This document shows positions 1-51,211 of a stretch of 51,211 nt of DNA, piece by piece (within the stretch, counting starts at the first letter, position 1; every line of letters starts with the position of its first letter). Origin of the DNA: an uncultured Chitinophagaceae bacterium (GTDB taxonomy: Bacteria > Bacteroidota > Bacteroidia > Chitinophagales > LD1); contig CAZKHZ010000001.1 in assembly GCA_964552715.1 (NCBI GenBank), forward strand, positions 1-51,211, read 5' to 3'. A program made the position numbers and the translations under genes. The notes beneath the pieces were generated by a model, which searched no databases, was not told the origin of the DNA, and was given only the letters and a program-made list of their open reading frames with translations.

Positions 1-140
1 AAAGTGCTTTTCAAACACTTGGCTTCAATCACTCAAAGTACAACGGCATTATTGACGTTACTGGTATCGCGTTTTCAATTATTATTTCATTACTTTTCGC
101 CTCCATGCCGGTGGCGTTTTATTTAGGTTTAGTGAAGTAA
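1..140 (+). CDS. sdhC: 3' end of succinate dehydrogenase/fumarate reductase cytochrome b membrane-anchor subunit (partial)
   Basis: Frame 3 is open from the window edge to TAA at 138-140. It reads ...[45 protein letters not shown], a hydrophobic TM tail. It ends 23 nt before sdhA, in the Bacteroidota sdhCAB order. Identity is inferred from position and hydrophobicity only. Confidence 0.5.
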
Positions 141-163
141 TTCAAAAATATTCAAACAGTTTT

Positions 164-2164
164 ATGTTAAACTTCAATTCAAAAATTCCCGAAGGTTCAT
201 TGCCCGAAAAATGGACCAAATACAAATCAAGTGTGTCATTGGTGAACCCTGCCAACAAGCGTAACTTGGAGATTATTGTTGTAGGCACTGGTCTTGCAGG
301 TGCATCGGCAGCGGCTTCGCTAGCAGAGATGGGCTATAAGGTGAAGGCATTTTGCTTTCAGGATTCGCCAAGAAGAGCACACTCTATTGCAGCACAGGGG
401 GGCATAAATGCAGCAAAGAATTATCAAAATGATGGCGACAGTGTTTATCGCCTTTTCTATGATACTATTAAAGGTGGCGACTATCGCTCTCGCGAAGCCA
501 ACGTCCACCGTTTGGCAGAGGTGAGTGGCAGCATTATTGACCAGTGTGTGGCACAAGGCGTTCCATTTGCACGCGAATACGGAGGCTTGTTGAGCAATCG
601 TTCTTTTGGTGGCACTCAAGTGCAAAGAACTTTCTACGCAGCGGGGCAAACCGGACAGCAATTATTGTTGGGTGCATACAGTGCCTTGCAGCGTCAAGTA
701 GGTATGGGCAATGTAACATTACATACCCGCCACGAAATGATGGATGTGGTAATGATAGACGGCAAAGCCCGTGGCATCATCGCTCGCGATTTGATTAGTG
801 GAAAATTAGAGCGTCATTTTGGTCATGCAGTATTGTTATGTACAGGTGGTTACGGAAACGTATTCTTCCTCTCTACCAATGCTATGGGCAGCAACGTTAC
901 CGCAGCATGGAAAGCGCACAAAAAGGGTGCCTACTTCGCCAATCCTTGTTTTACTCAAATTCATCCGACTTGTATTCCAGTTTCGGGCGACCATCAGTCT
1001 AAGTTGACTTTGATGAGCGAATCGCTTCGTAATGACGGTAGAATCTGGGTGCCGAAAAAATTGGAAGATGCTAAGGCTGTGCGCGAAGGAAAATTGAAAC
1101 CAAATAACATTAAAGAAGAAGACCGCGATTATTATTTAGAAAGAAGATATCCTGCCTTTGGAAACTTGGTGCCGCGTGATGTGGCAAGCCGCGCAGCCAA
1201 AGAAAGATGCGATACAGGTTATGGTGTGAACAAAACTGGGCAAGCAGTTTACTTAGATTATGCTGCGGCAATTGAACGCTATGGCAAAATTGAAGCTACT
1301 AAAAGCAACTTACACAATCCTGATTCGGCTACTATTATTACACTAGGTAATGCCGTGGTTAAAGAAAAATACGGCAACCTGTTTGATATGTATGCGCAAA
1401 TCACAGGCGTGAATCCTTATGATGAGCCAATGCAAATATACCCTGCTGTGCATTACACTATGGGCGGGTTGTGGGTGGACTACAACTTGATGACCACCGT
1501 GCCGGGCTTATACGCTTTGGGCGAAGCCAATTTTAGCGACCACGGTGCCAACCGATTGGGAGCTTCGGCTTTGATGCAAGGGTTGGCAGACGGTTACTTT
1601 GTAATTCCCTACACCATTGGTGAGTATTTAAGTACCGACATAAGAACCAAAGCCATTCCAACCGACCACGAAGCATTTGTGGAAGCCGAAAAAGCAGTGC
1701 AACAAACCTTAGATAAATTGATAAACATTAAAGGCACTAAGTCTGTTGATTATTTCCATAAAAAGTTAGGTAAAATAATTTGGGATGATTGCGGAATGGC
1801 GCGTAATGTTGAAAATCTAACCAAAGCTATTGCTCAAGTGCGTGCTTTGCGCGAAGAGTTTTGGAGGGATGTGCGTGTGCCAGGAACGGTGAATGAGTTC
1901 AACACTGAATTGGAAAAAGCAGGGCGCGTGGCAGATTTCTTGGGCTTAGGAGAATTGATGTGTTTGGATGCACTTACCCGAAACGAAAGTTGTGGAGGTC
2001 ACTTCCGCGAAGAATATCAAACCGAAGAGGGCGAGGCATTGCGCGATGACGAAAACTTCAGTTTTGTTTCGGCTTGGGAATTGACAGGCGACAATGAGTG
2101 GAAGCTGAACAAGGAAGCATTGGTGTACGAGAACATTAAAATTGCTGCAAGAAGCTATAAATAG
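164..2164 (+). CDS. sdhA: succinate dehydrogenase/fumarate reductase flavoprotein subunit
   Basis: 666-aa ORF. It has an N-terminal FAD Rossmann motif ([20 protein letters not shown]), [14 protein letters not shown] (covalent-FAD His region), HYTMGGL and [10 protein letters not shown]. It is followed by the Fe-S subunit. Confidence 0.95.
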
Positions 2165-2249
2165 ACATTAGATGATAGATATTAGACTTTAGAAAATACA
2201 ATATCTACCACCCATTATAAACTAAGAGATAGAAGAAAATTGAAAAAAT

Positions 2250-2996
2250 ATGAAGATTACATTAAAAGTTTGGAGACAGAAGAACACGCAAGCTAAAGGT
2301 TCGTTTGAAACCTATAAACTTGACCATGTGGAGGAAGACATGTCTTTCCTCGAAATGTTTGATGTGTTGAATGAGCAACTTATCAATGAAGGCAAAGAGC
2401 CTGTGGTATTTGACCATGATTGTCGCGAAGGTATTTGCGGCATGTGTAGTATGTATATCAATGGTCGTCCGCACGGACCAAAAGATGCTGTAACCACCTG
2501 CCAGTTGCACATGCGCTCGTTTAAAGATGGCGACAACATTGTGGTAGAGCCGTGGCGTGCTGCAGCTTTCCCAGTATTAAAAGACTTGTCTGTTGATAGA
2601 AGTTCTTTCGATAGAATAATTGCTGCTGGAGGTTTTGTGAGTGTAAATACAGGTAATGCGCAAGACGCTAACTCGTTGCCAATTGGTAAAGAGATTGCAG
2701 ATGAAGCTTTTGCCAGTGCAGCTTGCATAGGTTGCGGAGCATGTGTAGCTGCTTGCAAAAACGCTAGTGCCATGTTGTTCGTTTCTGCAAAAGTTTCGCA
2801 ACTATCTATGTTGCCGCAAGGCAAAGCCGAAGCACATAAACGTGCATTGGCAATGGTGGCACAGATGGATGCCGAAGGCTTTGGCAACTGCACCAACACG
2901 GGTGCTTGCGAAGCAGAATGCCCTAAGGAAATTTCACTTTCTAACATTGCACGCTTGAATAGAGAATATCTTGGCGCGGCTTTGGTGTCAGAGTAA
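2250..2996 (+). CDS. sdhB: succinate dehydrogenase/fumarate reductase iron-sulfur subunit
   Basis: 248 aa with three Cys clusters: [11 protein letters not shown] (2Fe-2S), [11 protein letters not shown] (4Fe-4S) and [12 protein letters not shown] (3Fe-4S). It lies immediately downstream of sdhA. Confidence 0.95.
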
Positions 2997-3021
2997 AACA
3001 GCATAAGTATTAGCAAATGGT

Positions 3022-3054
3022 AAAGGGGTGAAATTAATTTTTCACCCCTTTTTG
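3022..3054 (+). terminator. Rho-independent terminator after sdhB
   Basis: Hairpin AAAGGGGTGAAA / TTTCACCCCTT with a short AT loop, followed by a T-run, 26 nt after the sdhB stop. Confidence 0.8.
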
Positions 3055-3220
3055 TATTGTGACGTTCTGACTTTGTTTAGTTCATTTTGATGCAATAAAT
3101 TCGACTATCATAAATATTTAAACGGTATTAATTTCGTTCGTTAGTATTGAAATTTTTTCATTACTCGTTCAATCTTATCGGTGAAGAAAATTCTAGGCAT
3201 TGTAAGTTTAATTAAATGAC

Positions 3221-3228
3221 TATATTTG
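3221..3228 (+). promoter_or_regulatory. candidate Bacteroidota -7 promoter element (TAnnTTTG) for the HTH-Fic gene
   Basis: TATATTTG lies 22 nt upstream of the ATG at 3250. It is embedded in the inverted repeat ATGAC-N7-GTCAT (3216..3232). Motif match only. Confidence 0.3.
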
Positions 3229-3249
3229 TCATGCTAAATAAAGTCATGT

Positions 3250-4302
3250 ATGAAAATTATTATTAAAAATGCTAGAGAACAAAAGGGTTTGTTGGTGCGC
3301 GAAGTGGCGCAGGCATTAGGTATTGATGCAGCTTTGGTAAGTAAATTTGAAAGTGGAGCACGAAAGCCCACCAAAGTGCAAGTGCAAAAACTAGCTATTT
3401 TATTGGGCATCAAAGCAGACGAATTGATGGTTCTGTGGATGAAAGAAAGAATCTTGGATGAAATTGGCGATGATGATTTGGGATATAGAGCATTGGTATT
3501 AGCCGAGGCAGAAGTAAAGTATCGAAAGATAAAAAGCAAGCCTTCTCCTTTGCCTAAGCAACTCAAATCATTGATTACTGAAATCGACAAACTAAAAAAA
3601 CAACTCAACAAGTTTCGTCATTTAGATAGCTATCGCATTGCGCAGGCTTTGGAGTTGGAATATACTTTTGAGAGCAACCGCATTGAGGGTAACACGCTTA
3701 CCCTTAAAGAAACCGATTTAGTTATTAATGAAGGTTTAACAATTTCGGGCAAGTCCATGCGTGAGCATTTAGAGGCAATCAATCACAAGGATGCTATAGA
3801 GTATGTAAAGCACTTGGTAGAAAAAAACACAACGCTCAATGAGCGTGAGTTACTTTCTATTCATAATTTAATATTGCGAGGCATAGAGCCGCAAAATGCA
3901 GGTCGCTATCGCAATGTGCAGGTGATGATAAAAGGAAGCAAACACCTGCCGCCCGCGCCCTATTTAGTTGCAAAACAAATGGAAGATTGTTTTTTGTGGT
4001 TTGAGGCTAACAAGTCAAAACTCCATCCGGTGTTGTTGGCTGCAGAAATGCACGAACGAGTAGTTACTGTTCATCCTTTTATTGATGGAAACGGCAGAAC
4101 TTCTCGTTTGATAATGAACCTAATTTTGCTCAAGCATGGCTTCGTAATTGCAAACATCAAGGGCGATGCTAAAAGTAGAATTGCGTACTACACTGCTTTA
4201 GAAGTTGCGCAATCGGAAGGTAACAAAGTTCCTTTCTTTGAATTTATTGCCGAAACCGAGCTAGTTGCATTGCAACGCTACTTGAGTGTAATAAGTAAAT
4301 AG
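3250..4302 (+). CDS. XRE-type HTH domain fused to a Fic/Fido (AMPylase-type) domain
   Basis: The N-terminus NAREQKGLLVREVAQALGIDAALVSKFESGARKP is a typical XRE HTH. The canonical Fic motif HPFIDGNGRTSRL is present. The upstream motif SNRIEG fits the (S/T)xxxE(G/N) inhibitory-helix signature. Confidence 0.9.
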   Translation: MKIIIKNAREQKGLLVREVAQALGIDAALVSKFESGARKPTKVQVQKLAILLGIKADELMVLWMKERILDEIGDDDLGYRALVLAEAEVKYRKIKSKPSPLPKQLKSLITEIDKLKKQLNKFRHLDSYRIAQALELEYTFESNRIEGNTLTLKETDLVINEGLTISGKSMREHLEAINHKDAIEYVKHLVEKNTTLNERELLSIHNLILRGIEPQNAGRYRNVQVMIKGSKHLPPAPYLVAKQMEDCFLWFEANKSKLHPVLLAAEMHERVVTVHPFIDGNGRTSRLIMNLILLKHGFVIANIKGDAKSRIAYYTALEVAQSEGNKVPFFEFIAETELVALQRYLSVISK

Positions 4303-4325
4303 TTTAAAGGTAATATCTGTGTTAT

Positions 4326-4354
4326 GAGGTTGGTGGAAACATCAGCCTCTTTTT
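4326..4354 (+). terminator. Rho-independent terminator after the Fic gene
   Basis: GAGGTTGGTG-GAAA-CATCAGCCTC forms a 10-bp stem (two G-U pairs) with a GAAA tetraloop, followed by TTTTT. Confidence 0.7.
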
Positions 4355-4429
4355 GCTTTATTCATCTTTAAAGTATCCGTTAAACATTTTTCTACAAAAT
4401 CTGTTTAATTTGCTTCATTTAGGAGAGAC

Positions 4430-6820
4430 ATGAACAAATTTTTTTGTATTTTGGCACTACTGTTTTCTGTAGTGTTAGGTTTTGCACAAACAGGCATTGT
4501 AAAAGGTAAAGTAACAGAGAGCGGCAGTGGCATACCAGTGGAGTTTGCTACAGTTGCTGTTGACGGCACCACACAGGGTGCGCAAACAGATGCGAAAGGC
4601 GAGTTTATTATTGAAAGCCTCAAAGCTGGTTTGGTAAATATAAAAGTTTCGAGCATCGGTTTTAAGACAAAAACGGTGTATGAAATAGAAGTTACCAATG
4701 GCAAGCCACAGATTTTAAGCATAGAAATTGAGCCTTCTTCGCAGGAGTTGAGTGCTGTGGAAATTACGGCATCACCTTTTACCAAAATGGAAGAAAGTCC
4801 GGTGAGTATGCGCACTATAGGTACCAACGAAATACAACGCTACCCGGGTGGCAATCGCGACATTTCTAAAGTAATTCAGTCTTTGCCAGGTGTGGGTTTC
4901 ACGGCTTCATTCCGCAATGATATTTTGATTCGTGGTGGCGGACCTTCCGAAAACAAATTCTATTTAGATGGCATTGAAATTCCTGTAATCAATCACTTTG
5001 CTACACAAGGCGCAGGTGGTGGGCCGGTGGGTTTGATTAACGTTGATTTTATACGCGAAGTAAATTTTTATAGTGGTGCATTTCCTGCCAACCGTGGCAA
5101 CTCGCTCAGTTCAATTATGGATATTCGATTGAAAGACGGGCGTGAAGATCGTTGGGGCGGCACACTCACTTTGGGCAGCAGCGAGTTTGCTGCATCTATG
5201 GAAACACCACTTAATAAAAAGAAAAGCGCCACCCTTATCGCCTCGGTTCGCTACTCTTATTTGCAGTTTCTTTTTCAGGCTTTAAAACTTCCTTTTTTGC
5301 CAACCTACTCTGATGCACAGTTTAAAATAAAGTGGAAAATAAGCCCTAAGGACGAATTGATTGTATTGTCGCTTGGCGCACTCGACCAATTCAAATTAAA
5401 TCTAAAAGCAAATGAAACAGAAAGCCAGCGTTTCTTGCTTGGCACACTTCCCGAACAAGGGCAATGGAATTATTCTATTGGTGCAAAATACACCCACTAC
5501 TTCGATAAAAGTTATTTGCAAGTGGTTGCTAGCCGAAATATGTTGAGCAACTCCTTTGTAAAATACGTTGACAATGATAAAAACTTAGCAAAAACTTTTG
5601 ATTACAATTCGCAAGAAAGCGAAAACAAATTACGCATTGAACACACTGGTAGAGTAAGTGGATGGAAGTATAATTATGGCGTAAATTATGAGTATGCGCG
5701 ATACTACAATCGTAGTTCGTTTTCGAGAGTTTCTACAGGTGAATTAGTACCAACCTTAGTGCAATTTGAAAGCACGCTAACCATGCATAAGTATGGCATG
5801 TTTGCTCAGTTTAGCCGTTCCTTCTTTAAAGATAGATTGTTGTTCTCCTCTGGTATTCGTTTCGATGGAAATTCATACAACAAAAGTATGGCAGCAATGG
5901 CAAATCAAATTTCGCCACGCGTATCGCTTTCTTATGCAGTTACCGATGGCTTTAAGTTGAATTTCAACACAGGCTACTACCATCAATTACCGGCATACAC
6001 CATTCTGGGTTATCGCGATTCTGCGAATGTTTTAGCCAACAAAAGTGATTTGACATACATGCGCAACGTACACGTGGTGTTGGGTGCAGAATATAGTTTC
6101 AAATGGAATGCACGCGTTTCTGTAGAAGGTTTCTACAAGCAATATTACAATGTGCCATTTCTTACAAATGACTCTGTTTCCCTATCCAATCAAGGTGGAA
6201 ATTTTGGTGTAGTGGGTAACGAACCTGGCAAATCGCAGAGTAAAGGCAGAAGCTACGGCATGGAAGTTTTATACGAGCAAAAATTATTTAAAGGCTGGTA
6301 TGGCATCGTGGCTTATACATTGTTTTGGAGTCAGTTTGAAGACATTCGCAAAAAAGATTACGCGCCCTCTGCTTGGGATACGCGCCATATTATCAGCATC
6401 ACAGGAGGTAAAAAGTTCAAGAAGAACTGGGAGGTTGGAGCACGCTGGAGAATGAGTGGTGGAGCGCCTTTCACACCCTTTGATATTGCTGCATCTACCT
6501 CAATTGCGGCATGGCCTTTTAACCGACAAGCTGTAATCAACTATGCTGAATTGAATAGTGATAGATTAAATTGGTTTCATCAATTAGATATTCGTGTTAC
6601 TAAACGTTGGTACTTCAAAAAGTGGAGTTTTGAATTGTATTTAGATATTCAAAATGCTTATGCCTTTGCGCCCGACCAAGGCGCTACTTTAATTGTACAA
6701 ACAGATGCCAATAACTTACCAATTGCAGATCCAAACCGTTCTGGATTTGCACAATATAACTTAGACAGAACTCGCAATCGCACAGTAATTCCTAGCTTGG
6801 GTTTTGTAATTTATTATTAA
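4430..6820 (+). CDS. TonB-dependent outer-membrane receptor with carboxypeptidase-regulatory-like N-domain
   Basis: 796 aa. It has a signal peptide (MNKFFCILALLFSVVLGFAQ), a CarbopepD_reg-like segment (GIVKGKVTESGSGIPVEFATVAV), a plug region (DISKVIQSLPGV, IRGGGPSENKFYLDGIE), and a long beta-rich C-terminus ending in an aromatic residue (...GFVIYY). Confidence 0.85.
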   Translation: MNKFFCILALLFSVVLGFAQTGIVKGKVTESGSGIPVEFATVAVDGTTQGAQTDAKGEFIIESLKAGLVNIKVSSIGFKTKTVYEIEVTNGKPQILSIEIEPSSQELSAVEITASPFTKMEESPVSMRTIGTNEIQRYPGGNRDISKVIQSLPGVGFTASFRNDILIRGGGPSENKFYLDGIEIPVINHFATQGAGGGPVGLINVDFIREVNFYSGAFPANRGNSLSSIMDIRLKDGREDRWGGTLTLGSSEFAASMETPLNKKKSATLIASVRYSYLQFLFQALKLPFLPTYSDAQFKIKWKISPKDELIVLSLGALDQFKLNLKANETESQRFLLGTLPEQGQWNYSIGAKYTHYFDKSYLQVVASRNMLSNSFVKYVDNDKNLAKTFDYNSQESENKLRIEHTGRVSGWKYNYGVNYEYARYYNRSSFSRVSTGELVPTLVQFESTLTMHKYGMFAQFSRSFFKDRLLFSSGIRFDGNSYNKSMAAMANQISPRVSLSYAVTDGFKLNFNTGYYHQLPAYTILGYRDSANVLANKSDLTYMRNVHVVLGAEYSFKWNARVSVEGFYKQYYNVPFLTNDSVSLSNQGGNFGVVGNEPGKSQSKGRSYGMEVLYEQKLFKGWYGIVAYTLFWSQFEDIRKKDYAPSAWDTRHIISITGGKKFKKNWEVGARWRMSGGAPFTPFDIAASTSIAAWPFNRQAVINYAELNSDRLNWFHQLDIRVTKRWYFKKWSFELYLDIQNAYAFAPDQGATLIVQTDANNLPIADPNRSGFAQYNLDRTRNRTVIPSLGFVIYY

Positions 6821-6905
6821 GCATCAATCCTACAGAATACAAAGTGCTGGTGGATTGTGAAGTAGATTGAGACAATTTTAGAATACAGAAGTAAAATCGG
6901 AAAAT

Positions 6906-7727
6906 CTAAACTTGCTTGCTGCGCTTTTGCAAAAGCGATACAAGAATTGGCAACACAAATAAGCTAACCGTAGTGAGCGAAAAGTACAAATCAGCCCTTT
7001 CGCTTTCTACAATGTGACAAAAAGCACTTTCGGTAAAATAGTGGCAGGCAAAAGACAAGCACAGTTTCAAACCCAGCAAACCAATAATGCCAAAGGCAAC
7101 CATATCCAGAAAAGGGAAACGCTCCATCAGCGAAACAAAATATCCCGCCACAATACGCATGGTAATGATGCCGATAAACACACCCATGCACACCAGATAA
7201 ATATTATCGGTAAAAGCAACGGCAGCAAACACATTGTCTAATGAAAATGTTAGATCCATCACCTCTACCTGCAATACTACACTCCAAAAAAGGGATAGCC
7301 CCAGTATCTGTTTCGGGTGCTTAACTTCCATCTCCAACTCCTCGCCTTCTATTTGCAGTATGTTTTCTTTTTTGGTAAAATGTTTGTAGAAATAAGCAAG
7401 ACTTAAGTAAAGCAAATATCCACCGCCCAACAATTTCAATACATTGATTTTAATAAGCCAGCTTGCAAAGAACAATGCTGTGCCCCTAAAAATGTAAGCC
7501 AGCACCAAGCCTATTTTTAAAGCCCTTCTGCGCTGTTTTTCATCGGGCAAGTCCATCACCATCGTAGCCAGCACCGCAGCATTATCAATGCTCAAAAGAC
7601 TTTCGATAAGAATAAGATTTAGTATTACCAAACCCGCAGCTTTTAAATCGCTACCCAAATACTGATGAAGAAATTCTATGATTGTTTCCACTAAGGATAA
7701 TTGAGGCTGCAAATGTAAATGCTGCAA
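6906..7727 (-). CDS. TerC-family integral membrane protein
   Basis: Polytopic membrane protein with the paired motifs LLSIDNAAVLA and FSLDNVFAAVAF, typical of the TerC family. The listed start is TTG; an internal GTG at 7691 is an alternative. Confidence 0.75.
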   Translation of the reverse strand: MQHLHLQPQLSLVETIIEFLHQYLGSDLKAAGLVILNLILIESLLSIDNAAVLATMVMDLPDEKQRRRALKIGLVLAYIFRGTALFFASWLIKINVLKLLGGGYLLYLSLAYFYKHFTKKENILQIEGEELEMEVKHPKQILGLSLFWSVVLQVEVMDLTFSLDNVFAAVAFTDNIYLVCMGVFIGIITMRIVAGYFVSLMERFPFLDMVAFGIIGLLGLKLCLSFACHYFTESAFCHIVESERADLYFSLTTVSLFVLPILVSLLQKRSKQV

Positions 7728-7798
7728 ACTATTTTAGGCAAAATGTTTTTACGTTCTTGCCTCTCTTTCCTCATCCCTCGCCCTTCGTCCCCCGTCCC

Positions 7799-8371
7799 TC
7801 AATAGTTATACTTCGGTTGCCAACCATTCACTTTGTTCGGGAGCAAATCCAACAAATGCCAAACCGAACAGTAAGTATCACCAGGTCCTAAAAAGTCGTA
7901 GTTCACTCTAAACACACCTTCGTCTGTTTTTTTAAAAGTAGAAACACCAGGCAAATACGATTCGGTATCTTTTTCAAAACCCAAATCTTTAATAAAGGAA
8001 CTTTCCTGTGCAGAAAGCATATTGAATTGCCAGTTGCGACTGGCTGCAAATTCCTTTTGCACCTCGGGTGCATCAGGCGAAACCACCACAAAAGGAGCGC
8101 GGTCGGCAAGCGGTAAACGAATGCCGTTAATTTCATCTGCTCACAACGTATAGTAAACACAACTCTTGCCCATGTTATGCACCACCAGCAGCTCGTTGCG
8201 CTCATCAAAAAATGAATACAAATTAATTGGTTGATTCTGATGGTTCAGCAAAGTGTAATCAATCACTGCTTCGGGCTGCCATTGTTTTCGCAACTTCGAA
8301 ATTTCTTTACGCTTGTTTGTAATTTCGTTTTGAATGGTTTCGATTTGCGCAAATAAATTATCATTTAGCAT
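7799..8371 (-). pseudogene. DUF899-like thioredoxin-fold protein interrupted by a single in-frame TGA
   Basis: ORFs 8141..8371 and 7799..8089 are in the same frame (282 nt apart). The read-through is ...VVHNMGKSCVYYTL*ADEINGIRLPLADRAPFVVVSPDAPEVQKEF.... The only stop is TGA at 8141..8143. The family assignment is from memory of the C-x-x-C...WAD region and the coiled-coil N-terminus. Confidence 0.55.
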
Positions 8372-8441
8372 CTCTGTAATTTTGAGGCAATTTAAACGTT
8401 TACATAAATACTGAATCTTCTTCCAAAATAATTTTGTTCAA

Positions 8442-9068
8442 ATGAAATCACTTACAATCTTACTACTATCGTTTTTATTGTTACCCATAGACCCAGATGC
8501 TTATCTAAATAGTATCAAAGGTTTTGCTGACGAAAGTTTTTTTAAAGCAGAGGTTTATGCAAAACACGATTGGCAATCATTTGAAAAACTGCCCGAACCA
8601 AACACCATAGTTCAGACAAAAGATTTTGATTTGCACCTGATGAATGCTTGTTTGTTTTTTGTTTCAAACAAAATGCGTCAATCAAAAAAAGTAGCACCGC
8701 TTACCTATTCCGAAGGCATACGAAATGCATCCTTGGTTCATTCAAATGAAATGGTTACGAAACAGTTTTACAGCCATATCAATTCAAAGAATACCGAACT
8801 GCGCGCACCAGACAATCGCATGAGAATGTTTGGAATTAGCAATGTGCCTATGGCAGAAAATATCCACAGGTTTCCATTTATTCCAAACGAAACTACATAC
8901 CTGAAACTAGCGCAAGATATCATGGATGATTTTTATAAGTCTGAAGGACACAGACTTAACCTGATGAACAAAAATTTTACCCACTCAGGCTGCGCTGCCA
9001 CTTGGGAATACAGCCCAAAAGAAAAATATCACTTCGCAAAAGTAACACAGTGTTTTGTGCGTCTTTGA
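8442..9068 (+). CDS. CAP/SCP (PR-1-like) domain protein, secreted
   Basis: It has a signal peptide (MKSLTILLLSFLLLP) and the CAP-like motifs HSNEMVTKQFYSHINSKN and GHRLNLMNKNFTHSGCA. Confidence 0.65.
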   Translation: MKSLTILLLSFLLLPIDPDAYLNSIKGFADESFFKAEVYAKHDWQSFEKLPEPNTIVQTKDFDLHLMNACLFFVSNKMRQSKKVAPLTYSEGIRNASLVHSNEMVTKQFYSHINSKNTELRAPDNRMRMFGISNVPMAENIHRFPFIPNETTYLKLAQDIMDDFYKSEGHRLNLMNKNFTHSGCAATWEYSPKEKYHFAKVTQCFVRL

Positions 9069-9236
9069 ATGAGTAGTTTTATTCCTTGTATAAACGAAGC
9101 GACAAACAAATTTTGCAACCAAATGTTGAAAACAGAAGTCACTATCGAAACATTTTTCATTTTTTTCTTGAATATCTGACTAAAATCATATTTTCGGTGC
9201 TTCTGATTTAAATTTATTAAGACACTTTAATTGGTT

Positions 9237-12200
9237 ATGGCATCATTTCTACGTCAAACATTATTAGCAATTTTCCTTTGCTCATTAGCAACATTTTTAT
9301 CGTTAAAATCTTCAGCACAGTGTGGCTTGAGTTCACAACCCGAAGGTGGTGGTCCTTTAAATCCAACTTCTTCATGGAGTGCTAACCTGTCAGTTGGAAG
9401 CGGAACTTATGTTGATTTCAACGTAGTAGCTGGAAATTTTTACTCTTTCCGCTACACAAATATTAATCAGCAATATAGCAACGGTAACAATATTGACATG
9501 ACCCTGTCATCTACCTCAGGTATTTTGACATACAATGACAACCTAACTCCACTTTCAAATCCATGGACAGGCGGAGTTTGTCCTCCACTAAACAGCAGAC
9601 CATCTTCTACTGAGTGGCTGGCAACTTACACTGGTACTGTAAGGGTAAATACAAAAACATTTAACGGTTCTTGCTTAGATTGGGTTGCGGGTCAAAATTC
9701 AGCATTGCTGCAATACAAAACTTGTCCTGTACAGCCTGATCCAGGGGAAGGAGTAAATACTTGGAATGTAGATGCTTTTGCAACTACAGATATATCTTTA
9801 ACTGGAAGTGCAGCTAATGCTAGATATGGTTTTTACAGTGCTGCTGCGGTAAATTTTAATACAGCAGCGCAGTGGGGCAATACAACATCTCCTTCATCTG
9901 CACCGGGTTGGTCTGGTTGTACAGTTTCAAACGATAAATTTACAGTAAGAGCTAGAAGAAGAGGCTTTACGTGTTCTGCTTATGCGATTAATGTTGCAAA
10001 TGCAGATGACGCGATTCGTGTGTTTGTGAATGGCACACAAATTTACAATGCAACTAATCCTGTAACAAATGTGCCATTAGGAACCTACGTGTTGGGCGCA
10101 AATGATTTAGTTGAGATTCGTTTAGTTGGTCTTTGTGATCCAGATAATGCAAGTGTTACTTTTACACCTGTGGCAAGCCCTGCGCTTAGTGGTGGTACAA
10201 TAGGAGGTTTTGTAAACGGTGCTACATTATGTGTTGGTTCTAATCCTGGAACTTTTACTGATGTTACTGCTGCAAGTGGTGGCACCTTGGGTCAAAATAA
10301 TGGTGGCGCTCTTGCTTACAATTGGGAATTCTCTAATGATAATATTACTTACACGCCTACAGGTATTACTACGCCAACTTATAATCATGGTGCCTTAAAT
10401 ACAGTAGGCACTTTTTATGTTAGAAGAAGAGTTACAGATAAGTGTTCAAGTACTACCACTTCAAACACTATTTTGGTTAACGTAGTAGATTTGCCAAATG
10501 GAGGCTTATCTCCGGCAAATCAAACTGTTTGTTTTGGCAGCCAAGTAGTGCTTACGCTTAATTTTACAACGGGTCAATCTCCTTTTAATGTTCAAATATT
10601 CAATGGAGCTATCAATCAACCAAGAAACGGAAAAGTAAATGGTGACACTATAATGTTAGATGTGCCTGCCAGCCCAACTACGTTTGCATTATCACAAATT
10701 ATTGACGCTAATTCTTGTCCAAGAACATCGGGATTTTTAAGTGGTTCTATAGTTTCAATATCTCCAGCTATTAATATTGGAGGTGTTTCTTCAACAAACA
10801 TTTCATGTTTTGGTGGCAATAACGGTTCAATTGTAATTTCAGCATCTGGGGGAACTCCTCCATTCCAATATTCGGTTAACAATGGCACTAGCTATCAAGT
10901 TTCAAACACTTTTATTGGGTTAACTGCAGGCAACTATTTTGTAACAGTGAGAGATACTTTGGGTTGTGTTGCAGTTTATAGCGGCAATCCAGTTGTACTT
11001 AACCAGCCAACTCAAATTTCATTTACAACTATTAAACAAGATGCAAGTTGTGCTGGCGTGTTTGACGGAACAATTGGTGTTTCTGCAAGTGGTGGGGTAG
11101 GAGGTTACCAATATTCTTTAAACGGAGGACCTCTACAACCAGGAGCTAACTTTAGTGGTTTAGGAGCAAATACATACACTGTTCTAGTTCAAGACGCGAA
11201 TGGTTGCACCACAACTTCAACTGTTATTATCAATAACGCTTATGTCGTTTCATCTTCAATTAATAGCCAAACAGATGTTGCTTGTTTTGGTGGTAATGAT
11301 GGTGCGGTTACTTTGCAATTGTCTGGAGGTATCCCTCCTTATCAGTATTCAATTAATGGCGGTTTAACCTACCAGCCCTCATCAACTTTTACTGGATTAA
11401 ATGGAGGAAATTATTTGATAAAAATTATTGATGCAAAAGGTTGTCCTGTAATACAAAGTGTAGATATTCTTGAGCCAACCCAATTGATTACAGTAGTTGA
11501 TTCAATAACAAATGCTGGTTGTTTTGGCGGTGTTAACGCAGCAATTTATACCACAACTACTGGTGGTACACCCGGATATACTTACACTTGGAGCAACAGC
11601 GTTGCTACTGATGACAATATTGGTATTGTAGCAGGCAATTACCGCCTAACAGTTGTAGATACCAAAGGCTGCCGCGATTCAGTTGCTGCAAATGTTGGTC
11701 AGGCACCAGAATTATTTGTTGCTTTAGCGGCATCTACGGATGTTAAGTGTAATGCAGGATCTGATGGAACAGTTGATATTACTGTAAGTGGCGGAACACC
11801 TCCATACACATTCAATTGGTCAAATGGTCATCAGTTGGAGGACTTGGTGAATGTTGTTGCAGGTACATATTCTGTTACAGTGGAAGATGCAAATGGTTGC
11901 ATTAAAACATTAACTCAAGTAGTTAATGAACCTACACCACTTACGCTTGCTTTATTAGGTACTAACATCATTTGCAATGGAGCTAAAAATGGCACGGTTA
12001 CAAGCACAGTAGGTGGAGGTGTTGCTCCTTACAACTATTTCTGGAGCACAGGTGATACCGCATCTTCTATAACAGGAGTTGGTGGAGGACTTTACACGGT
12101 GATTGTAACCGATGCAAATGGTTGTTCAATAAGTGGTACAGTAACACTAACTGAACCTCCTGTTTATTCCTTGACTTTGAATGTAACTAATGTTCTTTGC

Positions 12201-14984
12201 TTTGGTGATTCAACTGGTTCTATTTCAACAACTGCGGGTGGAGGAACTCCTCCATACACTTACTTGTGGAATACAAGTTCAACGGATTCTGTTTTGACTG
12301 GCATTCCAGTTGGTTTCTACTCTGTTACTGTAACGGATGTAAATGGCTGTTCATCTTCGGCTTCAACTACAGTTACGCAACCTGCTGAATTGACAATTAA
12401 TTCGTCATTGTTTGATGTAACTTGCAGTGGCTACTCAAATGGTTTAATTGACTTAACAATTAGCGGTGGTGTATTACCATATACATACAATTGGACAGGT
12501 GGTTCAACATCTCAGGATTTGACAGATATTCCAGGTGGAATTTATGATGTAACTGTTTCTGATAATAATGGTTGCACAGCCACGGAGTCATTCTCTATTG
12601 CTGAACCTGCACCTATTTCATCTACCATTACTAAATCAGATGTTACTTGTAATGGTGCGGCAAATGGTACTGCAACTATAACTGTTGTTGGTGGTTCTGC
12701 TCCATATAATTACTTGTGGAGTAATTTTGGCGGTGCGGCTTCTGTTTCAGGATTAAGTGGAAATACTTACTTTGTAATTGTTACAGATGCTAAGGGCTGT
12801 CAACACAGAGATAGTGTATTTATTTTTGAGCCGGCTGCAATTACTATTACAGCAAATGTTGTACAAATTTCATGCTTCGGTTCTGATGATGGTGTTATTG
12901 ATGTAAGCGTAACAGGTGGAACTTCGGGCTATACATATAGCTGGAGCAATGGCGCGACTTCTCAAGATTTATCAGGTTTAGGTCAAGGTATTTACGTGTT
13001 GGGTGTTACTGACGCAAATGGTTGTACCGCAACTGCTTCATATACTATAGTTAACCCTTCACCAATCATTGCCAACTACTTTATAAGAACTCCAAGATGT
13101 GCTGGAGATACAGATGGACAAATTGATGTTATTCCATCTGGCGGTGTGTCACCATACACCTATTTATGGAGTAATAACACTACAAACGAAGACTTACAAA
13201 ATGCTTCATCAGGTACTTATTATTTAACTATTACGGATACACGTAATTGCCAAAAAGTAGATACTCTAATTATTGGTCAACCATTGCCATTATACACAAC
13301 TGGATTTATCAAGAATGTGAAGTGTGCTGGTTATGAAGATGGATTCTTGGATATCACAGCTTATGGTGGAACATTGCCTTACTACTTTGTTTGGAGCAAA
13401 GACTCGGTTGTAACTGAAGACTTGGGTAATCTTGCAGGTGGAAACTATGTTGTAACTGTTACAGACGGTAATGGTTGCACAGTTGATGCTACTTACTTTG
13501 TTTATGAACCAGATTCTTTGAAACTAACATTTGCTTCAACTAATGTTACTTGCCCAGGTATAGGAACAGGAAAGGTTTCAGCGGTAGTTACAGGTGGTGT
13601 TTATCCTTATATATATTTGTGGAATACATTTAATGGAGATTCAACATTGGCTAATATACCATCAGGAAGTTATATTTCTATAGTAACAGACTTCAATGGC
13701 TGTTCAACCCGAGATTCTATTTTCATTACCCAACCGTTGCCTTTCAATGTTGTTGATAGTATCACAAATGCTTCATGCAGCGGTAAGAGTGACGGTATTA
13801 TTGACTTGACAGTTGCTGGCGCAAATGGTAATTACACCTTTGTGTGGAGTACAAGCGCAACTACCGAGGATATTTCAGGGTTAGCTGCGGGTACTTATCG
13901 TGTTACAATTACCGATGCACTTGGATGTACTTATGTTGGTGTTTATGTAGTTGGTGAAGCAAAACAATTGTTTGCAGACATAGCAATTGTGAGTCCAACT
14001 TGTAACGGTTCTACAACAGGTATTATAACTGTAGATGCTACAGGTGGTGATGTTCCTTATACTTATATTTGGAACACTACTCCTGTTCAAAACAGTAATA
14101 CAGCTTCAGGGCTTGGTGCGGGAATTTACACGGTTACTATTACAGATAGCAAAGGATGTACTTTAGCAGAAACAAGAACAGTTACTACTCCAAATCCTTT
14201 GGTGGTTAATGTGAATGTTACAGGCTCTAAATGTTCAAATATTGGTTCAGGGATAGTGGTAGTAAATACAACTGGCGGTGCAGCACCATTTACATATCAA
14301 TTAAATGGCTCAACGCAATCAACCAATACATACACTGGCTTGTTGCCTGGCACTTATGTTGTGTTTGTTCGCGATGCGAATGGTTGCGAAGGCATTAATT
14401 CGTTTACAATTCCTGTTCCAACTACGCTTAGTGTTGATTTAGTTGCTGACAAAGAACTTATACTAAGTGGAATGGAGGCTCAGCTTACAGCCATTGTGGT
14501 ATCTGATACAACTATCACTCAGGTTTTTTGGAGCAGCATGTTAGGTACATTCAATTTCTCAGGATGTGCAGATTCAACCAACTGTCTTACTCCAACTGTA
14601 GCTCCAGAAGTTACTACAACTTTTGTTGTAACAGTAATGAATGCTGATTCATGTACTGCAACGGATACTATTAGAATTGAAGTTAAGACTCAACCTTCAG
14701 AATTCGTTCCAACAGCTTTTTCACCTAATGGTGATGGATTGAATGACTTCTTTGAGTTTGCCATCTTAGGTGTTACCACCGGAGAGGTTAGAATATTTGA
14801 TCGTTGGGGCAATTTGATTCATGAGAATCTTGCACAGAAAAATGGTCTTGGCTTTAAAGATGGATGGGATGGCACATTTAAGGGAAGTCAAGTGCAAATG
14901 GAAACCTACGTTTATTCTATGAAGTTGAAATACTTTAACGGTGTAGAAAAGCAAATGACAGGCACAATTGCTGTAACTCGATAA
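9237..14984 (+). CDS. giant SprB-repeat cell-surface protein with T9SS type B C-terminal sorting domain (gliding-motility-associated CTD)
   Basis: ATG at 9237 (the ORF track starts at an upstream TTG). It has a signal peptide and 16 repeats of about 75 aa with the pattern C-x-G-x3-G-x-I...GG-x-x-PY-x-Y-x-W...G-x-Y-x-V-x-V-x-D-x-x-GC. The C-terminus FVPTAFSPNGDGLNDFFEF...RIFDRWGNLI...WDGTFKG matches the type B (CHU_C) sorting domain. Confidence 0.92.
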   Translation: MASFLRQTLLAIFLCSLATFLSLKSSAQCGLSSQPEGGGPLNPTSSWSANLSVGSGTYVDFNVVAGNFYSFRYTNINQQYSNGNNIDMTLSSTSGILTYNDNLTPLSNPWTGGVCPPLNSRPSSTEWLATYTGTVRVNTKTFNGSCLDWVAGQNSALLQYKTCPVQPDPGEGVNTWNVDAFATTDISLTGSAANARYGFYSAAAVNFNTAAQWGNTTSPSSAPGWSGCTVSNDKFTVRARRRGFTCSAYAINVANADDAIRVFVNGTQIYNATNPVTNVPLGTYVLGANDLVEIRLVGLCDPDNASVTFTPVASPALSGGTIGGFVNGATLCVGSNPGTFTDVTAASGGTLGQNNGGALAYNWEFSNDNITYTPTGITTPTYNHGALNTVGTFYVRRRVTDKCSSTTTSNTILVNVVDLPNGGLSPANQTVCFGSQVVLTLNFTTGQSPFNVQIFNGAINQPRNGKVNGDTIMLDVPASPTTFALSQIIDANSCPRTSGFLSGSIVSISPAINIGGVSSTNISCFGGNNGSIVISASGGTPPFQYSVNNGTSYQVSNTFIGLTAGNYFVTVRDTLGCVAVYSGNPVVLNQPTQISFTTIKQDASCAGVFDGTIGVSASGGVGGYQYSLNGGPLQPGANFSGLGANTYTVLVQDANGCTTTSTVIINNAYVVSSSINSQTDVACFGGNDGAVTLQLSGGIPPYQYSINGGLTYQPSSTFTGLNGGNYLIKIIDAKGCPVIQSVDILEPTQLITVVDSITNAGCFGGVNAAIYTTTTGGTPGYTYTWSNSVATDDNIGIVAGNYRLTVVDTKGCRDSVAANVGQAPELFVALAASTDVKCNAGSDGTVDITVSGGTPPYTFNWSNGHQLEDLVNVVAGTYSVTVEDANGCIKTLTQVVNEPTPLTLALLGTNIICNGAKNGTVTSTVGGGVAPYNYFWSTGDTASSITGVGGGLYTVIVTDANGCSISGTVTLTEPPVYSLTLNVTNVLCFGDSTGSISTTAGGGTPPYTYLWNTSSTDSVLTGIPVGFYSVTVTDVNGCSSSASTTVTQPAELTINSSLFDVTCSGYSNGLIDLTISGGVLPYTYNWTGGSTSQDLTDIPGGIYDVTVSDNNGCTATESFSIAEPAPISSTITKSDVTCNGAANGTATITVVGGSAPYNYLWSNFGGAASVSGLSGNTYFVIVTDAKGCQHRDSVFIFEPAAITITANVVQISCFGSDDGVIDVSVTGGTSGYTYSWSNGATSQDLSGLGQGIYVLGVTDANGCTATASYTIVNPSPIIANYFIRTPRCAGDTDGQIDVIPSGGVSPYTYLWSNNTTNEDLQNASSGTYYLTITDTRNCQKVDTLIIGQPLPLYTTGFIKNVKCAGYEDGFLDITAYGGTLPYYFVWSKDSVVTEDLGNLAGGNYVVTVTDGNGCTVDATYFVYEPDSLKLTFASTNVTCPGIGTGKVSAVVTGGVYPYIYLWNTFNGDSTLANIPSGSYISIVTDFNGCSTRDSIFITQPLPFNVVDSITNASCSGKSDGIIDLTVAGANGNYTFVWSTSATTEDISGLAAGTYRVTITDALGCTYVGVYVVGEAKQLFADIAIVSPTCNGSTTGIITVDATGGDVPYTYIWNTTPVQNSNTASGLGAGIYTVTITDSKGCTLAETRTVTTPNPLVVNVNVTGSKCSNIGSGIVVVNTTGGAAPFTYQLNGSTQSTNTYTGLLPGTYVVFVRDANGCEGINSFTIPVPTTLSVDLVADKELILSGMEAQLTAIVVSDTTITQVFWSSMLGTFNFSGCADSTNCLTPTVAPEVTTTFVVTVMNADSCTATDTIRIEVKTQPSEFVPTAFSPNGDGLNDFFEFAILGVTTGEVRIFDRWGNLIHENLAQKNGLGFKDGWDGTFKGSQVQMETYVYSMKLKYFNGVEKQMTGTIAVTR
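10780..14420 (+). repeat. 16 tandem SprB-type repeat modules (about 225-240 nt each) inside the giant CDS
   Basis: Repeat seeds were read directly from the translation. They run from NISCFGGNNGSIVISASGGTPPFQYS, DASCAGVFDGTIGVSASGG and DVACFGGNDGAVTLQLSGGIPPYQYS through to GSKCSNIGSGIVVVNTTGGAAPFTYQ. Confidence 0.85.
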
Positions 14985-15008
14985 GCACATTACTAATCAC
15001 ATATTTTA

Positions 15009-15036
15009 AAGGCTGCTCTTTTGAGCAGCCTTTTTT
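15009..15036 (+). terminator. Rho-independent terminator after the giant CDS
   Basis: AAGGCTGCTC-TTTT-GAGCAGCCTT forms a perfect 10-bp stem followed by a T-run. The TTG start of track ORF 15021 lies inside this hairpin. Confidence 0.85.
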
Positions 15037-15089
15037 GTTTTATTATAGTTCAAAGTGAAATTTTACTCCCGAAATACTTTCTTTGTGCA

Positions 15090-17336
15090 ATGCAAAGAGT
15101 AATCAAATTATTTTCCTTCCTTTTCATTTTATCTTTTTCAGTAAACGCTGCTACAGGTGATACAATAAAGGTAAAGGCGCACGATAAAAAAGCAATGACG
15201 TGGTATGGTAACTATGACACAGTTGCTGTTTTTCCTGATTCTCCAAAAAAGTATAACAGGATTATTATGAACTACACTATGGGCTGCCCAAGCACAGGAT
15301 GCTCTCAGTGGGATTATACTACACAGATTTTTTTGATGAAAAAGACAGGCGCAATTGATTCTACATTAAAGCTGGTTCCAAATTTTACAGTGAATAATAA
15401 TGCTGTAGATACGTTTTGGTTTAGCAGTGCGCCAACCATCAAAACTGTTTTTAATGTAGCATCAAAAACTACTGATACCATTCCTGCTGATTCTTCGTTT
15501 GTGAGGCTGTTTTCTGATACAACCAAGCCCAATGTTCAAACAGATTCGTTTTATGCGTGGAAGGGGAACTTCTACAACTATCTATTCGATTCGACAGGGG
15601 CAAAGACCGATTCTTTTTTTGTGGCAGCTACAGATGTAAAGATTGCATATAAAACACGTGTGTATGAAAAGTATGAAGTGCTGGAGCCTTATGAATTAGC
15701 AAGGGTGATTACGCCTTATGGTGGCTACTACAGCAAAACATGGACGCACTCTTTTCGATTTGATGTAACTGACTTTGCGCCTTTGTTGCATGATACCGTT
15801 CTGCTTCGTGCGTTTTACAGTGGTTGGAGCAGCGGCTTTACAGTTACACTAGACTTTGACTTAGTGGAAGGCACACCTGCCCGTGATGTAAAAGCGGTGC
15901 GCAATATTTACAACGGGGAATTTAGTTATGGTAGTGCTTCCAATCCATTAGAAAATCAGTTGACACAAAAAAGTATTGCTTTAAGTGCTACAGAAACACA
16001 GGCAAAATTTCGTTACACTACAACAGGACATGGTTTTGGTGCAGACAACACAGATAATTGTGCAGAGTTCTGTAATAAAACGTATGATGTTTTTACTAAT
16101 AATGCGGTGGTGGCTACTGCAAACATTTGGCGCGATGATTGTGGCATGAATCCTTTGTGGCATCAAAGTGGAACATGGCTTTTAGACAGGGCAAACTGGT
16201 GCCCTGGCGATAAGGGCTTGACACATGAATTTGAACTCACTCCTTTTTTGAGTGGAAGCAATTTATTGTTTCAAGTGGTGCCTGAAGCTTATGAAGATTT
16301 GAACCCTGCGGGCTTTAATCCGCTTTATATTATTCAATCGCAGATTATTACTTATGGTGCAAATAACTTTGCGCTAGATGCTTCGATTGAAGATGTGATA
16401 GCACCCAACAAACATGATGCATATAAACGATTCAATCCTATATGTGCCAATCCTAAAATCATTATCCGAAACAATGGTGCGCAGGCACTCACTAATGCGC
16501 GCATCTATTACGGCATGGAGGGTAAGGAATTGTTCTTTTATGATTGGACGGGCAACCTTGCTTTTGATAAAACAGAAACTGTTTCGCTGCCATACCGTGT
16601 GATAAATGATTCTTCGCATTTGATATTTAAAGTGTGGATTGCAAAGACTAATGGTGCTATAGATGAATACCGATGGAATGACACGCTGCGCGTGACAACA
16701 AACTTGGTGCCCCGCTATGACAGTGTGTTCAATTTTGTTTTAAAAACGAATAATGACTTTGCTGAAAACACGTGGAAGCTACGTGATGATGATGCTAATG
16801 TTTTGTATGAAAATGGCGCGCTTGCAGCGAGTAAAGTTTATACAGAAACATTTGTTTTAGCCACAGGTTGCTACGAATTTGAATTGAATGATTCTGGTAA
16901 GGATGGCTTAAGTTTTTTCGCCAATCAATCTACATCGGGCACAGGCTATGCACGTTTTACCAAGTATCCGACTAATGCTACATTCAAAACCTTTGAGCCT
17001 GATTTTGGTACACAGATTTCGCAACGATTTATTGTAGGCAATCCAAGTGTATTTGTTCCTTCTGCAATTACAGAAACATCATTGCTGAAACACTTAAAAG
17101 TGTTTCCAAATCCGGCAAGTGATTTGTTTACGGCAGAACTAACCTTTGATAAACCAACTGCTGTTTCTATTTCATTGATGAATGTTTTTGGGCAGCAAAT
17201 TCAACAGGTGTTTGCGGGAACTGCTGCGCAGTTGATATTGCCTGTAGAGGTAGAAAACATTGCATCAGGCATGTATCTTTTGCAGGTAAAAGGAGACGGC
17301 TTTACGGAGGTAAAGCGCGTGTTGGTGAAGCATTAA
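15090..17336 (+). CDS. PNGase-F-related protein with T9SS type A C-terminal sorting domain
   Basis: The preferred start is ATG at 15090 (MQRVIKLFSFLFILSFSVNA signal peptide). The motifs NYTMGCPSTGCSQWDY and TTGHGFGADNTDNCAEFCNKTY resemble peptide-N-glycosidase F family domains (from memory). The C-terminus KVFPNPASDLF...GMYLLQVKGDGFTEVKRVLVKH is a Por_Secre_tail type A CTD. Confidence 0.6.
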   Translation: MQRVIKLFSFLFILSFSVNAATGDTIKVKAHDKKAMTWYGNYDTVAVFPDSPKKYNRIIMNYTMGCPSTGCSQWDYTTQIFLMKKTGAIDSTLKLVPNFTVNNNAVDTFWFSSAPTIKTVFNVASKTTDTIPADSSFVRLFSDTTKPNVQTDSFYAWKGNFYNYLFDSTGAKTDSFFVAATDVKIAYKTRVYEKYEVLEPYELARVITPYGGYYSKTWTHSFRFDVTDFAPLLHDTVLLRAFYSGWSSGFTVTLDFDLVEGTPARDVKAVRNIYNGEFSYGSASNPLENQLTQKSIALSATETQAKFRYTTTGHGFGADNTDNCAEFCNKTYDVFTNNAVVATANIWRDDCGMNPLWHQSGTWLLDRANWCPGDKGLTHEFELTPFLSGSNLLFQVVPEAYEDLNPAGFNPLYIIQSQIITYGANNFALDASIEDVIAPNKHDAYKRFNPICANPKIIIRNNGAQALTNARIYYGMEGKELFFYDWTGNLAFDKTETVSLPYRVINDSSHLIFKVWIAKTNGAIDEYRWNDTLRVTTNLVPRYDSVFNFVLKTNNDFAENTWKLRDDDANVLYENGALAASKVYTETFVLATGCYEFELNDSGKDGLSFFANQSTSGTGYARFTKYPTNATFKTFEPDFGTQISQRFIVGNPSVFVPSAITETSLLKHLKVFPNPASDLFTAELTFDKPTAVSISLMNVFGQQIQQVFAGTAAQLILPVEVENIASGMYLLQVKGDGFTEVKRVLVKH

Positions 17337-17343
17337 AACCTTG

Positions 17344-19020
17344 CTATTTTTTTGCTGCAAGCAGCTTATCAATGTTCTCTTTTTCCCGAGTATCGTGTAT
17401 CTCTTTGGTAAGTGCTTTTTTGTAGGCAGCAGCGGATAGTGTTGCATTACCTTTCATACCATAGTACTTTCCAATCCAATAATGTGTTTCCCAAAACTCG
17501 GGATTGCAGGCTTCAAATTGTTGAATAAAGACTGCTTCATTTTGTAAAGGTTCTTTGTCCTTTACTGCCTGCTTTATCTGCTTGCGTAATGTTTTGAATT
17601 GCTGAAATTTTTTCCAGTCATCGGAGCGTAAAAAAGAGTCTTGCGGAATTACTAAATCTGCTTCGGCAAGTGATTTGCTTGCGGTGCTGCCTGATGCTTG
17701 GGCAAATACTTTATTCAAATCATAACATACAAATGCACCCAACTGATAAGGGTTTGCAGACACCCACATCAATCTTTTTTCGGGTTGAAAAATTACTGCA
17801 TGATGGCTGATGAGTTGATTCATTGCTTTCTCATTGCCCATGCCGATGTTCTTTTCGCCTAATCCTTTTTGGCTGCGCAAAATATTTGCTGCTTGCGCAG
17901 GTGTCAACGTTAATGAATTGCCTATCAATTCATTCATCCTGTTATAGCGATACATGGACGATGAAGTGGCGATGTTTTCTATGTTATCCTTGTCGTTTTT
18001 GAAAGAATCACTTTGATAGTGATTGGCACAAATAATGAGATTGGAATCAGGCAACAGCAACACTGTTTTTGCAACACTCTTTTCTATCAATGCCGTTGTG
18101 CCATCGGCTGCTGAGCCAACCATTATTGTTTCACACACAAATGATTGATACTTTTTTGCGATAGCAAATGCTTCATCAATATTGCTTGCATACTGCAAAA
18201 TCTGCCTTGCAATAATTGCAATGGGTGTGGTTGCTTTTGTTGGCACATCCGACTTTGCTGCATTGATGGTAACCGTCAAACCTTTTTCGTTCATGCCCGA
18301 AACACATCCCATAAACCCGCCCCAGGTAACGATTGCAAAGCGATGTCCTGCATCTGGTTTGCAGAAGTAAACGATTTTATCTTCTGCAAATTTATCGCCC
18401 AAGCTAAAGTCTAAGTTGCGCCCAATAAGCAGGGAGGAATCTTGTGTGCGATTGCCCCAAGCACCGAATGATGTGCAACCAACCAAGGCTAAACTTTGCA
18501 GTGCATGACCAATGTCGTGCGCGGCATGATAATTCAACATGCGGTCGTAGGCTGGTGCTATGTAATTGAATTCATCGGGTGCCGAAAACGATTCACCATA
18601 GATTTCTAGCTTGTTTTCTTCAGGAAAATGTTCGTCCAATTCGCGGTTGAAAATGCGCGTTACAAATGCCAGAAAGGTGAGGTAGCTTTTGCTTGATACT
18701 AACTCGTCCACCTGCGCTACAAAATATTCTTCTTGCAAATACAGTAATTCTTTGTTCAGTTTACCGGTGATAACGCCCCGCTCAAATGCTTCGCCTTCCA
18801 CGTATTCTTCCCATATACCATAATCATTTTTGCGCAGCCAATTGTTGCCTATGCGGTAATGATTTGCAGCAAGCGTTTCGCGCTTCAATGCAAGCGATGC
18901 TTTGTTTGCTACTTCGGGTATTTGCGGTGCAAGCCCCCAGCGGATGTATGCAAAAAGTACAAACAACAACAGTGCAGCAAAGCCAACAACGTAAGCAAGA
19001 ATCTTAATCAGTTTGCGCAT
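17344..19020 (-). CDS. C45-family (acyl-CoA:6-APA acyltransferase-like) autoproteolytic hydrolase/acyltransferase, membrane-anchored
   Basis: The preferred start is ATG at 19020 (MRKLIKILAYVVGFAALLLFVLFAYI, a TM anchor). LVGCTSFGAWG fits the Ntn nucleophile-Cys context of peptidase family C45. There is a C-terminal TPR-like tail. The gene overlaps the upstream gene by 17 nt. Confidence 0.65.
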   Translation of the reverse strand: MRKLIKILAYVVGFAALLLFVLFAYIRWGLAPQIPEVANKASLALKRETLAANHYRIGNNWLRKNDYGIWEEYVEGEAFERGVITGKLNKELLYLQEEYFVAQVDELVSSKSYLTFLAFVTRIFNRELDEHFPEENKLEIYGESFSAPDEFNYIAPAYDRMLNYHAAHDIGHALQSLALVGCTSFGAWGNRTQDSSLLIGRNLDFSLGDKFAEDKIVYFCKPDAGHRFAIVTWGGFMGCVSGMNEKGLTVTINAAKSDVPTKATTPIAIIARQILQYASNIDEAFAIAKKYQSFVCETIMVGSAADGTTALIEKSVAKTVLLLPDSNLIICANHYQSDSFKNDKDNIENIATSSSMYRYNRMNELIGNSLTLTPAQAANILRSQKGLGEKNIGMGNEKAMNQLISHHAVIFQPEKRLMWVSANPYQLGAFVCYDLNKVFAQASGSTASKSLAEADLVIPQDSFLRSDDWKKFQQFKTLRKQIKQAVKDKEPLQNEAVFIQQFEACNPEFWETHYWIGKYYGMKGNATLSAAAYKKALTKEIHDTREKENIDKLLAAKK

Positions 19021-20533
19021 TGGCAGCAAGTATTTTGTTGATGAGGTATTCTTTTCCAAGCAGCATGGTGCAGGTAATCACGGCACTTACCGAAACACCC
19101 AACACGCCATGAAGGTTCACGTTTTGCCCAGTAAGCAATAGATTCGGCACTTTTGTTTTTGATGCAATCATAGTTTTCATCGGGTCGTTGAAATCTTTTA
19201 CAATGCCATACATGTTGCCATCATAGCTGCCAATGTAGTCGCGATAGGAGAGGGGCGTGGAGGTATAATAGGACTGTATGCAATCTTTAAAACCCGGAAA
19301 TTTTGTTTCTATTTCATCAAATAATCTTTCGGCTTTTCGCTTTTTGAATTGCTGATAGTCTTCGCCTCTTTCGCTTTCTTCCAATGTAGTGTTGGTGGTG
19401 TTTTCCCACTGTTGCACTTCATCATATCGCATGTAACTCAATATTGCTAAGCCTTGCGTATGTTCTCTGTGTTTGCCATGCGCACATTCAAATATTGCGA
19501 AGCACTGAGGCCAGTTATCATCGGTGTGCGCTAATATATTCCACACATCATCTTGTGCAGAATAATAGTAATTGCGATTGCGATATTTCCACGAGTTGGG
19601 CTTCAGCACGATGTAGGCAACAAAAATGGAAACGGAATTTTCAAGACCCTTGATGCGGTTGCGATACACATTTCTAATTAAGTCTGTTTGCACCATATCC
19701 AGCGTTACCGAGGGGTGAATGTTGGAGATAAAAGTTTTGCCGTAAATCTTTTCATCGTTTTCGCAAAGCACATGGTCTATTTCATCGTTTTGCACCACAA
19801 ATCGCGTCACCTTTTTTTTGCGAAAAATTGTTCCGTTGTTTTCTTTTATCACTCGTGCTAGCAGCTTGGCAATTTGGTCGCCACCGGCTGTGCATTTCAT
19901 GGCACTTTCGATGTAGCTATTTACCACCAGCGCATGCACATACAAAGGTGTTTTGCCGCTAATGCCAGCATACACCATATTGGTTCCCGCCAACACATTG
20001 CGCAGCTTTTCATTATCGGTGAGCGCATCAAAATATTGCTTTGCACTTTGCATAAACAACGCTGGCTCGGGATATGAACCGATAGCTTTGAGGTTGTACA
20101 TCGGAATGTCGCGGCAGATGTTTTGAATATCGTTGCAATACTTTCTGATGCTAGCTTCTTCGGTTGGAAAATGCTCTAGCATTATCCTTATAAAGTTGTC
20201 GTAGCCCATGCCGTAGGGATATTCTTTGGTATCGTTTTTAAACATCACCACATCAAATCCTTCTTTGTCCATGCGGGCAAGTTCCAGCCTATCCATAATG
20301 CCGCAGTAGTTGAAAATCTGATACAGATTTTGCCCTTTTTCTAAGCCGCCTACGTAGTGCACACCAGTGTCAAACGTCACGCCATCGCGCTTAAAGGTTT
20401 GCAGGCTGCCGCCTATCTGTTCATTTTTTTCTATCACGCACACGCTCATGCCCTCTTTGCTCAAAATGGCTGCGCATATCAAGCCACCCAAGCCCGAGCC
20501 TATTATTACAACATCATATTTATTGTCAGCCAT
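19004..20533 (-). CDS. NAD(P)/FAD-dependent oxidoreductase, phytoene-desaturase (CrtI)-like
   Basis: The N-terminus YDVVIIGSGLGGLICAAILSKEGMSVCVIEKNEQIGG is a GxGxxG dinucleotide fold. The size (509 aa) and C-terminal LLLTGQNVNLHGVLG are typical of the CrtI/amine-oxidase superfamily. Confidence 0.8.
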   Translation of the reverse strand: MADNKYDVVIIGSGLGGLICAAILSKEGMSVCVIEKNEQIGGSLQTFKRDGVTFDTGVHYVGGLEKGQNLYQIFNYCGIMDRLELARMDKEGFDVVMFKNDTKEYPYGMGYDNFIRIMLEHFPTEEASIRKYCNDIQNICRDIPMYNLKAIGSYPEPALFMQSAKQYFDALTDNEKLRNVLAGTNMVYAGISGKTPLYVHALVVNSYIESAMKCTAGGDQIAKLLARVIKENNGTIFRKKKVTRFVVQNDEIDHVLCENDEKIYGKTFISNIHPSVTLDMVQTDLIRNVYRNRIKGLENSVSIFVAYIVLKPNSWKYRNRNYYYSAQDDVWNILAHTDDNWPQCFAIFECAHGKHREHTQGLAILSYMRYDEVQQWENTTNTTLEESERGEDYQQFKKRKAERLFDEIETKFPGFKDCIQSYYTSTPLSYRDYIGSYDGNMYGIVKDFNDPMKTMIASKTKVPNLLLTGQNVNLHGVLGVSVSAVITCTMLLGKEYLINKILAANAQTD

Positions 20534-20849
20534 TGAATTTCAATCAAAGGGTTTTTTTAGGTAAACGCGCAATATGTTTTTGCACGCCACAAAATTGCAC
20601 TTTTTATTAAAGCATCTTGAATGATATGTGAGGTGAGGTAAGAAAATATGGGAAATGGGGAGGAAGGGGGTGTGTTGATTGGCTGATTACGGATGTCGTT
20701 ATGCAGAGGAGCAAAGCATCTCAATTCGCTCCAATAGAGATACTGCCTTCTTGATGTCGACAGGATCTGGGTTTGTCATTTCAACAGGTATGAAGCTTGC
20801 GCGAGTTTAAGTTCTTAGGAATACAATGCAAATGACATTGAGCATCCTC

Positions 20850-20885
20850 CCAAAAACCACCGCAGACTTCTGTAATCTGCGGTGG
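20850..20885 (-). terminator. Rho-independent terminator after the 20905..21660 gene
   Basis: On the minus strand, CCACCGCAGA-(9 nt)-TCTGCGGTGG forms a perfect 10-bp stem followed by TTTTTG. It starts 20 nt after the TAG stop. Confidence 0.8.
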
Positions 20886-20904
20886 TGTAATTGTTTGCAA
20901 TGCG

Positions 20905-21660
20905 CTATGCAAAAATAGCAGACACAGAGTCGCTGAGCAGACTAACGCCTGCCGAGTTGCTGGCATAAAAGTAGAAGTAGTATTTCTCGCCTGGTGTCAG
21001 GTTTACAAATCTTTTCTTCTTGTTTTTATTCCAATCGAACACTGCTACAACAGCTTGCCTAGTTGCAGCCGCAGCAATATTGTTGCCATCATCTAAAAGA
21101 ATAAACTGACCATTATTATTCAGGTAAACATTATCGGGCAGTGGCTCTCTGCGCGTCATGATGCAACCATAAAACAATGCCCCCGTCACCGTTTTACACT
21201 CCACCACCAACTCGCCAGTGCTAGCTCTTTTTACTTTGATGTTTGTTGGTTTTTCGGGCACTTGCGCAGACGAGCGCACTGCTTTTGTAGGTACAAAGCC
21301 AGCCAGTGTAATAATGTTTGCATCGCCCAACGCCACTGTGTCCACATATCCGGCAATGGAGTTCAGGCTGTTAATCAAAGTTGTTCGGGCGGCTAAAAAC
21401 GGACCCTTTTGCGCCAACCCGCCTTGCACATAAGCACCGCGCGTGTTTACGTAGGTAGTTATTTGAGCATAATATATCGGTTCGGGTATTGGCGGCATGG
21501 TAAATATGCCCGCATTATTAAATATGCCATCGCGCACGCCTACGGCAAATACATCTAGCTCGTCTTTTTTTATTCGGCTAAAGTTCAGTAAGCACCTTTG
21601 TTCTGTTAAGCTCATAAAATTTGTGTTTAGTAATGAGTGAAATTTATGTTGAAATGGCAT
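20905..21660 (-). CDS. hypothetical protein with C-terminal fibronectin-type-III-like domain
   Basis: Long ORF. The first ATG is at 21660, and ATG at 21615 (MSLTEQRCLLNFSRIKKDEL...) is an equally plausible start. The C-terminal half (PEKPTNIKVKRASTGELVVECKTV...GEKYYFYFYASNSAGVSLLSDSV) has an Fn3-like beta pattern. No signal peptide and no T9SS CTD are present. Confidence 0.6.
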   Translation of the reverse strand: MPFQHKFHSLLNTNFMSLTEQRCLLNFSRIKKDELDVFAVGVRDGIFNNAGIFTMPPIPEPIYYAQITTYVNTRGAYVQGGLAQKGPFLAARTTLINSLNSIAGYVDTVALGDANIITLAGFVPTKAVRSSAQVPEKPTNIKVKRASTGELVVECKTVTGALFYGCIMTRREPLPDNVYLNNNGQFILLDDGNNIAAAATRQAVVAVFDWNKNKKKRFVNLTPGEKYYFYFYASNSAGVSLLSDSVSAIFA

Positions 21661-21708
21661 GTTGTACACCAGCCATTGAATTTTAATTGCTTCGTTTATT
21701 AACCAAAA

Positions 21709-21980
21709 ATCAATACATGTTTACACAAAAGTGAAACATTAAAACACAGGCGTTAAACATGCTTACACAACCGTCAAACATTAAAGCGCGAAAGTCAAAC
21801 ATGCTTACACAACAGTCAAACATTAAAGCATTAGCGTTAAACATGTTTACACAACAGTCAAACATTAAAGCAATAGCGTTAAACATGTTTACACAACAGC
21901 CAAACATTAAAGCACAGCCGTAAATCATGTAATCATCACCATCAAACATTAAAGCGCAGCCATTAAACATGTAAACAACA
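21709..21980. repeat. tandem array: 13 copies of GTYAAACAT(G/T) in exact 21-bp register (6.5 x 42-bp unit)
   Basis: ACAT cores sit at 21715, 21736, 21757, 21778, 21799, 21820, 21841, 21862, 21883, 21904, 21925 (TCAT), 21946 and 21967. Every interval is exactly 21 bp. Alternate copies carry the palindrome TAAACATGTTTA. Confidence 0.9.
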
Positions 21981-21984
21981 CTTT

Positions 21985-22293
21985 TCATCTTTTTTGATTA
22001 GGGTTTTTGTCAGTTGATTTGTTGTTGTTGTTTCTCTCAACTGCTTCAACAATTTCTTTGTTTGTATCAACCCATTGCGATACTTCTGTAAATAAGGTAA
22101 AGGCAGTTAAGTTGTGTGCCTTCATAATTTTTTCAAGAAACTTAAACGACATACTTTGCTTTCCATTTTCAATTCTGTTTATGTATGGAGGATCCTTGTC
22201 AATGCGGAATGCAAATTTTCTTTGCGTTTCTTTATTTTGCATGCGTTTATGTTTTAAAAACAAACCAATTACTGTAGAACAAGTGCAAATCAT
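21985..22293 (-). CDS. XRE-family helix-turn-helix transcriptional regulator
   Basis: 102 aa. IGLFLKHKRMQNKETQRKFAFRIDKDPPYINRIENGKQSMSFKFLEKIMKAHNL matches the XRE HTH pattern (...RxxxxxSQxxxAxxxxxxxxxISxIExGKxxxxxxxLxKIxxAL). The C-terminal tail is Asn/Lys-rich. Confidence 0.75.
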   Translation of the reverse strand: MICTCSTVIGLFLKHKRMQNKETQRKFAFRIDKDPPYINRIENGKQSMSFKFLEKIMKAHNLTAFTLFTEVSQWVDTNKEIVEAVERNNNNKSTDKNPNQKR

Positions 22294-22695
22294 AACTGTA
22301 ATTTTTTACAAAAAGAATAAGGATTTCTTGAATTAGTATTAACTTATTTAGTCAATACTAAAAAAATGACAAATCCATGACAATTGGATTTACAGTTAAG
22401 CTTGTTATACAAGGAATTTTATTTGTGTGTTGAGCAGCATTTTAGAAGATTGCAATTAGTTTATTCAAAACAACCTACGGTAAGCTCATTACAATTTTGG
22501 TGCAAAGATAGATGACAGCATCTTTTCAGTTTTTGTAATTATGAAGCAAGAATCAAATATCGGGGCGATAATTTTGATGCTTTATTAGTCAGCATTTTAA
22601 GTTCGTTTGTTACACAAGTCATGGTAAACTTGCCAGAGTCTTTCTCTTTTATAAAAGCAGCGAAAAAAAGATGCGTAAGAAACGATTAACGCAAC

Positions 22696-25600
22696 TTATT
22701 TTCTCATCGTCAATAGCGAATACTTCGATTTGCTGCCACAAAGATGTTGCTGCGCAGAATGATTAAATTGTGCAGCGGCAGTTTTTATTGTGGAGAAATG
22801 CTTGTCGGCAGCGTCATTTTTTATAATGAAACACAACACCCCATCTTCGCTTAATTGAGCAAATAACTTGTGTAACAAGGCGTGTTGTTTGTCCTCTGAT
22901 GCAGCAAAGAAAAAGTCGTGTATTATAAAAGTGTTGCTTGCTGCAAAGTCATATTCAAACACATCGGCACACACAAAATTCAGTTCCTCTTTTTTGGAAT
23001 AGCAATTGATTGCCGTGTTAGTTTTTTCTTCATTAATGTCAATAGCCGTAATGGTTTTTGTTCTGTTCAAAAAGTGCAGCATGTATGCGTTGAAGCCATA
23101 GCCACAGCCGAGTTCGGTGATGTTGTTACCCTGTTTGGTGAGGTTGTTTAGTGCGGCATAAAAATCTGTTTGGCGCGCGGCTTTATATGCCGCCCACTCC
23201 ACGCTCCAGCCTTTATAGTTGTAGTTTGCCATCAACCGCTGCTTGAAATATTGCGGTGTTTCGAGTTCGCTTTTCAGCGATTCGTATTCTTGCTTAAAGT
23301 ATTTTGAAATGCCTTTTGTGCGCGCTGCATAACCTTCGCCAAAGCTCGTGTTGCTTGGTGTGATGCGCGGCAAAAATTTCATCGTCATGGTTCCGTTGAA
23401 AAGCATAAAATCGCCCTTGCCCATTGTGTCGCCCGTGCCATGCAACACCAATGGCACAATATCAAGTTGTAGCTTTTCGGCAAGAAAAAACGCGCCTTTG
23501 TGAAAGCGTTTCATCACCCCGTCTGGCGTGCGTGTACCTTCGGGAAACACCGCAATAGAATAACCTTGTTGCAAGATGCTCTCTAACTTTTCGGTGGCTG
23601 GGTCCACGCCTTCCATCACCGGATAATATTCTGCCATTTGCACCACCTTGCCAAACACAGGCGAGTGATACACCCATTTGTTGGTGAGCAAAATCATTTT
23701 TGGATGCTGCATCGCTACCACCAAAATATCGAGGAAAGACATGTGATTGGCGATGATGATGGCGGGCTTAGAAAAGTCCATCGTTTGTTTATTAATATGC
23801 ACTTTGCGCACATTCATCATGATGTAAACCAGCGAGCCTACAAACTTACTGAGCAAGAAATGATAAGCGAGTTTGCGGTATTTCTTTTTTGGAAAAGGAA
23901 ATACATACAACAACAAAAAGCCTGAAAGCGTAAGCACAAATGCGCCAAACACAAAGTAAGAAAACGCAAACACCGAAAGCATCAGCGAGGGAATAGTCCA
24001 AGGTGCAAGCCCCTTTTCTTTTCTGCTTTGTATAAAATAATTGAAGAGCAAAGGCTGGATAGTTTGCCCGATAAACACCACACACAAAATGCCGATGATG
24101 GAAATAGATGCAATAGATTTTAGTGCAGGGTGCTTTGCAAATATCAACACGCCTAAGCCCAGCAGCGTGGCGATGGCGCACAAGAAAATAGAAACTTTAT
24201 GCGAGCCAAAAACGGGCTTGTTCTCTTTGTATTTTTGCGTCAATCCATCGGTGATGAAGATGCTAAAATCGTCTCCCAAGCCAAAGATGAAAGTGGAGAT
24301 AATGATGTTGATGATATTGAAATGCAAACCGGCAATACCCATGATGCCCAATATCCAAATCCATGAAATCAACATGGGTAAAAAGGTGATGATTGCCAAC
24401 TCGATTCTGCCATAGCCGAGTATCAAGGCAATGCCTACAATAAAAACGGTGTAGGCAAGTATGGCGTTGAAGTCTTTGTAGATAACATCAATGAAGGATG
24501 CGGTGATAATTTGCTTATCAAGAATCGCAACACCGGGAATGGTTTTTAGTTGCTCGTAGAACACCTTACGGTTTGCTTTATCAACGGTTACGGAGTTGAT
24601 AATGGCATCAAAGTTTTTCGCTTTAATAAAAAATTCGCTACCCAAAGTTTGAATCAAAAAAGATTCATCTTCTGCATTCATCATTTCAAAATCCGAATTC
24701 ATTAAACCGTTAAAACGGTTGAAAGCATTAGCCGAAAATCCTTGTTGTTTCCCAGCTTCTTTCAAATGTTGTAGCAGTGCGATTTTCTTTTCTTCCGTCC
24801 AAAAGTTTTTCCAGCGCAATAGTTTTTGTTGCTGCTCTTTTTGCGAAACAATTACGGCACTCATGCTCGAAAATTGTTTCACCAAACCCTGCTTTTGTGC
24901 AGTTTCAAAAGCCTTTACTAAGGCTTCGTTTTGTTGCAGCAACGCTTGTTTTGTAGTTCCAGTGGCGGCAATAAAAACTGTTTTGGATGTATCGTTTTGC
25001 AGCCACATAATTTCACGCTCACTCTCTTTCAAGTGTTCGTTCATAAAGTTCATACTGTTCATGTCTGTTTCAAACGAAACCTTGCCTGCATAGTCGAAAA
25101 AGAAAATAGTAAGCGCGAGAATTACCAAAGAAAGCAACACCGTTTTTTTGGTAGAAAGTGGCGGTAGATTGCTAATACTGCGCTCAATAAAATTGGCTTT
25201 GCTGTGTGTAAAATCTGGCACAAAATGTGGCAAAAAGATAAGCGTGAACACAGCCGCACCGCACAAGCTTAAACCCGCAAACAAGCCGAAGTCGTTGAGA
25301 ATAGGCGACTTCAACAACACTAATGCAAGGAAGGATGCAATAGTGGTGAAGCCACCCAAGGTAAGCGGCAAATACAACTCGGCAAGTGTTTGTCGAATGT
25401 CCTTACAATGTTTGTAGTGGCTGAAAAAATGGAGGCTGTAATTCAGCGCAATGCCCAACACAATGCTGCCCGATGCAATTGCAATGCTGGAAATACTTCC
25501 TTTAATTAAATAGATACATGCCACAGAGAATAAGCCACCAAAAAGCACAGGCAGCAGCATCACAAACGGCACACGCTTTTTACGAAAAAACAACCACACC

Positions 25601-26433
25601 AACAGCAACACCGAAATGATGGTGATAGACAATGTAAGTTGTGTATCGTGTTTGATTTGTCGTGCATTGCTCACTGCCACTGCGGTGCCACCGTAGTAAA
25701 ACACTTTTGCTTCGGGGAAGGTAGTTTTTAGCTGCGCAATTTTATTGTCGAGCGCATCTATCAACTTGCCGTTTTCGCCAGTCTCATTGCCTGCGTTGGT
25801 GGGTGTGATAAACAAAAACAAACTCTTGCGCTCATCGCTCATCATGTAGCCATCATACAGTTCAAACTTATCGTTCAGTTGCAGCGATTGTAGTTTCTTC
25901 AACGCCAGCAGCGACATGCCCATTGGGTCATCGGCAATTACTTTTTTTGTTATAAAACCTTCGGCAGTGGTAAGTGCTTTGTAATTATTTGCAAGCGTTT
26001 TAGTGAGCTGTTCCTTAGCAATTAGGGAATCTATTTTTGGGTAATCATTTTCATTCAAAAACAGTGGCAGATTATTGATGACAACATCATACACCTCCAT
26101 TAGCGCGTCTTCATCCACACGCGTCTTTATTTCTTTTACTTGTTGTAGATTAGCAAGCGTAGCTAGGCTGTCAGCCACGGCAATCAACACATTGGGGTTT
26201 TCGGTATTGGTTTTTACTTTCACCACTACCTTATCATAAAGCGATGTGCCCGATAATAATTCGTTGGTTTTGGCAGCAGCTTGGCTGCCAGGCATCATGC
26301 GCGTAATATCTTCTTCTAATTGAATGCGCGATGCAAGAAATGCAAGCGTACCAAACAGCAGCAACACAAGGATGAATAGTTGCGGCTTTCGTTTGTTGAA
26401 ATAAGTGAAGGTGTTTAAAAGGAATGTCAACAT
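22696..26433 (-). CDS. trifunctional MMPL/RND-type transporter - lysophospholipid (PlsC-type) acyltransferase - class I SAM methyltransferase fusion
   Basis: 1245 aa. The N-terminal ~800 aa contain two TM bundles separated by soluble loops (MMPL-like). These are followed by IIANHMSFLDILV (H-x4-D) and VFPEGTRTP (PlsC blocks I and III, near 23.5-23.8 kb). The C-terminus ITELGCGYGFNAYML is a SAM-binding motif I, near 23.1 kb. Confidence 0.85.
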   Translation of the reverse strand: MLTFLLNTFTYFNKRKPQLFILVLLLFGTLAFLASRIQLEEDITRMMPGSQAAAKTNELLSGTSLYDKVVVKVKTNTENPNVLIAVADSLATLANLQQVKEIKTRVDEDALMEVYDVVINNLPLFLNENDYPKIDSLIAKEQLTKTLANNYKALTTAEGFITKKVIADDPMGMSLLALKKLQSLQLNDKFELYDGYMMSDERKSLFLFITPTNAGNETGENGKLIDALDNKIAQLKTTFPEAKVFYYGGTAVAVSNARQIKHDTQLTLSITIISVLLLVWLFFRKKRVPFVMLLPVLFGGLFSVACIYLIKGSISSIAIASGSIVLGIALNYSLHFFSHYKHCKDIRQTLAELYLPLTLGGFTTIASFLALVLLKSPILNDFGLFAGLSLCGAAVFTLIFLPHFVPDFTHSKANFIERSISNLPPLSTKKTVLLSLVILALTIFFFDYAGKVSFETDMNSMNFMNEHLKESEREIMWLQNDTSKTVFIAATGTTKQALLQQNEALVKAFETAQKQGLVKQFSSMSAVIVSQKEQQQKLLRWKNFWTEEKKIALLQHLKEAGKQQGFSANAFNRFNGLMNSDFEMMNAEDESFLIQTLGSEFFIKAKNFDAIINSVTVDKANRKVFYEQLKTIPGVAILDKQIITASFIDVIYKDFNAILAYTVFIVGIALILGYGRIELAIITFLPMLISWIWILGIMGIAGLHFNIINIIISTFIFGLGDDFSIFITDGLTQKYKENKPVFGSHKVSIFLCAIATLLGLGVLIFAKHPALKSIASISIIGILCVVFIGQTIQPLLFNYFIQSRKEKGLAPWTIPSLMLSVFAFSYFVFGAFVLTLSGFLLLYVFPFPKKKYRKLAYHFLLSKFVGSLVYIMMNVRKVHINKQTMDFSKPAIIIANHMSFLDILVVAMQHPKMILLTNKWVYHSPVFGKVVQMAEYYPVMEGVDPATEKLESILQQGYSIAVFPEGTRTPDGVMKRFHKGAFFLAEKLQLDIVPLVLHGTGDTMGKGDFMLFNGTMTMKFLPRITPSNTSFGEGYAARTKGISKYFKQEYESLKSELETPQYFKQRLMANYNYKGWSVEWAAYKAARQTDFYAALNNLTKQGNNITELGCGYGFNAYMLHFLNRTKTITAIDINEEKTNTAINCYSKKEELNFVCADVFEYDFAASNTFIIHDFFFAASEDKQHALLHKLFAQLSEDGVLCFIIKNDAADKHFSTIKTAAAQFNHSAQQHLCGSKSKYSLLTMRK

Positions 26434-26559
26434 CAGCAGGGCGAAGATAATGCTCGGTTGAATTTCAGCCTTCTAAAATTGAATTGCTGCGCGCTACTTG
26501 AAGGCATTGTTATTTTGGAAAGCATTAAATAGAAAGACAGCAGACAATAAATAAGCACT

Positions 26560-27273
26560 TTATGGCTTGCAAATTTCTCTAACAAGCGACCTTTTTGCCA
26601 CTGGCAACATGGTTTCAGGCAGTGGATACGACACTTTAAACTCTACAGCATACGTTGCAGGATTGGGTAAATTCTTTTGCGTTTTAATAAGCTCGTAGCG
26701 AATACTTTCATAGTTTTTAGTTACAGATATATTATAGTCTGCAATGTGTGTGGTTTTGATGCCGCGATACTGCTCTTTGTAATTTTCAAACAGCGTAATT
26801 TCATAGTGATACACACTGATTAGTTTTTGCAGGTAATCATTTAAAAAGAAGTAGCCTTCGTCTGTTCGCAAGGGCTGAATTCCAATAGGGAAAATCTCTA
26901 ACTGATGCTCAACTTCTTCATACAACTCTTTGCCATCATTCAACTTGCTTTTTATTTCTGTAAGCCCGAACGCTACTATTTCATTCAACTCTTGCATTAG
27001 CGCATCATCGGCTAATACACTTTCATACTTTACTTTAAACTGTTCAAAATCTAATCGCGAAATCTCTTTCGGAAAACTTTCTGCCATCAACTTTTTCTGT
27101 GTGGCGAATAATTGTAAATTATCATAGTGATTGATGAGCTCAGAGAGATTTGGATAAAGCTTTTTCTCTCCAAACATGTTGGATGTTTCTTGAAGGAATG
27201 CAAGCAATTGATATTTCTTGTATTCAAAATCTATCCATCCTTCGGTTAGCCAGTGCTTACTTAATGCAGCCAT
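26560..27273 (-). CDS. conserved hypothetical protein (no recognised domain)
   Basis: Clean 237-aa ORF with normal composition (MAALSKHWLTEGWIDFEYKKYQLLAFLQ...). No overlapping alternative ORF and no motif I can name. Confidence 0.55.
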   Translation of the reverse strand: MAALSKHWLTEGWIDFEYKKYQLLAFLQETSNMFGEKKLYPNLSELINHYDNLQLFATQKKLMAESFPKEISRLDFEQFKVKYESVLADDALMQELNEIVAFGLTEIKSKLNDGKELYEEVEHQLEIFPIGIQPLRTDEGYFFLNDYLQKLISVYHYEITLFENYKEQYRGIKTTHIADYNISVTKNYESIRYELIKTQKNLPNPATYAVEFKVSYPLPETMLPVAKRSLVREICKP

Positions 27274-27530
27274 AACAATCTCCTTTTAGTTGTGTAAACG
27301 AATTTATGTGTAAGAAGTTATATCTGGTGTGCGTGGTTAGGAAACTTTTACACGTATAACTAATGCCTTGTAGGATATTCAAAGCAATAGAGTGAATCAC
27401 ATTGCTTAAATTTATATGTGAAATTATTTTTAAAGTAAACGCTGCTTTTCAACAATCAACGAACATTTAAAAACAAAATTTTGTGATAACACATTAAGAA
27501 ATAGCTTTACAGCCGCAAAAAACAAGCAAA

Positions 27531-29723
27531 ATGTTAACACAACGGAAAAAAGCAATAGAAACAGTAGTAAACCGCGAAGCGGTGAAGCCAAGATTAGCAG
27601 GAAACAAGGTTTCTGATTATTACGGTCAAAACGTTTTTACTGAAAAAGCCATGCGCGAATACCTAAGCGATGATGCTTTTAAAGCAGTGCGCAGCGCCAT
27701 AAGCTCTGGCAGCAAAATCAATCGCGAGATTGCCGATGCAGTTGCAGCGGGTATGAAGTCGTGGGCAATTACAAAAGGAGCAAATTCTTATACGCACTGG
27801 TTTCAACCGCTTACAGGCTTAACTGCCGAAAAGCACGATATGTTTTTTCAACCAAAAGGCGATGAAGCTATTGAGGTTTTTAGTGGCGATGCTTTGGTGC
27901 AACAAGAACCGGATGCGTCATCTTTTCCAAGTGGTGGTATCAGAGCAACTTTTGAGGCAAGAGGTTACACAGCTTGGGATCCTAGTTCTCCGGCTTTCAT
28001 TATGGAAATTGGCGATGGTAAAACATTGTGCATTCCTACCATATTCATTTCTTACACTGGCGAAACATTAGATTACAAAGCACCACTTTTAAAAAGCTGT
28101 GCATTGTTGGAGCGCGCAGCTTTGCCTGTGGTACACTTGTTCGATAAAGAGGTTACAAAAGTTACTGCAACATTGGGTTGGGAGCAAGAGTATTTTGTAA
28201 TTGATGAGGCGTTGTATTATGCACGTCCCGATTTGTTGGCTACAGGTAGAACTTTATTGGGTGCATCTTCTGCAAAAGGTCAGCAATTAGAAGACCATTA
28301 TTTCGGAACAATTCCTGAGCGCGTTTATGGTTACATGCTCGACTTAGAAGTGGAGTGTCATAAATTAGGAATACCCGTTCGTACAAGACATAATGAAGTG
28401 GCACCATCGCAATTCGAGTGCGCACCAATGTTTGAAGAAGTGAGTGTAGCAGTTGATCACAATCAATTATTGATGGATGTGATGGAGCGTGTTGCGCGCA
28501 GACACAAACTGCGCGTTTTGTTGCACGAAAAGCCATTCGCAGGCATCAATGGAAGTGGCAAACACAACAACTGGAGCTTAAGCACTGATACTGGTAAAAA
28601 CCTTTTAAGTCCAGGTAAAACACCAAAAAATAATATCCTCTTCATTACCTTCTTCGTGAATGTTTTGAAAGCGTTGAGTGAGTATGGCGATTTGTTGCGC
28701 GCTTCTATTGCAGGTGCAGGTAACGATCATCGCTTGGGTGCCAACGAAGCACCTCCTGCAATCATTTCTGCTTTCATTGGTTCATACATGAGCAATGTGT
28801 TGGATGAAATTGAAAAGCGTGTTGCCAAAGGAAAATATGATGAGTTGGCTAACGCAACTTTGAAGTTAGACATTCACAATAAAATACCTGATGTGTTATT
28901 GGATAACACCGATAGAAATCGCACATCTCCTTTCGCATTTACAGGTAACAAGTTTGAAGTACGCGCTGTAGGTTCTTCTGCAAACTGCGCTTCCACTATG
29001 ACTGTGATGAACACCATCATGGCGCAGCAGCTACTTGAATTTAAAGCTGAGGTTGATAAGTTGATTAAAGGTGGTGAAGGTAAAGAAGGTGCTATCATGC
29101 GCGTAATTCGTCAGTACATTACCGATAGCCGCAAGATTTGTTTTGAAGGTGACGGCTACAGCGAAGCATGGGCAAAAGAAGCTAAGAAACGTGGCTTGAA
29201 CAATGTAAAAACAACACCTTATGCACTTGACTTTTTGATTCAGAAAAAGTACAAAGATGTATTCATCAAAAACAACATTTTGAGCGACAGAGAGATTGTT
29301 GCGCGTTATGATGTGGAGAATCACAAATACACGTTGAAAATAAATATCGAAGCAACTACACTTGCCGATATTGCAATCAATCAAATCATTCCTGCTGCTT
29401 TAGAATATTCCAACAAACTGATTTCAAATATTCAAGGATTGAAAGCCGTGGGTGTGCCTGTTGCTGCTTCAAAAGCGCAAAAAGAATTGGTAACGCAGAT
29501 TGTTACAAGTGTCAATGCCATTAAAACAGGAGCCGATAAATTGTATGCTTCTATTGAAGGTGCACACAAAGCAAAATCAACTGCTGAAGAAGCAAAGTAC
29601 TATTGCGATAAAGTAAAACCTTTAATGGATATTTTGCGCGTTGACATTGATAAATTAGAGGGCGTTGTTGATGATTCAACATGGCCTTTGCCAAAATACA
29701 GAGAGATTCTTTTCATTAGATAG
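27531..29723 (+). CDS. glnN: glutamine synthetase type III
   Basis: 730 aa, the GSIII size class. It has the motifs RHNEVAPSQFE, FAGINGSGKHNNWS and the N-terminal THWFQPLTG. Confidence 0.9.
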   Translation: MLTQRKKAIETVVNREAVKPRLAGNKVSDYYGQNVFTEKAMREYLSDDAFKAVRSAISSGSKINREIADAVAAGMKSWAITKGANSYTHWFQPLTGLTAEKHDMFFQPKGDEAIEVFSGDALVQQEPDASSFPSGGIRATFEARGYTAWDPSSPAFIMEIGDGKTLCIPTIFISYTGETLDYKAPLLKSCALLERAALPVVHLFDKEVTKVTATLGWEQEYFVIDEALYYARPDLLATGRTLLGASSAKGQQLEDHYFGTIPERVYGYMLDLEVECHKLGIPVRTRHNEVAPSQFECAPMFEEVSVAVDHNQLLMDVMERVARRHKLRVLLHEKPFAGINGSGKHNNWSLSTDTGKNLLSPGKTPKNNILFITFFVNVLKALSEYGDLLRASIAGAGNDHRLGANEAPPAIISAFIGSYMSNVLDEIEKRVAKGKYDELANATLKLDIHNKIPDVLLDNTDRNRTSPFAFTGNKFEVRAVGSSANCASTMTVMNTIMAQQLLEFKAEVDKLIKGGEGKEGAIMRVIRQYITDSRKICFEGDGYSEAWAKEAKKRGLNNVKTTPYALDFLIQKKYKDVFIKNNILSDREIVARYDVENHKYTLKINIEATTLADIAINQIIPAALEYSNKLISNIQGLKAVGVPVAASKAQKELVTQIVTSVNAIKTGADKLYASIEGAHKAKSTAEEAKYYCDKVKPLMDILRVDIDKLEGVVDDSTWPLPKYREILFIR

Positions 29724-29743
29724 CATTGAATTTATGTAAACAA

Positions 29744-29775
29744 AAAAGGCTGCCTCGAAAGAGACAGCCTTTTTT
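29744..29775. terminator. bidirectional Rho-independent terminator between convergent genes
   Basis: AAAAGGCTGCCTC-GAAA-GAGACAGCCTTTTTT has A-run and T-run flanks on both sides. It lies between the GSIII stop (29723) and the minus-strand gene's stop (29794). Confidence 0.8.
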
Positions 29776-29793
29776 GTTTATAGTAGATTGGAA

Positions 29794-30612
29794 TTATTCA
29801 ATCAAAATATTCTTTGAAGCAACACCTTCGGTAGTTCTTAATTGCACTGCATATAATCCTTTTGAAAGTCCACTTAAATTAAACTGATTTGAGTAGAAAC
29901 CTGACACATCCACTGGCTTAGTGTAAACAACTTTGCCATTCATATCAACCACATTTAAGTTGCCCTGCACTCTGTTACCAGCATTTAATGTAAATACAAA
30001 GTTGCCATTGTTAGGATTTGGATAAACAGAAATTGCTGCATTTAATTCAGCATTGAAATCTTTTATTCCTGTTGGTTTTACACATGGGGCACCTTTTTCG
30101 GTTACAATTACATAGTAATTACCAAAAGGAGAAAAGCGATTCAAGTTGCCTGTGTAAACATAAGGAGTATCAATAGGTGCGATAACTGGAGGGGTGGCAG
30201 TGATGCGAAACCAAACTGTTCCCCATGCAATCAAATCATATTTTCCTGCTGTGTCTGTTGTTGTACCCGAAAAATTAATACATCCATTGCCACCACCATT
30301 AAGTACGTTAGGATTTTTTGACCAATTGATGTCGGTCGGCAATCCAGTAATAGAATCAATCCTTACAGAATCAACACGAATGTTTGCTACAATAGAAAAG
30401 CCAGCTACAGTGATAGTTGTATCTCCATTTTGCTGAACTTTGCCTTGAATAGTTTGGTTGTAAGCAACCGTTCTTTCAATACAAGGAAGGTTTTCCTTGC
30501 TCGGGTTAGCACCTGGTGTGGTTTGCACAGCAGGATTGATGGTGCACTGTGCATTTGCAAATAAAATTGTTGCTGAAAAAGCAATAAGCGTAAAGTAAAA
30601 TTTCTTCATCAT
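29794..30612 (-). CDS. secreted protein with T9SS type A C-terminal sorting domain
   Basis: The preferred start is MMKKFYFTLIAFSATILFANAQ (30612 or 30609). The C-terminus ISVYPNPNNGNFVFTL...GLYAVQLRTTEGVASKNILIE is a Por_Secre_tail CTD. Confidence 0.8.
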   Translation of the reverse strand: MMKKFYFTLIAFSATILFANAQCTINPAVQTTPGANPSKENLPCIERTVAYNQTIQGKVQQNGDTTITVAGFSIVANIRVDSVRIDSITGLPTDINWSKNPNVLNGGGNGCINFSGTTTDTAGKYDLIAWGTVWFRITATPPVIAPIDTPYVYTGNLNRFSPFGNYYVIVTEKGAPCVKPTGIKDFNAELNAAISVYPNPNNGNFVFTLNAGNRVQGNLNVVDMNGKVVYTKPVDVSGFYSNQFNLSGLSKGLYAVQLRTTEGVASKNILIE

Positions 30613-30683
30613 ATAATTTGTTGAGCGATGAAAATACAAATTATGAATGGGTATGAGAAAGGAAAGTTTGATTGCACAGGGTT

Positions 30684-32330
30684 TTATTCAAAGGTAACCG
30701 CCTCATTAAACAACGCAGCAACAGATTTCAATGCGGCTTCTTTTTGGTTGTTGTTCCAATGCCATTCTATTGCAAGTGTTTCAATTATTTTATCTAAGAA
30801 CTCAATAGTTTGTGGATGAGCAAAAAACAAATTCCCCGTGCGGCACACCAAAAAGTCTTCAGCATGATAAACTGATTCGTTTGCGATGCAGTAATCTAAT
30901 TCGGCAAACAGAATTTGTTCATCAATGTTGCTGCCTTTCTGTTTGGATAAAAGAGAAAGTACTTTTTGCACTTCGCTACCATAACGATGAAAAAGCGTAC
31001 GCAATTTTTCATCTTCAATTTCTGAAAAGTCTGGGTTGCTTTTCAATTCCTCAAAGTGTTTTTCTAATTCTTCCCTAGTATTGAACTTGCCACCACTTAA
31101 CAAATACTTTTTTGTAGTGCAGGATGCAAAGGAACTTCCTGCTTCATCTTTTAAAAGCTTGGAAACAAGATTGACAACCTTTTCTGCCATTAACCTAAAA
31201 CCGGTGAGCTTACCGCCAGCAATTGAAATTAATCCTGATGGTGCAATAATGATTTCATCCTTGCGCGACAGTTCGGATGGCGACTTACCATCCTCGTGTA
31301 TCAGCGGACGCAAACCTGCCCAACTTGAAATCACATCTTTTGATTTCAAATCAACCGATGGAAACATCGCGTTTACAGCTTTCAATAAATACTCAACATC
31401 GGCTTTTACAGCGCGTGGCGAGTCAATATCTTGATTGTAAACAGTGTCGGTAGTGCCTACATAAGTGATGCCATTGCGGGGAATAGCGAAAATCATTCTG
31501 CCATCGGGAGCATCAAAATACACTGCCTGTTTTAATGGTATCTTTTCGTAAGGAAAAACAATGTGAACGCCTTTGGTCAATTGTAATCTTTTACCGGTAA
31601 GGCTGCCATCTTCTTTGCGTAAAACATCTACCCAAGGTCCAGCAGCGTTAACTGTTTTTTTTGCTTTGATGGTAAAAGTCTTGTTGCTGATTTTATCTTC
31701 TACTTCTATACCTGCAACTTTCCCCGATTGATTTTTTATAAACTTTTTTGCTTCGCAATAATTAAGCAATAAAGCACCTTCGCTGAAAGCACTTTTTGCT
31801 AATTCAATAACCAAGCGCGCATCATCGGTGCGGTATTCAAAATACAAGCCGCCCCCTGTTACTTTTGTTTCATCTAACAAGGGTTCGGCTTCGAGCGTGA
31901 AATGTTTGTTGAGCATTATACGTTGCTCTTGTCTTTTCACTCCTGCCAAAATATCATATACCAGTAAACCAAGCGAAGATGATTGCTTGCCTAACGAGCC
32001 ATCCTTTACAATTGGCAAAAGCATTTTTTCAGGCAATACTACATGACGTGCATTGCGATGCACAATGGCGCGCTCTCTGCCAACATCACGCACCAACTTC
32101 AACTCAAATTGTTTGAGGTAGCGCAAGCCGCCATGAATTAACTTGGTAGAGCGACTGCTGGTGCCAAATCCAAAATCTTTCTTTTCAATAAGTGCAACTT
32201 TCAAGCCCCTTAGCGCTGCATCTAAGGCTATGCCACAACCTGTAATGCCACCACCGATTACTAATAAATCGAATTCTGTGCTTTCGGCTTTTGCAATAAA
32301 CTGAGGACGATTGTGTTGAGAAAAATTCAT
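30684..32330 (-). CDS. glpD: FAD-dependent glycerol-3-phosphate dehydrogenase
   Basis: 548 aa. FDLLVIGGGITGCGIALDAALRGLKVALIEKKDFGFGTSSRSTKLIHGGLRYL is the characteristic GlpD N-terminus. A C-terminal alpha-helical GlpD extension is present. Confidence 0.88.
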   Translation of the reverse strand: MNFSQHNRPQFIAKAESTEFDLLVIGGGITGCGIALDAALRGLKVALIEKKDFGFGTSSRSTKLIHGGLRYLKQFELKLVRDVGRERAIVHRNARHVVLPEKMLLPIVKDGSLGKQSSSLGLLVYDILAGVKRQEQRIMLNKHFTLEAEPLLDETKVTGGGLYFEYRTDDARLVIELAKSAFSEGALLLNYCEAKKFIKNQSGKVAGIEVEDKISNKTFTIKAKKTVNAAGPWVDVLRKEDGSLTGKRLQLTKGVHIVFPYEKIPLKQAVYFDAPDGRMIFAIPRNGITYVGTTDTVYNQDIDSPRAVKADVEYLLKAVNAMFPSVDLKSKDVISSWAGLRPLIHEDGKSPSELSRKDEIIIAPSGLISIAGGKLTGFRLMAEKVVNLVSKLLKDEAGSSFASCTTKKYLLSGGKFNTREELEKHFEELKSNPDFSEIEDEKLRTLFHRYGSEVQKVLSLLSKQKGSNIDEQILFAELDYCIANESVYHAEDFLVCRTGNLFFAHPQTIEFLDKIIETLAIEWHWNNNQKEAALKSVAALFNEAVTFE

Positions 32331-32360
32331 TTGGTTGAAAGATTACAACGTGTTTTAGGA

Positions 32361-32987
32361 TTAATTTGTTTTGGTTTTTAACGCTTTTGCCATGGGCAAT
32401 TTCAAAGTTTTGAAGTCTTCGTAAGTACCTAATATTGCTCGTACCAATTCAAATCCATTTCGTTTAAATAATGAAGCAGTTGTCACTGCATCTTCAGCAG
32501 TTTCGGCAACGATATATATACGCATGTCTTCGCTCAATTCTTGTGTAAGCGCTTCTACATCTTCCATCGGAATGTTTTCAGCCCATTCCAGATGTTGGAG
32601 TTCGTAGGCTTCGTTGCTACGTGCGTCCACCAAATAAAATTCATCGTGGTTGAAATCAATTGCAAACTCATCGGGCTCAATGGTGATGATGACTGTTTTC
32701 TTTAGTTGCTCGGTTTCGCTTTCTAAGGTAATTCCTTTTAGACCTGTAAAGCCCGATCCTGCAATGGTGCGATGAATTTTTACAGCTTCGCTTTCTTCTG
32801 CTATCAATACAACTTTTACATCATCAGCTATTAGCAACTGAAATGTTTTAAGAAAGTTTTCGCCCCATGGTATATAGATCGAATTGGCAATTGCGATGTC
32901 AGCAATATGCGTTAATGGGCGAGTGTCTATTATTTGTGTTCCTTCTTCTAGCAATGCGGCTATGGCGGCTGCGTTTATAAATTCCAT
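32361..32987 (-). CDS. tandem rhodanese-homology-domain protein lacking any cysteine (predicted non-catalytic)
   Basis: 208 aa with two rhodanese-like halves (QIIDTRP...VVLIAEES... and YLVDARSNEAYELQHLEWAENIP...IYIVAETA...). The whole translation contains no Cys, so both active-site loop positions are non-Cys. Confidence 0.6.
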   Translation of the reverse strand: MEFINAAAIAALLEEGTQIIDTRPLTHIADIAIANSIYIPWGENFLKTFQLLIADDVKVVLIAEESEAVKIHRTIAGSGFTGLKGITLESETEQLKKTVIITIEPDEFAIDFNHDEFYLVDARSNEAYELQHLEWAENIPMEDVEALTQELSEDMRIYIVAETAEDAVTTASLFKRNGFELVRAILGTYEDFKTLKLPMAKALKTKTN

Positions 32988-33010
32988 GCCGCAAAGCTAA
33001 GACTATACCA

Positions 33011-33364
33011 TCAATTTGCTTCAAAATGTTTGTTTACAATTGTTGCAATTTTAGATAGGTTGTCAATTTGCAGGGAGTAGTAAATTTCTTTGCCTTTGCG
33101 TTTGTAAGTTACCATTCGATTGTCTTTTAAAACACGAAGGTGTTGCGATACGATAGATTGATTAATATTTAATTCTTTAAAAATGCTATTGACATTTACG
33201 GGTTGATGTTGCCCGATGAAATTTAGCATTTTGATGCGCAACGGATGCGCTAAAGACTTTAAAAGTGAACATGTTGTTTCGAAGGTACCTCCTTCTATAA
33301 AAGATAAAATTGATGTAGTGTGCATAACCCCGACATTAATTGTGTCGGGTAAAAAAACAAACAT
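33011..33364 (-). CDS. ArsR/SmtB-family winged-helix transcriptional regulator
   Basis: LKSLAHPLRIKMLNFI...VNSIFKELNINQSIVSQHLRVLKDNRMVTYKRKGKEIYYSL is the classical ArsR wHTH. The start may be the internal M (MHTTSIL...). Confidence 0.8.
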   Translation of the reverse strand: MFVFLPDTINVGVMHTTSILSFIEGGTFETTCSLLKSLAHPLRIKMLNFIGQHQPVNVNSIFKELNINQSIVSQHLRVLKDNRMVTYKRKGKEIYYSLQIDNLSKIATIVNKHFEAN

Positions 33365-33423
33365 TCCATTGTAAAATGGAATGTTTGAAAAGATATTTTA
33401 TTTTATAAATTGAATATGCGGGT

Positions 33424-33810
33424 TTACGAAGCCATTTCTTCGGCAAGCCTTGATAGCTCGAATATGCGCTCTTTATTTAGCTTGTAGTAGATGAACTTGC
33501 CCACGCGTTCGGTTTCCACAATGCTTGCTTTGCGCAATATTGCCAAGTGTTGAGAAGCTACAGATTGCTCTAATCGCAACTTTACATACAAATCGGTTAC
33601 GGTAAGTCTGCCGTTTGCTTCAAGCAATGTGATGATTTCTTTGCGTAGTTTATGGTTTATTGCACGAAGGGTTAAAACCGCTCTGCGCAGCACATCGTAG
33701 CTTACTTTAACTGGTTCAATTTCTCCCTGCTTTGTAAGTAGTAATACCTCTTTAGCTAATCTTGCACTCATGATATTTATTGTTTTGAGATGCGAATCTA
33801 TAAAATTCAT
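33424..33810 (-). CDS. ArsR/SmtB-family winged-helix transcriptional regulator (paralog)
   Basis: LRAINHKLRKEIITLLEANGRLTVTDLYVKLRLEQSVASQHLAILRKASIVETERVGKFIYYKL. There is no Cys and no ELCVCDL-type metal site. The start may be the internal MSARLAKE. Confidence 0.8.
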   Translation of the reverse strand: MNFIDSHLKTINIMSARLAKEVLLLTKQGEIEPVKVSYDVLRRAVLTLRAINHKLRKEIITLLEANGRLTVTDLYVKLRLEQSVASQHLAILRKASIVETERVGKFIYYKLNKERIFELSRLAEEMAS

Positions 33811-33960
33811 CTGGAATTTGACACATATATTTAAAAAAATAAATGCTTAATGCGCAGTTTAGCTATCGGTTGGTAGGTGAATTTGCAATTAGGGTATTGT
33901 CTTTTTTAAGAAAGTTTAGCTTGCGTAGGTTATGATAAGGCATGAAAGAGATGATTAAAA

Positions 33961-34035
33961 TGGTAGCCCCGGGCAGAATCGAACTGCCATCAATGGTACC
34001 GGAAACCATCGTTTTATCCATTAAACTACGGAGCT
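33961..34035 (-). tRNA. tRNA-Arg (anticodon CCG)
   Basis: Hand-folded 75-nt cloverleaf on the minus strand. The acceptor AGCTCCG pairs with CGGGGCT. The D arm is GTTT-AATGGATA-AAAC. The anticodon arm is ATGGT-TTCCGGT-ACCAT (U33, CCG, G37). The T arm is GGCAG-TTCGATT-CTGCC. The discriminator is A, and CCA is encoded. Confidence 0.85.
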
Positions 34036-34050
34036 TTTTGAAATTTATAA

Positions 34051-34104
34051 TTGATTATTTATTATTCAAAATACAATTGTCAATAATGAATAATAAATAA
34101 TCAA
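34051..34104. repeat. perfect 17-bp AT-only inverted repeat between tmRNA and tRNA-Arg
   Basis: TTGATTATTTATTATTC (34051..34067) and GAATAATAAATAATCAA (34088..34104) are separated by 20 nt. The repeat begins 9 nt after the tmRNA 3' end on the minus strand. Confidence 0.85.
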
Positions 34105-34112
34105 TCAAAAAG

Positions 34113-34481
34113 TGGAGCTGGCGGGAATCGAACCCGCGTCCGGCTAAGGCAGCGATAGACCTTCTACATGTTTAGTTACTTATTGATTTTCGTGCTTTGG
34201 GCAGGTTAAGTAATCCCACCAACCTAAGCCTTACATTCGTTGGTACGGCATTCTGCAAGGTGAATGATTCCTGCAAAAGACGGCATCAAATTTTTGATTG
34301 TCAGCGCGCTGTGTATGATGCATCAAGCGCGGGACAAATGGTGGTTAATCTCTAAGATTAAGCAGCCATGGCGTAATTGCTTTCGCCTAATAAAACTGTT
34401 TTGTGTATGGATTAGCGAGCTATACACACGCTCGACATGCCAGTGTATCGATACGGCTTCCCGTCAATTCCAATCAGCCCC
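34113..34481 (-). ncRNA. ssrA: tmRNA (transfer-messenger RNA)
   Basis: The minus-strand 5' end GGGGCTGATTGGAATTGACGGG pairs with the 3' end ...GGACGCGGGTTCGATTCCCGCCAGCTCCA (tRNA-Ala-like T arm and acceptor). The internal tag ORF GGC GAA AGC AAT TAC GCC ATG GCT GCT TAA encodes GESNYAMAA* at 34387..34358. The CCA end is only partly encoded. Confidence 0.92.
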
Positions 34482-34943
34482 GTTGAAGATTTTAGATTTC
34501 AGAAGTGTGACTTACTGAAACCTGCATTTATCTTCTTTTTCAAAGAACGGTGCGAAGGTATGAATTAAGAAAGTGATATGCTGCTAATTGTTCAAAATAT
34601 CTTGGTTTATTGAAAAGCAGTTTATTGAACTAACCCTTTTTGCTTGATACACTTGAATGAGCACTCCCAATACTCACTATTTTTAGTAACGCAATGAGCC
34701 TCTCCAGATTTCCTTTAAGGCTCTTCTCAATTGCCAATCAATATTTTAGACCATAATCATAAAGGCGCTATTAATGTGTTACGGTATGTTTTTTGGGTGC
34801 AAATTTTATATAAAACAGGAGCTCCTAAATTGATTTCAAAAAGGTTTTTGTGTTTTATCAAATACAAATGCAACCAAAGTGATACTTAGTATTTCTATAT
34901 TTAACCCCGTTTAGTTAATGTATTAAATTGTGAGGAAGGAAAG

Positions 34944-37900
34944 ATGAAGCATTTCTATGCAATTTTAGTTGCTGTTTTTTTTATTTTATTTATTCAGGAT
35001 GTTTTTGCTACTCATGCCATGGGGGCAGATTTGCAATATACCTGTTTGGGTAATAATCAATACAGAGTAAGGCTTAGTTTTTACAGAGATTGCAGCGGTA
35101 TTGATGTAGGAACTGCGGCAGTTACCATTACAGCACCAAGTTGTGGTATCATTACCAATCAATCTTTTACCCTTACAGAACTTACTAATTTTCCTTGCCC
35201 AGGTGGTGGTGTTTCTGGTACAGCCGGTTGTGATGTTTCGCCCCTTTGTCCAACACAAATTAGCCAGAATTCATGTAATTTTTCACCATCCAGTCAAGCA
35301 CCATTTCCTGGTGTGCGTAGTGTGATTTATGAAGGGATAATTACCTTGCCTTCTACTTGTAATCAATGGTTAGTAAGGTTTGCTGAAAATGCTCGAAACC
35401 CAAGTGATAATATTACTGGAAGTAATTCACAAAATCTTTCTGTTCAAGCTTTAATCAATAATACCATTGACCCGCTTACGGGGCAGCCTTATTGCAATAA
35501 TTCAGTTTCATTCAGTTCATTGCCGGTGCCATTTTATTGTGTAAACAATCCTGTTACTTACAATCAGGGCGCGGTGGATGCAGATGGAGATTCTTTGGTT
35601 TACACAATTATCGCTCCTTTGGGTGATGGATTCAACCCACTATCTTATCAAGTGGGATATTCTGCAAGTCAACCAATAAGAACAAATCCCCCAAATAGTT
35701 TTCAGTTTGATGAGGCTACGGGGCAAATGTCCTTTACCCCAAGTTTTGTGGAAACAGATGTTTTGGCAGTAAGGGTAGATGAATATCGCAATGGAGTTTT
35801 AGTTGGTTCTACTATTCGTGATATACAGGTGAAGATTATCAACTGCACCGTTTCAACGCCTGTTCAGCAACCGATAGACAATATTCAAAACGCCAATCAA
35901 CAAGATTCTATTACGTTGCAGGTTTGCCCTGGCACACAGGTTAGTTTTGATATAAAAGTAATTGACCCTTTGGGACGAAACCTTACACTTAAAAGTTCTA
36001 TACAAAATAATCCATCTCCATTACCTGGGGCAACGCTTGCGCAGATTAACCAAGGCACAGCACCAAATGACTCTGCCATTGCAAGAATTAGATGGACACC
36101 CGCTGCGGCTGATACAGGCTGTCGCCAGTTTGTATTAACTGCCGAAAATGATGACTGTCCGATTAAGGGAAATCAAACAAGAGTTTACAAGGTTTGTGTG
36201 TTTAATAAAGTGCAGTTGCTTACTGCAAGTCCCACTTTTTGTGGCAAGCCTGTGCAACTTACGGCTACGGGTGGCACTAACTTTACATGGACACCAACCA
36301 CGGGTTTAAGCAGCACAGCAGTGCTGAATCCAGTGGCATCACCTGCTGTGCCTACTAACTATAAATTCACCAGCGATTGCGGAACTGATTCGGTGTTTGT
36401 GAATGTGGCGCAGCCCTTTGTTTATGATGCAGGAGTTGGTGGGCAAATTTGCCAAAATGGACAAATTCAATTGAATGCTTCAGTTGATAATTTATATCAA
36501 CCATATAGTATCAAATGGATTCCGTCCAATGGTTTGGTTGACCCTGTGTTTGCGCTGCCAAACGATACTATTCTTAACCCTATTGCAAGTCCGCTTTCAA
36601 CTACAAAGTACAAAGTTCAATTTACAGCAAATAATGGTTGTATTAATGAAGATTCGGTTACAGTTGTTGTGTCAGGCACTGGTCCGCTAATAAAAGCCAG
36701 AACAAACAAAACATTGGTTTGTCCGGGTGAGGCTGCACAGCTTACATTAATCTCAAATCCGCTGAGTTGTGGCATTTCTCAACAGCCATGCTCGGGTAAT
36801 GATGTAAATGCTCAGGTTGGTACTTTTACGAACAGTTCTAACAATTCGCCTGTGCAATTGCCTTCTCCATTGGGTGGATACAGCAAAAGCACAAGACATC
36901 AAATTTTGTTTCGTGCCAGCGAAATTTTAGCTGTATCCAATTCTGGTGGAAAGATTAAATCTATCGCCATCAATCTGCTTGCGGCAGGAACACCACTGAA
37001 CAACTTAACTATAAAAATGGCTTGTGTTTCTGCAGATAGTATTAAAGGATACATTGCAGGAGGAAGTTTAGCAACTGTTTACACGCCTAAGAATTATACG
37101 CCTGTTCTTGGTTGGAATGTATTTACGCTCGATAATATTTATGATTGGGACGGGCAGTCGAATTTGTTGGTAGATATTTGTCATAATTCAACCACTGCAA
37201 ACGGGCAGCACATGAAGTATCAAATGACCCGCACCGATGGCTCGCAGGGTTTTGCAAATTATTCTTCGTTGTGGTGCACGGCTTCAGGGGCATTTGACCA
37301 ATGTGGTATCACCGGAACAGATCAAAACTTAAATGCAGCACGTTATAAAGAAAGACCGAACACGCGCTTTGTGGTTTGCGTTGCAGATTTATCAACTGCA
37401 AATATCGCATGGACGCCAAACACAGGCGCAAATGCACCAACGCCTTTAAACAATGACACTACCATTGCACGCCCACAAACTCCGCAGATTTATAGAGTGG
37501 CAGTGAGCGACCAAAACGGCTGCACAGGCAATAGTTTTGTGTTTGTAAATGTGGATACATCTGCCCGATTAACGATGACTAATGACACGTTTATATGTGC
37601 AACAAATGCAACCGTAAAACTAAAAGCAAAAGTTACTTCTTCTTTGCCTAATCCTAATTTTATTTACACATGGGCAGCAGTTCCATCAGCAGGTTTTGTG
37701 AATCCGGGTAATAGAGATTCAGTAACCGTAACGCCAAGTGTATCCACTAAGTATTACGTAACCATTACAGGTGCTGCATGTACTTTAGTAGATTCGGCTA
37801 CAGTTGCAGTTGGCTCTGGTATTCCGGTAGATATGGTGGGCACAAACCTTACGTGCTTTGCTGCAAACGATGGTGTTATTGTTGTGAATGTGCCGGGTAA

Positions 37901-40900
37901 TCCATCAGGGTTAACTTATGCTTGGGTGCCTAATAATTTATCGGGTAGCACAGCAACGGGATTAAGCCCGGGAATTTATTCAGTTACAGTTAGCAACCAG
38001 CAAGGTTGTCAGGGAGCCGATACAATTGTTATTAGTCAACCTTCCAATTTACAATTAAATATTTCACGATTGAATGTGCTTTGCTTCGGGCAATCGAATG
38101 GCAATTTTACCGCAACCGTTATTGGCGGCACTCCTGCTTATACCTATAATTGGAATCCAAATTTAGGTAATATTTCTACGCCCAATAGTTTGCCAGCGGG
38201 TGTATATCGTATCACGGTAACAGACAGTAAAGGTTGTACCGTGCAAGGAATTGATTCTATCACACAACCTGCTGCACTAAGCGTTGTGGTTTCAACCACA
38301 AACGCAACAACCAATGGCGGCAGTCAAGGCACAGCAAAAGCGAATGTTATTGGAGGCTCACCTAATTTCACTTACACATGGAGTAATGGCATCACTACAG
38401 ATTCTATCCGCAATTTAGTTGCAGGTAATTATTGCGTTACTGTGAGAGATTCTAGAGGATGTACGGCAACTGCTTGTGGCATAATAACCGACCCGCCTCC
38501 AATACTTTTAACCTTTGTAAAAACTGATGTGTTGTGCAACGGGCAAGCAACAGGTTCGGCAAGTGTTTCGGCTGTGGGCGGTATTTTGCCTTATCGTTTT
38601 AAATGGAGCAGCAATCCATTGGTTGATACTACAAATTCTATGTCAAATGTTTTAGCGGGAACATACACAGTAACAGTTACTGATTCGGCTGGAGTTGCCG
38701 TTACAGGTAACATAACTATCAATCAGCCAACTGCAATTGCTATAGTTTTTGATTCTGTTCCAGTAAATTGTAATGGCGGAAATAATGCCAGCCTTACGGC
38801 AGTTCCATCTGGCGGCACTCCTAGTTATACATACAATTGGCAAACACCTTTAAATCAACAACAAGCAACGGTTCAGGGGCTTGTTGCAGGAACATATACT
38901 GTTGTTGTTACTGATGCAAATAATTGCACAGCAACAGCAAGTCGAACTTTAGCAGACCCTGCACTGCTTACTATTTTGGAAATTGTTTTAAATGATGTGA
39001 GTTGCTATGGTGGTAGCAATGGCGCGGCAAGTGCAACGGCAAACGGAGGCACTACACCTTATACTTTTGCATGGAGCAATAGTGTTGCGCAGGCAACAGG
39101 CAACCAAGCAAATGATTTAACCGCTGGCAATCAAAATGTTGTTGTAACAGATGCAAGAGGCTGCACAGCCACTGCAAATTTTAGTATTACTGAGCCACCT
39201 GTTTTTTCAGTAGCTGTGGTTACTACTAATGCCAATTGCCCAACTAGCAACGATGGCGCAGGCACGGGCAATGTTACGGGCGGAATTGCTCCTTACACTT
39301 TCCTTTGGGACAATGTAACAGGACCGCAAACTCAAAATGGTTTGGTATTTGGCAATCACTCTGTTGTGGTTACAGATGCGAACCAATGTACTGCCTCGGC
39401 AAACTTTTATATTGATACAAATTATACGCTTCGAGTTAGCGTGCAAACAACCGATGCTACTTGCTTTGGTTTAAATAATGGAAGTGTAGTTATTGCTCCA
39501 CTTAACGGAACGCCAGCTTTTACCTATCAATATTTCAATTTCACCAATCAGGCAACTACTGCAACTGGTTTATTAGCGGGTAGTTATTCAGTAATTGCTA
39601 CTGATAATTTGAATTGTGTTGTTAATGAAACGTTCATCATAAATGAACCTTCGCAGATTGTTTTAACGCTTACTAAAACGGATCCTTTTTGTACAGGAGA
39701 TGCTAACGGATTAGCAAGTGTAACAGCAATTGGAGGCACACCGGGTTACACTTATTTATGGTCGAACACTCAAGCAACTCAATCAGCTCAAAACTTAATA
39801 GCAGGTAACTATTCGGTTTCTGTTACAGATAATAATCAATGCGAAGTTTCAGAAAGCATATTTCTAAACGACCCGCTTTCGCTTCAAGCAACGTTTATTA
39901 ATAGGAGTGAAATTAGTTGTGCAGGGGCAAATGATGCAGCGATAACTGTAGAAGCTAGCGGAGGAACTTCGCCTTATGCTTATTTGTGGCAGCAAGATCC
40001 ATTTGTAACTACGCTTTCTTCACAAACTATTGAAAATCTTGGTCCTGGTAGCTATGTAGTTTTGGTAACAGATAACAATGGATGCTCCATAAGAGACACT
40101 GCAACTTTTATTTCTCCTCCTATTTTGAACTTTAATTATGTAATCACAGACTCAACTTCATGCCCTGGCTCTGTTGACGGAAGAATACGCGCTTTAGCAG
40201 TTGGCGGAACACCTGCGGGCTCAGGAATACCTTACACCTATTCCTTAGATAATGTTACTTATCAGCAGAGTGGAGTGTTTAATAATTTAATTGCAACAAC
40301 ATACAGGATTTATGTAAAAGATGGTAACAATTGCATTTACGACACGTTGGTTTCTGTTGCAGAGCCGCTTCCGCTTGGTTTACAAATTTTGCCGCAAGAC
40401 AGCACTATTGAATTAGGCAATCAACTTCAGTTAGTTGCTTTACCTTTGGGTTATTCTGGCAATGATTTAAAAGGATTCAGTTGGTCGCCTGCTTCGGGTT
40501 TGTCTTGTGTGGATTGTGCCAATCCTATTGCTACCCCATATAGTGATATAGAATATGTTTTAACAGTGAAATATTTGAGCAAATGCAGCCTTGAGAAAAA
40601 AGTAAACGTCTTTGTTTTAAATGGCAAGGCGTTCTTTATTCCAAATATATTTTCACCCAACAATGATGGCTCAAATGATGTGTGGCAGATTTACGGATAT
40701 GATTTGAAAGAGGTAGATGTAAAAGTTTTCAACCGTTGGGGAGAAAAAGTTTTCGATTCGCAAGGCAACCAATTTACTGCATGGAATGGCGTTTATAAAG
40801 GCGTTTTGCAGGAGTCAGGCATTTATACTTTCATTGTGCAGGCAGAATATTTGAATGGAAAAGTTGCAAGAAAGTCAGGAACTATTACTTTGGTGCGCTG

Positions 40901-40901
40901 A
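34944..40901 (+). CDS. giant SprB-repeat cell-surface protein with T9SS type B C-terminal sorting domain
   Basis: 1985 aa with a signal peptide. The N-terminal domain THAMGADLQYTCLGNNQYRVRLSFYRDCSGI is common in CHU_large-type adhesins. There are Ig-like segments and then 11 SprB-type repeats. The C-terminus FFIPNIFSPNNDGSNDVWQIYGY...VFNRWGEKVF...WNGVYKG...GTITLVR is a type B CTD. Confidence 0.92.
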   Translation: MKHFYAILVAVFFILFIQDVFATHAMGADLQYTCLGNNQYRVRLSFYRDCSGIDVGTAAVTITAPSCGIITNQSFTLTELTNFPCPGGGVSGTAGCDVSPLCPTQISQNSCNFSPSSQAPFPGVRSVIYEGIITLPSTCNQWLVRFAENARNPSDNITGSNSQNLSVQALINNTIDPLTGQPYCNNSVSFSSLPVPFYCVNNPVTYNQGAVDADGDSLVYTIIAPLGDGFNPLSYQVGYSASQPIRTNPPNSFQFDEATGQMSFTPSFVETDVLAVRVDEYRNGVLVGSTIRDIQVKIINCTVSTPVQQPIDNIQNANQQDSITLQVCPGTQVSFDIKVIDPLGRNLTLKSSIQNNPSPLPGATLAQINQGTAPNDSAIARIRWTPAAADTGCRQFVLTAENDDCPIKGNQTRVYKVCVFNKVQLLTASPTFCGKPVQLTATGGTNFTWTPTTGLSSTAVLNPVASPAVPTNYKFTSDCGTDSVFVNVAQPFVYDAGVGGQICQNGQIQLNASVDNLYQPYSIKWIPSNGLVDPVFALPNDTILNPIASPLSTTKYKVQFTANNGCINEDSVTVVVSGTGPLIKARTNKTLVCPGEAAQLTLISNPLSCGISQQPCSGNDVNAQVGTFTNSSNNSPVQLPSPLGGYSKSTRHQILFRASEILAVSNSGGKIKSIAINLLAAGTPLNNLTIKMACVSADSIKGYIAGGSLATVYTPKNYTPVLGWNVFTLDNIYDWDGQSNLLVDICHNSTTANGQHMKYQMTRTDGSQGFANYSSLWCTASGAFDQCGITGTDQNLNAARYKERPNTRFVVCVADLSTANIAWTPNTGANAPTPLNNDTTIARPQTPQIYRVAVSDQNGCTGNSFVFVNVDTSARLTMTNDTFICATNATVKLKAKVTSSLPNPNFIYTWAAVPSAGFVNPGNRDSVTVTPSVSTKYYVTITGAACTLVDSATVAVGSGIPVDMVGTNLTCFAANDGVIVVNVPGNPSGLTYAWVPNNLSGSTATGLSPGIYSVTVSNQQGCQGADTIVISQPSNLQLNISRLNVLCFGQSNGNFTATVIGGTPAYTYNWNPNLGNISTPNSLPAGVYRITVTDSKGCTVQGIDSITQPAALSVVVSTTNATTNGGSQGTAKANVIGGSPNFTYTWSNGITTDSIRNLVAGNYCVTVRDSRGCTATACGIITDPPPILLTFVKTDVLCNGQATGSASVSAVGGILPYRFKWSSNPLVDTTNSMSNVLAGTYTVTVTDSAGVAVTGNITINQPTAIAIVFDSVPVNCNGGNNASLTAVPSGGTPSYTYNWQTPLNQQQATVQGLVAGTYTVVVTDANNCTATASRTLADPALLTILEIVLNDVSCYGGSNGAASATANGGTTPYTFAWSNSVAQATGNQANDLTAGNQNVVVTDARGCTATANFSITEPPVFSVAVVTTNANCPTSNDGAGTGNVTGGIAPYTFLWDNVTGPQTQNGLVFGNHSVVVTDANQCTASANFYIDTNYTLRVSVQTTDATCFGLNNGSVVIAPLNGTPAFTYQYFNFTNQATTATGLLAGSYSVIATDNLNCVVNETFIINEPSQIVLTLTKTDPFCTGDANGLASVTAIGGTPGYTYLWSNTQATQSAQNLIAGNYSVSVTDNNQCEVSESIFLNDPLSLQATFINRSEISCAGANDAAITVEASGGTSPYAYLWQQDPFVTTLSSQTIENLGPGSYVVLVTDNNGCSIRDTATFISPPILNFNYVITDSTSCPGSVDGRIRALAVGGTPAGSGIPYTYSLDNVTYQQSGVFNNLIATTYRIYVKDGNNCIYDTLVSVAEPLPLGLQILPQDSTIELGNQLQLVALPLGYSGNDLKGFSWSPASGLSCVDCANPIATPYSDIEYVLTVKYLSKCSLEKKVNVFVLNGKAFFIPNIFSPNNDGSNDVWQIYGYDLKEVDVKVFNRWGEKVFDSQGNQFTAWNGVYKGVLQESGIYTFIVQAEYLNGKVARKSGTITLVR
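37830..40370 (+). repeat. 11 tandem SprB-type repeat modules inside the second giant CDS
   Basis: Repeat seeds run from NLTCFAANDGVIVVNVPGN, NVLCFGQSNGNFTATVIGGTPAYTYNW and DVLCNGQATGSASVSAVGGILPYRFKW through to STSCPGSVDGRIRALAVGG. One copy (NATTNGGSQGTAKANVIGGSPNFTYTW) has lost the leading Cys. Confidence 0.85.
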
Positions 40902-41018
40902 AAAAGCATTGTTTTGAAAAAGTCAATGCTTTAAGCGTTAAAAAATTGTATTCAAGAAAAAATTTCACATAACTTAGATTTTCGTTTTTCGTACACCAAT
41001 ACAGCAAGAACAATTCAA

Positions 41019-42101
41019 ATGAAAAGAATTTTACAAACTTTAGTACTCGCCTTGAGCTTTTCAACAGTAATGGCTCAAGATCCTCACTGGTCTCAGTTTT
41101 ACATTATGCCCCAATCCCTCAATCCTGCATTGATTGGCGCCTTTAATGGTAACTACCGTGCGAGCGGTATTTTCAGGGGGCAATGGGGTTCGGTACTTGC
41201 TAACGAAAATGTGCCTATGTTTCGCACCTATTCCTTTGCGCTTGATTTTAGAACCAATCGCGGCATTGGTAAAAATGACGCATTCGGTTTTGGTGCATTT
41301 TTTACTGGTGATAAAGCCGGTGATTTGAAGTTTGGAACTAACAGTGGTGGTATAGGAATTTCATATCACAAATCATTAGATAAAAAAGGAAGCCATTTCT
41401 TATCGCTTGGTTTGCAATCAGAAGTGTTTAATCGCACTATTGATTACAGCCAAATTAAAACCGGCAGCCAATGGGATGGGGCTTCTTACAATCCTAACCT
41501 TCCTGCTGGAGAGTTTTTAGTAGATGACAATTTCTTATTTTGGGATGCTACAGCAGGTTTGATGTACTACGGTCGTTTTTCTAAACGTACTAACTTATAT
41601 GCAGGTGTTTCAGCATTTCACTTAAATGCTCCTTCTGTATCTTTCTTAAACGTAGATTCAGTTCGTTTGAATAGAAAATTTGTTGCACATGCAGGTGTTC
41701 GTTTTCCTTTGAAAGGAAGATTTGATTTACAACCTAAATTCATCTTCATGAATCAAGGTCAAAGCAATGAATTCATTGTAGCGGCTGACATTAGAATATT
41801 GTTTGAAGAAAGATTTCCAGAAGGAAACAATTTTCGTTTTGGAGCAATGTTCCGTGCTGTTGGTGGCGACACTAGATCAACTTGGGCTAAGAAAAAAGGC
41901 GGTAATATGTTGAACGAAGAAGCTGTAGTAATAACAGGTGGAGTTGATTGGAATGGTATTAGCCTTGGTGTTGCTTATGATATTAACGTAAGTGATTTGA
42001 TAGGAGGAAGCCGTAGCCAAGGTGCATTTGAAGTAGGTTTAAGTTACGCAGGTTCTTGGAAAAAACGCAAACCACAAACAATTTTCTGTCCAAGATTTTA
42101 A
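41019..42101 (+). CDS. PorP/SprF-family type IX secretion system membrane protein
   Basis: It has a signal peptide followed by QDPHWSQFYIMPQSLNPALIG, the family-defining N-terminus. It is beta-rich and ends ...FEVGLSYAG. It lies directly downstream of a type B CTD cargo. Confidence 0.88.
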   Translation: MKRILQTLVLALSFSTVMAQDPHWSQFYIMPQSLNPALIGAFNGNYRASGIFRGQWGSVLANENVPMFRTYSFALDFRTNRGIGKNDAFGFGAFFTGDKAGDLKFGTNSGGIGISYHKSLDKKGSHFLSLGLQSEVFNRTIDYSQIKTGSQWDGASYNPNLPAGEFLVDDNFLFWDATAGLMYYGRFSKRTNLYAGVSAFHLNAPSVSFLNVDSVRLNRKFVAHAGVRFPLKGRFDLQPKFIFMNQGQSNEFIVAADIRILFEERFPEGNNFRFGAMFRAVGGDTRSTWAKKKGGNMLNEEAVVITGGVDWNGISLGVAYDINVSDLIGGSRSQGAFEVGLSYAGSWKKRKPQTIFCPRF

Positions 42102-42124
42102 TGAACTTTAGTTCAATACAAAAA

Positions 42125-42151
42125 GGGCATTCATTATTGGATGCCTTTTTT
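42125..42151 (+). terminator. Rho-independent terminator after PorP/SprF
   Basis: GGGCATTC-ATTATT-GGATGCC forms a stem of about 7 bp including one G-U pair, followed by TTTTTT. Confidence 0.6.
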
Positions 42152-42252
42152 ATTTATAAGAAGTATCGTTTGAAAGAAACATCAATCACAACTTTTAAAA
42201 TACAACTGTTGTTCATTCGTGGTAATGTTGTTCCCAAAACATAATTTAATTC

Positions 42253-44028
42253 ATGCCTGAAAACACCGAAAAGCGCAGACTGAAATGGAGTGAAATAACG
42301 CACTCGTTGCGTATCTATCGTTTTATACTTCCTTATAAATTGCATTTTATTGCTGGAATGGTTTGCTTGGTCATTTCTACTGCTGTAGTATCCGTGTTAC
42401 CTATGGGATTTCGCCAGTTGGTTGATGCTGCAAACAGTAGTAGTATGAGTAGTAAAATGCTACAAAAGCTTGGTTTGATTTTAGGTGGTGTATTGGGCAT
42501 ACAAAGTTTCTTTTCTTATTTCAGAATTCGCTTGTTCGAAATCGTGAGCCAAAGAAGTATGAGCGATATTCGTAGGCAACTTTATGCGAAAATTATCACC
42601 CTACCAATTTCTTTTTTTGAAAATAATAGAACAGGCGATTTAAGTTCACGCATTGGCAGCGATGTAACACAGTTGCAAGAGGCGCTTGGTTTTAATCTTG
42701 CCATGTTTGTGCGCCAATTGGTTTTGCCAATTGTTTGTATTCCGTTCCTGTTCACCATCTCGGTAAAGCTCACTTTGGTAATGATTGCCACATTCCCTCC
42801 GCTAATTTTTAGTGCAGTAATTTTTGGAAAATTTATTCGCAAGCTATCTCGCCAAAGTCAGGATGCGTTGGCATTTTCAACCACCATTGTTGAAGAAACA
42901 TTTCAGGCAGCCGATGTCGTAAAATCCTATACAAATGAATACTATGAAACCAATCGCTATGGAGCAGCAGTGTTGAAAGTAGCAGATGTGGCTTTGTATG
43001 CAGCAAAGTATCGCGCAGCTTTTGTGTCGTTTATAATTTTTGCTTTGATAGGAGGCGTGGTTTTAATTGTATGGCAAGGCTTAAGCATTGTCGCTACAGG
43101 TGGTTTAACTATGGGGCAATTGATTGAGTTTTTGTTGTTTACTATTTTTATTGGTGGCTCATTGGGTGGTTTGAGCGAGAGCTATTCTGTGATTCAAAAA
43201 ACTGTTGGGGCAGGAGAGCGCATCAACGAAATTCTGGAAGAAAAGAGCGAGGTAAATATCAATGAGGCTAACCCAGCAGCTATTATCCAAGGTAAAGTAA
43301 CTTTCAGCAATATTAGTTTTGCTTATCCTGCACGGAAGGAAATGCCAGTGTTTACTAACCTTTCTTTTACTGCCCAGCAAGGTGAGAAAATTGCATTGGT
43401 GGGTCCGAGCGGCTCAGGCAAATCCACTATCATTAAATTATTGAGTGGTTACTATAAACCTGATGGAGGTGAAATTCAAATAGACGATAAGCCATTTTCA
43501 TCTTATACACTTGCAGCACTGCGCAAAAACATCGGTATGGTGCCGCAAGAAGTAATTTTGTTTGGCGGCACAATTGCAGAAAATATTGCCTACGGAAAAA
43601 CCAATGCTACAGTTGATGAAATTCGCGAAGCTGCTCGCAAAGCAAATGCCTTTGACTTTATAGAATCCTTTCCTGAAAAATTTGAAACCGCAGTAGGAGA
43701 AAGAGGGGTGAAATTGAGTGGAGGGCAAAAACAACGTATTGCAATTGCACGTGCCATTTTACGCAATCCTAAAATTTTGATTTTGGATGAGGCTACCAGT
43801 GCTTTGGATGCAGAATCGGAGAAATTAGTGAAAGATGCTTTGCAAGAATTGATGAAAGGTAGAACAACTTTTATTATTGCTCATCGCTTGAGCACCATTC
43901 GCGAAGCCGACACTATTCTTGTAATCAATAAAGGAAAAATTGTGGAACAGGGAACACATAAAGAACTTTCTAATTTGCAAGATGGCACTTACAGTAAGTT
44001 GTTGAAATTGCAGTATGAAATAGAGTAG
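42253..44028 (+). CDS. ABC transporter permease/ATP-binding fusion, MsbA/lipid-exporter-like
   Basis: 591 aa with a six-TM N-domain. It has Walker A (GPSGSGKST), the ABC signature (LSGGQKQRIAIARA), Walker B (ILILDEATSALD) and an H-loop (IAHRLST). Confidence 0.9.
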   Translation: MPENTEKRRLKWSEITHSLRIYRFILPYKLHFIAGMVCLVISTAVVSVLPMGFRQLVDAANSSSMSSKMLQKLGLILGGVLGIQSFFSYFRIRLFEIVSQRSMSDIRRQLYAKIITLPISFFENNRTGDLSSRIGSDVTQLQEALGFNLAMFVRQLVLPIVCIPFLFTISVKLTLVMIATFPPLIFSAVIFGKFIRKLSRQSQDALAFSTTIVEETFQAADVVKSYTNEYYETNRYGAAVLKVADVALYAAKYRAAFVSFIIFALIGGVVLIVWQGLSIVATGGLTMGQLIEFLLFTIFIGGSLGGLSESYSVIQKTVGAGERINEILEEKSEVNINEANPAAIIQGKVTFSNISFAYPARKEMPVFTNLSFTAQQGEKIALVGPSGSGKSTIIKLLSGYYKPDGGEIQIDDKPFSSYTLAALRKNIGMVPQEVILFGGTIAENIAYGKTNATVDEIREAARKANAFDFIESFPEKFETAVGERGVKLSGGQKQRIAIARAILRNPKILILDEATSALDAESEKLVKDALQELMKGRTTFIIAHRLSTIREADTILVINKGKIVEQGTHKELSNLQDGTYSKLLKLQYEIE

Positions 44029-44177
44029 GGATAACACTTGGTCTGACCTTGGTCAGACTCAGTTCTTCCACGCGCTTTTCAAAAGTTAATGCGCGCTCCT
44101 TTAAATTTGATTCAATACCTTTACACGGCAACCATAATTGTATTTTTACCATCATAAATAGAGTGTCACAAATTGAT

Positions 44178-46385
44178 ATGAAAATTCTTATTTACTTTTT
44201 TCTGATTGTAATTCCTTTTACAAGACTTTTAGCCCAGCCCTTTTTCCAAACGCTCTCCATTCCCGTTTCGAAAAATAATATTGCATTAAAAAATGCTTGG
44301 GTTGGCGGTATGGACGCTCCTCAATTTTCCCCTGCAGATTTAAATAATGACGGCAAGCCAGATTTATTTGTGTTTGATAGAGGTGGAAACAAAGCCTATA
44401 CCTTTTTAAACAAAGGAAATGGTAATTATGAGTATGCACCAAAACACGAAGCAATGTTGCCCGAAATGGAAAACTGGGCATTAATGCGCGACTACAACAA
44501 AGATGGTGTGCCAGATATTTTTTGTTGGGCAAATGCGGGTATTAAAGTTTATAGGGGGAAAAGAAATAATGGCGTGCTTAGTTTTGATTTCATCACAGCT
44601 AAGTATGATACCAACGGTACTTTAGTTAGTGATTTGTTGACCTTTAACAATAATGGTTTCGCGGTAAATGTCTATGTGCTCACGGATGACATTCCTGGAT
44701 TAGTTGATGTGAATGGTGATGGTGATATGGATGTATTGGCTTTTGGCAATTTTGCAACATCGGTAGAGTACTATGAAAACCAATCGGTGGAAAGAGGTTT
44801 TGGAGCAGATAGCTTGATTTTTGATGCAGATTTTTTGGATTTATGTTGGGGTAAGTTTTTAGAAGGGGCGCTTTCTAATACAATCTCATTAGCCTCTTGC
44901 AAAATGGGCGGTATGGAAGGCAGCGATGCTGGCAGACATGCAGGCTCCACTATTTGTGCGTTTGATAAAGAGGGAGATAAAGACATGGATTTGTTGTTGG
45001 GAGATATTGCCTATAACACTATGATTTATTTAAAAAATGGGGGAGATTCAGCGGATGCGACTATGGTTAGTTATGACACGATTTTTCCTGCATACAACAC
45101 ACCAATTAATATGCCTGTATTTCCAGCAGCATACTTGATTGATGCAGACGACAATGGTGTGAATGATTTGTTAGTTGCACCCAATGCGCGTGGTTCCTTT
45201 CGTAATATTAAAAACGTGATGTTGTATAAAAACATAGGCAGCAACACCAATTATGATTTCCGCTATCAAACCGATTCATTTTTGGTAAGCGACATTTTAG
45301 ACTTTGGATCTAACTCTAAAGTAGCAGTGTTTGATTACAACGGAGATGGCTTGTTGGATATTTTTATTGGAAATGACACTTATTACACGCAACAGTTTCA
45401 AACGTCAAAATCTCAAATGGCTTTATTGGAGAATGTTGGCACCGCAAACAATCCTGCATTCAAGATAGTTACTGATGATTACGCGAATATCGGCAATTTC
45501 TTATTGAGACAATTGCAACCTGCTTTTGGAGATTTAGATGGTGATGGGAAAAAAGATTTGTTGCTTGGAGATGCATCTGGCTATTTGCACTTCTTTAAAA
45601 ATACAGGCTCTACAGTTGCCAACTTTGCAGCTATGACTTCACCTCAGTATTTTAATATTGATGCATCAGTAAATGCTGCTCCATTTGTTTACGATGTAGA
45701 TGGTGATGGCGATAATGATTTAGTGGTCGGCAGAAAAGATGGCACCATTAATTGGTATATAAATTTTGGCACATCAAATAGTCCCAATTTCAGGAAGGAT
45801 TCTGCTGTATTGGAATTTGGTAAAATTCGATTGCAAGGACAGTACGAAATAGAAGGCTCAGCACAACCTTTTATTTACAAGCAAAATGATTCGTTGTTTT
45901 TATATATTGGGTCTAATCGTGGCGCTGTCTTTAAATACTATGTTGCACCAAGTCAATTGCGCGGAGGTGCTTTTGCACTTTTAGATTCTAATTTATTAGG
46001 GAAAGATGTCGGGCAAAAGTCAACTATTGCAGTGTCAGATTTTAATGGAGACGGCAAACCTGATTTTGTTGTTGGCAATAGTTTAGGTGGCTTAAATTTC
46101 TTTTCATCCATTCAAGTTGACCCTAATGAAATACAGGAAAAGCTAAATCCTGAGTTTACTTGGAGTTTGTTTCCAAACCCTACACGAAATCAAATATTTA
46201 TCTACTCCCAAAATCCAGAAGTGAGCATAGCTGAAATTTATTCAAGCATGGGAGAATTGGTCTCGAAAGAGACTTTTTCGGGCAGTATTTCAATTTCTAC
46301 AGAAAAAATTTCATCAGGTGTTTACTTTGTAAAAGTGTTGCAAAGTGGCGGCAGCACTACAAAGCGGCTGATTGTGCAACATTAA
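44178..46385 (+). CDS. FG-GAP/VCBS-repeat protein with T9SS type A C-terminal sorting domain
   Basis: ATG at 44178 (MKILIYFFLIVIPFTRLLAQ); the upstream TTG in the track is unlikely. It has repeated Ca-binding-like loops: DLNNDGKPDLFVF, DVNGDGDMDVLAF, DYNGDGLLDIFIG, FGDLDGDGKKDLLLG, DVDGDGDNDLVVG and DFNGDGKPDFVVG. The C-terminus WSLFPNPTRNQIFIY...GVYFVKVLQSGGSTTKRLIVQH is a type A CTD. Confidence 0.88.
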   Translation: MKILIYFFLIVIPFTRLLAQPFFQTLSIPVSKNNIALKNAWVGGMDAPQFSPADLNNDGKPDLFVFDRGGNKAYTFLNKGNGNYEYAPKHEAMLPEMENWALMRDYNKDGVPDIFCWANAGIKVYRGKRNNGVLSFDFITAKYDTNGTLVSDLLTFNNNGFAVNVYVLTDDIPGLVDVNGDGDMDVLAFGNFATSVEYYENQSVERGFGADSLIFDADFLDLCWGKFLEGALSNTISLASCKMGGMEGSDAGRHAGSTICAFDKEGDKDMDLLLGDIAYNTMIYLKNGGDSADATMVSYDTIFPAYNTPINMPVFPAAYLIDADDNGVNDLLVAPNARGSFRNIKNVMLYKNIGSNTNYDFRYQTDSFLVSDILDFGSNSKVAVFDYNGDGLLDIFIGNDTYYTQQFQTSKSQMALLENVGTANNPAFKIVTDDYANIGNFLLRQLQPAFGDLDGDGKKDLLLGDASGYLHFFKNTGSTVANFAAMTSPQYFNIDASVNAAPFVYDVDGDGDNDLVVGRKDGTINWYINFGTSNSPNFRKDSAVLEFGKIRLQGQYEIEGSAQPFIYKQNDSLFLYIGSNRGAVFKYYVAPSQLRGGAFALLDSNLLGKDVGQKSTIAVSDFNGDGKPDFVVGNSLGGLNFFSSIQVDPNEIQEKLNPEFTWSLFPNPTRNQIFIYSQNPEVSIAEIYSSMGELVSKETFSGSISISTEKISSGVYFVKVLQSGGSTTKRLIVQH

Positions 46386-46452
46386 TATTTCAACATCGGC
46401 AATTTTTTTTTCTAAAAAATGAGCCAACTGCTTGTACATATCCGAACTTTTC

Positions 46453-46460
46453 TATCTTTG
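46453..46460 (+). promoter_or_regulatory. candidate Bacteroidota -7 promoter element (TAnnTTTG) for the second PorP/SprF gene
   Basis: TATCTTTG lies 30 nt upstream of ATG 46490. A CTTG sits 18 nt further upstream as a possible -33 element. Motif match only. Confidence 0.35.
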
Positions 46461-46489
46461 GCGCACAGACAAAAAAAAATTATTTGACT

Positions 46490-47557
46490 ATGGTATTAAA
46501 TATACGCCTACGTAGTTTCTTGGTTGCAACAGCAGCATTAGTAGCAGTATCAACATCTGCTCAAGACATTCACTTTTCTCAGTATTACACTTTTGCTTCG
46601 GCAATGAATCCAGCTTTGGTTGGTAATTACGATGGAACCTTTAGAGTTGCGGCATTATACCGCAATCAGTGGAACAATCCATTGGGTAGGTCAGCTTATC
46701 AAACAATTGCTGCCGATGTGGATGTGTCATTATTAGAAGGATACCTTCGCACAGATAAGTTAGCTGTTGGCGTTGGTTTTTATCAAGACCGTTCAGGCGC
46801 TGCAGGTTTAGCAGTTACAAACGTTTCATTAACTGTTGGTTATCACAAAGGTTTTGGTAAAGAAGGTAAACACCGTTTGTCATTCGCTATGCAAGGTGCT
46901 TATATGCAAAAGCGTATTGAAGATCCGGTTTTTGCCGATCAGTTCCGTGGTCACGACCAATCATTAGCAAACTTTACAAACGAGGAATTGATTCGTGGTT
47001 TCTACAATTTTGATTTCAATGCAGGTCTTTACTGGCGTTCAAATATCAAAGACAAGGTGAAATTAAATGCAGGTTTTGCAGCTTATCACATTGTTCAACC
47101 CAAAGAAGACAACATAAGCGATTCATTGCGTGTGTTCGGAAACTTAACGCGCAGATTTGTTGCAGACTTGAGTGTTGAAGCCTTCTTAAATAAAAAGAAA
47201 AGCATTTCATTGGCTCCAGAGTTTATCTTCCAATATAAGGACAAGCAATTTGAAGCAATGCCAGGTTTAATGTTCGGTTATTACTTCAACACCGGTTTCC
47301 GCAACAATAATAGCATTCACATTGGTGGTCGCTACCGCTTGGGTTCTGGAATCAACGGCACAGGAAGCGATGCATTCGTAGTATTATCACAGGTTGAATT
47401 CAAAAACGTTCGTTTAGGTTTTGCTTACGATATCAACTTATCTAAATTGAGTGTTGCTACCCAAAATCGTGGAGGATTTGAAATTTCATTAAGCTACATC
47501 GGTGAAAGCATTAAATCCTTCAAAGCCAATAAGAGTTTGCCAAGTCGCAGATTCTAA
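46490..47557 (+). CDS. PorP/SprF-family type IX secretion system membrane protein (second copy)
   Basis: It has a signal peptide followed by QDIHFSQYYTFASAMNPALVG and ends ...GGFEISLSYIG. It is a paralog of 41019..42101. Confidence 0.88.
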   Translation: MVLNIRLRSFLVATAALVAVSTSAQDIHFSQYYTFASAMNPALVGNYDGTFRVAALYRNQWNNPLGRSAYQTIAADVDVSLLEGYLRTDKLAVGVGFYQDRSGAAGLAVTNVSLTVGYHKGFGKEGKHRLSFAMQGAYMQKRIEDPVFADQFRGHDQSLANFTNEELIRGFYNFDFNAGLYWRSNIKDKVKLNAGFAAYHIVQPKEDNISDSLRVFGNLTRRFVADLSVEAFLNKKKSISLAPEFIFQYKDKQFEAMPGLMFGYYFNTGFRNNNSIHIGGRYRLGSGINGTGSDAFVVLSQVEFKNVRLGFAYDINLSKLSVATQNRGGFEISLSYIGESIKSFKANKSLPSRRF

Positions 47558-47607
47558 TAGCGGGTTAACGGACAATCTTTCATACAAAAATTTGAATACT
47601 GTTTCAC

Positions 47608-47637
47608 AACCTGCTTTTAACAAAGGGCGGGTTTTTT
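47608..47637 (+). terminator. possible Rho-independent terminator
   Basis: AACCTGC-(12 nt)-GCGGGTT forms a 7-bp stem with one G-U pair, followed by TTTTTT. The loop is long, so this is weaker than the other terminators. Confidence 0.45.
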
Positions 47638-47664
47638 ATTTGAAATATCAATAAACTAAACTCA

Positions 47665-50142
47665 ATGCGTAAGACAATTTTCTTCTGCACACTAATATTG
47701 GCAGTTTGCTCGGTAACATTTGGACAGAGCAAAGACAAAGGCAAGGACAAACCTGCCAAAGAAGCTACAAAAAAAGAAGCAAAACCTGCCAAAGAAGCTA
47801 CAAAAAAGGAAGCACAACCTGCTGCCGAAAAAGTAGATGTAAAAAAGGCTGAAAAGAGCGATCCAAAGCCTAAGTCTAAAGACAAAAACAAAACAGAAAA
47901 GCGCACCGTAAGTGTAAAGCGTTATCTTAAATTAGGCGACCGCTTCTTTGCAGAGTCTTCTTATTACACAGCCGCAGAATACTATAAAGAAGTAGTGCGC
48001 GAGAACCCTGAAAACAGATATGCTAACTATTGGTTGGGTGTAAGTTTGCTTTACTCAAGAGATTATGAGCGTGCTGAAACTTTCTTTGAAAAGTTTGGTA
48101 GCATCAAGGCAGGCGAAAAAGACAACGCAAAAAAATGGGCAGAGGAAGACCAAAAATTGTTTGATAAATACAATTACTTCTATGGCGAGGCATTGCACCG
48201 CAATGGAAAGTTCGAGCAAGCTATTCAAAAGTATAATCGTTTTAAAGGAGAGTACAATAGAGACGATAAAGAAAAATGGGTGAAGTTGGCAAATGCTGGT
48301 GTTAAAGGTGCCGAATATGCACAAAGTGCACCAACAGCTAAAATCAAAGCGAAACTTTTGAACAATTTGGTAAATCGTTCTTACAACGAGTTGTCTCCAG
48401 TTGCAGGCGACAATGGTGTACTTTACTTTTCTTCTTTGCCATCTGATACTTTGATTTTTGAAAACAAAAAGAAAACACGCCCTGAGTATAAAATTTACAC
48501 AGCATCTTTAGTTGATGGCGATTGGGGTAAACCTGCATTGATTAAAAATGATGACATGAATACAGCTAAGTATGATGTTGGAAATGGTTCGTTCAATGCT
48601 GATAAATCTCGTTTTTATTTCACTAAGTGTTTGGAAATGGAAGATGCACGTTCTTTGTGCAATATCTTCGTTGCAAATGTAAAAGTTGGTAAATTCAGCA
48701 ATGTGCAAAGATTGTTGGAACCTATTAATGCTAAAGAACAATACACTAGCACACATCCAACAGTTCGCACAGGTGCTGATGGAAGAGAGATTGTTTATTT
48801 TGCCAGCGACCGCACCGATGGAAAAGGCGGCTTAGATATTTGGTTCACCAGTCGTATCGGTAATGGCGAATACACTGCACCTAAGTTAGTTGGTGGTCCT
48901 ATAAACTCTGCTGGTGATGAAGTAACTCCTTTTTGGGATGCTACTAACAATACTTTGTATTTTTCCTCTAATGGACACCCTGGCATTGGCGGATTTGATG
49001 TGTTTGCTTCTGCCGAAAAACCAGATTACGGTTGGGAAGAGCCTCGCAACTTGGGCAAATCTCTAAACACAGGTTATGATGAATTGTATTACAATGTTGT
49101 AGCAGACCAAAGTGGTGGATTCTTTACATCAAACAGACCGGGTAACAGAAAATTGAATAGCATCGAAAGTGCTTCTGATGACATTTATAAATGGGAGCTT
49201 TTCAACTATGCTGTTGAAGGTTTTGCTTTTAAAGATGGCGAACAGGATGCTGGTTCATTGGAAGGTGCGCAGTTCAAATTGTATAAGAAAGCTGCCGATG
49301 GCACAAGAGAGCTGATTTCAGTTGATACTACTTCACCTGCTGGTCAGTACTTCTTTAAATTGAAGCCTGATGAGGATTATGAAGTAGAGGTAATTCGCCC
49401 AGGTTTCAAAGCTACGGTTGAAGCTATTTCAACACGAGATTTGCCTATGGAAGACACCATCAACAAAAATATCGGTGTACGTAAATCGGCTTATGTTTCT
49501 TACGGTTCGGTATCTGAAGAAGGTAAGCCTGATGTGAAGTTGGATGATGTAATTTACACAGTAATTGAATTGAGCGGCAGTGGAGTTCAACGCACTATTG
49601 CAAATGGTAAAACCGAAAAGAATCAAACAAACTATGCTGTTGATTTAGATCGCGATAAGGACTATAAAGTTGTTTTCCGTAAAAATGGATACTTCTCTAA
49701 AACAATGCAGATTTCAACCAAAGGTTTAGGCAACAGAGATTCAGTTTTGAATAATGTAACCTTAACTAAATTAGAGTTGAACAAAGATTACACATTGAAA
49801 AATGTATTGTATGAATTTGGTAAAGCAACGCTTACAGAATCTTCAAAAGAAGTATTGGACACCTTGCACGCCATATTGGTTGAAAACCCAACTTTCGTTA
49901 TTGAGTTGAGCTCTCACACCGATGCCATTGGTTCGGATGCAGCTAACCAAAAACTGTCTCAAGACCGTGCCGAAAGTTGTGTTGCTTACTTAATTACTAA
50001 AGGAATTGCAAAAGATAGAATGGTGCCTAAAGGCTATGGAGAAACCAAACCAAAAGCACCAAACCAAACAGACGAAGGCAAAGACAATCCTGAAGGACGT
50101 GCGCTAAACAGACGTACAGAATTCAAAATCTTGAAGAGCTAA
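47665..50142 (+). CDS. OmpA-family protein with Lys-rich linker, TPR, TolB-like (PD40) beta-propeller repeats and C-terminal OmpA/peptidoglycan-binding domain
   Basis: It has a signal peptide and KPAKEATKKEA repeats. TPR-like helices are present (YYTAAEYYKEV..., YANYWLGVSL...). PD40-like segments include ELSPVAGDNGVLYFSS, THPTVRTGADGREIVYFASDR and GDEVTPFWDATNNTLYFSSN. The C-terminus is NVLYEFGKATL...LSSHTDAIGSDAANQKLSQDRAESC...NRRTEFKIL. Confidence 0.88.
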   Translation: MRKTIFFCTLILAVCSVTFGQSKDKGKDKPAKEATKKEAKPAKEATKKEAQPAAEKVDVKKAEKSDPKPKSKDKNKTEKRTVSVKRYLKLGDRFFAESSYYTAAEYYKEVVRENPENRYANYWLGVSLLYSRDYERAETFFEKFGSIKAGEKDNAKKWAEEDQKLFDKYNYFYGEALHRNGKFEQAIQKYNRFKGEYNRDDKEKWVKLANAGVKGAEYAQSAPTAKIKAKLLNNLVNRSYNELSPVAGDNGVLYFSSLPSDTLIFENKKKTRPEYKIYTASLVDGDWGKPALIKNDDMNTAKYDVGNGSFNADKSRFYFTKCLEMEDARSLCNIFVANVKVGKFSNVQRLLEPINAKEQYTSTHPTVRTGADGREIVYFASDRTDGKGGLDIWFTSRIGNGEYTAPKLVGGPINSAGDEVTPFWDATNNTLYFSSNGHPGIGGFDVFASAEKPDYGWEEPRNLGKSLNTGYDELYYNVVADQSGGFFTSNRPGNRKLNSIESASDDIYKWELFNYAVEGFAFKDGEQDAGSLEGAQFKLYKKAADGTRELISVDTTSPAGQYFFKLKPDEDYEVEVIRPGFKATVEAISTRDLPMEDTINKNIGVRKSAYVSYGSVSEEGKPDVKLDDVIYTVIELSGSGVQRTIANGKTEKNQTNYAVDLDRDKDYKVVFRKNGYFSKTMQISTKGLGNRDSVLNNVTLTKLELNKDYTLKNVLYEFGKATLTESSKEVLDTLHAILVENPTFVIELSSHTDAIGSDAANQKLSQDRAESCVAYLITKGIAKDRMVPKGYGETKPKAPNQTDEGKDNPEGRALNRRTEFKILKS
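47749..47826 (+). repeat. 33-bp in-frame tandem repeat (2.4 copies) encoding KPAKEATKKEA
   Basis: AAACCTGCCAAAGAAGCTACAAAAAAAGAAGCA (47749..47781) repeats at 47782..47814 with one substitution. A partial third copy CAACCTGCTGCC follows. Confidence 0.9.
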
Positions 50143-50164
50143 AACGTTTTAAAGAAAACATATC

Positions 50165-50197
50165 AAAAGGCGAGATTTTTCTCGCCTTTTGTTTTTT
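50165..50197 (+). terminator. Rho-independent terminator after the OmpA-family gene
   Basis: AAAAGGCGAGA-TTTT-TCTCGCCTTTT is followed by GTTTTTT. Confidence 0.8.
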
Positions 50198-50203
50198 ATA
50201 ATA

Positions 50204-50728
50204 ATGACTTCACCAATATTAATTGCAGTAACCGGACCGGAAAGCACAGGCAAAAGCCAACTTTGTGAAGCCTTGGCTGTGCATTACAACACGGTGTTTG
50301 TGCCCGAGCAAGCTCGGGCTTACTTAGAGCAATTGGGCAGCAAATGGCAGTATGAAGACGTGCTGCAAATTGCCCGCTTGCAGCAAGCTGCAATAGAAGC
50401 AGCCCTATATACCAAACACAAAGTGGTGTTTTGCGACACCGAGCTGATTGCCATAAAAGTGTGGTTACAGTTTTATGGCTTGCACTGCCCGCAGTGGGTA
50501 GAGGATTCCATTGATAATGCAAATATCAAACACTACCTTTTGATGAATATAGACCTGCCTTGGGCAAGCGACCCGCTAAGAGAAAACCCTGACCCTGCCG
50601 ACAGAGCAACGCTGTTTAATAGTTTTGTTACAGAACTACAGCAACACCAAAAGCCTTATTCTATTATCTCTGGTAGCGAAACAGCTCGCCTGAGAAATGC
50701 CATTAGCGTGGTGGATGATTTGGTTTAG
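50204..50728 (+). CDS. NadR-type AAA ATPase / ribosylnicotinamide kinase-like protein
   Basis: The preferred start is MTSPILIAVTGPESTGKSQLCEAL (Walker A). VFVPEQARAYLE and the size (~175 aa) resemble the kinase domain of NadR. The assignment is from memory. Confidence 0.55.
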   Translation: MTSPILIAVTGPESTGKSQLCEALAVHYNTVFVPEQARAYLEQLGSKWQYEDVLQIARLQQAAIEAALYTKHKVVFCDTELIAIKVWLQFYGLHCPQWVEDSIDNANIKHYLLMNIDLPWASDPLRENPDPADRATLFNSFVTELQQHQKPYSIISGSETARLRNAISVVDDLV

Positions 50729-50828
50729 TTTTTGATATTGCTGAATAACATCCGCAAGCGAGGCGATTGCTGTGAAGAGATTGGTGTGAAGGGAGACATT
50801 GGGGCTAAGGAGATTTGGCGATTTCCCT

Positions 50829-51156
50829 GCTTGCCGATAGGCAAGCAAGCACTAAACTGTCTGCCATCACTCCCGATAGCTATCGGTATCATTTGATTAC
50901 TGAACCGCCAATTTTTTGTAGGTGCTGTTACAAGCTGGCTTTCTGTCCACCGTCATTGTCAAGTCGCTGTGAGTAAAGGTTTTCGCTGTTTCTGTCAAAC
51001 TGTTGATGTGTCGGTTGTGGGTGGCGAAAAAATAAAACACCGTAGGGTGGGATAAAAAAATTGAATTTCTTTTTGGGTTGCCGAAAAGCACACTCTTTTG
51101 TCCCGCAATTTGCGGGATGCGGCTTGCAAATGTGTGTGTCCCGAAAGCTTTCGGGA
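50829..51156. repeat. cluster of four short GC-clamped palindromic hairpins (REP-like)
   Basis: The four elements are GCTTGCC-GATA-GGCAAGC (50829..50846), CCGATAGCTATCGG (50873..50886), TCCCGCAATTTGCGGGA (51101..51117) and TCCCGAAAGCTTTCGGGA (51139..51156). The last two share the flanks TGTCCCG...CGGGATG. Confidence 0.75.
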
Positions 51157-51211
51157 TGGGTAGGCTTCTCATGCTAATAGTTTCTCCAATTTCGTTTTCC
51201 ATTTTACCCAG

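Follow-up and report, generated by a model that had tools for sequence, protein, structure and literature searches.

A phased 21-bp repeat array upstream of a gene for a helical, Fn3-domain protein in Chitinophagaceae: a putative cis-acting element with counterparts in other Bacteroidota

The stretch of DNA analyzed here (hereafter, the window) is a 51,211-bp contig of an uncultured Chitinophagaceae bacterium, with a G+C content of 40%, in which the genes relevant to this work are all encoded on the minus strand. The first gene of the module (21985..22293, minus strand) encodes a 102-aa helix-turn-helix regulator of the XRE family, an assignment proposed in an earlier sequence-only reading and confirmed by the match to the Pfam family HTH_3 (E 1.8e-8); the exact protein is recorded in a public protein collection. 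This gene adjoins a tandem array of 21-bp units (21710..21982, no strand assigned), across which a stop-free frame of 92 codons extends on the minus strand (21710..21988); its ATG overlaps the XRE stop codon as ATGA, and both the frame and the overlap are present as originally described. Between the array and the next gene, an inverted repeat, AATGGC-N13-GCCATT (21653..21677, minus strand), can be read directly and is kept in two related loci (L014 and L015), where orthologs of the XRE gene also precede the arrays. The conserved gene downstream of the array (20905..21615, minus strand) encodes a 236-aa protein with a helical N-terminal half and a C-terminal fibronectin type III (Fn3) domain. 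The start of this gene is most likely at 21615 (MSLTEQ...), which is the start in the public protein collection and aligns with the homologs, so that about 95 bp, not the approximately 50 bp given previously, separate the array from the gene. On the other side of the regulator gene, approximately 10 nt upstream of its start codon, TTATTCTTTTTGTAAAAAAT (22301..22320, minus strand) is, judging from the letters, a possible counterpart of the CGTTCTTTGA motif of the related loci described below and a possible promoter element. A simple consensus scan detected no intrinsic terminator on the gene strand between the XRE gene, the array and the downstream gene. Several proteins encoded near the array carry T9SS sorting tails.

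As delineated by Tandem Repeats Finder (TRF), a phase table, box matches and per-column information, the window array consists of 13 units, equivalent to 6.5 copies of a 42-bp repeat, without indels. TRF reports positions 21715-21972 with a period of 42, 6.1 copies, 82% matches, 0% indels and a score of 297, in agreement with the 42-bp unit with a 21-bp sub-period that was first described; the sub-period itself has 59% matches. The sequence-only reading had counted thirteen ACAT cores at exact 21-bp steps. The phase and the absence of indels stand, and CAT indeed occurs 13 times at exact 21-bp steps from 21716, but ACAT occurs only 12 times, position 21925 being TCAT. Similarly, the longer site GTYAAACAT, initially assigned to all thirteen units, is exact in seven and has one mismatch in four more. 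The division of the unit into a conserved box and a variable spacer is borne out by the per-column information and the box matches: each unit comprises a 9-bp box, which reads GTYAAACAT on the plus strand, and 12 further bp that vary more, and the boxes (GT.AAACAT) are all in direct orientation, each followed by 12 less conserved bases. The perfect 12-bp palindrome, TAAACATGTTTA, which had been attributed to the odd copies in general, is limited to two of the 13 units (21838 and 21880), the remaining odd units being degenerate palindromes (e.g., ACATGCTTAC and TCATGTAATC). The window array is genuine and far beyond chance, and it is less regular than it first seemed.

Dispersal of the unit as a REP element or minisatellite was considered as well, and was not observed: within the 51-kb window, the 12-15-mers of the array are confined to the array, and exact GTYAAACAT is found outside it only twice, below the chance expectation. 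Overall, matches to the box outside the array do not exceed the chance level. In the related loci, too, 13-mer matches are not in excess beyond the array borders. Among near-identical strains (L001-L010), the array is a SNP hot spot, with 19 variable columns in 279 bp compared to 3 in 481 bp of flanks; no indels in the array were found among these strains.

The 236-aa protein has no signal peptide and matches no Pfam or NCBIfam family. Modeling with AlphaFold2 using the family alignment (pLDDT 87) yields a helical N-terminal half, with a long helix of 50 residues (residues 45-95), followed by the C-terminal Fn3 domain. Fold and profile comparisons (Foldseek against PDB and BFVD; a PDB profile search) return Fn3 domains only, PHROGs contributes a weak match to the Fn3 domain of a tail protein, PADLOC finds nothing, and no Rep or winged-helix match was obtained in the family, fold and profile searches. 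A word-indexed search identified 57 homologs, and 150 clusters were found at E<1e-30 among 1.84 billion representatives, which flags a sizeable uncharacterized family (at least 150 clusters at 50% identity) that lacks a Pfam model. At E<1e-10, the matches extend to 903 proteins, part of which share only the Fn3 domain; one family member (L056) is encoded by an isolate, Flavobacterium sp. (GCA_053580895.1). By tblastn, the protein has no matches in 72,556 plasmids and 50,697 phages, and a set of viral contigs was likewise empty.

We compared about 30 distinct loci that encode homologs of this protein at 28-100% identity. In nearly every locus with enough upstream DNA, a tandem array is located just upstream of the homolog gene, on the same side. 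Their basic period is 21 bp, except in one locus with 21.6 bp; the arrays comprise 5-22 units, lie 30-460 bp upstream of the gene, and show super-periods of 42, 63 or 84 bp. The unit sequences are unrelated between clades (e.g., GATCTTCTGAACGGTTTCTAA, TTTTTCCTATAGGTGAAACCC, CAAGTATTCGGTAAACAGGAT and GTCAAGCCTTAAGTCGCAACG), while the period and the position are retained. This combination of orthologous 21-bp arrays with unrelated units supports the preference, already expressed from the window alone, for a phased cis-acting DNA array over a peptide gene. The core motifs track the protein phylogeny: the window clade shares ATGTT with its sister L017, a large clade has an AGATCTG-like core, and CCTATAGG is found in another. 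Furthermore, the AGATCTG-like core persists across the large clade despite being read in two frames. Searches of the literature on Bacteroidetes/Flavobacterium for phased arrays, 21-bp repeats or heptapeptide repeats produced nothing relevant. The window array is one instance of a kind of element that is widely conserved in Bacteroidota and apparently undescribed.

Old, degenerate arrays are missed by TRF and are recognizable by autocorrelation peaks at 21, 42 and 63 bp. Such arrays keep one short phased box, AATRYATT in 19 units of L021 and AGATCAA in L047, with the spacer randomized, and the GT.AAACAT box of the window fits the same pattern of a retained box and a variable spacer. In L051, the array includes approximately 22 units that alternate between 21 and 22 bp (spacings of 22, 43, 65 and 108; mean 21.6 bp), an alternation that breaks any reading frame and fits two turns of B-DNA. 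The number of units also changes over short evolutionary distances: L049 and L050, with identical protein and flanks, carry 12.3 and 5.3 units, respectively, a difference of 147 bp, i.e., 7 units. Many contigs stop just upstream of the gene for the 236-aa homolog, which suggests that the array interrupts assembly.

In most loci with enough flanking sequence, the array is adjoined by a gene for a small DNA-binding regulator, the family of which varies. An XRE/HTH gene on the same strand is found in the window, L014, L015 and L017, and a divergently oriented XRE gene in L020; GerE/LuxR regulators are encoded in L019, L022 and L028, with homologous ORFs of this group (grouped by BLASTP only) in L038 and L043; a LytTR regulator is the neighbor in at least five related loci (L021, L031, L047/L048, L049 and L057), and an AraC family regulator in L051. 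The original view of the array as the operator of the adjacent XRE dimer gains no support from this diversity, given that arrays of this kind are found next to GerE, LytTR and AraC genes and without any XRE gene. Nor are palindromes enriched across the arrays: compared to shuffled units, the window reaches P = 0.028, but all arrays combined only Fisher P = 0.21. Finally, the promoter regions of the regulators, including that of the XRE gene, contain no convincing isolated copy of the box.

A second recurrent feature is the motif CGTTCTTTGA, which in 15 loci sits on the gene strand shortly before the array, often within the arrangement TTGACA-N21-CTTTAC-N4-CGTTCTTTGA. In the XRE clade, the similar sequences GCGTCTTTTTGTAAAA / TTCTTTTTGTAAAA are located just upstream of the XRE start codon (GCGTCTTTTTGTAAAA in L014 and L015). 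The placement of these sequences suggests that a single promoter-like element might drive the regulator, the array and the gene, or the array and the gene. In L017 and L038, only 32-35 nt separate the end of the array from the start codon, so that array and gene must be co-transcribed. As for the identity of CGTTCTTTGA, a Bacteroidetes -7 box (TAnnTTTG), a sigma-54 promoter, an ECF promoter and the CTnDOT att core (GTANNTTTGC) were considered, and none fits cleanly. With respect to the wider context, a tyrosine integrase gene flanks the module in L014, L019 and L035; the long contigs show ordinary chromosomal neighbors and no transfer genes, and no rep, parA/parM or relaxase gene was detected in any locus.

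We hypothesize that the array is a cis-acting track of approximately 13 phased binding boxes, on which a cooperative, locus-specific protein complex gates transcription into the 236-aa gene; we put the probability of this reading at roughly 0.5. With one box per two helical turns, all boxes would lie on one face of the duplex, and the track would be located inside a transcription unit that runs from the XRE gene through the array to the Fn3-domain gene. A locus-specific DNA-binding protein, the prime candidate in the window being the adjacent XRE regulator, would occupy the track cooperatively, and the resulting extended nucleoprotein complex could gate transcription from the upstream promoter into the 236-aa gene, either as a roadblock or as a silencing filament. 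How strong the effect is would depend on the number of units, as in a VNTR. We infer the binding of a protein to the array, the identity of the binder and repression as the outcome; that the array acts as DNA, not as a peptide gene, is the most likely interpretation of the sequence comparisons. The two-turn period is invariant, and the box-plus-spacer organization survives the decay of the spacer, as expected of sequence-specific protein-binding sites on one DNA face.

A close geometric analogy comes from LytTR regulators, which bind 9-bp direct repeats with a 12-bp separation, i.e., a 21-bp period (PMC6193735). Operators of this type (AgrA, ComE, HdrR/BrsR) share with the arrays the 9-bp box and 12-bp spacer, the direct repetition and the location on one DNA face. 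However, the known LytTR sites are pairs of repeats just upstream of the -35 element, whereas here 13 (and up to approximately 22) contiguous units are present, apparently in a transcribed region, and the regulator in the window belongs to HTH_3/XRE rather than LytTR. Taken together, the LytTR-type geometry, the two-turn period and the surviving boxes favor a cooperative nucleoprotein track. Two-turn spacing is also common among AraC-type and dimeric HTH regulators. The operators of Cro/CI-type (XRE) regulators are similar to the window array in the adjacency of an XRE helix-turn-helix gene and in the perfect 12-bp palindrome of two units, a size that dimers of this type recognize, but such operators typically number 1-3 and overlap the promoter. 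The window, in contrast, has 13 phased sites that follow the regulator gene; palindromes are absent from most of its units, and similar arrays occur without an XRE gene.

A different precedent for cooperative coverage of repeats is provided by the ParR-parC systems (R1/pSK41) and the heptad arrays of the omega protein (pSM19035), in which short tandem repeats are cooperatively coated by a small dimeric protein encoded alongside. The nucleoprotein filament that results is extended and, in addition, autoregulates the operon. The differences are that the binders in these systems are ribbon-helix-helix proteins, the repeats are 7-20 bp long and a partition NTPase is present, none of which is seen at the window array; no gene for a ParA, ParM or TubZ NTPase was found in the window neighborhood or in the related loci.

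Not all observations sit comfortably with the cooperative track. Four unrelated regulator families are found beside the arrays; whereas each regulator may recognize the array next to it, a different protein, including the Fn3 protein itself, could also be the binder. The lack of palindrome enrichment across the arrays fits poorly with binding by XRE or GerE dimers, for which palindromes would be expected. The 13-22 sites per array are far above the number used by known operators. In addition, a purely DNA-binding model leaves unexplained the stop-free frame on the gene strand that is found in 20 of 25 arrays.

This frame is the starting point of the best-surviving alternative, namely, that the array is translated, either into a heptad-repeat peptide (92 aa in the window, with NMFNAxALMFDCCV repeats, possibly a partner of the downstream long helix) or as a sequence-indifferent uORF that is coupled to the XRE gene through the ATGA overlap and is needed for downstream expression. 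All three loci of the XRE clade (the window, L014 and L015) keep the ATGA-initiated frame free of stops, although column permutation leaves a given frame open in only about 10% of arrays, and the sense-strand count of 20/25 compares with 10/22 on the antisense strand. Moreover, gene callers annotated the array ORF in sister contigs, the strains show no frame-breaking indel, and most frames encode two adjacent hydrophobic residues per heptad. The excess of stop-free sense frames is genuine but modest: the control counts are 15/22 for reversed, 12/22 for complemented and 10/22 for antisense arrays, and a column-permutation null, which expects 7.9/22 and gives P about 5e-9, was rejected as too lenient given the reversed and complemented values.

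Several lines of evidence speak against a conserved peptide. Five of the 25 arrays (L020, L021, L045, L047 and L051) contain stops in all six frames, and the 21/22-bp period of L051 is incompatible with a single reading frame. Among the 20 open frames, 8 have an in-frame ATG, 6 have only GTG or TTG and 6 have no start codon. The variation between units within arrays shows no bias by codon position (126/119/139). The SNPs among the window strains are 18 nonsynonymous to 1 synonymous and fall on codon positions 11/7/1, the third being the least variable; likewise, in the AAT-RYA-TTC box of L021, third positions are kept while first and second positions vary. Measured against the conserved DNA core, the open frame also shifts its register, both from the window to L014, where ATG-TTT-TAA gives a stop, and between L019/L030/L043 (..DL..) and L028/L031 (RSS.R). 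The 92-aa peptide has no homologs and no match in Pfam, NCBIfam, PHROGs or PADLOC, and Pro or Gly is present in every heptad of several frames. The frame-breaking changes found in orthologous arrays, which had been named as decisive against the peptide, rule it out as a general explanation. On these sequence comparisons, the peptide reading is disfavored in general and weakened in the XRE clade, where the ATGA-initiated frame stays open. The 21710..21988 frame probably is not a conserved peptide gene but, at most, a translated spacer or uORF, and we regard translation of the array in either form as unlikely.

A second alternative is that the element functions as RNA, the 21-nt repeats in the mRNA or leader of the XRE gene binding an RNA-binding protein or an antisense RNA and thereby controlling the translation or stability of the downstream message. 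In accord with such a role, the arrays lie downstream of the promoter-like motif or of a same-strand regulator gene, no terminators flank the array, the arrays of L017 and L038 are transcribed with the gene given their distance from the start codon, and the strand-specific bias of the stop-free frames hints at the importance of the sense strand. RNA, however, gives no reason for a fixed period of 21-21.6 nt over unrelated units. The predicted structure of the window transcript does not exceed that of shuffled sequences (z = -1.07), Rfam yields nothing credible in the 16 related loci that were scanned, and in L017 the ATGTT core is apparently on the opposite strand relative to the gene. Taking both sides together, we consider an RNA element quite unlikely.

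The array could also be a neutral minisatellite without any function of its own, the product of replication slippage in intergenic DNA that is permissive for it. The different copy numbers of L049 and L050 within identical flanks, the fast sequence turnover manifest in the SNP hot spot and the frequent breaks of assemblies at the array are all compatible with this explanation. Expression-tuning intergenic VNTRs (contingency loci) similarly vary between strains in whole units; still, the known promoter VNTRs have units of 1-10 bp that alter promoter spacing or frame, in contrast to the two-turn unit observed here, which preserves both the helical phase and the frame. Independent slippage would not be expected to converge on one period (21-21.6 bp), one position and comparable lengths upstream of a single gene family whose proteins are only 28-50% identical, and the retention of the box in degenerate arrays with decayed spacers indicates purifying selection on the box. 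A neutral origin thus appears very unlikely.

The least probable of these possibilities, for which we see hardly any room, is that the array consists of the replication-origin iterons or the partition centromere of a mobile element or, in a weaker variant, that intrinsic curvature serves as the signal. The array had been called iteron-like in the sequence-only reading, and the geometry justifies the comparison: iterons of plasmids such as R6K, RepFIB and P1, which are bound by Rep, are 17-22-bp direct repeats with a spacing of about two turns, located directly upstream of a gene, with an element-specific sequence and a retained period, and parC-like centromeres are similarly contiguous; the integrase genes next to three of the modules also point to mobility. 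Beyond geometry, the likeness fails. There is no rep, par or relaxase gene in any locus, no AT-rich unwinding region or DnaA boxes were identified, and the context in long contigs is chromosomal; the downstream protein is helical with an Fn3 domain rather than a winged-helix initiator, and the searches of plasmids, phages and viral contigs described above found no member of the family. As for curvature, exact two-turn repeats would sum small bends in phase, but the predicted values for natural and permuted units are 0.858 vs 0.879 and 0.926 vs 0.918 under two wedge models (approximate values), and the window is unremarkable.

A CRISPR array can be dismissed: the variable stretch is only 6-12 bp long and is itself repeated within the 42-bp super-unit, and Pfam/NCBIfam scans found no cas families in the nine neighboring ORFs (approximately 15-30 kb of the window).

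Returning to the array as a cis-acting track, it appears to be known in kind, as a phased multi-site DNA-binding array, and to represent an apparently undescribed variant; the architecture has no description in Rfam, Pfam or the literature that was searched. There is a substantial chance that it belongs to a distinct, undescribed class of cis-elements. More tentatively, and with less confidence than we place in the track itself, we propose that all these arrays may form an unrecognized class of "two-turn tracks" (5-22 units, 21-21.6 bp), in which the period, position and strand context are kept throughout a large gene family of the Bacteroidota, while the unit sequence and the regulator family are free to change. 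Such tracks might nucleate a locus-specific filament tuned by copy number, and the stop-free frame might add a requirement for ribosome passage, resulting in a combined DNA and translation switch for the helical, Fn3-domain protein.

With these comparisons, an oddity of a single locus becomes a conserved feature of a protein family, the mechanism being the inferred part. A practical consequence is that metagenome assemblies break at these arrays and that gene callers report spurious repeat "peptides" there. Should the arrays work as protein-binding tracks, tens of phased sites would stand in place of the one to three operators that are customary, and the architecture would have been kept for a long time in evolution while the sequence of the sites and the family of the regulator were swapped. 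The family would then offer a natural experiment on the co-evolution of binding specificity and site arrays, on the way in which cooperative DNA filaments gate transcription, and on how variation in the number of two-turn units might tune expression without disturbing the phase. For the 236-aa family itself, control this tight suggests that the function is costly or conditional.

The 21-bp tandem array that separates the XRE gene from the gene for the 236-aa helical and Fn3 protein has counterparts in nearly all examined loci that encode homologues of that protein and include enough upstream sequence (related loci, numbered L005 to L057 here), and the copy number of such arrays can vary in 21-bp steps. 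Direct evidence comes from two loci with identical flanks and identical downstream proteins, L049 with 12.3 units (7663-7921) vs L050 with 5.3 units (1111-1222), a difference of 147 bp, i.e., 7 units. Many metagenome contigs stop 180-500 bp 5' of the homologue, within the array or at its edge (L005, L007-L010, L016, L018 and L053-L057). The arrays systematically break short-read assemblies, and their true lengths may therefore be underestimated.

Tandem repeats unrelated to these arrays lie farther upstream of some of them, namely a 28-bp unit in 9.9 copies with palindromic CACGTG/CATGTG cores (L043:920-1196), a 60-bp unit in 5.4 copies (L044:5-329) and a GC-rich palindromic 135-bp unit in 2.1 copies (L049:7126-7403). 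In the window itself, a 33-bp repeat of 2.2 copies with 95% matches (47749-47822; consensus AAACCTGCCAAAGAAGCTACAAAAAAAGAAGCA) falls within an 825-aa ORF (47665..50142) and is probably an ordinary coding repeat.

Two short motifs are conserved around the arrays. The 10-nt motif CGTTCTTTGA is located on the gene strand closely 5' of the arrays in 15 loci (L019:2555, L020:2585, L021:2439, L022:2466, L023:2430, L028:2212, L030:82, L031:942, L032:100, L033:152, L038:532, L041:815, L043:1313, L047:7686 and L051:7320), frequently in the larger context TTGACA-N21-CTTTAC-N4-CGTTCTTTGA, and may be a promoter or a regulator site. The Bacteroidetes -7 box and the sigma-54 and ECF consensus sequences were considered for this motif, and none is a clean match. 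The second motif, TTAACCCTTTAATA, with its variants, lies 10-25 nt ahead of the start codon in the genes for the 236-aa homologues of one large clade (L019, L027, L028 and L030-L033) and is not present in the clade of the window, L014 and L015.

The stop-free frame of the window array (21710..21988, minus strand) begins with the 10-mer ATGAAAAGTG (21979-21988, minus strand), and the array frames of L014 and L015 begin in the same way. A distant locus, L051, also contains this 10-mer (7352-7361), 32 nt past the CGTTCTTTGA motif, where it opens an ORF of only 16 codons; this occurrence could be due to chance or could be a remnant of a conserved uORF start. In L032 (217-1137), one stop-free array frame is in register with the downstream gene for the 236-aa homologue and reads into it with no intervening stop codon, forming an open stretch of 306 codons, which may be a coincidence.

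With regard to genomic setting, the XRE-array-gene module of the window is flanked (17344-26433) by genes characteristic of pigment clusters of the flexirubin/aryl-polyene type, namely those for an MMPL-acyltransferase-methyltransferase fusion (1245 aa), a CrtI-like oxidoreductase (509 aa) and a C45 acyltransferase (571 aa). This setting, together with the intergenic gaps of ~370 and ~400 bp on either side, suggests that the module was inserted into a pigment-type gene cluster. The closest relative of the window module, L014, adjoins a tyrosine integrase.

A single genome can carry more than one copy of the module, as seen in the MAG CANKAM01, whose contigs L021 and L022 encode one copy each. 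The two arrays differ (AATRYATT-type and CTTAAG-type), as do the neighbouring regulators (LytTR and GerE), indicating that the family is multi-copy and that the arrays are locus-specific.
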